Shown: piece after piece, positions 1 through 47,647 of the stretch
How positions within the stretch are numbered: the stretch's first letter is position 1
Layout of the letters: each line of letters begins with the position of its first letter
Source: Shigella phage Sf12
DNA length: 47,647 nucleotides
Direction: 5' to 3' (one strand)
Sequence record: MF158039
The notes under the pieces: model-generated
The model's database searches: none
Seen by the model: the letters and a program-made list of their open reading frames with translations, nothing else
What the model was told of the DNA's origin: nothing
Translations under genes and position numbers: made by a program

Positions 1-257
1 ATATATATATATTAAGGACTTATGGCGTAAGTCATGGCGTAGCTTGGCGTACCTCGCGTAACGATGGCGGCTCAGCTTACATCGCGCTACTGAGGTTACG
101 TGTATATGAAGGAAAAGGCCATGGCGAGCGATAAAACCAACCAACTAGTTGATACACTCCCCTTCATTCCATCCATCCATCAACCATTGCTCAATTCGCA
201 ACAGTCCAGAAAATCATTGCAATCGATGCAATATTGCTATACATGCAATAGTACTGT
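1..257. repeat. Terminal direct repeat, left copy (identical to 47391..47647); true length may be longer because the window ends inside it
   Basis: Exact identity of window start and end read directly; repeat period 47,390 bp. Confidence 0.9.
24..70. repeat. Five GGCGTA-type direct repeats phased at about 10 bp inside the terminal repeat
   Basis: GGCGTA at 24, 36, 46, (G)CGTA at 56, GGCGG at 66; one helical turn apart. Confidence 0.7.
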
Positions 258-280
258 GAATCATTGCAATATCTGCAACA
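185..280. repeat. Cluster of ATTGCAAT / TGCAAT palindromic short repeats inside the terminal repeat
   Basis: cattgcaat at 215 and 262, tgcaat at 227 and 244, tgcaac at 274, attgctcaat at 186. Confidence 0.6.
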
Positions 281-296
281 ATCCATAAATCGAACG

Positions 297-342
297 AATA
301 GCACTTTTTGCTAATGACCATTCAGCCCTGATTGGCTATAGT
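297..342 (+). promoter_or_regulatory. Junction cassette copy: palindrome TAGCA-N5-TGCTA (299..313) then -10-like TATAGT (337..342) and conserved leader
   Basis: aatagcactttttgctaatg; 23-bp gap to TATAGT; leader acaacgaggagagaaagaATG. Confidence 0.55.
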
Positions 343-370
343 TATCACATCAACAACGAGGAGAGAAAGA

Positions 371-589
371 ATGAAAGCGATTATTATCAACAACGAAATC
401 AAGTTTGACGAAGATGCATTGACTCTGGCTGATATGGGTTATGAGATTGGTGAAGAGGTTGAAGTGTTTGAACTTGAAGGTGAGTACTTCATTGATGCAA
501 AGTGCGATGTTGTCATTGATGGCATTGTGGCTATTTACGAAAGTGAGGAGTTCACCGTTACCACAGAAGAAATCGAGGTATTAGCATGA
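371..589 (+). CDS. Hypothetical small acidic protein (ORF 332..589, start refined to ATG 371 behind conserved leader)
   Basis: ORF track; SD gaggag 8 bp upstream of ATG 371. Confidence 0.5.
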   Translation: MKAIIINNEIKFDEDALTLADMGYEIGEEVEVFELEGEYFIDAKCDVVIDGIVAIYESEEFTVTTEEIEVLA

Positions 590-825
590 AGATTCGCTGC
601 GCCAACTGTATAACTAGCACCGACAAGAAGATTGCAACGCCATTCGTAAAAGGCTCTTTATACGACGCTGAGCCGCTAATCATTAACGGCAAGACAATCC
701 CGAACGAGTGGGTGATTAATGGCGCTGAGCGTCCGCACAAGCACGATTCGGGGTGGATTGCTATCGCTGGTTGGAATGTTGGAATGTTTATACCTGGAGT
801 AGCAACTTTTGATGAGGTGAAGTAA
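586..825 (+). CDS. Hypothetical protein, 79 aa (Cys-rich N-terminus CANC)
   Basis: ORF track; ATGA start/stop overlap with previous gene. Confidence 0.45.
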   Translation: MKIRCANCITSTDKKIATPFVKGSLYDAEPLIINGKTIPNEWVINGAERPHKHDSGWIAIAGWNVGMFIPGVATFDEVK

Positions 826-978
826 ATGCTTAAACCATCTGACTTGAACTATTACGATCTAGAAACCATAGCCAAGTACAGCGGAAAGGGCTGGCCTGTT
901 GGTGACTACTTTAAGGAAGACCTTATAGAGAGCTTCGATATTGTTCAGAAAGCAATTGCAAAAGCGGCGAAGAAATAG
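826..978 (+). CDS. Hypothetical small protein, about 50 aa
   Basis: TAAATG coupling to previous gene; stop TAG is embedded in the next junction palindrome. Confidence 0.3.
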   Translation: MLKPSDLNYYDLETIAKYSGKGWPVGDYFKEDLIESFDIVQKAIAKAAKK

Positions 979-1018
979 CATTAATTGTTAAAGCCCTTCG
1001 GGGCTTATCATGTATATT
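975..1018 (+). promoter_or_regulatory. Junction cassette copy: palindrome TAGCA-N5-TGTTA (976..990), GC hairpin aagcccttcggggctt (991..1006) in spacer, -10-like TATATT (1013..1018)
   Basis: Read directly; leader aaacgagaggatttaaccATG. Confidence 0.5.
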
Positions 1019-1047
1019 CAATTAAAAGCAAACGAGAGGATTTAACC

Positions 1048-1401
1048 ATGGCTACTACACTGACTAAGAATTGGGTTAACGCTGAAAACAAACTATTTAA
1101 AGCTCGCGTTAAAGATGAGGTTGAGCAAATTAAGGTCGATGGCAAGTGGGTTAATCTCGAAATTAACGGTCATTACATTAAGACAAAGACACTACTTTGC
1201 ACCAAGGTTGACCACAGCAATCCACTCAAGAAATCATTTACTGAAGGAAAGCGTTATCAGATTTCTATGCATGCTGGATTAGGTCGTAATGCTGGCTACA
1301 TTTATGACAATGAAGGTGATGGCTGGCAACTTACTCGCGATGATGAGGTTGGCTATGATGTTGGTTATGGCATGTATAAATTTGAAGCTCAGTATAAGTA
1401 A
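1048..1401 (+). CDS. Hypothetical protein, about 117 aa (ORF 985..1401, start refined)
   Basis: ORF track; SD gagagga before ATG 1048. Confidence 0.5.
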   Translation: MATTLTKNWVNAENKLFKARVKDEVEQIKVDGKWVNLEINGHYIKTKTLLCTKVDHSNPLKKSFTEGKRYQISMHAGLGRNAGYIYDNEGDGWQLTRDDEVGYDVGYGMYKFEAQYK

Positions 1402-1446
1402 ATAGCACTTTTTGTTAATGACACTACCCGCTTCGGCGGGTATATT
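1400..1446 (+). promoter_or_regulatory. Junction cassette copy: palindrome TAGCA-N5-TGTTA (1403..1417), -35-like ATGACA, hairpin cccgcttcggcggg (1427..1440), -10 TATATT (1441..1446)
   Basis: ATGACA-17 bp-TATATT fits sigma70 spacing; leader ccatcgataacaacgagagagaataagATG. Confidence 0.6.
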
Positions 1447-1478
1447 TATAGCCATCGATAACAACGAGAGAGAATAAG

Positions 1479-3062
1479 ATGTTTGATTTTAACGAAGATA
1501 AGTTATCAGTAGAACAGGTAATGTCTGTAGCTGCAGCTGAGAATCTGCCACCTTTACGAGTTGCTATTAATGCAAATGGCTATCGCCAGAGCGCTTCATT
1601 CTGGAAAGCTCCTGTTGAGATTGATTCAACTGGTGATAAATATCCGGTCATTTCACTTGGAAATGATTGTGATGTCGTTGGTAAGTTATCAAGCAATATC
1701 GCACGCTCAGTTCAGTTCCCTGAGTCATCTGCTTATATGCATTTTCTTGGCTGCATATCAGCAGCAATGCTTGGTCGCTTCACTGTTGAATACCATGGAA
1801 CTCAGCAGCCTACATCCCTGTACGTCGTGACCAGTCAGCCACCATCAACTGGTAAATCTGCTATTAACTCATTATCAATCGCGCCAATGATTGCAGAGAC
1901 TGAACGACTGAATGAATTACGCAAGCGCGACCGTAAGAAGATTATGGCCAAATTGTCAGCGCTAGCCAAAGAGATGAAGCAGGAGAAGTCACCATCAGAG
2001 ATGGCTGGATTATTCGAAGAGAAAGAGGAACTGGAGGAGAAGTTAGAAAAGCTGTGTGACATTGTTTTTCCGGTGTCCGATACCACGCCTGAAGGCCTTG
2101 CTCGAATCAACAGTCGACAGGGTAACTTTTCAGTAATCTCCGATGAAGCAACTAGCGTGAACTCACTGTTAGGCATGACATATGGTGACGGCTCAAAGAA
2201 AACTAACAGCGAGCTGGTACTTAAAGCATGGGATGCTGGCAACGTATCTATCGCGCGTGCGAATGCAGAGAACAACATGAGCTTCATTGCCATGGGTTGT
2301 ATCTCGGTAATTGCGCAGGATGAAACAATCGTGGCCATCATGAATGCCGGCGCGCGTGGTATCGGTGTATCCGAACGTTTCTTGCTTGTGCGTGAAAAAT
2401 CATTCCTTGGTGAGCGTGTGTTCGTCGATGATGATGGCGAGTCAACATATGAACCAATTGATGGAGCTCTGAAGGCTGATTACTTCCGTCTGGTACATGA
2501 AATTATGAATGAGCAAGATGTTAAGCTGACTGTCAGCAATTCGGCAATGAAGCATCTCAATCGCGCGCGGCAGGAAATGGAGCCTCACCTTGCAGATGGC
2601 GGCAAATATTCACATACAATGCTGCGCGGCGCTTTGGGTAAAATGGATAAGCAGGTAATTCGACTTGCAGCAGTTCTTCACACTATCCGTAACTGGTTTA
2701 ACCCTAACGGCGGTAGTCCGCAGAAATCCAGAGAGATTGAACTGGAAACGATGCAGGAGGCTTTATTAATGTTTGAAGAGCTTAGTAAGACTTACTTGTC
2801 TTCCGCTAATGCTGCTGGTCACGCAGGTGATAATGCAGAGATGAATAAGCTAATTGATATCCTGATTAAGCAAGGCAAGAACAGCAAAGGAGTTGTAGGG
2901 TTGCGCTCACTTTATGAGGCTGCGCGTAAGGTTCGACCTTTTGAGGCTCAGACTGGCGTAATGGCTAAGATTAAAGACCATTTACTGCCGATGCTTGATG
3001 AGAAAAACTACACCTGCCTGATTGGTGATAAGGTTTACATTAATCCACGACTGCTGGGGTAA
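1479..3062 (+). CDS. P-loop NTPase-containing protein, 527 aa; N- and C-terminal segments are paralogous to 46060..46605
   Basis: Walker A-like QPPSTGKS; N-term MFDFNEDKL..NLPPLRVAINANGY and C-term KGVVGLRS..CLIGDKVYINPRLL shared with short paralog. Confidence 0.6.
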   Translation: MFDFNEDKLSVEQVMSVAAAENLPPLRVAINANGYRQSASFWKAPVEIDSTGDKYPVISLGNDCDVVGKLSSNIARSVQFPESSAYMHFLGCISAAMLGRFTVEYHGTQQPTSLYVVTSQPPSTGKSAINSLSIAPMIAETERLNELRKRDRKKIMAKLSALAKEMKQEKSPSEMAGLFEEKEELEEKLEKLCDIVFPVSDTTPEGLARINSRQGNFSVISDEATSVNSLLGMTYGDGSKKTNSELVLKAWDAGNVSIARANAENNMSFIAMGCISVIAQDETIVAIMNAGARGIGVSERFLLVREKSFLGERVFVDDDGESTYEPIDGALKADYFRLVHEIMNEQDVKLTVSNSAMKHLNRARQEMEPHLADGGKYSHTMLRGALGKMDKQVIRLAAVLHTIRNWFNPNGGSPQKSREIELETMQEALLMFEELSKTYLSSANAAGHAGDNAEMNKLIDILIKQGKNSKGVVGLRSLYEAARKVRPFEAQTGVMAKIKDHLLPMLDEKNYTCLIGDKVYINPRLLG

Positions 3063-3065
3063 TTT

Positions 3066-3401
3066 ATGTTCATACTGGATGTGTTCAGGTTCTGCGAGAG
3101 TTACGAGCGATTCAACAGACAGCATTTGGCGGTATTCATTTACCGCCACAAGGACTGTGAACGCATGGCCAAATCCGCTAGAGTTACCACAAGGTACTTT
3201 GCATCATCTGCTTCAAAGGAGTTTTTAGCGAGGTGCATGACTGAAGGTTACATCGATGGGGTTAATGGTAATTACTGGAGTAAAGGTAGCACAAAGCGAC
3301 CGTTCGGATTCAGCTTCAGATGCCTTAATGGTGAGAGTGATAAGTACACCAATGAGATGATGACGATAAAAGAAATGACAGACGACCAATTGTTCGCATA
3401 A
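3066..3401 (+). CDS. Hypothetical protein, 111 aa
   Basis: ORF track; followed by bidirectional terminator. Confidence 0.4.
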   Translation: MFILDVFRFCESYERFNRQHLAVFIYRHKDCERMAKSARVTTRYFASSASKEFLARCMTEGYIDGVNGNYWSKGSTKRPFGFSFRCLNGESDKYTNEMMTIKEMTDDQLFA

Positions 3402-3407
3402 AAGAAA

Positions 3408-3429
3408 GGAGCCATTAGGCTCCTTTTTT
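3408..3429. terminator. Bidirectional rho-independent terminator between convergent blocks
   Basis: Hairpin ggagccattaggctcc followed by tttttt; T-rich on the other strand too. Confidence 0.65.
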
Positions 3430-3819
3430 GTTTCCTGCAAATCTTAAAGCGAAGTAAGTTAGCAATCCAGAAACTAATCCGGCCAAGACCCCCCAAACCA
3501 AAGAGTCAAAACCAGAATTTTCAGTGCTATGAATCTCAATCTTTTCAGCCGTTATTGTGTTAGCTGAGAGACCAGTAGCAGCAGTCTTTTTCTGGCTTGA
3601 TGAGTCTACATCTCTGTTTGTTGAGTTTCGCATATCGCTTTCTACAGAGCTAGATTTGTCTGTCTGATTTGATAGTCCAACCCCTGTCTTCTGGTTAGAC
3701 TCACCAACCTGAGCTGTTGCCTCAACTCCGTCCTTTGTTGGTAACAAATCAGAAATGGCTGACATGGCAGAGCAACCAGTCAGTAAGGTAATTGCCAGAA
3801 CTACAACTCCGAGACGCAT
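3415..3819 (-). CDS. Unimolecular spanin-like lysis protein (N-terminal lipoprotein signal plus C-terminal transmembrane helix)
   Basis: Lipobox LLTGC at N-terminus; C-terminal hydrophobic WGVLAGLVSGLLTYFAL then NKKGA; directly downstream of endolysin. Confidence 0.6.
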   Translation of the reverse strand: MRLGVVVLAITLLTGCSAMSAISDLLPTKDGVEATAQVGESNQKTGVGLSNQTDKSSSVESDMRNSTNRDVDSSSQKKTAATGLSANTITAEKIEIHSTENSGFDSLVWGVLAGLVSGLLTYFALRFAGNKKGA

Positions 3820-4286
3820 AACTTAATCTCCGCGTTACGCCTGTTAACCAGGCCTTTGCTCACAACTTTCTTGCCACCAACGCTAATTTTATTCCACATT
3901 GATAGCGCCTCACATCCACCACGAATATCACCACGATTCATGCGCCTGATAACAGTTGAATTGCGCATTGCATTGGTTCCGACATTGAATGAAAAACTAT
4001 ACAGTGCCGCCCTGGTGCTTACCGGAACCTCCACCTTCAGAGCTTTATCTACGGCAGCTCGATGAATTGACAGATGCTTCATAAGAAGTGCGTCACATTC
4101 TCGCTGGGTGTAAACCTTACCACGAATAACGTCAGGACCAGTGATACCAGCACAAACAGTCCATACTCCAGCAATGTCCTTATAAGGCCTGTGCTCAACG
4201 CCTTCATGCTCATTCAGGAATGGAACAGCTAGCGCCATAGCACCAGCGACTGCTGAGCCTATAATCTTATTCTTAAAACTCATCAC
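3801..4286 (-). CDS. SAR endolysin (phage lysozyme, T4-lysozyme/GH24-like catalytic motif)
   Basis: E-x8-D-x5-T motif in EGVEHRPYKDIAGVWT; Gly/Ala-rich N-terminal signal-anchor IIGSAVAGAMALAVPFL. Confidence 0.8.
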   Translation of the reverse strand: MMSFKNKIIGSAVAGAMALAVPFLNEHEGVEHRPYKDIAGVWTVCAGITGPDVIRGKVYTQRECDALLMKHLSIHRAAVDKALKVEVPVSTRAALYSFSFNVGTNAMRNSTVIRRMNRGDIRGGCEALSMWNKISVGGKKVVSKGLVNRRNAEIKLCVSEL

Positions 4287-4498
4287 TTGCTCCTTATCCT
4301 CATTGCCTCGCGAATGTCGCCATCCTCAAGTGCTTTATGGAGCGCCTTACTGTCACGCCAGCGCAGCCATGCGCCAAAAATACCAAAGCATACGGCAATA
4401 ACTAAGCCAATAATGCCGATGATTGTGTTGTCAGATAAACCGCCGCCCATAGCTACTCCGCTACCGGACAAAGCGGCTGCGTCATAGAAATGCTTCAT
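4283..4498 (-). CDS. Holin (probably pinholin partner of the SAR endolysin)
   Basis: 71 aa, hydrophobic IIGIIGLVIAVCFGIFGAWL, charged C-terminus; overlaps endolysin start. Confidence 0.6.
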   Translation of the reverse strand: MKHFYDAAALSGSGVAMGGGLSDNTIIGIIGLVIAVCFGIFGAWLRWRDSKALHKALEDGDIREAMRIRSK

Positions 4499-4612
4499 GT
4501 TGCGGCCTCTTTAAGTTGATTTGGTTAAATAATACCAGACATTAACCTTTGACATAAACGAAAAAAGGCAGCCTTAAAGGCCGCCTGTTTGCAACATGAT
4601 GTTTTATATGGC

Positions 4613-4786
4613 TTAGTCTGCGATAATGAATTCCACCAGTTCTCCATCAATGGGAGCGAAGATCCAAGTCATGTCATCGCCATAAATCTTGTAGTTACCA
4701 TCACCCTGGTACTCACCACTGTATGGATTATTTACAGTAAAAGGCAGTGATTTAGATTTGTTGCTAACGCAGAATAATTTAGTCAT
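4613..4786 (-). CDS. Hypothetical small protein, 57 aa
   Basis: Hand-translated MTKLFCVSNK...; preceded by hairpin plus T-run. Confidence 0.3.
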   Translation of the reverse strand: MTKLFCVSNKSKSLPFTVNNPYSGEYQGDGNYKIYGDDMTWIFAPIDGELVEFIIAD

Positions 4787-4798
4787 TTTGATAATCTC

Positions 4799-4987
4799 TC
4801 AACGGTTTACGCAAATAAGCGTTTTTACATTAATCGGGAAGCAGTTGCCACCCACGGTCTTAATCATTACAAAAGTACAGCTAGGGTAATACTCAAGGAT
4901 TGTAGACTTAACTTTCTGCGGTGGGCAATTTGAGAACAAAACTTCATCACCCACCTTAACCATATCAGCTTTAATTGTTTGCAGCAT
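4799..4987 (-). CDS. Hypothetical protein, 62 aa
   Basis: ORF track. Confidence 0.35.
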   Translation of the reverse strand: MLQTIKADMVKVGDEVLFSNCPPQKVKSTILEYYPSCTFVMIKTVGGNCFPINVKTLICVNR

Positions 4988-5172
4988 TAACGCTCCCCAA
5001 GTGCCGAAAGGATTGCATAAGCGATTTCACGTGCATTCTTAGCGGTAAGGTTAATGGTGTCGACTTTTACATCTTCTTCGCTAGATCCATAAGCCTGCGC
5101 AATCTTAAATGTCTTACCAAAGCCAACATCTTTAACTTCGATTTGTGCATCTGATTGTGTGAACTTAGCCAT
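4987..5172 (-). CDS. Hypothetical protein, about 61 aa (ORF 4987..5238, start refined to ATG 5172 behind conserved leader)
   Basis: Leader ccatcgaaacaaacgagaggataaaaagATG. Confidence 0.45.
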   Translation of the reverse strand: MAKFTQSDAQIEVKDVGFGKTFKIAQAYGSSEEDVKVDTINLTAKNAREIAYAILSALGER

Positions 5173-5204
5173 CTTTTTATCCTCTCGTTTGTTTCGATGG
5201 AGTA

Positions 5205-5250
5205 AATATACGCCATCTTTTGATTTCTGTTTTAGCAATTCGTGCTATTT
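5205..5250 (-). promoter_or_regulatory. Junction cassette copy: palindrome (5233..5247) and -10-like TATATT (complement of 5205..5210)
   Basis: ttagcaattcgtgctattt; stop codon of HNH gene lies in the palindrome. Confidence 0.55.
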
Positions 5251-5703
5251 ACCGTGTCTTTCTGTGAAGCAATGATTTGACTCATAGAAGCTGACTGCTA
5301 GCGCCTTTGCCTCATCAAAACTATCAAATGTTCTATGAATCCTGTGATTGTCCTTTTGCAATTGAACTGTGTATTTACCCTTAGCTTTATTGTAAGAAAC
5401 TCCTGTTTGTCCTGTTTTGTTATCTTTTCTCATCGCTGCGTTTTTGCAGTTTACCAGCCTATCTACACATCTTAAGTTTTCTATTCTGTTGTCGTGCTTT
5501 ATTCCATTCAGGTGATCTATCTCCATACCTTTAGTTATCTCACCATTGTGCATTTCCCATATAACTCGGTGGGCAAAAGTCATTTTGTGACCAACCTTTG
5601 TTCTTACGTAGCCCCTTCTGTCAATATACCCAGCCACTGAATTTGTTGTCTTCCTGATTAGATTGCCTTTGTCGTATATGTAGTGTTTATTCCAATCTTC
5701 CAC
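5245..5703 (-). CDS. HNH homing endonuclease (HNH plus AP2-like C-terminal domain)
   Basis: EIDHLNGIKHDNRIENLRCV motif; paralogous to four other copies in the window. Confidence 0.8.
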   Translation of the reverse strand: MEDWNKHYIYDKGNLIRKTTNSVAGYIDRRGYVRTKVGHKMTFAHRVIWEMHNGEITKGMEIDHLNGIKHDNRIENLRCVDRLVNCKNAAMRKDNKTGQTGVSYNKAKGKYTVQLQKDNHRIHRTFDSFDEAKALAVSFYESNHCFTERHGK

Positions 5704-5745
5704 TATTTTCTCTCTTCAAGTGTTGGGGCCTAAGCCCCTGTTTTA

Positions 5746-6876
5746 TTATTTAAACATTTCTGGTCTGCATGTGAATCGACCAATCTCGCCGTAATCTTTT
5801 GAGTAGATAATAACTGATGCCTGTCGGTATGAGCGGTAACCGCCGTTTGCGCTATAAGCATCTTTAGCACCCAGTTGCCCGTGAGACTCATCAATACCAA
5901 GGTTTCCTTCAGTAATTGTCTGGTGGTGATAGTGGCCGGAATGCGTGTAAACGTATTCAGCATTACCAAATGCTTTTCGATGATCTCTTGCAAGTGTTGA
6001 AAGTCGAGTGTCAGGCTTTCGTAGCTCATGCCCATGACAGTAACCAAGAAGTGTTTTTCCAAACTCAGTCACATGCAATGCGGCTGGAGATGCATCAACA
6101 TTAACTCGGGGCTCATCCATGTAGAATGCTGCCATTGCTGCCCTCAACCAAATCATTCCGCTTAAATCGTGGTTGCCAGGGATAATCTGAACTTCAACCT
6201 CGGCGTGCTTATCAAGCATCTTGCTAATTGCTCGACGAGTAGACCTAACTGCAACGTAAACCAATTTATGATAGCGGCTATCCTGATCTAGCACGTGATG
6301 GCTAGTTGGTGTTACCGCCTCCATGCCGTCAGAATGAAGAAAATCACCGCCAATCAACAACACGGCTTTGCTTGAGTTCGGTGATTTCGCCACAGCGTAA
6401 TCAAAGTAATCATTAAGAACTCGCTCAGCGATTTCTGTGCTATAGTTTTCACCGCATTCGGCATGGTGAGCCATAGCGCCAATGTGCATATCAAAAACAG
6501 GGTAAAGAGCAAGTGTATCTTCATAGCTTGATTCATTTAGCTTCTTCGGTTTCTCGCGAGGCAATTCATCAGTAAGCGCTTTGATTGCAGCCTCCATCAT
6601 TTCTAGCTGCTTCTCTTTATCTTGATCGCTCTTAACCCATTGCTGCTTAATCTCTCCATCTTCACCAATAAGCGTTGAGACACCCTTCACTGCATAGCCA
6701 GTTGGAATGAGGTTACTCACATCACGACCATGACCCTCCCCAGCCTTAGCAAGCTTACCGCGACGCAGTTCTACGTTGCGAATATTCATACCGTACTTCT
6801 CTGCGATTGATTTGTTAGTCATACCGTTAGCCAGTTCTTCTTTAAGTTGTTCGTTCGTAATTTTAGCGATAGCCAT
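5746..6876 (-). CDS. Calcineurin-like metallophosphoesterase with N-terminal HTH-like segment
   Basis: Motifs DMHIG, GGDFLHSDG, GNHD, GHYHH; N-terminus MTNKSIAEKYGMNIRNVELRRGKL. Confidence 0.7.
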   Translation of the reverse strand: MAIAKITNEQLKEELANGMTNKSIAEKYGMNIRNVELRRGKLAKAGEGHGRDVSNLIPTGYAVKGVSTLIGEDGEIKQQWVKSDQDKEKQLEMMEAAIKALTDELPREKPKKLNESSYEDTLALYPVFDMHIGAMAHHAECGENYSTEIAERVLNDYFDYAVAKSPNSSKAVLLIGGDFLHSDGMEAVTPTSHHVLDQDSRYHKLVYVAVRSTRRAISKMLDKHAEVEVQIIPGNHDLSGMIWLRAAMAAFYMDEPRVNVDASPAALHVTEFGKTLLGYCHGHELRKPDTRLSTLARDHRKAFGNAEYVYTHSGHYHHQTITEGNLGIDESHGQLGAKDAYSANGGYRSYRQASVIIYSKDYGEIGRFTCRPEMFK

Positions 6877-6955
6877 TATTTAATTTCCTGTTAGCAGATT
6901 ATGAAGTACATGATTATAAAGGTTAATGGCATAGCCATCAACGGTAGTAATGTTT

Positions 6956-7159
6956 TCATTGAGCAATTGACCAGTCAAGGTATTCCTTGTCAACTAGGTC
7001 TATCGATATAACATCACCAGTATCATCCTCTATGTATACTATGTAGTCGAAGTCGCTATCAACCTTCTTTACATCATAAACCTTGCCAATTGTCAGGAAA
7101 GTTAAGAAGAAGTCGTGAAGGCTTGTACCAAAAGTTACGTCGTTTAATTTTACTTTCAT
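6956..7159 (-). CDS. Hypothetical protein, 67 aa
   Basis: ORF track; junction cassette upstream. Confidence 0.4.
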   Translation of the reverse strand: MKVKLNDVTFGTSLHDFFLTFLTIGKVYDVKKVDSDFDYIVYIEDDTGDVISIDLVDKEYLDWSIAQ

Positions 7160-7194
7160 TGTTTTACTCTCTTATATCTCGTTTCGATGAACAC

Positions 7195-7240
7195 ACTATA
7201 CGCCATCCATGGCGATGTGTTTTAACAAAAAGTGCTATTT
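7195..7240 (-). promoter_or_regulatory. Junction cassette copy: palindrome-like TAGCA-N5-TGTTA (7223..7237), -10-like TATAGT (complement of 7195..7200)
   Basis: 22-bp gap; leader catcgaaacgagatataagagagtaaaacaATG. Confidence 0.5.
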
Positions 7241-7492
7241 CACTTCTTTTAGCCAATAATCAAGAAACTCAGTTTCAAGCGCTGCGATTGCCGGCGAATA
7301 CTCACTAGGCATCATCATATTGCATCCGGGTGAATAGTACATAAGCTCAGCCTTACCAACTTCAATTTGGACCAGCACATCAAGGTAGTCGGGAGGAATC
7401 CAATCAGAGAAAGGAATCTTCCTGTATGGGACCTCACCAAAAAACACAACAGGATATTTACTCTCATCAAAATCAAGACCTGGTAAATTCAT
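7235..7492 (-). CDS. Hypothetical protein, 85 aa
   Basis: ORF track. Confidence 0.4.
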   Translation of the reverse strand: MNLPGLDFDESKYPVVFFGEVPYRKIPFSDWIPPDYLDVLVQIEVGKAELMYYSPGCNMMMPSEYSPAIAALETEFLDYWLKEVK

Positions 7493-7782
7493 TTCTTCGC
7501 ACCTTTCTTAAATATCTTCTTACCTTCCTCTCTATACATTGCAAGGCTTGGCGTTGCTGGAACTCTTACATACTTACGAGGTCGCTGATTCATATAACTA
7601 AACTTCCCATTGAAAACTACAGAGATGTCGTCGATATCAAAATACTTGCTTATCATCTTGATATCATCCTGTAATCCAGCCTCTCCGCAGTGCGCCCAGA
7701 CCTCAGCCCTTCCGGTTTTTAGTATCATAATCCTAACGATTTCTTTAAAAGGTACATAGCCACAGCCCAATCCGTGGAGCAT
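7489..7782 (-). CDS. Hypothetical protein, 97 aa
   Basis: ORF track; 4-bp overlap with downstream gene. Confidence 0.4.
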   Translation of the reverse strand: MLHGLGCGYVPFKEIVRIMILKTGRAEVWAHCGEAGLQDDIKMISKYFDIDDISVVFNGKFSYMNQRPRKYVRVPATPSLAMYREEGKKIFKKGAKK

Positions 7783-7849
7783 CTTTCTTTAACTGCTGAT
7801 TTTGACATTACCTGTGCATCATTAAATGCTTTGAAATCAAAAATCTTCA

Positions 7850-8140
7850 TTATTTAATCTCCGCATGTTTGCGCACCCAAGCTACACGGGCCGGATTGAG
7901 GTGTTTATTGGCGTCTACCTTATACGCTGACAAACAGCGATCGAAAGGATGCTCCCAGTTAAGACCGGCGTCTGTAAACTGCTGCTGCATCTCTTTGAGC
8001 AAAGCGTAGTCGTCATAATCTGAAAATTGCTCTAGTGAGTAACACAAGCCGCGGCTCCGATCGAACGGCCTGTTTTTTGTTGCGCCAGCGTCAAGCCATG
8101 CAGAATATGCTTTATAGAATGCTTTAAGTTTCTCAGTCAC
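7850..8140 (-). CDS. Hypothetical protein, 96 aa
   Basis: ORF track. Confidence 0.4.
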   Translation of the reverse strand: MTEKLKAFYKAYSAWLDAGATKNRPFDRSRGLCYSLEQFSDYDDYALLKEMQQQFTDAGLNWEHPFDRCLSAYKVDANKHLNPARVAWVRKHAEIK

Positions 8141-8367
8141 TATTGAATCTCCGCAAAAAGTTGAGGTGCATCTTCTTTAAACTCTTCAATATCACGTTGC
8201 ATCATATCTTCCCAATCATTTAAATCTGCGTGCATGTAACCTTCCTCAAAGCTCATATCTAAACAGCTAGCCATTTTTAATGGGTCTTGATTAAATCCTT
8301 TATCAACAAGTTTCTTTGCAGCTAAACCCTGGAACAGTTCCCATTTAGTTTCAAAAGTTAATTTCAT
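8140..8367 (-). CDS. Hypothetical acidic protein, 75 aa
   Basis: ORF track; 1-bp overlap with upstream gene. Confidence 0.4.
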   Translation of the reverse strand: MKLTFETKWELFQGLAAKKLVDKGFNQDPLKMASCLDMSFEEGYMHADLNDWEDMMQRDIEEFKEDAPQLFAEIQ

Positions 8368-8370
8368 TAC

Positions 8371-8571
8371 TCAAACCTCAATTAAAAAAGATACGTGATT
8401 ACCATTTTCATCAACACAACCATAGTAGCCATCACCTTCATTTGATAGCTGCCAGATATACCCAGCGTTTGATTTTATGCACGCGAAGTTTTCAAACTTT
8501 GCGATAACTTCATAATCTTCCAATAAGGTGAAGTGGCTTGTCTTATCTTTAACACAGATTGCAGTTTTCAT
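8371..8571 (-). CDS. Hypothetical protein, 66 aa
   Basis: ORF track; junction cassette upstream. Confidence 0.4.
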   Translation of the reverse strand: MKTAICVKDKTSHFTLLEDYEVIAKFENFACIKSNAGYIWQLSNEGDGYYGCVDENGNHVSFLIEV

Positions 8572-8610
8572 TATTATTTCCTTTGTTGATTACTTCGTTT
8601 CGATGAAGTG

Positions 8611-8656
8611 ATAATACAACATCCTTGGTTTTCGTCTTTAGCAATTCGTGCTATTT
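8611..8656 (-). promoter_or_regulatory. Junction cassette copy: palindrome (8639..8653), -10-like TATTAT (complement of 8611..8616)
   Basis: tttagcaattcgtgctattt; palindrome encodes the C-terminal NSTNC and stop of the upstream gene. Confidence 0.55.
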
Positions 8657-9051
8657 GAAAGATAATCCTCAATTGCCAACTTAAACATTTCGAACCCATA
8701 GCAGATTGCCGCGTAACCTCCTGTTTCTGATACCTTTTCAAGAAACTCCTTTTGCTCATTTGAAACCTTGCTATCTGATTTTATTGCTCGCTTAAGCTCT
8801 ATTGCGGCAAAGCCATTAGGCCCAATCAGAAGGATATCTGACACGCCTTTGATAACCCCCTCTTGCTTATCCTTCATAGCAGTACCAATAGACTTCAACC
8901 CCTCATTCTTCACGTGCCATGCGAATATCTCTGGGTGATTATGGCGAACCCATGCGATTGAATTGGTTTGGTGAATGCACTCTTTACTTTTATCTTCTGA
9001 CTTCTTATCTAAGAATATTTTAACGCTCATTTTCTGCTCCGTGGTTTTCAT
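8638..9051 (-). CDS. VRR-NUC-like nuclease
   Basis: GVSDILLIGPNGFAAIELKR resembles the VRR-NUC G-x-P/S-D ... E-x-K core. Confidence 0.55.
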   Translation of the reverse strand: MKTTEQKMSVKIFLDKKSEDKSKECIHQTNSIAWVRHNHPEIFAWHVKNEGLKSIGTAMKDKQEGVIKGVSDILLIGPNGFAAIELKRAIKSDSKVSNEQKEFLEKVSETGGYAAICYGFEMFKLAIEDYLSNSTNC

Positions 9052-9550
9052 GGTACCCGATTTCTTTTTCTAAAGACTTCCTGGCTAACACTGCTGACTT
9101 CAAATCCACAAAGTAACCTATGTGCTTCTCCTTGCCGTTTATGTTTATGTAAGCTCTGAATTTCTGCTCTCTCTTGTTCCAGCTAACACCTGTAACCCCT
9201 GAAGTGTTGTCATTCCTTTTGCTTTGATTTTTTAAATTATCCTGCTTAGATACTAACCTTAGATTTTCAATCCTATTGTCATCTCTTATGTGGTTTATAT
9301 GGTCTATCTCCATTCCTTTAGGGATTTTGCCATTATAAATCTCCCATATTATCCTATGTGCAAGAAATGGTTTTTTATTTAAAATTATCTGAATGTATCC
9401 GATGTTTTTGGTTCCAGCCTCTTTGCCTGCATAGTTTCCATTCCATTGGGGCCTAACATCACCCCTCCATTTCCAAAACAACTTAAAATCATCACTTAAT
9501 GAAAAATAATCCAACCAATCAAAATTGCTTATTACTAATGACATCTTCAC
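9020..9550 (-). CDS. HNH homing endonuclease
   Basis: EIDHINHIRDDNRIENLRLV motif; overlaps both neighbours. Confidence 0.8.
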   Translation of the reverse strand: MKMSLVISNFDWLDYFSLSDDFKLFWKWRGDVRPQWNGNYAGKEAGTKNIGYIQIILNKKPFLAHRIIWEIYNGKIPKGMEIDHINHIRDDNRIENLRLVSKQDNLKNQSKRNDNTSGVTGVSWNKREQKFRAYININGKEKHIGYFVDLKSAVLARKSLEKEIGYHENHGAENER

Positions 9551-11462
9551 CCTTCCCGTTTTTACGATGAGTTAGTTTAGTTGGCGCTTTAATGAGATGC
9601 TTCATTTCAAGGATCTTTCTTGCGTTACGGCATGCTAACAAGAATCTACGCTCATTGTTTACCAAAACGTGCGGTAGTATAGCCTTTTGCTGATAAATTG
9701 TTCTAGCTATCTTGTGCGTTGATTCTGGGAAGAACACCTCACGAGCCTTGAACCTTTCGCCTGAATCATCAATCAGCGTGTAAGTGTAAATCAATCCTGA
9801 TTGGTTCTTTGTCAATCCAACATCAAATTCAACAACATCGTAGTAGTCATTTTTTGTATAGTGACGACCCGTTAGCTTCAGGTTTGGGTCTATAAGTGTA
9901 CAATCACAACCTCTACATATTTTTGCAGCAACATCATTCTGTACTCCACATCCCTTAACCAATACTTTTCCGGTTCTTGTGTCCTTTTGATCATCGCATG
10001 TACGGCTTACCCAGAAGTAAGAGCATCTCTCACCACTCTCATCAACATGCATGCAGCGTCGAGCAAAGAAGCTGTTCTCTGTTCCGCATACTGGACACTG
10101 CTTAGTCTCCTTGCCATTACTCTTTCGTAGCTGATATTGAGCCTGCTCAAGAATTGGATTGAAGTACAATGATGCCATGGAGTCCATCGTTCCTGCGAAG
10201 TCCAGAACAAGGTGATCATTCTTAATCATCCCCTTATCTTCATGGAGCTTCTTAAGCTTACGCATTCCGCGACCAAGTAGCTGAACCAGGAGTGTAAGGC
10301 TGCCAATCTTACGCAATATAACGCTAGTATCCCAAGTTGGAACGTTAACGCCGGTGGTGAGAGCCTGAACCTGGAAGCAATATTTAATCTCTCCAGTGAA
10401 GCACTTATCCAGCAACTCCTTGCGCTGCTTCTCTCCTGTTTTTCCAGTAATTATACAGTAAGTCTCACCTTCAGGTAGGTAGCTTGCAGCCTCCTTGCAG
10501 TGTCGCTCTCCCGCGCAAGTTACAAGAACTCCATTCCGATCTTTTGCTGCCAACCACACCTTCTTCATAATCTCAGCTGTCATTGTGCCTGACTGCTGAA
10601 TCTTCTTCTCCATTGCCTCTAGCTGAGATTTCGTGAAGTCCTGAACACCATCATCTGCTGAAGTGTCAAACTCAGAGAGATCATAGCCAACACCATAAGT
10701 AGACCCAAAATTCGTAGGAACAACAGAGCCAAACTCAACCAGATAGTTGGTATCAATATTAGTCGCCGTTTCACGCCAGAACCCAAGCTCCTTAAGGTTC
10801 TCCACAACAATTGGTGTTGTTCCGCGGAAAGGAGAGCCAGTCAGGCCAAATATCCTAAGTTCACGCCCATACTTAGCGCGGCAGCGTTCCATTAAAGTAA
10901 GGATGATAACGGTGTATTGGCTGCGCCCTCTATCTGACGCCTGCTGCGCAGTTTCGTTGTTATCAATTGCCTCTGCGATATCCTGATCATCAATATGGTG
11001 GCACTCATCAATAGCAACTACCGCAGGGAAAAAATCGCCAAGTGACTTCTTAAGCCCACCAACTACCGTACCCTCAGAACCAACAACTACAGGAAAGTAG
11101 GATGATTTAATACCCAAACCTGAACAATATATAGAGTTAGGCACTCCATAATCAGAGATCTCAGAAGCATTCTGGCTAACGAGTTCAGCCTGGCGAGCAA
11201 GGAGAAGCATAGGTAAGCCAAGCTCAGAACAACGTTTAGCTACCATAGCAAATACAAGAGTCTTACCAGCCGACACTGAAGCCATTGCGATGAAAGGGTG
11301 TTTGTATTTGCCAATACGCTTAGCAATCTCATCATACATTACACACTGGTAGCTGTATGGAATCATGCCATTGGATGATGTAAATTTTTCCTGAATCTCT
11401 TTAATCTTATTTTCGCCTAGTTCTTCAATCTGTTTTTGTATTGATTTCAATCGCATAGTCAT
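9519..11462 (-). CDS. SF2 DExH-type DNA helicase with C-terminal zinc-finger-like region
   Basis: Walker A SAGKT, Walker B DECHH, CPVCG ... RRC. Confidence 0.75.
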   Translation of the reverse strand: MTMRLKSIQKQIEELGENKIKEIQEKFTSSNGMIPYSYQCVMYDEIAKRIGKYKHPFIAMASVSAGKTLVFAMVAKRCSELGLPMLLLARQAELVSQNASEISDYGVPNSIYCSGLGIKSSYFPVVVGSEGTVVGGLKKSLGDFFPAVVAIDECHHIDDQDIAEAIDNNETAQQASDRGRSQYTVIILTLMERCRAKYGRELRIFGLTGSPFRGTTPIVVENLKELGFWRETATNIDTNYLVEFGSVVPTNFGSTYGVGYDLSEFDTSADDGVQDFTKSQLEAMEKKIQQSGTMTAEIMKKVWLAAKDRNGVLVTCAGERHCKEAASYLPEGETYCIITGKTGEKQRKELLDKCFTGEIKYCFQVQALTTGVNVPTWDTSVILRKIGSLTLLVQLLGRGMRKLKKLHEDKGMIKNDHLVLDFAGTMDSMASLYFNPILEQAQYQLRKSNGKETKQCPVCGTENSFFARRCMHVDESGERCSYFWVSRTCDDQKDTRTGKVLVKGCGVQNDVAAKICRGCDCTLIDPNLKLTGRHYTKNDYYDVVEFDVGLTKNQSGLIYTYTLIDDSGERFKAREVFFPESTHKIARTIYQQKAILPHVLVNNERRFLLACRNARKILEMKHLIKAPTKLTHRKNGKGEDVISNKQF

Positions 11463-11499
11463 GTTCTCAAATGCCTTTCATGTTCGTTCGATTGACGTT

Positions 11500-11542
11500 A
11501 TAATAACAGCCATCAAAACCAATGTTTAACAAAAAGTGCTAT
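11500..11542 (-). promoter_or_regulatory. Junction cassette copy upstream of the helicase: palindrome-like TAGCA-N5-TGTTA (11527..11541), -10-like TATTAT (complement of 11500..11505)
   Basis: 21-bp gap; leader caatcgaacgaacatgaaagg. Confidence 0.5.
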
Positions 11543-11546
11543 CGAG

Positions 11547-12029
11547 GTGATAAAAGTGACTGAAATTGATAAGCGTACTCTTAACGGTAATAATGGAACC
11601 ATCCGAACAGAAGATAAGAAACCACGTAAACGGCCTTCAGGTTACTATGTGTTAAAGGATGAAGTAAAGGCTGGGCTGAGGGCAAGACTTGAGATTGTTT
11701 TAGACTTCTACGGCAGCAAGGCGAATATGGCGAAGCAATTAAAGGTTACTCGCCAGGCTGTTGAGGAATGGTTTAATCGCGGCATGATGTCGGCACGTGG
11801 CGCCCAGCTTGCTCACAATCGATACAAGCGAACTGGCGAAGGCTTCCGCGCTACATTTTGTCGACCAGACTTGCAGTTTGACGGTAACGGCAAGCCGCTA
11901 ACTCTGCGTTGCAAAAAGCGCCACATGCTACGCGTGGTCACTGATGCAGAATTAGCCACCAAGCCCGAGTGTCGCTCGTGGCGCAAAATTAAAGCAGCTA
12001 ATGAAGCAGCACGAAAAGCTAAAGAGTAA
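11547..12029 (+). CDS. HTH DNA-binding protein, candidate regulator
   Basis: HTH-like KANMAKQLKVTRQAVEEWFNRG; GTG start; divergent from helicase. Confidence 0.5.
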   Translation: MIKVTEIDKRTLNGNNGTIRTEDKKPRKRPSGYYVLKDEVKAGLRARLEIVLDFYGSKANMAKQLKVTRQAVEEWFNRGMMSARGAQLAHNRYKRTGEGFRATFCRPDLQFDGNGKPLTLRCKKRHMLRVVTDAELATKPECRSWRKIKAANEAARKAKE

Positions 12030-12036
12030 CAATTAA

Positions 12037-12067
12037 GGTTGTGCCATAATCGGTGCAACCTTTTTTA
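12037..12067 (+). terminator. Rho-independent terminator
   Basis: ggttgtgccataatcggtgcaacc followed by tttttt. Confidence 0.6.
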
Positions 12068-12081
12068 TTGGATTAAATAGA

Positions 12082-13005
12082 ATGAACTACGACAAGAAAG
12101 AAGTAATGGCAAGAATGAAAGGATTATGGCCGGATGCTTTAGTTAAGTTATGCGGCGTCAATCCTTCAGTATTTAAAACTAAACGCCATCAACCTTGCAT
12201 ATACTGTGGCGGCACTGACAGGTGGCGCTGGACTGACAAGGTTAGTGAGCATGGGGATGGCGGGGCAATTTGCAACCAATGCGGGGCTGGCGACGGCATA
12301 ATTTGGATACAGAAACTACGAGGGGAGTCTTTTAGCGAGGCGGTAAATACTGTTGGTGAGTGGCTAAACCTGGTTCCAGTTGAGGTGATCAACAAGGCTA
12401 ACAAGTCAGCAAGCAGAGTTCAGCGGTACAAAAATGGCGCTCAATCATCTCCTGATAGGATTAATTTGGTAATGAGTAAAACTGAGCTCGTATATGATAG
12501 TCCAATACTTAGATTTGAGGGCTTGCACACATATGATGGAATGAGAGTTGGCAGAAATGATATTGGAGAGGTAATTCACGCTGAGCCTTGCTTTATGGTG
12601 TATGAGGACGGTTTATCAGATGAGCCTTGTAATGTAAAGTTTATCAATGAAGAGGGTGATGAATCATATCTTGCAAAAGATTATACTCGTGGCTCAGTTA
12701 TTCCGGTCAGTGAATGTAGTGATGGGGCAATCTATCTTACGGTGGGTTGGGTTAACGCATTACACGTATCGGCATGCACAAAAAGGACGACATACGACTG
12801 CCTCACTCATCACAACTTAGAGATGGTGGCTTATGAACTTAGAGGTAAGGAGTGCAGAATAGCTTGTCTTGCTGATGATAAAGAGTCGCTTTATGTTGCT
12901 GACGATAGGGGGCTGAAGGTGGTGATTCCAAATGGTGGAAACTTCAAAATGGGGCTTGAGCGAAAGCTATATAGCCCACAAGATCTGATAGATAAGCATT
13001 CATAA
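12082..13005 (+). CDS. DNA primase (P4-type zinc-ribbon N-terminus, Toprim-like C-terminus)
   Basis: HQPCIYCGGTDRWRW ... GAICNQCGAGDGI zinc-ribbon; LYVADDRG. Confidence 0.7.
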   Translation: MNYDKKEVMARMKGLWPDALVKLCGVNPSVFKTKRHQPCIYCGGTDRWRWTDKVSEHGDGGAICNQCGAGDGIIWIQKLRGESFSEAVNTVGEWLNLVPVEVINKANKSASRVQRYKNGAQSSPDRINLVMSKTELVYDSPILRFEGLHTYDGMRVGRNDIGEVIHAEPCFMVYEDGLSDEPCNVKFINEEGDESYLAKDYTRGSVIPVSECSDGAIYLTVGWVNALHVSACTKRTTYDCLTHHNLEMVAYELRGKECRIACLADDKESLYVADDRGLKVVIPNGGNFKMGLERKLYSPQDLIDKHS

Positions 13006-13008
13006 CAA

Positions 13009-13032
13009 TAACCCTCTTCGGAGGGTTTTTTA
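13009..13032 (+). terminator. Rho-independent terminator
   Basis: aaccctcttcggagggtt followed by tttttat. Confidence 0.6.
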
Positions 13033-13083
13033 TTACAACTAATCTGATACAATAGGTTTCATCTATCAAATAGGAGAAATAAA

Positions 13084-14280
13084 ATGGCAATTTATGACGC
13101 AGGAACAGCATCGCTTGCGGCTGACGGAACTGTAACTGGTGTTGGTACTACCTGGAGGCAGCCGTTAACTCTAATTCGAGTTGGTGCGACGATGATTTTC
13201 AACACCACGCCAGCAAGCATTGTAACTATTGCTGAAATTATCAGCGATACAGAAATTAGAGTTTTTAACGATAAGGGCTTTACCGCGCCAGCAGGAACCC
13301 AGTACTCAATTCTTGCTCATGACGGAATTACTGTTCAGGGATTGGCTCAGGATGTTGCAGAGACACTTAGATATTACCAGTCTAATAACTATGTAACCGC
13401 AGATGAAAATGGAAACGTTGAAATTCAGAATGGAGGTACAGGTGCAAGTAGTGCACCAGATGCACGAGCTAACTTAGGTTTAGGTTCGGCAGCTACATTT
13501 GATACCGTTCCTGTAGCTAACGGCGGCACAGGTGCTAACAACGCATCTGACGCGCGCGATAACCTTGGGTTAGGTCCATTATCTACATCTAATGTGGCAC
13601 CAATAGAGAACGGCGGGACTGGAGTAACAACTCGAGAGGAGCTATGGCCTATCGTTCGACCTTTCGACGTGTACGGTAACGTTGGACGCCGAATGGGTTT
13701 ACCGGACGGTATCACACGAAACCACATCACTATGTGGAACTCGGCAGACACGCCGTCGGCAGGTTTCATGAACTATTTAGAAGGCGGATGGTTCAACGGT
13801 GCATGGCGTATCGGTGGGATACGTGGCGGTGGACAGGATCTGGCAGCATGCCAACTGACAGTTGACAGCGGTCAAGGTATGAATTATGACTATGTGTTCA
13901 ACAATAACGGTACAGCGAGCGCTGCAAACTGGGTCAGCACATCTGACCGACGCGTAAAAAAAGACATCGTTGAAATAGCAGACCCGCTAACTAAGATGCG
14001 CTCGATTCGAGGCGTATCATGGACTATGCGCTTCAAAAATAACCCCCTTAAAGGTTTCGGCTTTGTGGCACAGGAAGTGCAAAAGTATTTTCCTGATGCC
14101 GTTAGTGTGGTAAACAAAAACCCCATGACACTTGAAGACGATACAGTTGTTGAGGGTGTCATGAGCGTTGACACATCTGGAGTGTCCGCTGCACTACATC
14201 ACGAAGCCATACTGACACTGATGGATAAAATTGAAGTTCTTGAGTCACGAATATCTTCTCTTGAGGCTGGAGGGAAATAA
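13084..14280 (+). CDS. Side tail fiber with three NGGTGA..A(R)xNLGLG repeats and C-terminal intramolecular-chaperone (peptidase S74-like) domain
   Basis: Repeats at aa 116-180; C-terminal STSDRRVKKDI ... GFGFVAQEVQKYFPDAV. Confidence 0.7.
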   Translation: MAIYDAGTASLAADGTVTGVGTTWRQPLTLIRVGATMIFNTTPASIVTIAEIISDTEIRVFNDKGFTAPAGTQYSILAHDGITVQGLAQDVAETLRYYQSNNYVTADENGNVEIQNGGTGASSAPDARANLGLGSAATFDTVPVANGGTGANNASDARDNLGLGPLSTSNVAPIENGGTGVTTREELWPIVRPFDVYGNVGRRMGLPDGITRNHITMWNSADTPSAGFMNYLEGGWFNGAWRIGGIRGGGQDLAACQLTVDSGQGMNYDYVFNNNGTASAANWVSTSDRRVKKDIVEIADPLTKMRSIRGVSWTMRFKNNPLKGFGFVAQEVQKYFPDAVSVVNKNPMTLEDDTVVEGVMSVDTSGVSAALHHEAILTLMDKIEVLESRISSLEAGGK

Positions 14281-14376
14281 TTAGCCACTTCATGATGCCA
14301 TAAATTAAGTAACGCAAAATCACTTAATGAAGTTATCATGAATATAGTAACGCATCCAATTTAGATTAATTATCAC

Positions 14377-14410
14377 AAAAAAAAGGCCCCGAAAGGGGCC
14401 TTATCTTTCG
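14377..14410. terminator. Bidirectional terminator between convergent fiber and SSB genes
   Basis: aaaaaaaaggccccgaaaggggcctt. Confidence 0.65.
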
Positions 14411-14414
14411 AATA

Positions 14415-14840
14415 TCAGAACGGAATATCCTCTTCGTCATTGAATCGACTTTGCTGCTGAGGTTGCTGGCGTTGCTGCTGCTGTGGTTGTTGCTGGTATT
14501 GCTGCTGTGGTGCCGATTCACCACCTCGCTGGCTAAACATCAACCGAGGATTCTGCAACTCAAGCGTGATATAAGTCTTGCCGTTATGTTCTCGCTCATT
14601 AATAGCCAATGAATCACCGCTCACAGAGATAACCTTTCCTTCCTGGAAGGCTTCATCATACCAGCTAACCTGAGCCTCGCTTGCAAAAAATGTTACTGAG
14701 TAATTTGTGTATTTCCTTTCACCTTCTTTATTTTTATATGACTCTGAAAGTTCAACCTTATACATCTTCCACTGGCCTTTACTGTTTTCCCCAGTCTTTG
14801 TGAAAGGCGTTTTGCGGATATTTCCAGTTAAAGTATGCAT
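14415..14840 (-). CDS. ssb: Single-stranded DNA-binding protein
   Basis: Gln/Pro-rich linker and acidic tail ending DEEDIPF. Confidence 0.75.
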   Translation of the reverse strand: MHTLTGNIRKTPFTKTGENSKGQWKMYKVELSESYKNKEGERKYTNYSVTFFASEAQVSWYDEAFQEGKVISVSGDSLAINEREHNGKTYITLELQNPRLMFSQRGGESAPQQQYQQQPQQQQRQQPQQQSRFNDEEDIPF

Positions 14841-14887
14841 TTTATATTCTCTTCTCGTTTGATTGTGGGGCCGAAGCCCCGTTTAAT

Positions 14888-15538
14888 TTAGAACTGCTCT
14901 ATTGATTGTGATTCTACAGCTTCACTCGGTGCATTTGCAACAACTTTAGTTACTTCTTTTGGTTTTGCTGGGTTAAAGCCACTTGCAGAAGCCATCTTAA
15001 TCTCTGCTTGCTTTTCGATAATCGCCTTCTCTACGATACACCACGTTGCGGCATCAGCTTGTGATTTACAAGCCTTGTAAACCTCTACAAGTTCATCGCG
15101 AGTCTCTGCTTTCTCTACTTCGCGCTTCCAGTCTTTGACGCTCTTGACTGCAAGATTGCCGTCATCATCAGCCTGACTAAGACCGAGAGCTGCCGTAATA
15201 GCGTATCGCCTAGCATAAGTTAATGATGAGCCAGTTCCCTGACAATCATTTTTAGCTAACGGTACAATTGTCAGGAAAGAAACCCATTCAGCAGACTCAG
15301 CATGATAAATCTTAGTCTCAACCTTAATCTGATTCGAGACTTCTGACTCAAGCATACTCTGGAACATTACCAGTCCACTATCTTCAAGCCCTGGCTCTAC
15401 AGCCGCTAGAACGTCATCAAGTGTTGCGTATTTGTTTTTAAGGTGCGAGTTCTGCTTGGACTTTTCAGCCTTGGCAAACTTGCTCTTAGCTTCAAATAGA
15501 GCCTTTAAAACGTTTGTGTTTTTGTCGCTGGTATTCAT
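14888..15538 (-). CDS. Erf-like single-strand annealing recombinase (ORF 14888..15577, start refined to ATG 15538)
   Basis: Adjacent to exonuclease and SSB; leader catcgacaacgagaggaaaagtATG; family call from overall similarity memory. Confidence 0.5.
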   Translation of the reverse strand: MNTSDKNTNVLKALFEAKSKFAKAEKSKQNSHLKNKYATLDDVLAAVEPGLEDSGLVMFQSMLESEVSNQIKVETKIYHAESAEWVSFLTIVPLAKNDCQGTGSSLTYARRYAITAALGLSQADDDGNLAVKSVKDWKREVEKAETRDELVEVYKACKSQADAATWCIVEKAIIEKQAEIKMASASGFNPAKPKEVTKVVANAPSEAVESQSIEQF

Positions 15539-15565
15539 ACTTTTCCTCTCGTTGTCGATGAGGTA

Positions 15566-15608
15566 ACTATACCTCACCGATTTAATGTTGTTTTAGCTAT
15601 TAGTGCTG
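15566..15608 (-). promoter_or_regulatory. Junction cassette copy (degenerate palindrome 15594..15608, -10-like TATAGT complement of 15566..15571)
   Basis: 22-bp gap; conserved leader. Confidence 0.45.
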
Positions 15609-16570
15609 TTTTCGTATTTTGACATGTAGTATGAAGGAACCTGTAGCTCCATAGAGTCCTCAATCATGTTGTAGCCAGGCCAGCGGTCGTACTTCTTGCA
15701 CTGCTTGTATGTCGCCAGGGCTTCCATGTATTGACGCCGACCTAAGGCAATATGTGCATCTGATAGCGTGTAGCACATTGGTAAGTAGGGAGCCTTTTTT
15801 TCTTGAGCTAAAAGCCGAACTAAAACTTTACGTTTTTCGTTGAAAGCACGAACAAACAAATCTCTTTGCAAAGCCATTTTTAGCAGGTAACCATAATTGG
15901 CAGCTAGCCTACCAAACCCTTCAGGAGATGCGTCTGATGTCGTTTTAAAATCTGTAATTATGACCGTATCACCAACAACATCAACGTGGTCCAGCCTAAC
16001 CTTAACTCCGCACTCATTAATCTCTCCGAAGATTGATAGTTCCCTCTGAGCGGTTTCGCTGTTAACTATAGCGTTGTAAGCGGGAATGCCACACAACACC
16101 TCTCGCATCGCTTGTACGGTGTCAAAGTCCTTAGCTGATACAATCTCGCGGCCTTCGGCTTTAATCTCGCTAGATCGCTGGATATCCCACCATACGTTGA
16201 GTGATTCACCAGTCAGCGTCAGCATCTCCATCAATTCAGGGTAATCCTTGCCAGAAGTTCCCGTGATTCCCATCGCCTTAAGTCTTGCGGCTAATGCAGT
16301 CTTGCTTGTGATAAGGTCTTCAAACTCTTCCTGTGCTGGCTGTCGGTAATAAGTAGAATCGAATATGTCACTTTCCAAAATCATTGTATGTGCTGCGCTA
16401 CCAAATGAAAGCGCCCTGCTTTTCTCACTCTCCTGAAATCTAAATGCAGCAGGGCATGTTGAAAATATCTTAGCAAGACCGCTACCCGATACGTGATCAA
16501 CTTCTGAATGATAAGCATCATTTGTTAGCTCATCTCTCGTAAAGACCTTGAATTTCATTTTTCCCACCAT
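15593..16570 (-). CDS. PD-(D/E)XK recombination exonuclease (YqaJ/RecE-like)
   Basis: LDHVDVVGDTVIITDFKT D...D-x-K core; recombination-module context. Confidence 0.6.
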   Translation of the reverse strand: MVGKMKFKVFTRDELTNDAYHSEVDHVSGSGLAKIFSTCPAAFRFQESEKSRALSFGSAAHTMILESDIFDSTYYRQPAQEEFEDLITSKTALAARLKAMGITGTSGKDYPELMEMLTLTGESLNVWWDIQRSSEIKAEGREIVSAKDFDTVQAMREVLCGIPAYNAIVNSETAQRELSIFGEINECGVKVRLDHVDVVGDTVIITDFKTTSDASPEGFGRLAANYGYLLKMALQRDLFVRAFNEKRKVLVRLLAQEKKAPYLPMCYTLSDAHIALGRRQYMEALATYKQCKKYDRWPGYNMIEDSMELQVPSYYMSKYENSTNS

Positions 16571-17078
16571 GCTCTAATGTGAACTTGTTTTTCTTGTTGA
16601 ACTCTAAGCGAACCTTTATGGCCTCCTCCCTTGTATCGAACCTTCCTAGATTTACTGTCTTACCATTTAATCCGGCCCTTGCTATCCACTTGCTTCTATT
16701 TTTATCCCAACAAACACCACAAAAACCAGAAGTGTTATCATCCCTCATTTTTGAATTTCTATTGTTAACTGACTGAGTTACCACTCTAAGGTTTGATATC
16801 TTATTATCATCTCTAAATCCATTAACGTGGTCTATTTGATGCCCTTCTGGTATCTTTGATTTCAAAATCTCCCAAATAGCCCTATGAGCCATGTACTTCA
16901 CATTGTCAATTGTTATGTATATGTATCCTCTCTTCTCATTCTTAACGCCCGCCCTTTTATTTGCAAACCTTGAATTCCACATTTTACATGTCCTTGATGA
17001 TGGGAAATCTGATTCTGGTCTATTCTTCCATATCAGATAACCATCTTCATGGTATGTGAAGTATCTACTCCAATCCAT
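16530..17078 (-). CDS. HNH homing endonuclease
   Basis: QIDHVNGFRDDNKISNLRVV motif. Confidence 0.8.
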   Translation of the reverse strand: MDWSRYFTYHEDGYLIWKNRPESDFPSSRTCKMWNSRFANKRAGVKNEKRGYIYITIDNVKYMAHRAIWEILKSKIPEGHQIDHVNGFRDDNKISNLRVVTQSVNNRNSKMRDDNTSGFCGVCWDKNRSKWIARAGLNGKTVNLGRFDTREEAIKVRLEFNKKNKFTLEHGGKNEIQGLYER

Positions 17079-17081
17079 GAC

Positions 17082-17276
17082 TTACTCCTTAACCTTAATC
17101 ACCTTAACAATCCCACCCAACTCTTCATCGTTAATGCTACCCCACTCCATAGCCTCAGCTTTCGTATCGAACCGCTTAGCATCAGCTTTGTGGTCGCAGT
17201 AACCTGAACCATCCTCGCAGTAGTAGACCGTGCCGAAAATCGGATTGTTTCGCTCTTGAATAATGAAGTATGCCAT
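17082..17276 (-). CDS. Hypothetical protein, 64 aa
   Basis: ORF track. Confidence 0.4.
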   Translation of the reverse strand: MAYFIIQERNNPIFGTVYYCEDGSGYCDHKADAKRFDTKAEAMEWGSINDEELGGIVKVIKVKE

Positions 17277-17346
17277 TTCTCTATCTCTCTTTGTTTGTGT
17301 GATTTAACTATGCCATCCGTGGCTAAGTTTATCCAATTGGTTTTGC

Positions 17347-17949
17347 CTATTGTTTTTCTTTGTATCCTACAGCTTCAAGCAGAAAGTTGGTTAGATGCGG
17401 GTTGCTTTCTAACGACCTCAAAGCAAGCTTGATGTTTCCTGACTCCCAAAGCATCTTAAATGTACTAACAACCATTGCATTTCTGATGTTCGAATCTTCC
17501 ACATTGACCCCATCAAGGAACCTTTTGTTTTTGACAGCTTTGGCTTGAACCTCAAGAATCCCATGAATAAGCGCATCATGCTTTTTCTTAAGGTCTACAA
17601 TTAAATCATAAACAACCTCACGAACGACCTTACTACTGCGCATTCCCATGATTACCATCTGCTTGTAGCTGAGCTCGTAAACCAAAATTTCTGAACGAGC
17701 GTTGCTACCTTTTCTATCTACCATTTTTTGGTAGATAGACGGACCCGCGCCAATACTGATTTGCTTTGAAAATTCATCTTCAATTTGTTTGATGAACTGG
17801 TTGTGCCTCAACCCATCCTCTCCATTTTCCTTTCGAACCTTATTGATTACTGTGTTAAGAAATTCGTGAGAGTCCATAGTGAACTCGCCAATCTCTCCGA
17901 CTTTATTGATGTTATCTAAGTTTAAAATACTCATTTTATATCCCTTCAA
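17347..17949 (-). CDS. Hypothetical protein, 200 aa
   Basis: ORF track; first gene of leftward operon leaving the control region. Confidence 0.4.
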   Translation of the reverse strand: MKGYKMSILNLDNINKVGEIGEFTMDSHEFLNTVINKVRKENGEDGLRHNQFIKQIEDEFSKQISIGAGPSIYQKMVDRKGSNARSEILVYELSYKQMVIMGMRSSKVVREVVYDLIVDLKKKHDALIHGILEVQAKAVKNKRFLDGVNVEDSNIRNAMVVSTFKMLWESGNIKLALRSLESNPHLTNFLLEAVGYKEKQ

Positions 17950-18348
17950 TTAGTTGTATTGTTTAATGTTTTTTGATTCTTCAATTGCTTCGCAAGTCTC
18001 AATGAATCGATATGAGTCCTCAATGACTCCAATCATAGAGGTCTGTTCTTCAAGATAAACGTCGATAACAGTTATAGTGAAATCGTCAGCATTGATCTTA
18101 GCCAATTCAATCAAGCTATTAACTAGATTATTGGATTGCTCAAACTCACCCTTAACACTCTTTACAGTCGCAAGAACAAATCTGTAGCTTTCATCGTTGA
18201 AGTCTAGTGATTTTATGTATTCACTTGTCTTCGTCATTGATTCAATTCGGCTATTTTTCATCATGTAGCTTTTTGCTTTCTCTGTGTTCATTGTTTTATA
18301 TCTCATTTTTAGCAGCACCATTGCTGCCGATGAGTGCACTATACCCAA
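17950..18348 (-). CDS. Hypothetical protein (probable start at internal Met, about 113 aa)
   Basis: ORF track. Confidence 0.4.
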   Translation of the reverse strand: MGIVHSSAAMVLLKMRYKTMNTEKAKSYMMKNSRIESMTKTSEYIKSLDFNDESYRFVLATVKSVKGEFEQSNNLVNSLIELAKINADDFTITVIDVYLEEQTSMIGVIEDSYRFIETCEAIEESKNIKQYN

Positions 18349-18736
18349 TCAGTATGTATCCGTTTTGATTATTCGTGCTATTTTGTATATCGGTGTAAAC
18401 CTCACCTAAATACGTTTTGATGCTCCGTGCGCCGCATGGATGCTGAGTGTAACTCTTGTAACCAATGTATCCACCAATTTTGCACCCTATCTATATCTAT
18501 ATGCATTTCCTCCTTAACAGGAAATCAAACATAGTCTTTTAGAAAAACATACCAACATAGCAATAGAGAGTAGTTACACTATATACAAACAAATATAGTA
18601 ATAATAATAATTACTCTAAACCCTTATTATATAAGGATTTTATAGTGTAACTAATGCGTATCTGTGCGTAAAAAGCGTATACAATTTTCTGCGGATGAGA
18701 TTGTATACATCGAGTTACATCGGTTACGCGTATATC
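18349..18736. other. AT-rich non-coding control region between divergent operons; candidate origin/regulatory hub
   Basis: tatctatatctatatgcat, (TAA)n at 18598..18613, inverted repeat gtatacaat-N14-attgtatac (18670..18702). Confidence 0.5.
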
Positions 18737-18783
18737 AAATAGCACGATTTGCTAAAGACTCCCGCATCAGCCTTTGCTATAGT
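18737..18783 (+). promoter_or_regulatory. Junction cassette copy: palindrome (18740..18754), -10-like TATAGT (18778..18783)
   Basis: aaatagcacgatttgctaaag; 23-bp gap; leader ccatcgaaacgaaac. Confidence 0.55.
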
Positions 18784-18823
18784 TACTCCATCGAAACGAA
18801 ACATACTCACTAAGGAATACAAA

Positions 18824-18928
18824 ATGACTAACTTCGCAACCAACGTAATGGCCTTCACCTTCGGCGTAGCAACTACTGGTTTCTTCGTGTGGGTACTGCT
18901 GCTGGCTTCAAAATTTAACGGTTTCTAA
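18824..18928 (+). CDS. Small hydrophobic membrane peptide, 34 aa
   Basis: MTNFATNVMAFTFGVATTGFFVWVLLLASKFNGF; tightly coupled to lipoprotein gene. Confidence 0.45.
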   Translation: MTNFATNVMAFTFGVATTGFFVWVLLLASKFNGF

Positions 18929-18938
18929 GGTGAATAAG

Positions 18939-19160
18939 ATGAAAAAATTAATCGTTATCGCAGCAATGATGTTAGGTGGGTGCTCTACGATGCCAGAACG
19001 CACTTGTACGGCGACTTATGAGTCAGGCGGAATGAGTTACTCGGTTTATGTTTTTGGCACGCAGAAGCGCGGTGATGAGCTTTTACTTAGGGCTGGATAT
19101 CCATTCTCGTTCCAGTATGTCTCTGAGCGGAATTTTAAAGACCACGATTGCGGTGGTTGA
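18939..19160 (+). CDS. Small lipoprotein, candidate Cor/Llp-like superinfection-exclusion factor
   Basis: Signal peptide with lipobox MLGGC; convergent on distal tail-tip genes. Confidence 0.55.
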   Translation: MKKLIVIAAMMLGGCSTMPERTCTATYESGGMSYSVYVFGTQKRGDELLLRAGYPFSFQYVSERNFKDHDCGG

Positions 19161-19162
19161 TA

Positions 19163-19190
19163 AAGAAAAAGCCCCGAAAGGGGCTTTAGT
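19163..19190. terminator. Bidirectional terminator
   Basis: aaagccccgaaaggggcttt flanked by A/T runs. Confidence 0.65.
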
Positions 19191-19716
19191 CGTTTGTGAA
19201 TTTTGGTTTGATTACTTCACCATTTGATCCATTCCTTAATTCATAAATCATGTCAAATTCAGAGTTTGTATAAGCATCAACAGTAATCCAATCCTCTGGA
19301 AAAAACTCACCAAATGAACCAGTATACTTGTCATCATCATAGTCACCGATAAACTTACTATAAAAAACCCTTAAATCAGTTCTTGAAAAGTCATAATCAT
19401 CATCACCTAAATCAGACCATGAAATATTGAAGCCCTCTCTCAAGAATGGATCATCTTTAGGCTCCATGACGCCACCTTCATTTAAAACATAATAACCATC
19501 AGAACCATCCTCTGGATTGTACCAATCAAAGTTTCTATAAAGCCTGTATCCATTTAGGATATTAGATAGAATTGAACTAAACTCAGAAAGCCCATACCAT
19601 GAACCGGAAATCTCATCATAACCATACTCAAGATCCCCAATGTCTACATCAAAGTAAAATGGTCCATGATCAACACCACCAACACTCGCCCAAACCAAAG
19701 TTTTTTTAATGCTCAT
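19186..19716 (-). CDS. Hypothetical acidic Trp/Tyr-rich protein at the distal end of the tail module
   Basis: ORF track; position after J. Confidence 0.45.
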   Translation of the reverse strand: MSIKKTLVWASVGGVDHGPFYFDVDIGDLEYGYDEISGSWYGLSEFSSILSNILNGYRLYRNFDWYNPEDGSDGYYVLNEGGVMEPKDDPFLREGFNISWSDLGDDDYDFSRTDLRVFYSKFIGDYDDDKYTGSFGEFFPEDWITVDAYTNSEFDMIYELRNGSNGEVIKPKFTND

Positions 19717-19725
19717 AATTTCCCC

Positions 19726-20442
19726 TTAATCGTAGTTTGATGTATTAATTGCCACAGCAGTAACTCCAGTGTTTATTGAACCAGTCTGAGAGCCAGGTAC
19801 AGTATTGTATCCAGCCGCCCTTATTCTTGTTCTCGAACCGTTGTAGTTAGCTGTTGTGTATAGGTCAATTGTATACCTCTGAGGTATACCTCCAACAATT
19901 TGCTCAGATATTATCGCTCCTAACCTCCTCGGTGATACAGCCCATGATCCAGATAATAATGAGCCGGTATCTATGTTTATACCTCCCCCAGCTTGCCCTG
20001 GTGTTCCAACCGTTCTTAAATCTGAAAGCACCTTCGTTTCGTTAGTTAGTATTAACTTGCCAGCAGCATCCCATATTGCCATGCCCCAATCAGGTAATGT
20101 TTGCGTGAATATCCCGAAAATATATACTGTTGCAGTAAAATTTTCTCCGCTTGAGTTTTGCGCTGTGAAGTAAACATTTCCAGAGTTTGGTCCACTTGTG
20201 AATCTGTAAGCAGCAATTCCCGTACCTGTGTTTGTCTCTGTCGTCTTTGCGAAAACCATGCAAGGTATATCATTTGGAACTGGTATGTAAACTGAACCTG
20301 TCATACCACCACTACCAGAATGGGTTGTTTTTTTGTATAAAGCAAAAGGTGTTGAGTTTGGGGTTATGAATGGATTTCCATTAACATCAATCATTGCACC
20401 ATAAGACATTATTGATTCTCCAGATAAATTACAAGGTAGCAC
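19726..20442 (-). CDS. Hypothetical Gly/Thr/Ser-rich tail-module protein (possible fiber or receptor-binding component)
   Basis: ORF track; composition; position after J. Confidence 0.45.
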   Translation of the reverse strand: MLPCNLSGESIMSYGAMIDVNGNPFITPNSTPFALYKKTTHSGSGGMTGSVYIPVPNDIPCMVFAKTTETNTGTGIAAYRFTSGPNSGNVYFTAQNSSGENFTATVYIFGIFTQTLPDWGMAIWDAAGKLILTNETKVLSDLRTVGTPGQAGGGINIDTGSLLSGSWAVSPRRLGAIISEQIVGGIPQRYTIDLYTTANYNGSRTRIRAAGYNTVPGSQTGSINTGVTAVAINTSNYD

Positions 20443-20714
20443 TCTTCTGCTGGATAAACTCCATCTCCAGGCGTTGTTGTTGCTGATATCGTTATAGCGT
20501 TTCCACTTGCGGTTATCTTTCTGGCTGCCTCATTTCCACCAACACTCAAGCTGACTGTGTAACCTAACTTTGTTCCAGACGGTATTGTGTATGAGTAACT
20601 CCCTGAAGTTTGACCAGTCTCAAGCTTAACAACCGCAACAACCGTGACTGGCTTAATCCCATAGTTATTGTAATTACCATTTGCATCATATGTAGCAATC
20701 CCATATGCAGCCAT
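20409..20714 (-). CDS. Hypothetical tail-module protein, 101 aa
   Basis: ORF track. Confidence 0.45.
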   Translation of the reverse strand: MAAYGIATYDANGNYNNYGIKPVTVVAVVKLETGQTSGSYSYTIPSGTKLGYTVSLSVGGNEAARKITASGNAITISATTTPGDGVYPAEECYLVIYLENQ

Positions 20715-20761
20715 AAATTCCTCCTATTGATAAGGGCAATTCCATTTGCCCATTCTATCAG

Positions 20762-23700
20762 TTAGTAAACTCCAGTCAAACGGCCAATCTGAACACGAAG
20801 CCTTCCGTTAGCGTCAGCAACAGATATTGTCTCATTTGTTTGCTTCATTCTACCCTCTCCAGCCGTAGAGCCGTTATTTTCGAACGTTCCACCCTTGTCA
20901 AGTCTCCATCCGACAGAGCCAAATACGTAGTTGTTAGACTGAATTGCACCACCAATCTTCGCGTTAGTGATTGAACCGTCCTGAATAACCGCGCTTTGTA
21001 TGAATACCTGGTTATTCTCGACAACGAAAGGCAGCGACCACTGACCGGAACCAGAACTAATGCCGTTACTGATTGCAAACCTGTTAGCATCGAAAATGAA
21101 CTGACTACGAACATTTCCACCACTACCGGTTAACTCCATGCTCATGCCAGCACCGTACTCAACTCCATTGTACTTAAGGCCTAGCTTAACGCCGTACTGA
21201 ACACCAACGCCTTCAACTGTAGCGTAAGAGTCGAGCTTCTGATTCAAAGCCGCCTCGTTATCACCAAGCCTTGCGCTGAGAGCCGTATCAGCAGTAGCCC
21301 TCGCTTCCGTCTCGGTTGCTAGCGCTGTTTCGATAGTTGTAATCTGACCAACAATCTCATCATCAATTTGCGCCTTAAGCTGCGTAAGAGCCTCTACACG
21401 AGCCTCAGTTTCGTTGGCTATTAGATTAACAGCCTGACGATACTCAGCCTTCCTGGCTCCATTTTCACGCCTCATAACACGAACATCAGTATCGTTTGCC
21501 AATGCGTTCTCAATTATTGCCTCGGCCTGGTTCTGAATGTCAGCATTTGCATCTATCGCGTTCTGGAGTAGATACTTGTATCCATCTGAGTTTTCAATAT
21601 CAACCTTAATTTCTCCAATGATTGCACTCACGTCATCCGAAGCCATACCCCTGACAAAATCAGTCCATTGCGATACGTTACCAATCCTGTCGATCGTTCT
21701 TCCCCTATACCAGATCACCTTTCCTGCCGGGAGCGTCGTGTGCCAATACTCAAACTGAGGGTAAGGAACGAGAGTTAACAATGAGGCATTCTCAGGGGTG
21801 TATGTCCCATCGCCATTATCAGCAACTTGCTGCAATTCCACATAAGCAGTATCACCACTATTATTGCCAAAACCCCACTTAACACGGATGCCAAATACTT
21901 CATCATCTGAAGCCGTGATGACCTGCAATGGCTCAGGCTCACCAACCTTACCAGTCAAGCTAACTGTTGTAATTTCAGACCATGCCGATACTGATTTTTG
22001 GTCAGTTACAGCACGAACCCTGACGTCGTAAATGCCAGCGTAGATGCCTTCAATATCAACCTCAGTGTTAGCCGTCTCCGGTACATTAATCCAGTTTCCG
22101 TTATTCTTACGCCATTGCACGTTGTATGTTTTCGCATACTGCACCTTGTCGTAACCGATAACCATCGTCTCAACGCTCATGCCCTGAACTACTTTGCTGT
22201 AACTAGTAACCGTAATGTTCTTCGGTGGTAAAATCCTGTCAGGGTCAACTATGCTTGTTGGCCTGTCGTCGATGTTTACTCCGTAGTCAATCTCATCGTA
22301 CTTGTTAGGGTCATACTGAACAGCCGTGATGCTGTACTGGAATGAATCCTCTCCGTCCGTGTTGGCTTTTTGAATCCCGGTCACAACATATTGCTGTAAA
22401 GCAAGATTCTGCTTGTCGATTGCAAATACCGTATCTGGCTGCGGCGTGAAGCTGAATGCTGTATTCAGCTCAAGCGTCAACTTATCGGCAGATACTGAAG
22501 CGATAGTCCTGTACTCCGGGCTTCCATCTGGCTTGTTGATTAAGATTCTGTCGCCAGGGTCAGCATCAATAGCGAACGGAACAAAAACCTGCAAACCAGT
22601 AGCCTCCACGATTCGACCAGAAAGGTTTAACGTGTAATTGCTTGACCAAGCTTGGTCATTAACAGCAATGACATCACCAATCATAGGAATCATACCTTCG
22701 AGTCCGGTGGTGAATGTTATTGTTTCGCTACGCAAGTTCGTTTTAAGGAGCCAACGACCACGACGGTTAGCCTCGCTACGCCTTACGCATCCAATTGCAG
22801 TCAGGTCTACAGGGTTATACCCAAACCTGCGAGTTGCCTCAAGGTCAAACACTGGCTCTACGTCTTGCTGGTAGTTGTTCTCTACATCATCAAACTGAAC
22901 GTTGGCAGTCGTGTACAAACTCTTATCACTAGCAAACGTGCGGTTGAATAAACCATCGACTACGTTATCATTTGTGAATACGTAACTTGGTTGGCGCGGC
23001 CTGTCAACTACAATCCCAATTTGCTCACCATCATAGAAGGTTAATCCACGGAAAATGGAACAGATGTCACGAATAATCTGATACGCTTCCACTTTCTGCT
23101 GAATGACAACGTTACAAGTATATCGCGGCTCCATTCCACCCTTACCATCCGGGACCATCTGGTCGCAGAATTGCGCAGCTTCATACAGACCCCACTTATC
23201 AATCTCAACTCCAAGCTCTCGCTGGTCAAGCCCATACCTCTGACTGACTACCAGGTCATATAAAACCCACGCCGGGTTATCTGACCATGCCATCTTGAAA
23301 GTTCCATCCCAAGTTCCGCTATAAGTCCGCGTTGCTGGGGTGTAGTTTGTTGGGACTCTAATTATCTTCCACCTTTTCTTGATTGCGATAGGCGGCAACC
23401 CGTTAGGAAAAAGGTCTGAACTGAACTCTACATAAACAAGCGCTGTAAGTGGATAACGGAATTTGGCGTCAATTACTTCCTGATAGGTCGTAATCTGCAT
23501 TCCGTTTACCAGAGTGCTGCTTGTTGAGTCTGGCGTTAACTTCCTAATACGAACAAGAGCGCTGCTAAACTCGGCTGGTAAGTTAACCCTGATACTGCGG
23601 TCGTAACCTGTTGTAGTTTTACCGTTAGCCACGCCTCTGGTATATTCAGTGTACGCTGAGCCATTAACTGATAAATCGATTGCATATTCACATGTTGTGC

Positions 23701-24157
23701 CATTTAAATCTCCATTCTCTTCTTGCTTAACGAGTCTAGGCCAGAACAGCTTGACGCGAATTGCTGATAGCTGACTGTTGTTTACTGCTATGATGTAAGG
23801 TGTATCGTTGTTAATCTCGCGGCTAACCTGAATCTCTGATGCTGCACCATCTAGTCCGGCGATATAGTCTTGAGACTGAGTGCCAGGGCGAAATTCTGCG
23901 GTCACTCCTTCGTAGTTGAATGAGTTATCCTGGTTTTGCACGGGAACGTCAGCAAGGTAAAGGTCTTTAAGTGAAAAGCTTGAGTCAACCTCGCCATCAG
24001 CAACGGCCAGTAGCACCTTAATCTTGTTGAGTGAAATCAGGTTATCTTCTTGCTCTACAGGTGTGTGCTGCTTTTGGCTACCACCCTTGCTTCCATAAAT
24101 CTTTGGCAAATCGGCCATATCATATAACCTCGTTGTTTGTTTAACCATTTGTGCCAT
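20762..24157 (-). CDS. Central tail fiber / host-specificity protein (lambda gpJ-like); probable true start at Met 24118
   Basis: YSGTWDGTF ... DKWGLYEAAQFCDQMVPDGKGGMEPRYTCN resembles lambda J conserved core as recalled. Confidence 0.9.
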   Translation of the reverse strand: MAQMVKQTTRLYDMADLPKIYGSKGGSQKQHTPVEQEDNLISLNKIKVLLAVADGEVDSSFSLKDLYLADVPVQNQDNSFNYEGVTAEFRPGTQSQDYIAGLDGAASEIQVSREINNDTPYIIAVNNSQLSAIRVKLFWPRLVKQEENGDLNGTTCEYAIDLSVNGSAYTEYTRGVANGKTTTGYDRSIRVNLPAEFSSALVRIRKLTPDSTSSTLVNGMQITTYQEVIDAKFRYPLTALVYVEFSSDLFPNGLPPIAIKKRWKIIRVPTNYTPATRTYSGTWDGTFKMAWSDNPAWVLYDLVVSQRYGLDQRELGVEIDKWGLYEAAQFCDQMVPDGKGGMEPRYTCNVVIQQKVEAYQIIRDICSIFRGLTFYDGEQIGIVVDRPRQPSYVFTNDNVVDGLFNRTFASDKSLYTTANVQFDDVENNYQQDVEPVFDLEATRRFGYNPVDLTAIGCVRRSEANRRGRWLLKTNLRSETITFTTGLEGMIPMIGDVIAVNDQAWSSNYTLNLSGRIVEATGLQVFVPFAIDADPGDRILINKPDGSPEYRTIASVSADKLTLELNTAFSFTPQPDTVFAIDKQNLALQQYVVTGIQKANTDGEDSFQYSITAVQYDPNKYDEIDYGVNIDDRPTSIVDPDRILPPKNITVTSYSKVVQGMSVETMVIGYDKVQYAKTYNVQWRKNNGNWINVPETANTEVDIEGIYAGIYDVRVRAVTDQKSVSAWSEITTVSLTGKVGEPEPLQVITASDDEVFGIRVKWGFGNNSGDTAYVELQQVADNGDGTYTPENASLLTLVPYPQFEYWHTTLPAGKVIWYRGRTIDRIGNVSQWTDFVRGMASDDVSAIIGEIKVDIENSDGYKYLLQNAIDANADIQNQAEAIIENALANDTDVRVMRRENGARKAEYRQAVNLIANETEARVEALTQLKAQIDDEIVGQITTIETALATETEARATADTALSARLGDNEAALNQKLDSYATVEGVGVQYGVKLGLKYNGVEYGAGMSMELTGSGGNVRSQFIFDANRFAISNGISSGSGQWSLPFVVENNQVFIQSAVIQDGSITNAKIGGAIQSNNYVFGSVGWRLDKGGTFENNGSTAGEGRMKQTNETISVADANGRLRVQIGRLTGVY

Positions 24158-24169
24158 TCTACACTAAAT

Positions 24170-24190
24170 AAAAAACCCGCACTAGGCGGG
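24170..24190 (-). terminator. Hairpin plus T-run between I and J (possible attenuator)
   Basis: cccgcctagtgcggg then tttttt on minus strand. Confidence 0.45.
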
Positions 24191-24198
24191 TTGTGATT

Positions 24199-24774
24199 TT
24201 AAGCAATATCTTCAGCGTACGAGCCTGCACTAAATACAGCGCCACCAACCGTTCGATATCCATATGGTAGGCATACTGGATTTCCAGCCGCAATGGTGTT
24301 TACTGCTGATCCAAATGCGTATGATGCTCTGTTGCTTGTCTGTGATGCCTGGTCATTCAATCCAGTCGCTTGTGGTGCCAATAACTGAGCTACACCACCA
24401 GCAAGAAGGCCTACAGCCACTGGCAAAAGAACAGGAAAGAAGTAAGACGCCACCAGAAGTACACCGCCAAGGATTGTCTGGAATAAGCCGCCAGATTTTC
24501 GACCTTGAGGTATTGGCATAATCCTGATTTCACGAACAGTCTCAAGGTCATTAATCTTGTGCTCGTTGACATTTTTCCCGTCAACGAATACAGCAAACCT
24601 TGTGTTCTGGCCCACATGGCTACGCATGAATTCTTTAAATTCAGGAATGTTTACAGAAAGAGCTCGCATTGCTTCTGGGACTGTTTTCACGCAAAGCTTA
24701 TGTAGCTTTCCAAACTTCCTGCCCAAACCTAATCCCAACTTAACATCAATCACGTTCTGGGTCATAACCCGCAT
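24199..24774 (-). CDS. Tail assembly protein (lambda gpI-like)
   Basis: C-terminal hydrophobic segment with GGVAQLLAP; position between K and J. Confidence 0.7.
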   Translation of the reverse strand: MRVMTQNVIDVKLGLGLGRKFGKLHKLCVKTVPEAMRALSVNIPEFKEFMRSHVGQNTRFAVFVDGKNVNEHKINDLETVREIRIMPIPQGRKSGGLFQTILGGVLLVASYFFPVLLPVAVGLLAGGVAQLLAPQATGLNDQASQTSNRASYAFGSAVNTIAAGNPVCLPYGYRTVGGAVFSAGSYAEDIA

Positions 24775-25522
24775 CCTCCGGTAAATCTTTATGCCTTACG
24801 ATTCGCACTGTCCGCTCACGATAGTAGTCGCCGTACAAATCAACCTTACTCATCTTACCATATAAATGGTGTAGGATTTTATTATCACCAATATAGATGG
24901 CAGCGTGGTTTGTCTTCTCGCTTTGAATCTGCATCATAATCATCGATCCAATTGGGATGTTATTACCGCGAACTAACTCGAACCCCTCTAACTCCCAATT
25001 GTCATCGTAGATATTGTCAGGGTATTCGTTCGTCCACCACTGATAATCAACGCGGTAGTCATTTAGTTTAACGCCGTGTAGCTTGTGAAATTCCATAACC
25101 AAATTCCAACAGTCGAAGCTGCCAAGACCCCATGGGCGACCAGCAAGCGGCATTTTTTCTGGCTGAATAATCCGTAAGTCCCCTTCAGGTATAGAAACAA
25201 TAACATAAGGCAGCTCGCACTCATTGCAGCTGCAAATATCAGCTGCGCTTGGCCTAGTAGTAGCACCATCACCAGTATGTGAATGTACAACATAAACAAC
25301 GTTTTCATTATCTGAAATCTCCATGAATTCTGATGGGTCAAGAATGAATGATTGCTCTGGTGTTTTGGATACGTTGGTAATCCTGTGATACTTCTGAGCC
25401 ATTCCCTTTTGAGTCACAACCCCGCAAGATTCTTGCGGGTAAACCTCGTTGGCATGTCGAAATATTTCGATTTTTACTTTAGGTGTTAGCATTTTATCTC
25501 CCATGATTCTCATGAAAACCAT
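24746..25522 (-). CDS. Tail tip protein (lambda gpK-like: JAMM/MPN plus NlpC/P60 domains)
   Basis: HSHT JAMM-like motif, Cys/His peptidase signature; position. Confidence 0.7.
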   Translation of the reverse strand: MVFMRIMGDKMLTPKVKIEIFRHANEVYPQESCGVVTQKGMAQKYHRITNVSKTPEQSFILDPSEFMEISDNENVVYVVHSHTGDGATTRPSAADICSCNECELPYVIVSIPEGDLRIIQPEKMPLAGRPWGLGSFDCWNLVMEFHKLHGVKLNDYRVDYQWWTNEYPDNIYDDNWELEGFELVRGNNIPIGSMIMMQIQSEKTNHAAIYIGDNKILHHLYGKMSKVDLYGDYYRERTVRIVRHKDLPEDAGYDPERD

Positions 25523-25971
25523 TTAACCTTCTGAATTCATCTACAGCAATTGATGCTGATTCAAATGATTCATGACTTCCTAAGCTGTATTTCTTCCCAT
25601 TGAAGACAACGCTTGCCCTGTAGTTATTTCTGTCCTTTCTAAATGTGACCCCACTTTCACCGGTTGTATTTCTCTTATTCATTTTCATGTTTTTTTTGAT
25701 TTTCAGAGTGACTAACAATCCTTAAATTTTCTACCCTATTGTCGGACCTCGAACCGTTTATGTGATCTATCTCCATACCTTCTGGTATATCACCGTTGTG
25801 CATTTCCCAAACAATCCTATGCACGTAATGATAACTTCCTTTAGCACCAACCCTCAAGTATCCTCCGCTACGCAAAGAACCCGCTAAAGATCCTATTACT
25901 ATATTTCTGTTTGTCTTCTTATTCCAGTAAAGCTTGCCATCTCTGTATTCAAAAATTTCATTCCAGTTCAT
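25494..25971 (-). pseudogene. HNH homing endonuclease split into two ORFs by a frameshift at a T8 homopolymer (25690..25697)
   Basis: ORF 25675..25971 carries the HNH motif EIDHINGSRSDNRVENLRIV; ORF 25494..25718 carries the C-terminal domain. Confidence 0.6.
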
Positions 25972-25992
25972 TTTTAATCTCCAGTTTAATAG

Positions 25993-26040
25993 ATTATAGG
26001 ATAGCGCATTTCTGCGCTACCCAATTAACAAAAAGTGCTT
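25993..26040 (-). promoter_or_regulatory. Variant junction cassette upstream of the HNH gene: palindrome-like (26026..26040), hairpin, consensus -10 TATAAT
   Basis: ttaacaaaaagtgctt; tagcgcatttctgcgcta hairpin; TATAAT complement of 25993..25998. Confidence 0.4.
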
Positions 26041-26806
26041 AAGTCTGTTGGTTGGCTTTAGCTTGCAGGCTTGCGGCTGCACAACCGCCAAAGTCTAATT
26101 GATTGTTAGCTCCAAACCTTAACTTACAGGCGGTCACGGTTCCAGCACAGAAGTCTTGTGATGGGTCAGTCACAGGCGCGTTGTCCTTATCGAAATATCG
26201 AGTACCCATGTAGTTACATCCATTGCCTGAGCGGTAAAGCCCTCGCTGAGCCCAATAACAAACTGACTGAACAAGGCGCGCCGGAATGTAGATACCATCC
26301 ATATCCATCGGGCTGGTTAGTTCAAATGAGGCCGTATTGTAATCAACCTGCTTAGGTCGCTCAATGAAGTAAACCAGCTTGCGGTAATCGCCATCAGCAA
26401 TGGTGCCATCTTCGTTAATATTCTCCCGAAGGGTGATCCAGATAGTAACCTTGGCCTGAACAAGGCCATTGTAGGTGCGGATAAGCGCAGAAATGTTCTG
26501 GTCAACATTAGAGACAACTAGCGTTACTTTGTTTGCCTTGCCATCAGAAGTCATATTAATACCCTGAATACCGAATGGCCTTGCGCCGTACTCTTCACCA
26601 CGGAAAGTAATTGTCTTCGCTGAAATAGGTTGCCCCGTAGACTGAGCAATCATAATTTCTTCTGGTGTGTAGCTGATGTTCTCTCCATGGAAGCGATACA
26701 CCCTCCCGCCAAACTTAGTGCCATCAACCTCGATTAGCGTAACAATCTCGCCAGGGAACAGGCTTTGTAATTGATTCTCAAACTTAGTGCTTAATGGCGT
26801 AGCCAT
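26039..26806 (-). CDS. Minor tail protein (lambda gpL-like)
   Basis: C-terminal Cys cluster C..C..C..C; position between M and K. Confidence 0.7.
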   Translation of the reverse strand: MATPLSTKFENQLQSLFPGEIVTLIEVDGTKFGGRVYRFHGENISYTPEEIMIAQSTGQPISAKTITFRGEEYGARPFGIQGINMTSDGKANKVTLVVSNVDQNISALIRTYNGLVQAKVTIWITLRENINEDGTIADGDYRKLVYFIERPKQVDYNTASFELTSPMDMDGIYIPARLVQSVCYWAQRGLYRSGNGCNYMGTRYFDKDNAPVTDPSQDFCAGTVTACKLRFGANNQLDFGGCAAASLQAKANQQT

Positions 26807-26820
26807 AATATTTCTCCAAT

Positions 26821-26842
26821 AAAAAAGACCCCGTAGGGTCTT
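26821..26842 (-). terminator. Rho-independent terminator after the moron gene
   Basis: gaccctacggggtc then tttttt on minus strand. Confidence 0.6.
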
Positions 26843-26860
26843 AGTTTATCTCAATTTACA

Positions 26861-27055
26861 TCAATCTTCACTAGTAATAACCTTTGATGCATTTTTTGAG
26901 TAGTGAGAAATCTCATCAAAAGACAATTCAACCCACTCATCCAAGCCAATCTCATAGTAAAGAGGTTTATCTCCAGAGTTATCAATTGTTACAGAGAATG
27001 GCTTTCCATTGTGGAAGTGAACCAGTACGAATTGTGATTTAGGGAAGTTTTTCAT
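26861..27055 (-). CDS. Moron: hypothetical 64-aa protein inserted between tail genes M and L
   Basis: Own junction-cassette promoter upstream and own terminator downstream. Confidence 0.5.
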   Translation of the reverse strand: MKNFPKSQFVLVHFHNGKPFSVTIDNSGDKPLYYEIGLDEWVELSFDEISHYSKNASKVITSED

Positions 27056-27103
27056 TTCATTATCCTCGTTTGTTTGTTTTGGTCATTTCGTTTCGATGAA
27101 GTG

Positions 27104-27150
27104 ATAATACACCACTTCACCGATTCGTCTTTAGCAATTCGTGCTATTTA
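27104..27150 (-). promoter_or_regulatory. Junction cassette copy driving the moron: palindrome (27132..27146), -10-like TATTAT (complement of 27104..27109)
   Basis: tttagcaattcgtgctattta; 22-bp gap; leader catcgaaacgaaatgaccaaaacaaacaaacgaggataATG. Confidence 0.55.
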
Positions 27151-27498
27151 CTGCATCGAGGTAAAAACTTCTACAAACTGCATTGATACAGTCTGCACTT
27201 CCCTAGTGTTTGGTGTGACACTGATGCTGTCTTGAGCCACAACAAACAACCTCAGCTCACCCTGCGGAGTTGTCCAGGCGAACGGGGTGATGATATGCGC
27301 AAAACAGAAGTCTAACACTTCCTTCCAGTTGGTGTTGGTGTAGGTCATGTTGTAAGTGCGCTTATTGGTTCTGTAACCTCCAGTACCAATTTGGGTGTAG
27401 CCATTACCGAATGAGACGCTTCTTACATTGCTTGCGTTGGTAAATGAGCCGCCGCCATTTTGAACCTGTGTACAAAAAGTAAAAGTATCTAATGCCAT
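27148..27498 (-). CDS. Minor tail protein (lambda gpM-like)
   Basis: Size, position between tape measure and L, N-terminal similarity as recalled. Confidence 0.6.
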   Translation of the reverse strand: MALDTFTFCTQVQNGGGSFTNASNVRSVSFGNGYTQIGTGGYRTNKRTYNMTYTNTNWKEVLDFCFAHIITPFAWTTPQGELRLFVVAQDSISVTPNTREVQTVSMQFVEVFTSMQ

Positions 27499-27529
27499 TT
27501 AAAATCCTTAGGGGCCGAAGCCCCATTTA

Positions 27530-30271
27530 TTAACTGTAACCGCGCAAGAACTGGTAAGCAGTCCCGCCCTGCTGGAAGGACTGAGTAATCTCTTCCGCGA
27601 TGATAACCCTGATACCAGATTCTAACTGTTTAGCGTCATTACCGCCACCGCCGCCAAGACCTGTCTGAACGGTAACATTCACTCCACCAACGTTAACGTT
27701 GCTTCCACCAACAAGTCCACCAGTCGCATAACCAGGACCAGAACCAACCACTCCGCCGTTGGCGTATCCGCGCATCAACTTGTACAGGTTGTCTACACCA
27801 ATCCTTGACGTTGCCTCCTTCGTAAAGACAAATTCACCACGATGCACTGTACCAGCTGGCTCGTACTTACCACCGTTTCCAGTGTAACCACCTGAAGCGA
27901 AACCAAATGCGCTACCAATGGAGCCAATAGCACCACCGCTACCGCCAAAACTAGAGATGGTTGACTCAATCGCCTTAATCAAAAGTAGCTGCGTTGCAAT
28001 GCGTGCAATCTGCTTCAAAATCGACGCTGTAAACTCGCGGAAGTTAGCCTCTCCAGTTGTTACCAAGTTTGTAATCTGATCAGTCAAGCCATTAAAGGCA
28101 CTCGTTGCCAATTCAGCTCCAATCTGATTGAAATTTGCCAATTCATCAGCTGTCTCGGCGAATGCTGACCTAACGCCAGCCAGCCAGTTACCACGTAATG
28201 CATCTTCCTGATTGTAGAAATTCTGACGAGCCTGAAGTAGCGCCTGAAAGTCAGTATCGTCTACTGAGCCACCTCGATTAACTTGCTGCGCTGTTAATGC
28301 TGCAATTTCACGCTGCCTCTCCTGCTCCCTTCTTGAAAGTCCAGCTCCAAGTGAAAGCGCTTCAGTCTGGGCGTTAATCTGATTGGTCTTCCTGATGTTT
28401 TCATCAAGTAATTTGTTTGCAGCTTCCTGCTGCTGAATCTGGTCACCTAGAATCGCAGACTTCTCACGCTCTGCAAGAATGATATCTCTCTTGGCGAACA
28501 ATTCACGCTGCGCTGCATTTGCAGTGCCTGCGTTAATTCTTTCCTCGATAACTGCAAACCTCGCCTGTTCATCAATTAGCTGCTTGCGCTGCTGACTGAG
28601 AGTTCTTCCTACCAGTTCCTGATCTTTAAGTACCCTGAGTTGAGCCTCCAGTGCTATCACTCCAGCTTCCGCGTCCTGGGTTAAGTCTCTTTGTTGTCTT
28701 GGCTGCCTTTCTGTGGTCCTCCTCCCATTTCTTGGTTTGTTTGCTTCGGCTAGTTCCTCCTTCCTGATTTCAACAATCCTATTGGCTTGTCTAATTGCCT
28801 CGGCATTACCGCTCAGCCTAATCTTGTTTAGCTGGCTTTCCGCTTGCTGTAATGCTCTAGTCGCACCAGCAACTCTATCAGTAGCGAAGTACTCCTTGTC
28901 GATTGCTGCTACAGTCTCAGCTCTTTCCCTCGCACCTTCACGAAGTGCGTTGTTTAGATCCGTTGCTGTTATCGCTATATCATCAATTGATCGCTGAACC
29001 CTTGCGTTGTTACTGACCTGTGAGTTACCAAGCTGCTGTAAAACTCTAGTTAGAAAACCAACCTCTGTTGCTGCCTGCTTGTAGCTATCAGCAATCCCTG
29101 CGACTTGAGCTTTGTGTTCTGCAATCTTTGCGTTAACTGCGGTGAAGTTTGAAGCATCCTTATACTGATCAACAAGCTCCCTCGCCTCTTCATAGCTCAA
29201 ACCAACATCAATAAGAGCAAGTTCAGCTTCTAAAGCGCCATCTGTAGTTGATACGAATGCTTGTGCAATTGACTCAGCAGACTTGCCTGTCTCCTCCGCG
29301 AGATCAGCGACCAGCTGACCAAGCCTTGATGCGGAATCACCAGTCAGGCCAAGTGATTTCTGAACTGCTGCCGTTCCTTCTTCCAGCCTCTTTTGTGAGT
29401 TGAATATTGATACGCCTAGCGTAGTAAATGCAATTGCAAGAACACCAAGAGAAGCCGTTACAGGGTTAATGTAACTAAGTAAGAACCTAAATGTGTTAGC
29501 GACACCTCCGAAGCTATCCTTAATCTGACCACCCTGCTGTATTGCAATAAGCCAAAGTGGTATGCCGCCAGCGATTGATGTCCCGATGTCTGTAATCTGC
29601 GCCGGAAGTTGTGCAATGGCATTTTTATATTGACCAGCGCTTAACCCTGATTTCCTGAACGCCTCGGCTTGACGACCTAGCGCTTCTACGTTAGCGTTCG
29701 TCCTTTGAGAAATTGATTGAATCAATGGTGCCGCCTGATCTGAAACACCAAGCTGGGCCGCTCTAAGTTCAAGAAGTTCTGTAGTTGTCCTTCCAGCTGC
29801 TAGCTCTTGCTGCCTGAGCGACTCAATGAACCTTTGACCAGCAGAGGCAAGCTTTTCTTTCTCTCTTGAGGCAGCTAGTGAAGCCCTACCTTCCTCAGTC
29901 AATGCGGCAGCACTTCTACGCAGTCTATTTTCCTGAGTCTCAAGAACCTCCCCAAGCCTGAAGAACTGCTCATCAGGAACTACACCAGCGGCAAACGCCT
30001 TATCTAAACCCTCCGCAGCTACACGCAACTTCTGTAGTTTTGAAGCCGTTGGGTCAATCGTCTGACTAAGCCTCTGAAAGGCTATCTGCTGTTCCTGCGT
30101 TGCCCTTGCGGTATCTCTGGCTATTGTCCTGGCAACTTGCTCAGCGTTAACAAACTTATCAACACCAGATGCCGCCTGTTCATTGGCACGTTTAAATTCT
30201 TGCAGGGACTTTGTGCCCTGTTCAACTTGGCGAACGTCAACGCCAAGTGTGATACCTGCAAATTCTGCCAT
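27530..30271 (-). CDS. Tail tape measure protein (start refined to Met 30271)
   Basis: About 910 aa, Ala/Gln-rich coiled-coil, Gly-rich C-terminus; follows G/T chaperones. Confidence 0.8.
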   Translation of the reverse strand: MAEFAGITLGVDVRQVEQGTKSLQEFKRANEQAASGVDKFVNAEQVARTIARDTARATQEQQIAFQRLSQTIDPTASKLQKLRVAAEGLDKAFAAGVVPDEQFFRLGEVLETQENRLRRSAAALTEEGRASLAASREKEKLASAGQRFIESLRQQELAAGRTTTELLELRAAQLGVSDQAAPLIQSISQRTNANVEALGRQAEAFRKSGLSAGQYKNAIAQLPAQITDIGTSIAGGIPLWLIAIQQGGQIKDSFGGVANTFRFLLSYINPVTASLGVLAIAFTTLGVSIFNSQKRLEEGTAAVQKSLGLTGDSASRLGQLVADLAEETGKSAESIAQAFVSTTDGALEAELALIDVGLSYEEARELVDQYKDASNFTAVNAKIAEHKAQVAGIADSYKQAATEVGFLTRVLQQLGNSQVSNNARVQRSIDDIAITATDLNNALREGARERAETVAAIDKEYFATDRVAGATRALQQAESQLNKIRLSGNAEAIRQANRIVEIRKEELAEANKPRNGRRTTERQPRQQRDLTQDAEAGVIALEAQLRVLKDQELVGRTLSQQRKQLIDEQARFAVIEERINAGTANAAQRELFAKRDIILAEREKSAILGDQIQQQEAANKLLDENIRKTNQINAQTEALSLGAGLSRREQERQREIAALTAQQVNRGGSVDDTDFQALLQARQNFYNQEDALRGNWLAGVRSAFAETADELANFNQIGAELATSAFNGLTDQITNLVTTGEANFREFTASILKQIARIATQLLLIKAIESTISSFGGSGGAIGSIGSAFGFASGGYTGNGGKYEPAGTVHRGEFVFTKEATSRIGVDNLYKLMRGYANGGVVGSGPGYATGGLVGGSNVNVGGVNVTVQTGLGGGGGNDAKQLESGIRVIIAEEITQSFQQGGTAYQFLRGYS

Positions 30272-30305
30272 GTAACCTCCATAAAAAAACCTCCACAAAG
30301 GGAGG

Positions 30306-30560
30306 TTATTTTTGCCTTACTTGCATCATCTCAAGTGCTTTGCACTCCAGTATTCGCAAGTCATTTAAAGTCATCTCTTTGTCCTTGACATTATACACAT
30401 CAAAGAGGAAAGGGAGTACTGAATAATCTATTCCGGTAGCGCCGTTCATACCTACACGCCATTGAGTTGAAGCAGCCTGATACACAGTCCATGCCAGCAT
30501 CATGTCATCATCGAAGTGTAGTTCTTCAGGCTCTTCATCTTCGTAATCGGAACGCCTCAT
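30306..30560 (-). CDS. Tail assembly chaperone T-like segment (probable -1 frameshift extension of G)
   Basis: Frame is open upstream into the end of G; frame offset consistent with -1 shift. Confidence 0.45.
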   Translation of the reverse strand: MRRSDYEDEEPEELHFDDDMMLAWTVYQAASTQWRVGMNGATGIDYSVLPFLFDVYNVKDKEMTLNDLRILECKALEMMQVRQK

Positions 30561-30622
30561 GCCAATTGCTTCAAGCTCGGATTCCGTTGGCTCTCTTTGG
30601 TATTGTAGATATACTGCGCGCT

Positions 30623-30937
30623 TTAGACCTTTGCGCGTTGGCCCGCCAGAGCTTGCATGTAAGCATTAGTCAGTGCAAGAACGGATGCGGGGAACAGGGA
30701 GACCAGTTCTTCGATGTTCTCGTCGTTAAATTCCTCTTCAAGGTTCCAGCCACTGCAAATCTCTTTCACAAAATCAAAGTCCTTAAGGCCTTCTGTCTGG
30801 AATACTTCCTGAATTTCTTTTGCCTTACGGTGTTTTGCGTTGAAGATAACCTCAGCTTCCTCGCCGTTGATCATCTGGAACTTAACTGGAAGCTTGAAAT
30901 CAGGGAGTGCGCCTAATTTTAATTTGAACTTAGCCAT
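30623..30937 (-). CDS. Tail assembly chaperone (lambda gpG-like)
   Basis: 104-aa acidic protein between major tail protein and tape measure. Confidence 0.55.
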   Translation of the reverse strand: MAKFKLKLGALPDFKLPVKFQMINGEEAEVIFNAKHRKAKEIQEVFQTEGLKDFDFVKEICSGWNLEEEFNDENIEELVSLFPASVLALTNAYMQALAGQRAKV

Positions 30938-30980
30938 TTAAATAATCCTCTCGTGTTTGTTTGAGTTGAAATTATAACAT

Positions 30981-31005
30981 AAAAAAAGCCCCTGTGAAGG
31001 GGCTT
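30981..31005 (-). terminator. Rho-independent terminator after the major tail protein gene
   Basis: aagccccttcacaggggctt then ttttttt on minus strand. Confidence 0.6.
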
Positions 31006-31010
31006 GATTA

Positions 31011-31661
31011 TTATGCTGGCAGGAAGCTGTAGCGTCCACGTACCGTAATTGCTACGGATACAGTTTCGATTTCGTTAACGCTTACGTTTGGAGTTTCGTT
31101 AAAAGCAACGGTACCAGTCCACAGGCGAACTTCGCTAGCCTTTGGTACATATGCACGAATCGCAGTAACCTTGCCACTCTCATCCAGTTCGCGAAGGATT
31201 GGGTAAATGGGGTTGTTGTATTCATGAGCAAAAGTATAGGTCGCGTTTACTGCAGACTTGTAAGTAGGAATCTGCTGTTCACGGTCATCGCTCAGGCACT
31301 GATAGGTAACGAACTGCTGCTCACCACCGTCAGTAGAAACATCCTGAATACAAGGCATTTCAAACCAGGTAAGAACCTTGGCGATAGTTGCCGTGCCGCC
31401 AGCTGGGAACTTCAGGGTTGAAGTGGTATCAATACCTTCAACGGTGATAGTTGTAGCGGTGGTAGACACCACGCGAAGCTGCTTGTCTGCCAGGTTAGAC
31501 CAGGTTGAAGATTCAACAACAACGAAATCGCCGGTAGCGAAGGTTGAAGCGTCAGCAACAGTCATGACCGGCTGAACTGCGTTGGTAATTGCTGTAACAT
31601 CTACTGCGTCAGAGCGTGAGCCCTCAATAAAAATTTGACTGCCATTTGCGAGGTGAGCCAT
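31011..31661 (-). CDS. Major tail protein
   Basis: Position upstream of G/T and tape measure; strong terminator downstream. Confidence 0.55.
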   Translation of the reverse strand: MAHLANGSQIFIEGSRSDAVDVTAITNAVQPVMTVADASTFATGDFVVVESSTWSNLADKQLRVVSTTATTITVEGIDTTSTLKFPAGGTATIAKVLTWFEMPCIQDVSTDGGEQQFVTYQCLSDDREQQIPTYKSAVNATYTFAHEYNNPIYPILRELDESGKVTAIRAYVPKASEVRLWTGTVAFNETPNVSVNEIETVSVAITVRGRYSFLPA

Positions 31662-31675
31662 GTAAATCTCCTTAA

Positions 31676-32062
31676 TTAGTCTAATCTTACGTAAAATCGG
31701 ACAGGAATGAACCAGCCGGACTGTGATTTCACTGGAGGAAATACAGAACCGCCTTCATAAATGTATCCGCTGTCAAGCATTGTACCATCGGCGAAAGCTT
31801 CTGACAATCGCCCAGCCAATTGGCGAGGCCTATCAGTTCCCTCGCCTGGTGAAAAGAATATAGAGACCTGAACCATGCCTACGTAATACCGGCATGTTCG
31901 CTGCAGCCCCCATGTCACACTATCAACCTCCGTGTAATCAAACTTCAGCCATGAACTTCCGTTTTTTGGCGGAGTGAATCCGCAGTTCTCATAAGATACT
32001 GGCAGCCCTCCTGCAATATCAACTGCAGCATCGCTAACCAGCTTTCTTGCTGCTACCATCAT
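31676..32062 (-). CDS. Tail terminator / completion protein (ORF 31676..32191, start refined)
   Basis: Position only. Confidence 0.4.
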   Translation of the reverse strand: MMVAARKLVSDAAVDIAGGLPVSYENCGFTPPKNGSSWLKFDYTEVDSVTWGLQRTCRYYVGMVQVSIFFSPGEGTDRPRQLAGRLSEAFADGTMLDSGYIYEGGSVFPPVKSQSGWFIPVRFYVRLD

Positions 32063-32063
32063 C

Positions 32064-32492
32064 TCATAGTGCACGTTTAGCCTCCTGTACCGCCTCAGCG
32101 AAATATCGACCAAGCCTCTTTTGGACAACACCAAGAACGCCAGAAGGTGCCTGATTGGATGAACCAAACTCAAGACCTTGCGCATAATCAAGGCGGTTGG
32201 TAATGTAAATTACGTTTGTATTGTTATCCCTGGCTAGTGCGTAGATTTGCCTGCGAAGAGAGTTTCGAGTCTCATTACCGTCAGGGTCGTAATTATTCAG
32301 TGACTGCGATGCTGGTGAGTTACCAGTAGCCTGCCAGTTACCTCTAAATCGACCAGTATCAACGGGAGATAGCTTAACGATGTCGTTGGCAGCCTTGGTT
32401 AATGTGCCTTCCACAATCAATTCTACACCCTCCGTGACTCCATCAATCCATGCGTTAATTGAGTTCCTAAAACTAACAACGTCATTAGCCAT
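32064..32492 (-). CDS. Head-tail joining protein (putative)
   Basis: Position only. Confidence 0.4.
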   Translation of the reverse strand: MANDVVSFRNSINAWIDGVTEGVELIVEGTLTKAANDIVKLSPVDTGRFRGNWQATGNSPASQSLNNYDPDGNETRNSLRRQIYALARDNNTNVIYITNRLDYAQGLEFGSSNQAPSGVLGVVQKRLGRYFAEAVQEAKRAL

Positions 32493-32862
32493 AAGTTGCA
32501 GCCCTCCTTAGTACTGGCCTGTAGGCGATTACCGTGCCAGTTGGCTTCACTGGTCGCGGGTCAATGACTGTGTAGGCCTCCTGGTCAATGTAGATTCGGT
32601 CGCCTTCCGATACAACTGAATCAGCAGTAAAAATTCCGCGACGGTCACCGAATTTAATGATGTCACCGTCAATGTCTCGCGCTTTGAATTCACGGATAAC
32701 ACCTCGCACTGTGTATGAAGTTCCAGGGGTGCGCACCTCGTAGCCATTCACGATAGAGATGGTTGGTTGAGTTGTAGCCTCGAAAACGCCATCACCATCT
32801 GACAGGAGGTTAATGCCAGCTTTAATTTGCTGTTGCAAAAGTGCGTGATTCATCGGCAGCAC
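32485..32862 (-). CDS. Head-tail connector / head completion protein (putative)
   Basis: Position only. Confidence 0.4.
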   Translation of the reverse strand: MLPMNHALLQQQIKAGINLLSDGDGVFEATTQPTISIVNGYEVRTPGTSYTVRGVIREFKARDIDGDIIKFGDRRGIFTADSVVSEGDRIYIDQEAYTVIDPRPVKPTGTVIAYRPVLRRAATYG

Positions 32863-33251
32863 CTCGACCCACCAGAAGTAATCAAACCCCAGCGGCCAAC
32901 TTTGCGACGCATTAAATCAATGTAAAGCTTACCCCATGAGGACGCCTCAAGGTTAGACGAGCTTGCAGCAGCTGTGCTTGTATCATAGCTAATAGTGTAC
33001 TCGCCTGAAAGGGAGTAGGACTTAACCCGGTCAGAGGATGTTTGGCTTGAATCATTCTCAGTCTTCAGTGCGATATCCTGGCTAAGCAAGTGAAGCGTGT
33101 AGAATGCCAATGCTGGAACCTGCTTGTCGCCAAACTTATCTAAGCAGATAAACAACTTGGCCACCTCAATCCATGCGTTAATAACATCATCAGGTTGATT
33201 GTTAAGGGGAGGGTAAAGCTGCCTCATATACGCAATTACTTCTTCATTCAT
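32850..33251 (-). CDS. Head-tail adaptor (putative)
   Basis: Position only. Confidence 0.4.
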   Translation of the reverse strand: MNEEVIAYMRQLYPPLNNQPDDVINAWIEVAKLFICLDKFGDKQVPALAFYTLHLLSQDIALKTENDSSQTSSDRVKSYSLSGEYTISYDTSTAAASSSNLEASSWGKLYIDLMRRKVGRWGLITSGGSRCCR

Positions 33252-33295
33252 GTGATATCTCCATACAATAAAGGACGCCGAAGCGCCCTTTTGGT

Positions 33296-33541
33296 TTATT
33301 TGTAGTCGCCGCCGTTCTCAGCTTCGTCAATGTTCTTTGCTTGTTTCTTGGTCTTAGCTTTCGCTTTAACTTCCTGCTCGATTTCTTTCGTTGCCTTATG
33401 GTCATCCTCAATCTCAAGCTTACCTTCAGCCACCAGAATCTTTAAGCCAACTGATAACTCTTCAACCTCAATGCAGTCACCTGGCAGATAATCTTTAGCT
33501 CCAAGACGGATAACACAAGCACCTTTATGTAACAGTTTCAT
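33296..33541 (-). CDS. Hypothetical head-module protein, about 81 aa (ORF 33296..33598, start refined)
   Basis: Consensus -10 TATAAT and conserved leader caatcgaaacaaaggaggaaagaATG upstream. Confidence 0.45.
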   Translation of the reverse strand: MKLLHKGACVIRLGAKDYLPGDCIEVEELSVGLKILVAEGKLEIEDDHKATKEIEQEVKAKAKTKKQAKNIDEAENGGDYK

Positions 33542-33568
33542 TCTTTCCTCCTTTGTTTCGATTGTTTG

Positions 33569-33633
33569 ATTATATAGCCATATAAACAAAAATACCACCC
33601 CGAAGGGTGGTAGGTGATCAGCAATAATTGCTA
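33569..33633 (-). promoter_or_regulatory. Composite junction: palindrome (33619..33633) right after the capsid-gene stop, terminator hairpin (33596..33611), then -10 TATAAT (complement of 33569..33574)
   Basis: gcgTAA-TAGCAATTATTGCTG; ccacccttcggggtgg plus T-run. Confidence 0.55.
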
Positions 33634-34620
33634 TTACGCGAAGGTGATACCCTTCATGACTGCCATCGTTAAAGGCCTATACACGATCAAACCAGTTGCC
33701 TTGGAGGTTACTGGTACGCGGAAATGTAAATCCTTCGGCTGAGCCGGTAGTGCGTTAGTAGCTTCCGGAATCTCGATGGCCATGTTGTTCGGGTCTTTCT
33801 CATAAGCGATAGCTGCAGAGGTGCCAGTGCCATTGTAATCATTCAGGTACTGAACGAACTCAACAGTTACGCCGCTGTTGTTCTGGCGGAAGAATTCACC
33901 ATAGCTAACAGAGGTGCCAGGAACCAGGTTCTGCATGATACGACGAGCGGTAGTAGGCAGAAGAAGGTGCGTAGCGCGGTGCTGACCATTAGTTGAAGTC
34001 TCGATAATATCCAGAAGGCTTGTAATGTCGCTTACCGCTGTGGTAGGTTGAGCCCATGAGCCACCGCTAACAACGTTGTTGATATTTGGGTAGTCGAACA
34101 CGCTAGGGATGCCGTGAACGGTAGAGCCGGACCATACCAGTTTATCAAGCAGCTTGTCGTGAGCTTCGAAAGCCAAGGACTGCTTGCGAGCAGACAGTGA
34201 CTGACCAGTAGCCTGACCAACTTTAATTTCATCAATAGAAATCAGGAACGCGTTACCGAAACGGAAAACTTTACCCTGACGTTCAGTTGCTAAAGCGTCA
34301 ACCAGTGGCAGGTCATCAGTGTAGTCAGCTACGATCTGAGCAATACCAACGCCATCAAATACCGGATACTCAAAGTACTTAGCATAGCCAGGGATTTCAT
34401 TGCTTACAGGGAACAGGTTTACTACGGAGTTCTGATCGTACTCAGTCTCGTAAGCTTTATTCAGGCTTGCAGTGAGTTGCTTCACAGTCCAGATACCAGC
34501 CGCGTCGGCTTTATCAACACCCATCGCGCGCAGGTGGTTAGTAATCTTTTCTTGCTCGAAAGCGTCAAGTTTGATAGTCATATTAAGATGCATCCTTTTG
34601 TTTATGAGTTTACGTGTCAA
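33634..34620 (-). CDS. Major capsid protein (putative)
   Basis: 328 aa, followed by strong terminator; position in head module; no motif-level proof. Confidence 0.5.
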   Translation of the reverse strand: MTRKLINKRMHLNMTIKLDAFEQEKITNHLRAMGVDKADAAGIWTVKQLTASLNKAYETEYDQNSVVNLFPVSNEIPGYAKYFEYPVFDGVGIAQIVADYTDDLPLVDALATERQGKVFRFGNAFLISIDEIKVGQATGQSLSARKQSLAFEAHDKLLDKLVWSGSTVHGIPSVFDYPNINNVVSGGSWAQPTTAVSDITSLLDIIETSTNGQHRATHLLLPTTARRIMQNLVPGTSVSYGEFFRQNNSGVTVEFVQYLNDYNGTGTSAAIAYEKDPNNMAIEIPEATNALPAQPKDLHFRVPVTSKATGLIVYRPLTMAVMKGITFA

Positions 34621-34680
34621 TTATACACGAGATTTTGATTGGAACAATAGGCGATTCCTTTCGCCTTTAACTTTAATCCA

Positions 34681-36156
34681 CTATGCGAGAGGTTCGCTTA
34701 AGTTTTCCACCTTATAAGCGTAAACGCCAGCCAAGGCATCGGATGAGTTCCTTATGCCAACTATTGTAAGCTTGAAGCATTTAGAGTCAGCTGTAGCTCC
34801 TGGTGATGTGGTTACGTAGTGCTCAGATGTGACTCCAAAAACTCCTGGCTTGAACACGCTATTCCAAAGAGCAGTCCCAGGAGGCATGCTTGTTACTATC
34901 GCTGTGTAGTTTTTCAACTTATCAGCTGCAACTGTAGTGAGTGAGTCAATCTGGTATGCAGTGTGCCTTATTGAAGCGATGTTTGATGTACCGGTATTAC
35001 TAACACCAACCCACAGCCCCTTAGCGGCAACTGTCGCATTCTTCTCTCCGGTAAGAGCGAACCTTATTGTTGTCTCTCCAGGTATATCTATAAAGTCAGT
35101 ATCCGTCTGATTGATCAACCCTGACCTTACGCCTGAAGCTACGTTATAAGAGGCTGGACCAGCCACCCCCTGTAAGCCCTGAGGTCCCGTAGGGCCCTGC
35201 AATCCACGCTCACCCTGCGGGCCTGCCGGGCCTTGTGGTCCAACTGCACCAGCTACACCTTGTAAGCCTTGCGGGCCAGCTGGGCCTTGCTCACCTTGCA
35301 GGCCCCTCTCGCCTTGTGGGCCTTGAATACCTGCCGGACCTGTCGGGCCAGTTGGGCCTGCTGGACCAGCGGAACCCTGTGGGCCTGGAGCACCCTGTGC
35401 GGCCAGTAACTCCCAGGAATCGCTAACATCTGGATTTTCTCCGGTCACGGCGGCGGTAGCAAACCAGCTTGAGTTATTGAATGTAACAACGTCATCTTTA
35501 ACGTAAGCTGTCGCTGCGTCGTACATCCCGCGGAATGTTAAGCCTGCCGGACCAACTGGGCCCGCATCACCTTTATCACCTTTAGGGCCAGCAGGACCTG
35601 CTGCGCCAGTTGCACCGATAGGGCCTTGCGGACCAGCCTCGCCAGTTTCACCTTGAGGACCTTGCGGGCCTACGGGGCCAGCTGGACCAGTTTCGCCTTT
35701 AGCACCTGCCGCGCCTGCCGGGCCGGTAGCACCTGTTGGGCCTTGAGGACCCTGTGGACCAATAGCTCCTGCCGGGCCCGCTGGACCCTGTGGACCAACC
35801 GGACCTTGTGGGCCTGCTTCACCTGAGCCTCCTTCTTCATCACTTACAAAATCACCTTTCGCCAGCGCTGAAAGATAAGCACCATCTTCGAAGTGGGCAT
35901 TGCCAAACCTGCGCCAGCCCTGGGCTAGATATCTGTTAACCCTGTTAACTAATCCCTGAATTGTGGTATCGGATGTCACCATGAAGTCTTCAACGTTGTT
36001 TGCTGTTCCCTTCGCCATCTTCATGCCAAAGAGGGTGCCGCTCAGCATCTGCACGTCGCCATATGGCTGGAATCCTGATGAAATCATCATTTTTACGTTT
36101 CTGGCTAAGATTTCAGGTGAATTCCCTACTGCCATAGCAATTTCTGTGTAAGCCAT
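34681..36156 (-). CDS. Collagen-like triple-helix repeat protein (fiber-like structural protein)
   Basis: Two long Gly-X-Y tracts, e.g. [34 protein letters not shown]. Confidence 0.8.
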
Positions 36157-36210
36157 CTCTATCTCCTGATTGGTTAATAATCATTGACAGTCTAACAGAA
36201 AACCAGCAAT

Positions 36211-36232
36211 AAAAAACCTCCCAAAGGAGGTT
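36211..36232 (-). terminator. Rho-independent terminator
   Basis: aacctcctttgggaggtt then tttttt on minus strand. Confidence 0.6.
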
Positions 36233-36237
36233 TGATA

Positions 36238-37530
36238 TTAAACGCGAGAAACTGAAAGGATTTCCACTTGGGCGCCAGTTTGTAAGTATAGCTGGCCAGC
36301 AACGTCATTCTCATCAATAGCATTTACTACGCCAGAGAAGATTCTGACACCAAAACCTTTAGTCAGCCTTGCCACTACGTTAAATCCACGAGGCTTAACT
36401 GGAACCATTAGTGATTTCTGACCTGTAGCCGCCAGAAAAACCTCGCGAGCCATAGCCATACCCCTGAACTCATGACCCAGAGCGCCAGGGTGAACCCTAT
36501 CAGTTCCGGTGTATATTTCAGAGTTTGCTGCCGTTACATAGTTGCTAATGTTGATTACTGGTATCCCGTTATCAGCACAGAAGCCATCAACCAACTCAAC
36601 AACCCTCTGAGTTGTGGCATTCAATCCAATTGGTGTTGCGCAGCTAATCTGGATGATTGGTACATCACTGTAAGTCTTCCTGGTCTCCTCCAGGCACTCC
36701 GACATAGACCTAAGCAGCCACTCAGCCTTGCCAGGGTCATTTATTGAAACTGAGTCATTATAACCAAGCGCCCACGAGATAACGTCAGGTTTTCTATTTA
36801 ACGCTGCGAGCCTTGTCTTTACCCTGTTAATCGGGAACCTGCCCTCCTCTTTTGAAGTCCAGGCCGATCCACCAATCCCTTCGCAGATACCATCGAATCC
36901 AAGCGCTCGACTAAAAGTATAGAAGTCGTTTACTGCAGGGGATGAGCCATAAGACTGAGTCCTAAATCCCGCACCAGTACCAGCTGTGTAGCTATCACCC
37001 ATCTGGTAAATGAATGGCCTTTTAATAGTAATATCCCTGCTAATCGTGTCTAACGGACCGAATGCGAAAGAGCCAAATGCAGTGTTAACGCCATAAATCT
37101 CAATATGCCTTAACTTTCCGCTAACGACTCCATCATTGGCCTTCACTTGAATCCAGCTAACACCCTCAGTGGTTGGTGTCGTGATAGCATCTAGGGTTAC
37201 CAATTTACCGTCAACGAATATTGAGTAAGATGAAAGAGAGCCAATGGTCTTAATTTCAAAAAGCCTTGAATCAGTCATAAACTCAAGTTTCATCTGAAGG
37301 CCATTCGAAGGCTTCTGACCAGTGTAAGACCCGCCTGAAACGTTATCAAATCCGTAGGTTGTCCACATGAGATTGGTCTCATTAAGTCTATTGATAACTT
37401 GAGGGGTGGTAATTGATGTTGCGGCCCTGATTTCCTTGATTGCGGAAAACTCAGTCGATAGCTGAACTGGCTGCATAGTAGCCAAGCCGTTTTCAATATT
37501 TCTTTTTACCAAATCAATAAAGCTTGCCAT
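36238..37530 (-). CDS. SGNH/GDSL-family esterase with about 170-aa N-terminal non-catalytic domain
   Basis: Block I GDSYTAG, block III GYND, block V DRVH. Confidence 0.7.
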   Translation of the reverse strand: MASFIDLVKRNIENGLATMQPVQLSTEFSAIKEIRAATSITTPQVINRLNETNLMWTTYGFDNVSGGSYTGQKPSNGLQMKLEFMTDSRLFEIKTIGSLSSYSIFVDGKLVTLDAITTPTTEGVSWIQVKANDGVVSGKLRHIEIYGVNTAFGSFAFGPLDTISRDITIKRPFIYQMGDSYTAGTGAGFRTQSYGSSPAVNDFYTFSRALGFDGICEGIGGSAWTSKEEGRFPINRVKTRLAALNRKPDVISWALGYNDSVSINDPGKAEWLLRSMSECLEETRKTYSDVPIIQISCATPIGLNATTQRVVELVDGFCADNGIPVINISNYVTAANSEIYTGTDRVHPGALGHEFRGMAMAREVFLAATGQKSLMVPVKPRGFNVVARLTKGFGVRIFSGVVNAIDENDVAGQLYLQTGAQVEILSVSRV

Positions 37531-37580
37531 TTTCTTTCCTCCAATTTTAAGTGAAACTAATTGTACCAGTTTACAGGCAT

Positions 37581-37603
37581 AAAAAAACCTCCCGAAGGAG
37601 GTT
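37581..37603 (-). terminator. Rho-independent terminator
   Basis: aacctccttcgggaggtt then ttttttt on minus strand. Confidence 0.6.
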
Positions 37604-37612
37604 TGATCTGAA

Positions 37613-38137
37613 TTATTCCATTAACTCATAAGTAACAATGGCTCGTCCTGATGTTTTTTTGTTCACTTCAGCAGCTACACCTGCCACGACGATAATCCTG
37701 TGTGCATATGCTTCTGGATCTATAGTCCAGTTGTAATATCCATTATATGGACCACTAAAAACGTATACCGCATCATCATCAAAGTCATTAGCAAGCTTTG
37801 GCTTAGACAGCGGTGTTAGACCCATAGATTCACACATCTCATAACCAATCATCTCATGATCTACAGTTGGTTGCTTTCCCATACCAAGATCAATAACAAT
37901 CAATTTAATGCTTGAAAATTTAACCCCAGAACTAACAGTCTCAGAGTAAGGTAATGATGTGGCACTTGATTTTTTATACGTCTCCTTTGAGGTTGCGCTT
38001 AAGTTGAATCCCTTGTATGAAGCGACCTCTAGGTATGGGAATGATCCGATAAATGAAACCTCTTTCTCGCTGAAATTATCTGCAATTGCAGCAGATAGTT
38101 CATCTAAAGTAATCAAGTCTAAGTTTAGCTTCTTCAT
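37613..38137 (-). CDS. Hypothetical structural-module protein (ORF 37613..38200, start refined to Met 38137)
   Basis: ORF track; upstream extension would cover a terminator hairpin. Confidence 0.4.
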   Translation of the reverse strand: MKKLNLDLITLDELSAAIADNFSEKEVSFIGSFPYLEVASYKGFNLSATSKETYKKSSATSLPYSETVSSGVKFSSIKLIVIDLGMGKQPTVDHEMIGYEMCESMGLTPLSKPKLANDFDDDAVYVFSGPYNGYYNWTIDPEAYAHRIIVVAGVAAEVNKKTSGRAIVTYELME

Positions 38138-38174
38138 ATAAACCCCTATTAAAAAGGCCCCGAAGGGCCATTTA

Positions 38175-38648
38175 TTATTTCTGAATAACCTGAACTTCAA
38201 CGAGCGCTGGGTCAGTTAATGCATCAGCTCCAGCTGCCTGGAAGCCACCTGCGAATGTCCAGTTAGTAGTGATTGCACCACCGCTTGTTGCGGAGCCATC
38301 AGTACCAATGGTAACCGCGCTGCCAAATGCCGGAGCGGCAGAAAGACCGGTAACCATCCAGATGCGACCGTGAGTCATTACGTTAGCGACCTGGAAGTTA
38401 TCAATATTACCAACAACGCCACCGTAAGAGCCGCGCGGGCTTTCGTAGTGTGACTTCACCAGAACGCCATATACGTTATCAGCAACAGCGGAAACCAGAA
38501 CTTTGTGACCATCAGCATCAACAGAACCGACACCAACAGCATAACCGACACCCTGAACTACTCCGGTAGACATTATACATGCACCATCAATATTGTACAG
38601 AGAGGTATCTGCAACCATACCAGCAGTAGCTTGACGACGAATTGCCAT
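38175..38648 (-). CDS. Gly/Ala/Val-rich structural protein (possible decoration or minor head protein)
   Basis: Composition and position after scaffold-like gene. Confidence 0.4.
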   Translation of the reverse strand: MAIRRQATAGMVADTSLYNIDGACIMSTGVVQGVGYAVGVGSVDADGHKVLVSAVADNVYGVLVKSHYESPRGSYGGVVGNIDNFQVANVMTHGRIWMVTGLSAAPAFGSAVTIGTDGSATSGGAITTNWTFAGGFQAAGADALTDPALVEVQVIQK

Positions 38649-38659
38649 ATTAAGACTCC

Positions 38660-39769
38660 TTATTTTTTCAATTTAGCGAGGCGAGCGCGCGGGTTAAGAG
38701 TCTTAACTTCCGGTGCTGCATCAGATTTTTCCGCGCCAGCAACTGCTACACGGGCTTCAGCCATTTTATCAGAAGATTTGGCGATATCAAAGGCCGCATC
38801 GATGTACGCATCAGATTTCTCAGCAACTTCAATACCAGATACTTCTTTAACGTAAGCAACTTTAATTGCTTTAGCGTCCAGGCCATCACATTTAACGCCA
38901 GCTTCTGCAGCAACGGCGACCAGAGCAGCCAGTTCATCAGCATCAGCTTTAGCTTTCGCTACAGCAGCTTCGATTTCAGCAGGAATGCCATCAACTTTAG
39001 CTTTCAGTGCGTCACGCTCAGCTTCAAGGGTGTCAGCTTTGGCCTTGGCCTGTTCTGCATCAGCTTTAACGGCCTCGATATGCTTAGCAACTTCCGGGGC
39101 GATTTCGAACTCCTGCTCGCCATCCAGTTTAATCTTAATCATCAATTTATCCTCTTTATTTGATTGAACGGTATCAGTATACGGGTTTTCCTGTTCCGCG
39201 TCCAGATTCAGTTTAGCCACTTGCGCACGGCCTTTATATACCAGAGCAATGTGGTTCACAACGATGTTTGTTTGCAGAGCATCAAAGCGTACCCAATCAG
39301 CAGGAATCTCATCCTGACTTGAGTATTCTCCATCAAGCTTATACTCACCAGTTTCATTGCTGCCCCAGCCAGGAGACTCAATATCAACAGTGTTGTAGCC
39401 AACCGAAAGCTCACCAGCAACGCCAGACCTAGCCTTCTCGATTGCTTGCTTGTCGTAAACGGTAAGAGGAACGACAACTGTAGAATCCTGGCGCATCGCC
39501 GTACCGGATACTGCGCCAACTACGACATCCTTGGCGTTATCTGAGTTAACTACAACGTGACCTAAGGTAAGCGGCTTGCCCTGATAACTTTGCAGAGAGT
39601 CAGCTTTAAAGACCTCTGATGCTGGTCGGAACTCTCGGCGCTCCGAACCATCTGGCAGATGGTAAGTTTGCACGCCTACACGCGCAACCACTGGAGTGTC
39701 TACGAGAAACCCGTTTTCATCGAAATGGGCCTTTACTTTGGCGCTATCATAACGCATCTTACTCTTCAT
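38660..39769 (-). CDS. Head morphogenesis protein: N-terminal globular domain plus Ala/Lys/Glu-rich coiled-coil scaffold-like C-terminus
   Basis: C-terminal low-complexity AKADAEQAKAKADTLEAERDALKAK; position after portal. Confidence 0.5.
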   Translation of the reverse strand: MKSKMRYDSAKVKAHFDENGFLVDTPVVARVGVQTYHLPDGSERREFRPASEVFKADSLQSYQGKPLTLGHVVVNSDNAKDVVVGAVSGTAMRQDSTVVVPLTVYDKQAIEKARSGVAGELSVGYNTVDIESPGWGSNETGEYKLDGEYSSQDEIPADWVRFDALQTNIVVNHIALVYKGRAQVAKLNLDAEQENPYTDTVQSNKEDKLMIKIKLDGEQEFEIAPEVAKHIEAVKADAEQAKAKADTLEAERDALKAKVDGIPAEIEAAVAKAKADADELAALVAVAAEAGVKCDGLDAKAIKVAYVKEVSGIEVAEKSDAYIDAAFDIAKSSDKMAEARVAVAGAEKSDAAPEVKTLNPRARLAKLKK

Positions 39770-41036
39770 TAATCACCACCTCCTCTACTAATTCTTCCTG
39801 AGCGGGTTGCTCTGGCAAGTTAACATCGCCATCCTGAAGCTTAACTTCCGTCGCAATGGTACGTAGTGTATCACGAGCTTCTTCGGTATTCATCACGCCA
39901 GCAGCAATCAATGCGGCGACTGAGTTAACGTTCTTCTCAAGAATCTCAGACTTATCTTTATCGCTAACCTGAGATAGGGGGTTAAATTCCACTGACCACT
40001 CTTGCTTAGTTACGATGAACGGTAACAGAAACTCAAGAAGAGGCAGCAATTCAGCCTTTCGCTTGCGGTCAACGTACCCGTAAAACGTCTCTAAAGCAGT
40101 ATTCTGGCTTGCTGATACGCCGCCAACGTTCTTGCCTTTAAGGATAATCTCGTGAATACCGCTCAGAGCAACGATTCGGTCAAACTTCTGACTCAAAAAC
40201 GTATCAATACCGCCAATATCCGAGTTAAGTACGTTATATTCCTCGCTCTCTGCGTCAATGCCGATTGCCTGGCCAACTCCACTGTTATTATCAACCTGTG
40301 CCAGGCGCAATCGAGCCGCGCCAAATCCATCTGAATCATCGCACAGGTCAGCTAAACCCTTGGCTTTCCAAACCGCCTGCTGTTTACGACGCAGTAACTG
40401 AGTAGCCAGTCGCTCACAGTTCTGATAGTCGTCAATAGCGTCGATTAAGTCACCAGTTAGTACGCTTGCGCCCCAGCCATCGTTGTTGCGACGTAAATTG
40501 TTAGGCACTCGCTCGCCATCAATGATATGGCAGCGTGTATAATGCACATCGTAGAACGTTGCCGCACCATTTGGCGTAATGCGGTAAGTTAATGGCTTAC
40601 CAAATCTAGCGTTACGTGGATTCTCCTCGCGAGTCTGGACCTTAACTTGCTGCCGGTCGTATACGCGAACAGTTTCGAGCTCCGCGCCTTCACGAATCGG
40701 GCTGGTTAGTGCTCTGCCATCCTTAACGATTGCCACTACAGCGGCGCCACCGTATAACCTCGCCCACGCCAGAGCGTCGATTACACTATCTGAAAGGTCT
40801 AAATCATCCCAGCGCGACCAGAAAGCGCCCTCATCATCAATGCCTTCAATGTTGAAGCCTGCGCCAAGCGCTACCTCTGGCACGATATCAATGATTCGGC
40901 GAACCAACGCGCTGCTGACGTAAAGCTGCTCAAGCTGCGCTGGCGCTGTTAAACCAAGGCTGCCAAACTTTCCGTAAATCTCGCTACCATCACTCCCGTT
41001 AAGAAAGATGTTTGCGTAGCTGTCTGCTTTTACCAT
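39759..41036 (-). CDS. Portal protein (putative)
   Basis: 425 aa directly downstream of the large terminase; position-based. Confidence 0.5.
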   Translation of the reverse strand: MVKADSYANIFLNGSDGSEIYGKFGSLGLTAPAQLEQLYVSSALVRRIIDIVPEVALGAGFNIEGIDDEGAFWSRWDDLDLSDSVIDALAWARLYGGAAVVAIVKDGRALTSPIREGAELETVRVYDRQQVKVQTREENPRNARFGKPLTYRITPNGAATFYDVHYTRCHIIDGERVPNNLRRNNDGWGASVLTGDLIDAIDDYQNCERLATQLLRRKQQAVWKAKGLADLCDDSDGFGAARLRLAQVDNNSGVGQAIGIDAESEEYNVLNSDIGGIDTFLSQKFDRIVALSGIHEIILKGKNVGGVSASQNTALETFYGYVDRKRKAELLPLLEFLLPFIVTKQEWSVEFNPLSQVSDKDKSEILEKNVNSVAALIAAGVMNTEEARDTLRTIATEVKLQDGDVNLPEQPAQEELVEEVVINEE

Positions 41037-41049
41037 GTAATTTCTCCAA

Positions 41050-41072
41050 TAAAAAAGCCCCTGAGTAAGGGG
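41050..41072 (-). terminator. Hairpin plus T-run between large terminase and portal
   Basis: gcccc-ttactcag-gggc then ttttttatt on minus strand. Confidence 0.5.
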
Positions 41073-41085
41073 CAGTTTATCATGA

Positions 41086-42654
41086 TTACTTGACTCCAGC
41101 TAGTCGCATTAAGCGGGCTCTTGGGTCGTCACTCAAGTTCAATTCACAGTTGATTGCCATCGTTGTTGTATCCACAATGTCATCATGAGGGTGTGAATCG
41201 TCCGCAGTGAACGCTGAGAACTCAGTTAACAGCGATGTAAGCCACGGTGCAGAGTCTGGCAGAACTACGTTACCAGCCTTAATCTGTGGCAATGCGCTCA
41301 TCACTCTGGTTAGTTTATCCGTATCTGGAACAAATGGTTCGATAGGTGTTCTCATGGTTCGACCTGCTGACTGGATAAGGCCGATACCAGATGCCTTTTT
41401 CTCGATAATAACCTTGCGTAAGATACCATCCGTTTTACTGGTTGCCCTATGCTTGCTCTCAAAATCCAGCAGAGTTTGCTCAAGCTCTGGAGCCTCCCAT
41501 TTCCCCCTCACCATATCCAGAAGGTAGAGCTTGTTATCCTTACGCCCCCAGAGCTGGAATACTGAGTAGTCGCTATAACTCTTCGTAGTCATGGCAGTAT
41601 CAGCCGTAATGAAGCGGTAGTCATACTTGACTGGCGGCCTGTTGTTCTCATCAAGCCTTACGAACCAATCTACGTTAATCAGGTTTCCACCCAGAGCTAC
41701 TGGCTCCTGCTGGTACTGGCTTAGGAATGTATACGGGTCTGAGTCCCACATCGCCATCAGGTCGTGCACAGATTCCTTTTGTGGAAAGTAGCTATAGTAT
41801 TTCACGCCGTCACGCTCAACTGATTCGGATGACAGGACATCCTTCTCGAACTGCTCACGAATCCAGTCAGGAAGCTCATTCGCATAGTCTTCAGTAACCA
41901 GCGCTGGTATCTTTACCACATCAAAGTCGATACCCATACCGCCAGAAGTCATGAACCACGTTGAATCCTGCGTATGTAGCCTTTGCTGGATTGATATAAT
42001 TGGCGTTGATTTACCCTTGACGCTACTTGCCCTACGCGAGCGGATGGTGTTTTTTAGCAACATGTGAACAGACTCGCGCTTCACCTTACTAAACATATCA
42101 TCAGCTTTATCGATATCGTCCAGCATCAGGCATCCGCTATAGGTGTCCGTGATATACCCACCACGACTGCCCGTAATCTGAGAGCCAATTGCCTTGGATA
42201 TGGATTCAAACTTAACCTTCCCAGAATCATCTAGCACCTGAATCTCATCATCCTTACAGGTTCCAAACTTGCACGGGAAAAGACTTTGAAACTCAACTGA
42301 CTTGATAAGGTCACGCACTCGCTTTGAGTTACGCTTCACAAGGCTATCAGAGAACGAGAGGTTAAGGTTCCTTACTTTCTTCAGCTTAAGCATCGAATAA
42401 ACCGGAAAGTGGATCGATGTAATCTCGGTTTTTCCGGCCCCCGGCGAAATATTTATAATCGTATCCTTCCTCTCGCCAGAAACTATCTCATCAATGATTC
42501 TGCATAGGTATTTATGGTGCCAGTTAGGAATGTATCGCTCTGATTGAGATAGCTGGAACCATACACGAAGGAATGCCTCGAAACTGTGAGTGGATAGTGC
42601 CTTAACTGCCAGCTTTTCAGCTGGCGTCATCTCTTCCCAAACTAATGTCTTCAT
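41086..42654 (-). CDS. Terminase large subunit
   Basis: Walker A-like SPGAGKT near N-terminus; acidic nuclease-like C-terminal half; overlaps TerS by 4 bp. Confidence 0.8.
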   Translation of the reverse strand: MKTLVWEEMTPAEKLAVKALSTHSFEAFLRVWFQLSQSERYIPNWHHKYLCRIIDEIVSGERKDTIINISPGAGKTEITSIHFPVYSMLKLKKVRNLNLSFSDSLVKRNSKRVRDLIKSVEFQSLFPCKFGTCKDDEIQVLDDSGKVKFESISKAIGSQITGSRGGYITDTYSGCLMLDDIDKADDMFSKVKRESVHMLLKNTIRSRRASSVKGKSTPIISIQQRLHTQDSTWFMTSGGMGIDFDVVKIPALVTEDYANELPDWIREQFEKDVLSSESVERDGVKYYSYFPQKESVHDLMAMWDSDPYTFLSQYQQEPVALGGNLINVDWFVRLDENNRPPVKYDYRFITADTAMTTKSYSDYSVFQLWGRKDNKLYLLDMVRGKWEAPELEQTLLDFESKHRATSKTDGILRKVIIEKKASGIGLIQSAGRTMRTPIEPFVPDTDKLTRVMSALPQIKAGNVVLPDSAPWLTSLLTEFSAFTADDSHPHDDIVDTTTMAINCELNLSDDPRARLMRLAGVK

Positions 42655-43166
42655 AGTTTATCCATTACCGAGGCCAGAGCTGCCTTCATTGCTTCCTCAT
42701 CGTTTACTACTGCATTAGAAGCGTTGTTGATGTTAACCTCTTGCGGCTTGTCGATGCCAAGGTCTTTGCCAATCAGTCCAGGGTTGACGATATTGTTAAC
42801 GCCAAGCTGATACTTCTGCTCAAAGATGACTGAATCCACGAACTCCATAACCTCATCGAACCCAGGTGATGAACGCCATTTGGCGATTGCATTGGGGCCT
42901 ACGCCGCAGAACAACTGGAATCCAGTTATCGTAAATACTCGCGGCTTGTGCACAAGGTTCTCAGTGACTACGCCCCGAAAGCTAGCGGTTTCAATTGCTT
43001 TAATTACTTGCTCTTCAGCCCAGCTGAAATACCTGACGGCCATATCGAAGACCTGTTCTGGCGTATATCTATGGTTAATCTTCAGGTTGGCAATGTCGCC
43101 ATACTTCTTATTGTAAAGTTCTTTGAAGTTTCCAATCTTCTGGTGAATCTTTTTCTCTTCTGACAT
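42651..43166 (-). CDS. Terminase small subunit (putative)
   Basis: 171 aa immediately upstream of and overlapping the large subunit. Confidence 0.5.
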   Translation of the reverse strand: MSEEKKIHQKIGNFKELYNKKYGDIANLKINHRYTPEQVFDMAVRYFSWAEEQVIKAIETASFRGVVTENLVHKPRVFTITGFQLFCGVGPNAIAKWRSSPGFDEVMEFVDSVIFEQKYQLGVNNIVNPGLIGKDLGIDKPQEVNINNASNAVVNDEEAMKAALASVMDKL

Positions 43167-43213
43167 GTGATATTCCTCCTGTTTTAAAAGTCATTGTATC
43201 ATGAGTACGCACG

Positions 43214-43238
43214 AAAAAAAGCCCTCACGAGGAGGGCC
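43214..43238 (-). terminator. Rho-independent terminator
   Basis: ggccctcctcgtgagggc then ttttttt on minus strand. Confidence 0.6.
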
Positions 43239-43265
43239 AAGTACTACATTGCGAGATTACCAATC

Positions 43266-43451
43266 TCAAACGAGGGATATTTTATCAACGCTGACTTTGT
43301 GAACTGTCAGGTCAATCTTAAATGCTGCCTTTGCGGCTGCAACTGCTTCTTCAGGGCTACTGGCAAGGAACCTACCTTCGTATGATTGCTGGCAAGATTT
43401 GCATTGTCGACCCATTAGGCGGGAAGTTAAACGTACTTCGTAGTTATTCAC
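43266..43451 (-). CDS. Hypothetical Cys-containing small protein, 61 aa
   Basis: ORF track. Confidence 0.4.
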   Translation of the reverse strand: MNNYEVRLTSRLMGRQCKSCQQSYEGRFLASSPEEAVAAAKAAFKIDLTVHKVSVDKISLV

Positions 43452-43467
43452 CAGGATGCTCCATGAT

Positions 43468-43543
43468 TGGTGTTCCGCGCTGGACTCGAACCAGCAACTG
43501 AGACTTAGGAGGTCTCTGCGTTATCCTGTTACGCCAGCAGAAC
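43468..43543 (-). tRNA. tRNA-Arg (anticodon CCU, decodes AGG)
   Basis: Hand-folded cloverleaf: acceptor GTTCTGC/GCGGAAC, D stem GCGT/ACGC with GG in loop, anticodon stem GAGAC/GTCTC loop CTCCTAA, T arm GCTGG-TTCGAGT-CCAGC, encoded CCA. Confidence 0.85.
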
Positions 43544-43795
43544 TAGAATAGGTGCCGGTTACGGAATCCGGCGAGCTTTCACAATGCTCCGCGTTTGCGA
43601 CTTATACTTTGCTTTTGGCGATGCGCTATTGCCTCGTATCTTTACCCAGCCCGGCTATCGGCTTGCATCTCCGCGATGCGCGTTACGGTCATTGCCGCCT
43701 ACGTGGTTAATACTAACCACATTTAACATTTGAGTCAAGCCATGACGACGAAATAAATCCATGTCAGTATGCCCGCCAGGAACCAGATTGATAAC

Positions 43796-44035
43796 TCAGT
43801 CATAAAGTGACTCTCCAGTTTCGGTTTTACCACATCTTCCCGCCAGGTAACCTGCAACCCAAACGAAACGCATCTTCTCGATGATTGCGCTGATCGGGCT
43901 ATGGAACTCACAGATAACTGCCTTCATGATGTCATTATCCTGCTTCTGCTTTGCTGTAAGTTTATCAACCGCCTCGTTTAGCTTCTTGGCCTGGGCGCGT
44001 ACTGCGTTGAATTGTGATTGGGTAAGTCCGAACAT
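43796..44035 (-). CDS. Hypothetical protein, 79 aa
   Basis: ORF track. Confidence 0.4.
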   Translation of the reverse strand: MFGLTQSQFNAVRAQAKKLNEAVDKLTAKQKQDNDIMKAVICEFHSPISAIIEKMRFVWVAGYLAGRCGKTETGESLYD

Positions 44036-44303
44036 TTTAAATTGCCTTATCGACTAAAGTAATACTGCACAGTCCCGCCAAGGACGGCCTGCTGAGCGTA
44101 CGCTGATTCAGAACTGTCGTGGACTCTTCTGTGCATAACGCTGTTAAACTTTCCAGTGTAGTATGTGTGAATCCAGATCATCTCTTGCTCCACATGTGAA
44201 TTGCTAGCTTACCGTCTCCAGCCTCAGAATCGTTTGCTGCCCATAAGTTGCCAGTGAATACGTAAATCTTCATTTCTTCTCCTCGTTTCGTCTTGATGTG
44301 GTA

Positions 44304-44350
44304 ATCATATCAACTACCCATTCTGGCGTATTAGCAATTAGTGCTATTTG
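44304..44350 (-). promoter_or_regulatory. Junction cassette copy: palindrome (44332..44346), -10-like TATGAT (complement of 44304..44309); no long ORF downstream
   Basis: attagcaattagtgctatttg; leader catcaagacgaaacgaggagaagaaATG precedes only a 22-codon ORF. Confidence 0.5.
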
Positions 44351-44820
44351 CCGTGATTATCATGAAATACGTATTTTAAGTTCGCTTCCTGCCTTGCCTT
44401 AATTGCCTCATTCATGTCGGAATAAGTTCCCAGGTGAATATCCTTTCCGGAGACTTTAATCTTTGCGGCCCACTTACCTGAAGCTTTGTGCCAGCCTACT
44501 CCAATGAAACCACTTAAGCTAGATGGTCTTATTGATTGGTTCCTCTGATTTCCTGCGTTTGTAACAAGCCTTAGGTTTTCAATCCTGTTATCTTTCCTAT
44601 TATGGTTTATGTGATCAATCATCATACCTTCGGGCTTTTCCCTACCATGCATGAACCAAACTATATTGTGCACAAGTGCGGTTCCGTCTATGAAATGTCA
44701 CTGCAGATAACCTTTAGAATCAGGACTTCCAGTAACTCGTCCATTTGACAATCTGGTTATCGTTCCATCTTTATTATAGCTAAAGTGGCATTTTATATAC
44801 TCTTTATTTCTCACTACCAT
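44344..44820 (-). pseudogene. HNH homing endonuclease interrupted by an in-frame TGA (complement of 44698..44700)
   Basis: Hand translation MVVRNKEY...SKGYLQ*HFIDGTALVHNIVWFMHG...IDHINHNRKDNRIENLRLV aligns across the stop with intact paralogs. Confidence 0.6.
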
Positions 44821-44953
44821 CTACCTCCCTAGACCCCCACATATTCATCAGCTCAAAGTAAGCCATTGCCTCATCGCCGTCCTTTGCCTCATCCATCATC
44901 TTCTTACACCAGTCAGAAGGATTCATTTCCTTCTTCTTCATAATCAGGTCCAT
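44804..44953 (-). CDS. Hypothetical small acidic protein (ORF 44804..44998, start refined)
   Basis: Conserved leader tatcgaaacgagaggagacaaggcagtgATG. Confidence 0.4.
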   Translation of the reverse strand: MDLIMKKKEMNPSDWCKKMMDEAKDGDEAMAYFELMNMWGSREVDGSEK

Positions 44954-44986
44954 CACTGCCTTGTCTCCTCTCGTTTCGATAAAGTA

Positions 44987-45033
44987 ATAGTATCGCATCC
45001 TTGCGATTGATGTTTAGCAATTCGTGCTATTTA
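44987..45033 (-). promoter_or_regulatory. Junction cassette copy: palindrome (45015..45029), -10-like TACTAT
   Basis: tgtttagcaattcgtgctattta; palindrome encodes C-terminal NSTNC of the upstream gene. Confidence 0.5.
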
Positions 45034-45277
45034 TCTTCTTATGACCGTAAAGTTCCTTAGCTTTCTGAAGTGACTCAATTGAGTCATCAATGTCGGTTAG
45101 GTAGTCTTTGTGCCCACGAAGCCCTGTACACAGCATTTTCTTGATTGCGTGCTGAGTTGCCGGGTCAGTTACCTTGAAAGCATCCAGAACACGATATACA
45201 TCGATTGCCGTTACTGTGCCATCCAGGCCGATAATCTCACGGTTGTACTTACTCATAATCATCGCCCTCATTAACAA
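45014..45277 (-). CDS. Hypothetical protein (C-terminus KINSTNC encoded by the junction palindrome)
   Basis: ORF track. Confidence 0.4.
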   Translation of the reverse strand: MLMRAMIMSKYNREIIGLDGTVTAIDVYRVLDAFKVTDPATQHAIKKMLCTGLRGHKDYLTDIDDSIESLQKAKELYGHKKINSTNC

Positions 45278-45657
45278 TAATCACGCCATGGTTGTCGCCA
45301 TCACAAACCGTTAGATTGCCAAACCTCTCGTAAAACTCAATGCATTCGCCGACTGGAGTGTATTGGTACTGGTCATTAACATTGTTGTTCATATCTCAAT
45401 CCTCGTTATTGTGCCGCCATGCGTCTTCTGCATTAACATGGCGTATCTCTCGTCTACATAATGCAGGAGCATATCGATGCCCCTGCTACTGAATCTGTGT
45501 TCGTAGATGGTCATTGGTCTAATGCGATAATATCAACAAAGCCACCAATTGAATTTGCATATTCACTGGCCTTATCTTCATCAATAAAGCATTTAATTGC
45601 GTGATTGTCTTTTTTTACAATGAATAAATAACCAACAATATTAATCATTCTTAATCC

Positions 45658-45894
45658 TCACTTATATTGACTAGCCAGCTGGCAACCTGATAGCGCCGTG
45701 CAAATCTGCTCGTATCGACTCCATGCGGTATCGGCATCCCATGGGAGTTCATTTTCGTCGAACTCTTGGTTGCGAATCTGATTTAAAACCTCCGCGATGA
45801 CGCCTGAATCCTGGAACATTCCTTTTGAGTCGAAGTACTGAAGTGCTACTTTCAGTGCAAATGCGTGCTCTTCTGACAGGTTAATAGTAATCAT
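45658..45894 (-). CDS. Hypothetical protein, 78 aa
   Basis: ORF track; ATGA coupling to a 30-codon ORF upstream. Confidence 0.4.
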
Positions 45895-46019
45895 TTTCCA
45901 AGTACCCCTTTGGTTTTTAGGTTTTTGCGGTAGAATTGCATAATGTGCTGATTGTAATAATTACTTGATGGATACTCTTTCATCTTTTTACCCTCTCCTC
46001 CCGTTTGGTTGATAGGGTA

Positions 46020-46066
46020 ATCATAGCTGACTACCCGATTTATTGTTTAGCAATTCGTGCTATTTA
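46020..46066 (-). promoter_or_regulatory. Junction cassette copy: palindrome (46048..46062), -10-like TATGAT (complement of 46020..46025)
   Basis: ttgtttagcaattcgtgctattta; 22-bp gap. Confidence 0.55.
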
Positions 46067-46605
46067 CCAGTCAGGGGATATTTCTTCTTCCTCTTAAGCC
46101 TCTCGATCTGCTCATCAATAGCCTTGATAGTAATCTCGTCAACAATCTTCTCGCAATCCTCGATGTTGAAGTCATCTTCCAGTGGCTTAACCTTGTAAGT
46201 CCAGTCCTGGTCGCCATCCAGCAGTCTAGGGTTGATGTAAATCTTATCGCCGATTAGACATGTATAACAAAGTTTATCCAGGCTTGGGATGATGACGTCC
46301 TTAATCTCCCGCATCACTCCACTCCGACCTTCGAATGGCTTAACTTTACGTGCCGACTCATATATTGACCTAAGGCCAACGACACCTTTACTGTTCATGC
46401 CCTGTTTAATGAGGATATCTATAGCCTTTAATGTGTCACGGTTAAGCTCAAAATCTTTCACCGCAGAAAGCTCTGGCCAGTAGTCCAGAGACTGCTTATA
46501 TCCGTTAGCATTGATTGCCACTCGCAACGGCGGCAAATTGTCTGCCGACGCTATCAACAACACTTGTTCGCTAGTTAGCTTATCTTCGTTGAAATCAAAC
46601 ATCAT
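46060..46605 (-). CDS. Short paralog (181 aa) of the 527-aa P-loop protein, lacking the central ATPase segment
   Basis: MMFDFNEDKLTSEQV..NLPPLRVAINANGY and KGVVGLRSIYESARKVKPFE..CLIGDKIYINPRLL match 1479..3062 ends. Confidence 0.6.
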   Translation of the reverse strand: MMFDFNEDKLTSEQVLLIASADNLPPLRVAINANGYKQSLDYWPELSAVKDFELNRDTLKAIDILIKQGMNSKGVVGLRSIYESARKVKPFEGRSGVMREIKDVIIPSLDKLCYTCLIGDKIYINPRLLDGDQDWTYKVKPLEDDFNIEDCEKIVDEITIKAIDEQIERLKRKKKYPLTGK

Positions 46606-47087
46606 TTAATATCCTCAATAATTAAACGGTAATCTTTAATCGCTTTCATCGCTGCTGCAAGAGCATCTCCTTCATACTCTGATAAGTCTGGCATAACCTT
46701 TGAGATCTTGGTCTTAAACTCGGCAATCGCCCCATCTTTTACTGCGTCGTTAGTCTTCTTTCTGATTCCAATGTTCACTTCGCCAGGGATTAACTTGATG
46801 ACTAATTTTCTTTCACCAGCTATCTCAGTTAAACCGAATTCAGTGTTACCCTCATCATCATCGTAGAAATGAGTTGCTTTGAGGCCAGCGTCCCTCAGCT
46901 CAGTCATGCGCGCAGTTGTATTGTAAATGTATGAGCTCTTAAGTTTTGACATTGATTCACCATCATCCCCTATAAGGCTCTCAATCTTATTCAATGACAC
47001 GCTGAATGTCTTATCTTCAGACTTTAGTGCTTGCCTTGTCATTTCTCGAATTACCTGGCCAAGCGTCACTTTTTCTTTCATCTTCAT
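46602..47087 (-). CDS. Hypothetical protein, 161 aa; first gene of the leftward right-end operon
   Basis: ORF track; consensus sigma70-like promoter upstream. Confidence 0.5.
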   Translation of the reverse strand: MKMKEKVTLGQVIREMTRQALKSEDKTFSVSLNKIESLIGDDGESMSKLKSSYIYNTTARMTELRDAGLKATHFYDDDEGNTEFGLTEIAGERKLVIKLIPGEVNIGIRKKTNDAVKDGAIAEFKTKISKVMPDLSEYEGDALAAAMKAIKDYRLIIEDIK

Positions 47088-47112
47088 ATCTCCTCTCGTT
47101 TAAGTTGAGTAA

Positions 47113-47141
47113 ATCATATACCGACTTACGCATGTAGTCAA
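47113..47141 (-). promoter_or_regulatory. Consensus-like sigma70 promoter (TTGACT-17 bp-TATGAT) reading leftward from the right end
   Basis: Minus strand cTTGACTacatgcgtaagtcggtaTATGATttactcaacttaaacgagaggagatATG. Confidence 0.55.
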
Positions 47142-47331
47142 GCGTAATTCTTGGTAAATTTTAGGGGGTCTTACGCCAAATGGCACCTTAGCTCAGTCAT
47201 GGCTTAATGTAGTTCGTGGTAACGCCTGTAACGAAGCAAATGGTCGGTTAGACCCCCGCACTGTCGTAATGTGTCCATAGATAGCAATTATGTATTCTGA
47301 TAGGAAAAAACACACAGATACCCGTGGAACC

Positions 47332-47380
47332 CCAGTTACACTAGTTACATACAATAATATTAATAATAATAATAATAATA
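47332..47380. repeat. AGTTACACTA plus (TAA)n low-complexity element, also present at 18572..18613
   Basis: agttacactagttacatacaataatattaataataataataataata versus agttacactatatacaaacaaatatagtaataataataatta. Confidence 0.6.
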
Positions 47381-47390
47381 GAAAGAAGAT

Positions 47391-47647
47391 ATATATATAT
47401 ATTAAGGACTTATGGCGTAAGTCATGGCGTAGCTTGGCGTACCTCGCGTAACGATGGCGGCTCAGCTTACATCGCGCTACTGAGGTTACGTGTATATGAA
47501 GGAAAAGGCCATGGCGAGCGATAAAACCAACCAACTAGTTGATACACTCCCCTTCATTCCATCCATCCATCAACCATTGCTCAATTCGCAACAGTCCAGA
47601 AAATCATTGCAATCGATGCAATATTGCTATACATGCAATAGTACTGT
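47391..47647. repeat. Terminal direct repeat, right copy (identical to 1..257)
   Basis: Exact identity read directly. Confidence 0.9.

What the first reader, a model, noticed from the sequence alone, without database searches (positions are those of the whole stretch)
47113..47141. Single near-consensus sigma70 promoter at the right end, unlike the cassette promoters elsewhere
TTGACT-17 bp-TATGAT is the only strong classical promoter I found. It may be the host-RNAP entry point for immediate-early transcription, with cassette promoters activated afterwards.
Basis: partly seen in the sequence, partly recalled or inferred. Interest (0 to 1): 0.35.

Follow-up and report, generated by a model that had tools for sequence, protein, structure and literature searches.

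The report
Conserved leftward early promoter, T1-like phage
The flagged motif is a real, evolutionarily conserved host-type (sigma-70) promoter in front of the first gene of the small-gene block of Shigella phage Sf12, a T1-like phage. It is an ordinary feature, it is not the only such site in the genome, and the "right end" position comes from where the circular assembly was cut.

Summary
TTGACT-17-TATGAT is present exactly as described, on the minus strand (-35 47141..47136, -10 47118..47113). It lies 31 nt upstream of the probable start codon (47081) of gp75, a DUF7174 protein.

The window is Shigella phage Sf12 (Drexlerviridae). Bases 1..257 repeat 47391..47647, so the site sits inside a ~673-bp divergent control region, not at a genome end.

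As a bare motif match it is not significant. It ranks third genome-wide, and three other gene-proximal sites (20779, 6941, 30998) are as good.

Its reality rests on comparison. About 20 related phages were examined, including lineages whose gp75 is only 30-37% identical. All but the AKS96/AHS24/phiKP26 group, where the match is weak, keep a clear -35/-10 pair with 16-17 nt spacing, 30-45 nt before the start codon. One relative's record and the TLS paper (P01) already predict a promoter at this position.

The "cassette promoters" are the published 21-nt Drexlerviridae repeat, aaATAGCACnnnTTGnTAAAA. They keep a -10 at fixed distance, lack a -35, and carry a dyad centred near -42, so a two-tier programme is plausible but untested.

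The -35 is bracketed by TTACGC-N10-GCGTAA, and a conserved spacer motif suggests an operator.

Verdict: ordinary, conserved, probably early promoter; low novelty.

The parts
47136..47141 (-). -35 hexamer TTGACT (5/6 match to TTGACA)
   Evidence: Invariant or TTGATT in 8 close relatives. TTGAC(T/C/A) or TTGATA in distant lineages.
47119..47135 (-). 17-nt spacer ACATGCGTAAGTCGGTA, containing the conserved motif AC[AG][CT]GTA(A) directly after the -35
   Evidence: The motif is present directly after the -35 in 13 of about 14 distinct upstream types (my tally), although the rest of the spacer has diverged.
47113..47118 (-). -10 hexamer TATGAT (5/6 match to TATAAT; A2 and T6 kept)
   Evidence: Variants in relatives are TATGAT, TACGAT and TATTAT.
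47106..47106 (-). Predicted transcription start (an A, 7 nt downstream of the -10). Inferred, not measured.
   Evidence: Inference from the usual -10-to-start distance and the sequence.
47126..47147 (.). Inverted repeat TTACGC-N10-GCGTAA bracketing the -35 hexamer; candidate operator
   Evidence: (I3). Close relatives carry TTACAC-N10-GTGTAA, a symmetric change in both arms.
47156..47163 (-). A/T tract TAAAATTT at about -57..-50, resembling an UP element
   Evidence: Sequence. A-tracts are conserved in relatives. The UP-element consensus is recalled from memory, so this is a weak assignment.
47090..47097 (-). Shine-Dalgarno sequence GAGAGGAG
   Evidence: Invariant in the alignment. It lies 8 nt before ATG 47081 but only 2 nt before ATG 47087.
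46602..47081 (-). First gene of the unit: gp75 (Sf12_gp75), DUF7174, 159 aa from ATG 47081. The public record and the ORF listing start at 47087, giving 161 aa.
   Evidence: PF23796, E 1.4e-48; phrog_4841; 100% match to Sf12_gp75.
46060..46605 (-). Second gene: gp74, 181 aa. It is a paralogue of the 527-aa helicase that keeps only its N-terminal 42 aa and C-terminal ~90 aa.
43220..43238 (-). First strong intrinsic terminator downstream, just before the small terminase gene; likely end of the leftward unit (~3.9 kb)
   Evidence: T1 has a terminator annotated at the equivalent position.
47164..47345 (.). Conserved non-coding block upstream of the promoter, ~79% identical in 8 phages, with invariant CTGATAGGAAAAAACA. 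Function unknown.
   Evidence: No significant RNA fold and no Rfam or tRNA hit.
47350..47405 (.). AT-rich (AAT)n/(AT)n tract, conserved in relatives
47413..47451 (+). Four phased direct repeats TGGCGTA(A/G/C) / TCGCGTAA, 9-12 bp apart. The same half-site as in the promoter's inverted repeat. Duplicated at 23..61.
299..342 (+). Divergent rightward promoter of the cassette type: TAGCACTTTTTGCTAA, 22 nt, TATAGT
47391..47647 (.). Exact duplicate of window 1..257 (terminal overlap of the assembly)

Best explanation
This is a sigma-70-dependent promoter of Shigella phage Sf12 (Drexlerviridae) that fires leftward out of the ~673-bp divergent control region.

Proposed mechanism:
- Host RNA polymerase holoenzyme recognises TTGACT and TATGAT at optimal 17-nt spacing, possibly helped by an upstream A/T tract.
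- Transcription starts near 47106.
- The transcript covers gp75 (DUF7174), gp74 (a core-less helicase paralogue) and the following small ORFs, the HNH endonuclease gene and tRNA-Arg.
- It ends at the terminator at 43238..43220, in front of the terminase genes.

Because it has a full -35 and needs no accessory site, it should be usable by unmodified host polymerase as soon as the DNA enters, which would make it an early promoter. The inverted repeat around the -35 and the conserved AC[AG][CT]GTAA motif in the spacer probably form a protein-binding site that later turns the promoter down.

Shown: the motif, its position, its conservation, the gene order and the terminator.
Inferred: the start site, the timing and the repression.
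For: - Motif and context.
- In 8 alignable relatives from several genera, the -35, the -10 and the 17-nt spacing are essentially invariant. Variation falls at the spacer's 3' end and in the discriminator.
- In lineages where gp75 is only 30-37% identical and the DNA no longer aligns (Rtp, Rogue1, SU57, JeanPiccard, LF82-11, P817, phiA2-1, Sd1, e4/1c, ESCO41, IME253 and others), a pair TTGAC(T/C/A) or TTGATA, 16-17 nt, -10 still lies about 30-45 nt before the start codon.
- For the 11 loci tested, 0-13 of 500 shuffles match the observed score within that position window.
- The CEB_EC3a GenBank record annotates a promoter at the homologous place.
- The TLS paper predicts P01 in front of gene 01, next to the pac end.
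- No RNA polymerase or sigma gene was found in TLS, and no polymerase-sized unexplained ORF is present here.
- A terminator precedes the terminase genes, as annotated in T1.
- Operator-like features: an inverted repeat with a symmetric two-arm change between the window and its relatives; GCGTAA occurs 5 times in the 673-bp region against ~0.4 expected from the genome-wide rate; the spacer motif is conserved.
Against: - No experimental start-site or expression data were found for any member of the family.
- As a bare motif it is not significant genome-wide.
- In the close clade the whole stretch from -70 to +30 is conserved, so hexamer conservation there is not specific to the hexamers.
- The region also lies near the packaging-start (pac) end of T1 and next to origin-like repeats, so other constraints act on it.
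- In the AKS96/AHS24/phiKP26 group the match is weak (TTGCGA, 16-17 nt, TAAGAT).
- The inverted repeat is clear only in the close clade and rests on a single compensatory event.
Confidence: 0.75

Rival explanations
1. This is THE single entry point for host RNA polymerase. Only it fires immediately after infection, and every cassette promoter is silent until a product of this transcript activates it.
For: - Cassettes lack a -35 hexamer and carry a conserved dyad TAGCA-N5-TGCTA, 21-22 nt upstream of a TAnnnT -10, so centred near -42 like a class II activator site.
- The TLS authors also found very few sigma-70-like promoters, three in all, one of them at this position.
- The promoter's -10 and leader resemble those of the cassettes, as if only the upstream half had been exchanged.
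Against: - At least three other gene-proximal sites are as good: 20779, 6941 and 30998.
- T1 has about 21 cassettes but no gp75/DUF7174 homologue, so the first gene of this transcript cannot be a universal cassette activator.
- The only recognisable helix-turn-helix candidate (11547..12029, a weak Cro-like match) lies outside this transcript.
- The cassette repeat could instead be an UP-like element or a repressor site, as the TLS paper discusses. In that case cassettes may fire at once.
Confidence: 0.2
2. The conserved sequence is primarily a DNA element of the packaging-initiation (pac) or replication-origin region, and its resemblance to a promoter is incidental. gp75 would then be transcribed from elsewhere.
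For: - The T1 record starts at its pac end inside the homologous intergenic region.
- Phased GCGTA repeats, an AT-rich tract and TGCAAT repeats lie within 300-500 bp.
- T1 shows TTACGCC x2 next to an AT tract, and TGCAA repeats at its pac end.
- The whole proximal block is conserved, not just the hexamers.
Against: - In distant lineages the surrounding sequence has diverged, yet a -35/-10 pair with correct spacing persists at a fixed distance from the start codon. That is what selection on a promoter predicts.
- No alternative promoter is conserved upstream. The GTGCCA-17-TAAAAT site at 47186 is lost in relatives.
- The two roles are not mutually exclusive.
Confidence: 0.05
3. A chance match to the consensus with no function.
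For: The number of promoter-like hits in the genome equals the shuffled expectation. About 0.8 sites of this score are expected by chance in a genome of this size.
Against: Its position directly upstream of a ribosome-binding site and the first gene of an operon, and its conservation across nearly all related lineages examined.
Confidence: 0.02

Closest known systems
Predicted promoter P01 of phage TLS (523..549, in front of gene 01 next to the pac end), and the 'promoter' feature in the vB_EcoS_CEB_EC3a record (344..392)
   Same: - Same family (Drexlerviridae).
- Same position: the first gene of the small-ORF block leaving the pac-proximal divergent region.
- Sigma-70-type hexamers, and one of very few such sites predicted in the genome.
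- The CEB_EC3a site is the direct sequence homologue, TTGACT-17-TATTAT.
   Different: - TLS P01 (ttgacg...gataat) is not alignable with the Sf12 site, and I did not examine the gene behind it.
- All of these are in silico predictions; none has been verified.
Host-polymerase early promoters of virulent coliphages, such as T7 A1-A3 and the strong T5 promoters (from general knowledge)
   Same: Near-consensus -35 and -10 at 17-nt spacing, an A/T-rich upstream region, used by unmodified host polymerase at the start of infection, and heading a block of small host-takeover-type genes.
   Different: - Those sit at the genome end that enters first. T1-like genomes are packaged by headfuls from pac and are partly permuted, so no fixed entry end applies here.
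- The strength and timing of the Sf12 site are unmeasured.
Drexlerviridae 21-nt direct repeat aaATAGCACnnnTTGnTAAAA (the 'cassette'; TLS paper PMC11447400)
   Same: The Sf12 promoter shares the downstream half of the cassette design: a TATGAT-type -10 followed by TAC, and an ..AAACGAGAGGAG leader.
   Different: It lacks the repeat itself and has a true -35 hexamer instead. Cassettes have no -35 and carry the dyad centred near -42.
Autoregulated initiator promoters of iteron plasmids (mini-F repE, R6K pir, pPS10 repA): an inverted-repeat operator over the promoter that shares a half-site with direct-repeat iterons beside an AT-rich region (from general knowledge)
   Same: - An inverted repeat TTACGC-N10-GCGTAA over the -35.
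- Four phased TGGCGTA direct repeats adjacent to an AT-rich tract.
   Different: - The repeats are 7-bp cores 9-12 bp apart, not ~19-22-bp iterons.
- T1 has the GGCGTAA repeats but no DUF7174.
- This is an analogy only.

Membership tests
Sigma-70 (RpoD) housekeeping-type promoter | -35 hexamer close to TTGACA | tested here: met
   TTGACT, 5/6
Sigma-70 (RpoD) housekeeping-type promoter | -10 hexamer close to TATAAT, with A at position 2 and T at position 6 | tested here: met
   TATGAT, 5/6
Sigma-70 (RpoD) housekeeping-type promoter | Spacer of 17 +/- 1 nt | tested here: met
   17 nt; 16-17 nt in all relatives
Sigma-70 (RpoD) housekeeping-type promoter | Correct orientation and a plausible distance to a ribosome-binding site and start codon | tested here: met
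   The -10 ends 31 nt before ATG 47081, and a Shine-Dalgarno sequence lies 8 nt before it
Sigma-70 (RpoD) housekeeping-type promoter | More than a chance match | tested here: inconclusive
   Alone, no: it ranks third with 0.8 such sites expected, and hit counts equal the shuffles. With position and conservation, yes: 0-13 of 500 shuffles at each of 11 loci tested.
Sigma-70 (RpoD) housekeeping-type promoter | Initiation by the sigma-70 holoenzyme at the predicted start | not testable with these tools
   No start-site data for the family in the library
Early (pre-replicative) phage promoter | Heads a block of small, mostly uncharacterised ORFs separated from the late genes by a terminator | tested here: met
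   ORFs 47081 to ~43800, tRNA-Arg, and a terminator at 43238..43220 before the small terminase gene; same layout in T1
Early (pre-replicative) phage promoter | Transcript present within the first minutes and independent of phage protein synthesis | not testable with these tools
   Needs time-resolved RNA-seq with and without chloramphenicol
Drexlerviridae 21-nt repeat 'cassette' promoter | aaATAGCACnnnTTGnTAAAA located 21-22 nt upstream of the -10 | tested here: not met
   No copy within 47088..47390 at up to 3 mismatches; a true -35 is present instead
Iteron-type autoregulated initiator promoter (RepE-like logic) | Inverted-repeat operator over the promoter sharing its half-site with nearby direct repeats beside an AT-rich tract | tested here: met
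   TTACGC-N10-GCGTAA at 47126..47147; four TGGCGTA-type repeats at 47413..47451; AT tract at 47350..47405
Iteron-type autoregulated initiator promoter (RepE-like logic) | The downstream gene encodes a winged-helix DNA-binding initiator or repressor | tested here: inconclusive
Iteron-type autoregulated initiator promoter (RepE-like logic) | Repeats and binding protein co-occur across the family | tested here: not met
   T1 has TTACGCC x2 beside an AT tract but no DUF7174 homologue

The most novel reading that the evidence does not exclude
The consensus promoter is the activator-independent top of a two-tier transcription programme. In addition, its -35-straddling inverted repeat and conserved spacer motif form an operator for a phage protein, possibly its own first product, gp75/DUF7174. 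That protein would also bind the phased GCGTA repeats beside the AT-rich tract. This would couple shut-off of early transcription to origin or pac function, in the manner of RepE/iteron plasmids, in a virulent T1-like phage whose origin and temporal control have not been mapped.
Probability: 0.1. Interest if true: 0.55.

Novelty: new member of a known kind. Interest (0 to 1): 0.15.

Why it matters
By itself it matters little. It is an ordinary host-type promoter in a sequenced, isolated phage, and equivalent sites have already been predicted in relatives.

Its use is as an anchor. T1-like phages are among the least understood classical coliphages. Their temporal programme, replication origin and the role of the 21-nt repeat remain open (the TLS authors found no origin-type repeats and left the 21-nt repeat's function open).

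The comparison made here gives two things:
- A concrete, testable contrast between one promoter with a full -35 and about 15 promoters that lack a -35 and carry a dyad near -42.
- A defined ~673-bp control region in which promoter, operator-like, origin-like and pac-like elements can be dissected.

Tried and rejected
- Structured RNA or tRNA-like element in the conserved block upstream (47150..47345). ARAGORN and Rfam find only tRNA-Arg at 43468..43543. Single-sequence folds are not better than shuffles (z -1.4 and -0.04). The G-run/C-run pairing is not kept in relatives. Rejected.
- Small ORF in that block. None is conserved. Rejected.
- Second upstream promoter, GTGCCA-17-TAAAAT at 47186..47158. 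Its -10 is lost in relatives. Rejected.
- Cassette as a sigma-54 promoter (TGGCAC-N5-TTGC). By inspection the GG is replaced by AG and the spacing is 2 nt too short. Rejected.
- gp75 as the activator that binds the cassette dyad. T1 has about 21 cassettes and no DUF7174. Rejected as a general explanation.
- Experimental transcription data for Drexlerviridae. Six literature searches and six papers gave only in silico promoter predictions.
- More relatives from IMG/VR. Only 15 loci were returned, mostly the isolates already examined.

Full report
**What the window is.** The 159/161-aa protein encoded just downstream of the finding is 100% identical to Sf12_gp75 of Shigella phage Sf12, on a contig of exactly 47,647 bp. 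IMG/VR holds the same contig. Sf12 belongs to Drexlerviridae, Rogunavirinae, Eastlansingvirus, the T1-like phages. Window 1..257 is identical to 47391..47647. The sequence is therefore a circularly closed or permuted genome cut at an arbitrary place, and 'right end' has no biological meaning.

**The observation.** TTGACT, 17 nt, TATGAT is present on the minus strand, with the -35 at 47141..47136 and the -10 at 47118..47113.
- It is followed by an A at 47106, the likely start, 7 nt after the -10. This is inferred.
- Next come the Shine-Dalgarno sequence GAGAGGAG (47097..47090) and two in-frame ATGs.
- Relatives start at the equivalent of the second ATG, which has 8-nt spacing from the Shine-Dalgarno sequence against 2 nt for the first. 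The true start is therefore probably 47081.

**Is the match more than chance?** Not on its own.
- The consensus scan finds as many promoter-like sites as in shuffled sequence: 29 vs 26.3, 43 vs 43.3 and 13 vs 16.0.
- In a position-weight scan of both strands, built from hexamer frequencies I recalled from the literature and therefore approximate, the site ranks third. Three sites reach its score against 0.8 expected.
- The claim that it is the only strong classical promoter fails. TTCACA-16-TGnTATAAT at 30998..30971 matches 11/12.
- Three sites of equal quality lie just upstream of ribosome-binding sites and start codons in the correct orientation: 20779, 6941 and 30998.

**Where it sits.** The site lies in a ~673-bp divergent intergenic region (47082..47390 plus 1..370).
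- Leftward run gp75 (DUF7174, PF23796), gp74, about fifteen small ORFs, an HNH-AP2 endonuclease gene and tRNA-Arg. They end at a strong terminator at 43238..43220, immediately before the terminase genes.
- T1 has the same layout, with an annotated terminator before its small terminase gene. The T1 record begins, at its pac end, inside the homologous intergenic region.
- Rightward, the replication-side genes begin at 371 behind a cassette-type promoter.

**Comparative evidence, which is decisive.**
- In eight alignable relatives from several genera (TH21, TR2, BEK2, DTL, AugustePiccard, ZL19, CEB_EC3a, MM01), the -35, the -10 and the 17-nt spacing are kept. Variation falls at the 3' end of the spacer and in the discriminator.
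- In lineages whose gp75 is only 30-37% identical and whose upstream DNA no longer aligns (Rtp, Rogue1, SU57, JeanPiccard, LF82-11, P817, phiA2-1, Sd1, e4/1c, IME542, ESCO41, IME253 and a metagenomic contig), a pair still lies about 30-45 nt before the start codon. The -35 is TTGAC(T/C/A) or TTGATA, the spacer 16-17 nt, and the -10 is of the type TAnnnT or CAnnAT.
- For the 11 loci tested, only 0-13 of 500 shuffles give as good a site in that position window.
- The AKS96/AHS24/phiKP26 group has only a weak match (TTGCGA, 16-17 nt, TAAGAT).
- The CEB_EC3a record annotates a promoter at the homologous place.
- The 2024 TLS reannotation predicts only three sigma-70-like promoters, one of which (P01) lies in front of gene 01 next to the pac end.
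- I conclude that this is a real promoter, with about 0.75 confidence in the whole statement and higher confidence in promoter function alone.

**The cassette promoters.** Its function was left open in the TLS paper, which suggested a stoperator, an enhancer site or an UP element.
- Sf12 has 14-16 copies against 1.4 expected, all co-oriented with genes. T1 has about 21.
- Anchoring on the -10 shows a fixed 21-22 nt between the repeat and a TAnnnT hexamer, and no -35 hexamer. The dyad TAGCA-N5-TGCTA is then centred near -42, the position of class II activators such as CRP or FNR at -41.5 (general knowledge).
- The Sf12 promoter shares the downstream half of this design, TATGAT followed by TAC and an ..AAACGAGAGGAG leader. 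It replaces the upstream half with a true -35.
Other consensus-like sites exist. The rightward unit starts with a cassette. T1 carries the cassettes without any DUF7174 homologue, so gp75 cannot be a universal activator.
- The TLS authors found no RNA polymerase or sigma gene in TLS, and no large ORF here looks like a polymerase (inference). All promoters therefore depend on host polymerase.

**Operator-like features.**
- The -35 is bracketed by a perfect inverted repeat, TTACGC-N10-GCGTAA (47126..47147). The close relatives have TTACAC-N10-GTGTAA, a symmetric change in both arms.
- A motif AC[AG][CT]GTA(A) directly after the -35 is kept in 13 of about 14 distinct upstream types (my tally), although the rest of the spacer has diverged.
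- GCGTAA occurs 5 times in the 673-bp region, against about 0.4 expected from the genome-wide rate.
- This count includes two of four phased direct repeats (47413..47451) that lie beside a conserved (AAT)n/(AT)n tract. A set of TGCAAT repeats lies next to the rightward promoter. The whole architecture is conserved in BEK2, AugustePiccard, DTL, TR2 and TH21.
- T1 shows TTACGCC x2 beside an AT tract, and TGCAA repeats at its pac end.
- These features suggest that a DNA-binding protein represses the promoter, and that origin and/or pac functions share the region. Which protein is unknown.

**Mosaicism.** The structural genes are 87-90% identical to Sd1 and other Rogunavirinae. The segment 46640..47488 (gp75, the promoter, the conserved non-coding block and the AT tract) has no DNA similarity to Sd1 or AKS96. 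It is contiguous at 73-75% with the Braunvirinae phages BEK2 and AugustePiccard. Sd1's own DUF7174 is only 35% identical. The promoter and its gene therefore travel together as a module.

**Verdict.** The feature is an ordinary, conserved sigma-70 promoter that probably drives early genes. It is a new member of a known kind, and positional equivalents have already been predicted in relatives. Interest is low (0.15). Timing, start site and regulation need the transcription experiments listed under the next steps.

Noticed in passing
window 1..257 and 47391..47647: Exact 257-bp terminal duplication. One boundary falls in the (AT)n tract and the other inside the TGCAAT repeat array, which corresponds to the pac end of the T1 record. 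It could be an assembly overlap or reflect a packaging-related end.
   Followed up: partly
window 299, 976, 1403, 18740 (+); 5247, 7237, 8653, 11541, 15608, 26040, 27146, 33633, 44346, 45029, 46062 (-): The published Drexlerviridae 21-nt repeat (aaATAGCACnnnTTGnTAAAA) occurs here in 14-16 copies, always 21-22 nt upstream of a TAnnnT hexamer and without a -35. This puts a TAGCA-N5-TGCTA dyad near -42. Several copies also have a variable inverted repeat whose arms flank the -10 and change together (for example GGTGAGGTA-TAGT-TACCTCATC at about 15575..15560). That is unexplained.
   Followed up: partly
window 46060..46605 (-) and 1479..3062 (+): gp74 (181 aa), the second gene behind the promoter, is a paralogue of the 527-aa helicase. 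It keeps only the N-terminal 42 aa (74% identical) and the C-terminal ~90 aa (62% identical) and lacks the ATPase core. The short form is conserved in related phages (phrog_7327).
   Followed up: partly
window 44344..44820 (-): The HNH-AP2 homing-endonuclease-like ORF is interrupted by a single in-frame stop after codon 40, leaving a 109-aa ORF with the HNH and AP2 domains behind a GTG start.
   Followed up: partly
window 47413..47451 (= 23..61), 47350..47405, and about 205..290: Three features lie between the two divergent promoters: four phased TGGCGTA-type direct repeats, a conserved (AAT)n/(AT)n tract, and five or six TGCAAT/ATTGCAAT repeats. The architecture is conserved across genera, and T1 has related motifs at its pac end. 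It looks like an origin and/or pac site.
   Followed up: partly
window 47164..47345: A non-coding block about 79% identical in eight phages of several genera, with an invariant CTGATAGGAAAAAACA and repeated GTTAC/GTAAC. There is no conserved ORF, no significant RNA fold and no Rfam match, so its function is unknown.
   Followed up: partly
window 46640..47488: Mosaic module. gp75, its promoter and the upstream block resemble Braunvirinae phages (73-79%), while the rest of the genome is closest to the Rogunavirinae phage Sd1 (about 90%). Sd1's own DUF7174 is only 35% identical.
   Followed up: yes
window 11547..12029 (+): A 160-aa protein with a sub-threshold Cro-like helix-turn-helix match (P22_Cro, E 1e-4), at the position of T1's annotated 'transcriptional regulator' next to the primase gene and divergent from a cassette at 11541. 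It is a candidate binder for one of the repeated motifs.
   Followed up: no
window 20779..20752, 6941..6913, 30998..30971 (all -): Three further sigma-70-like sites as good as the flagged one, each 33-37 nt upstream of a start codon with a ribosome-binding site. The sites at 6941 and 30998 overlap terminator-like hairpins.
   Followed up: partly
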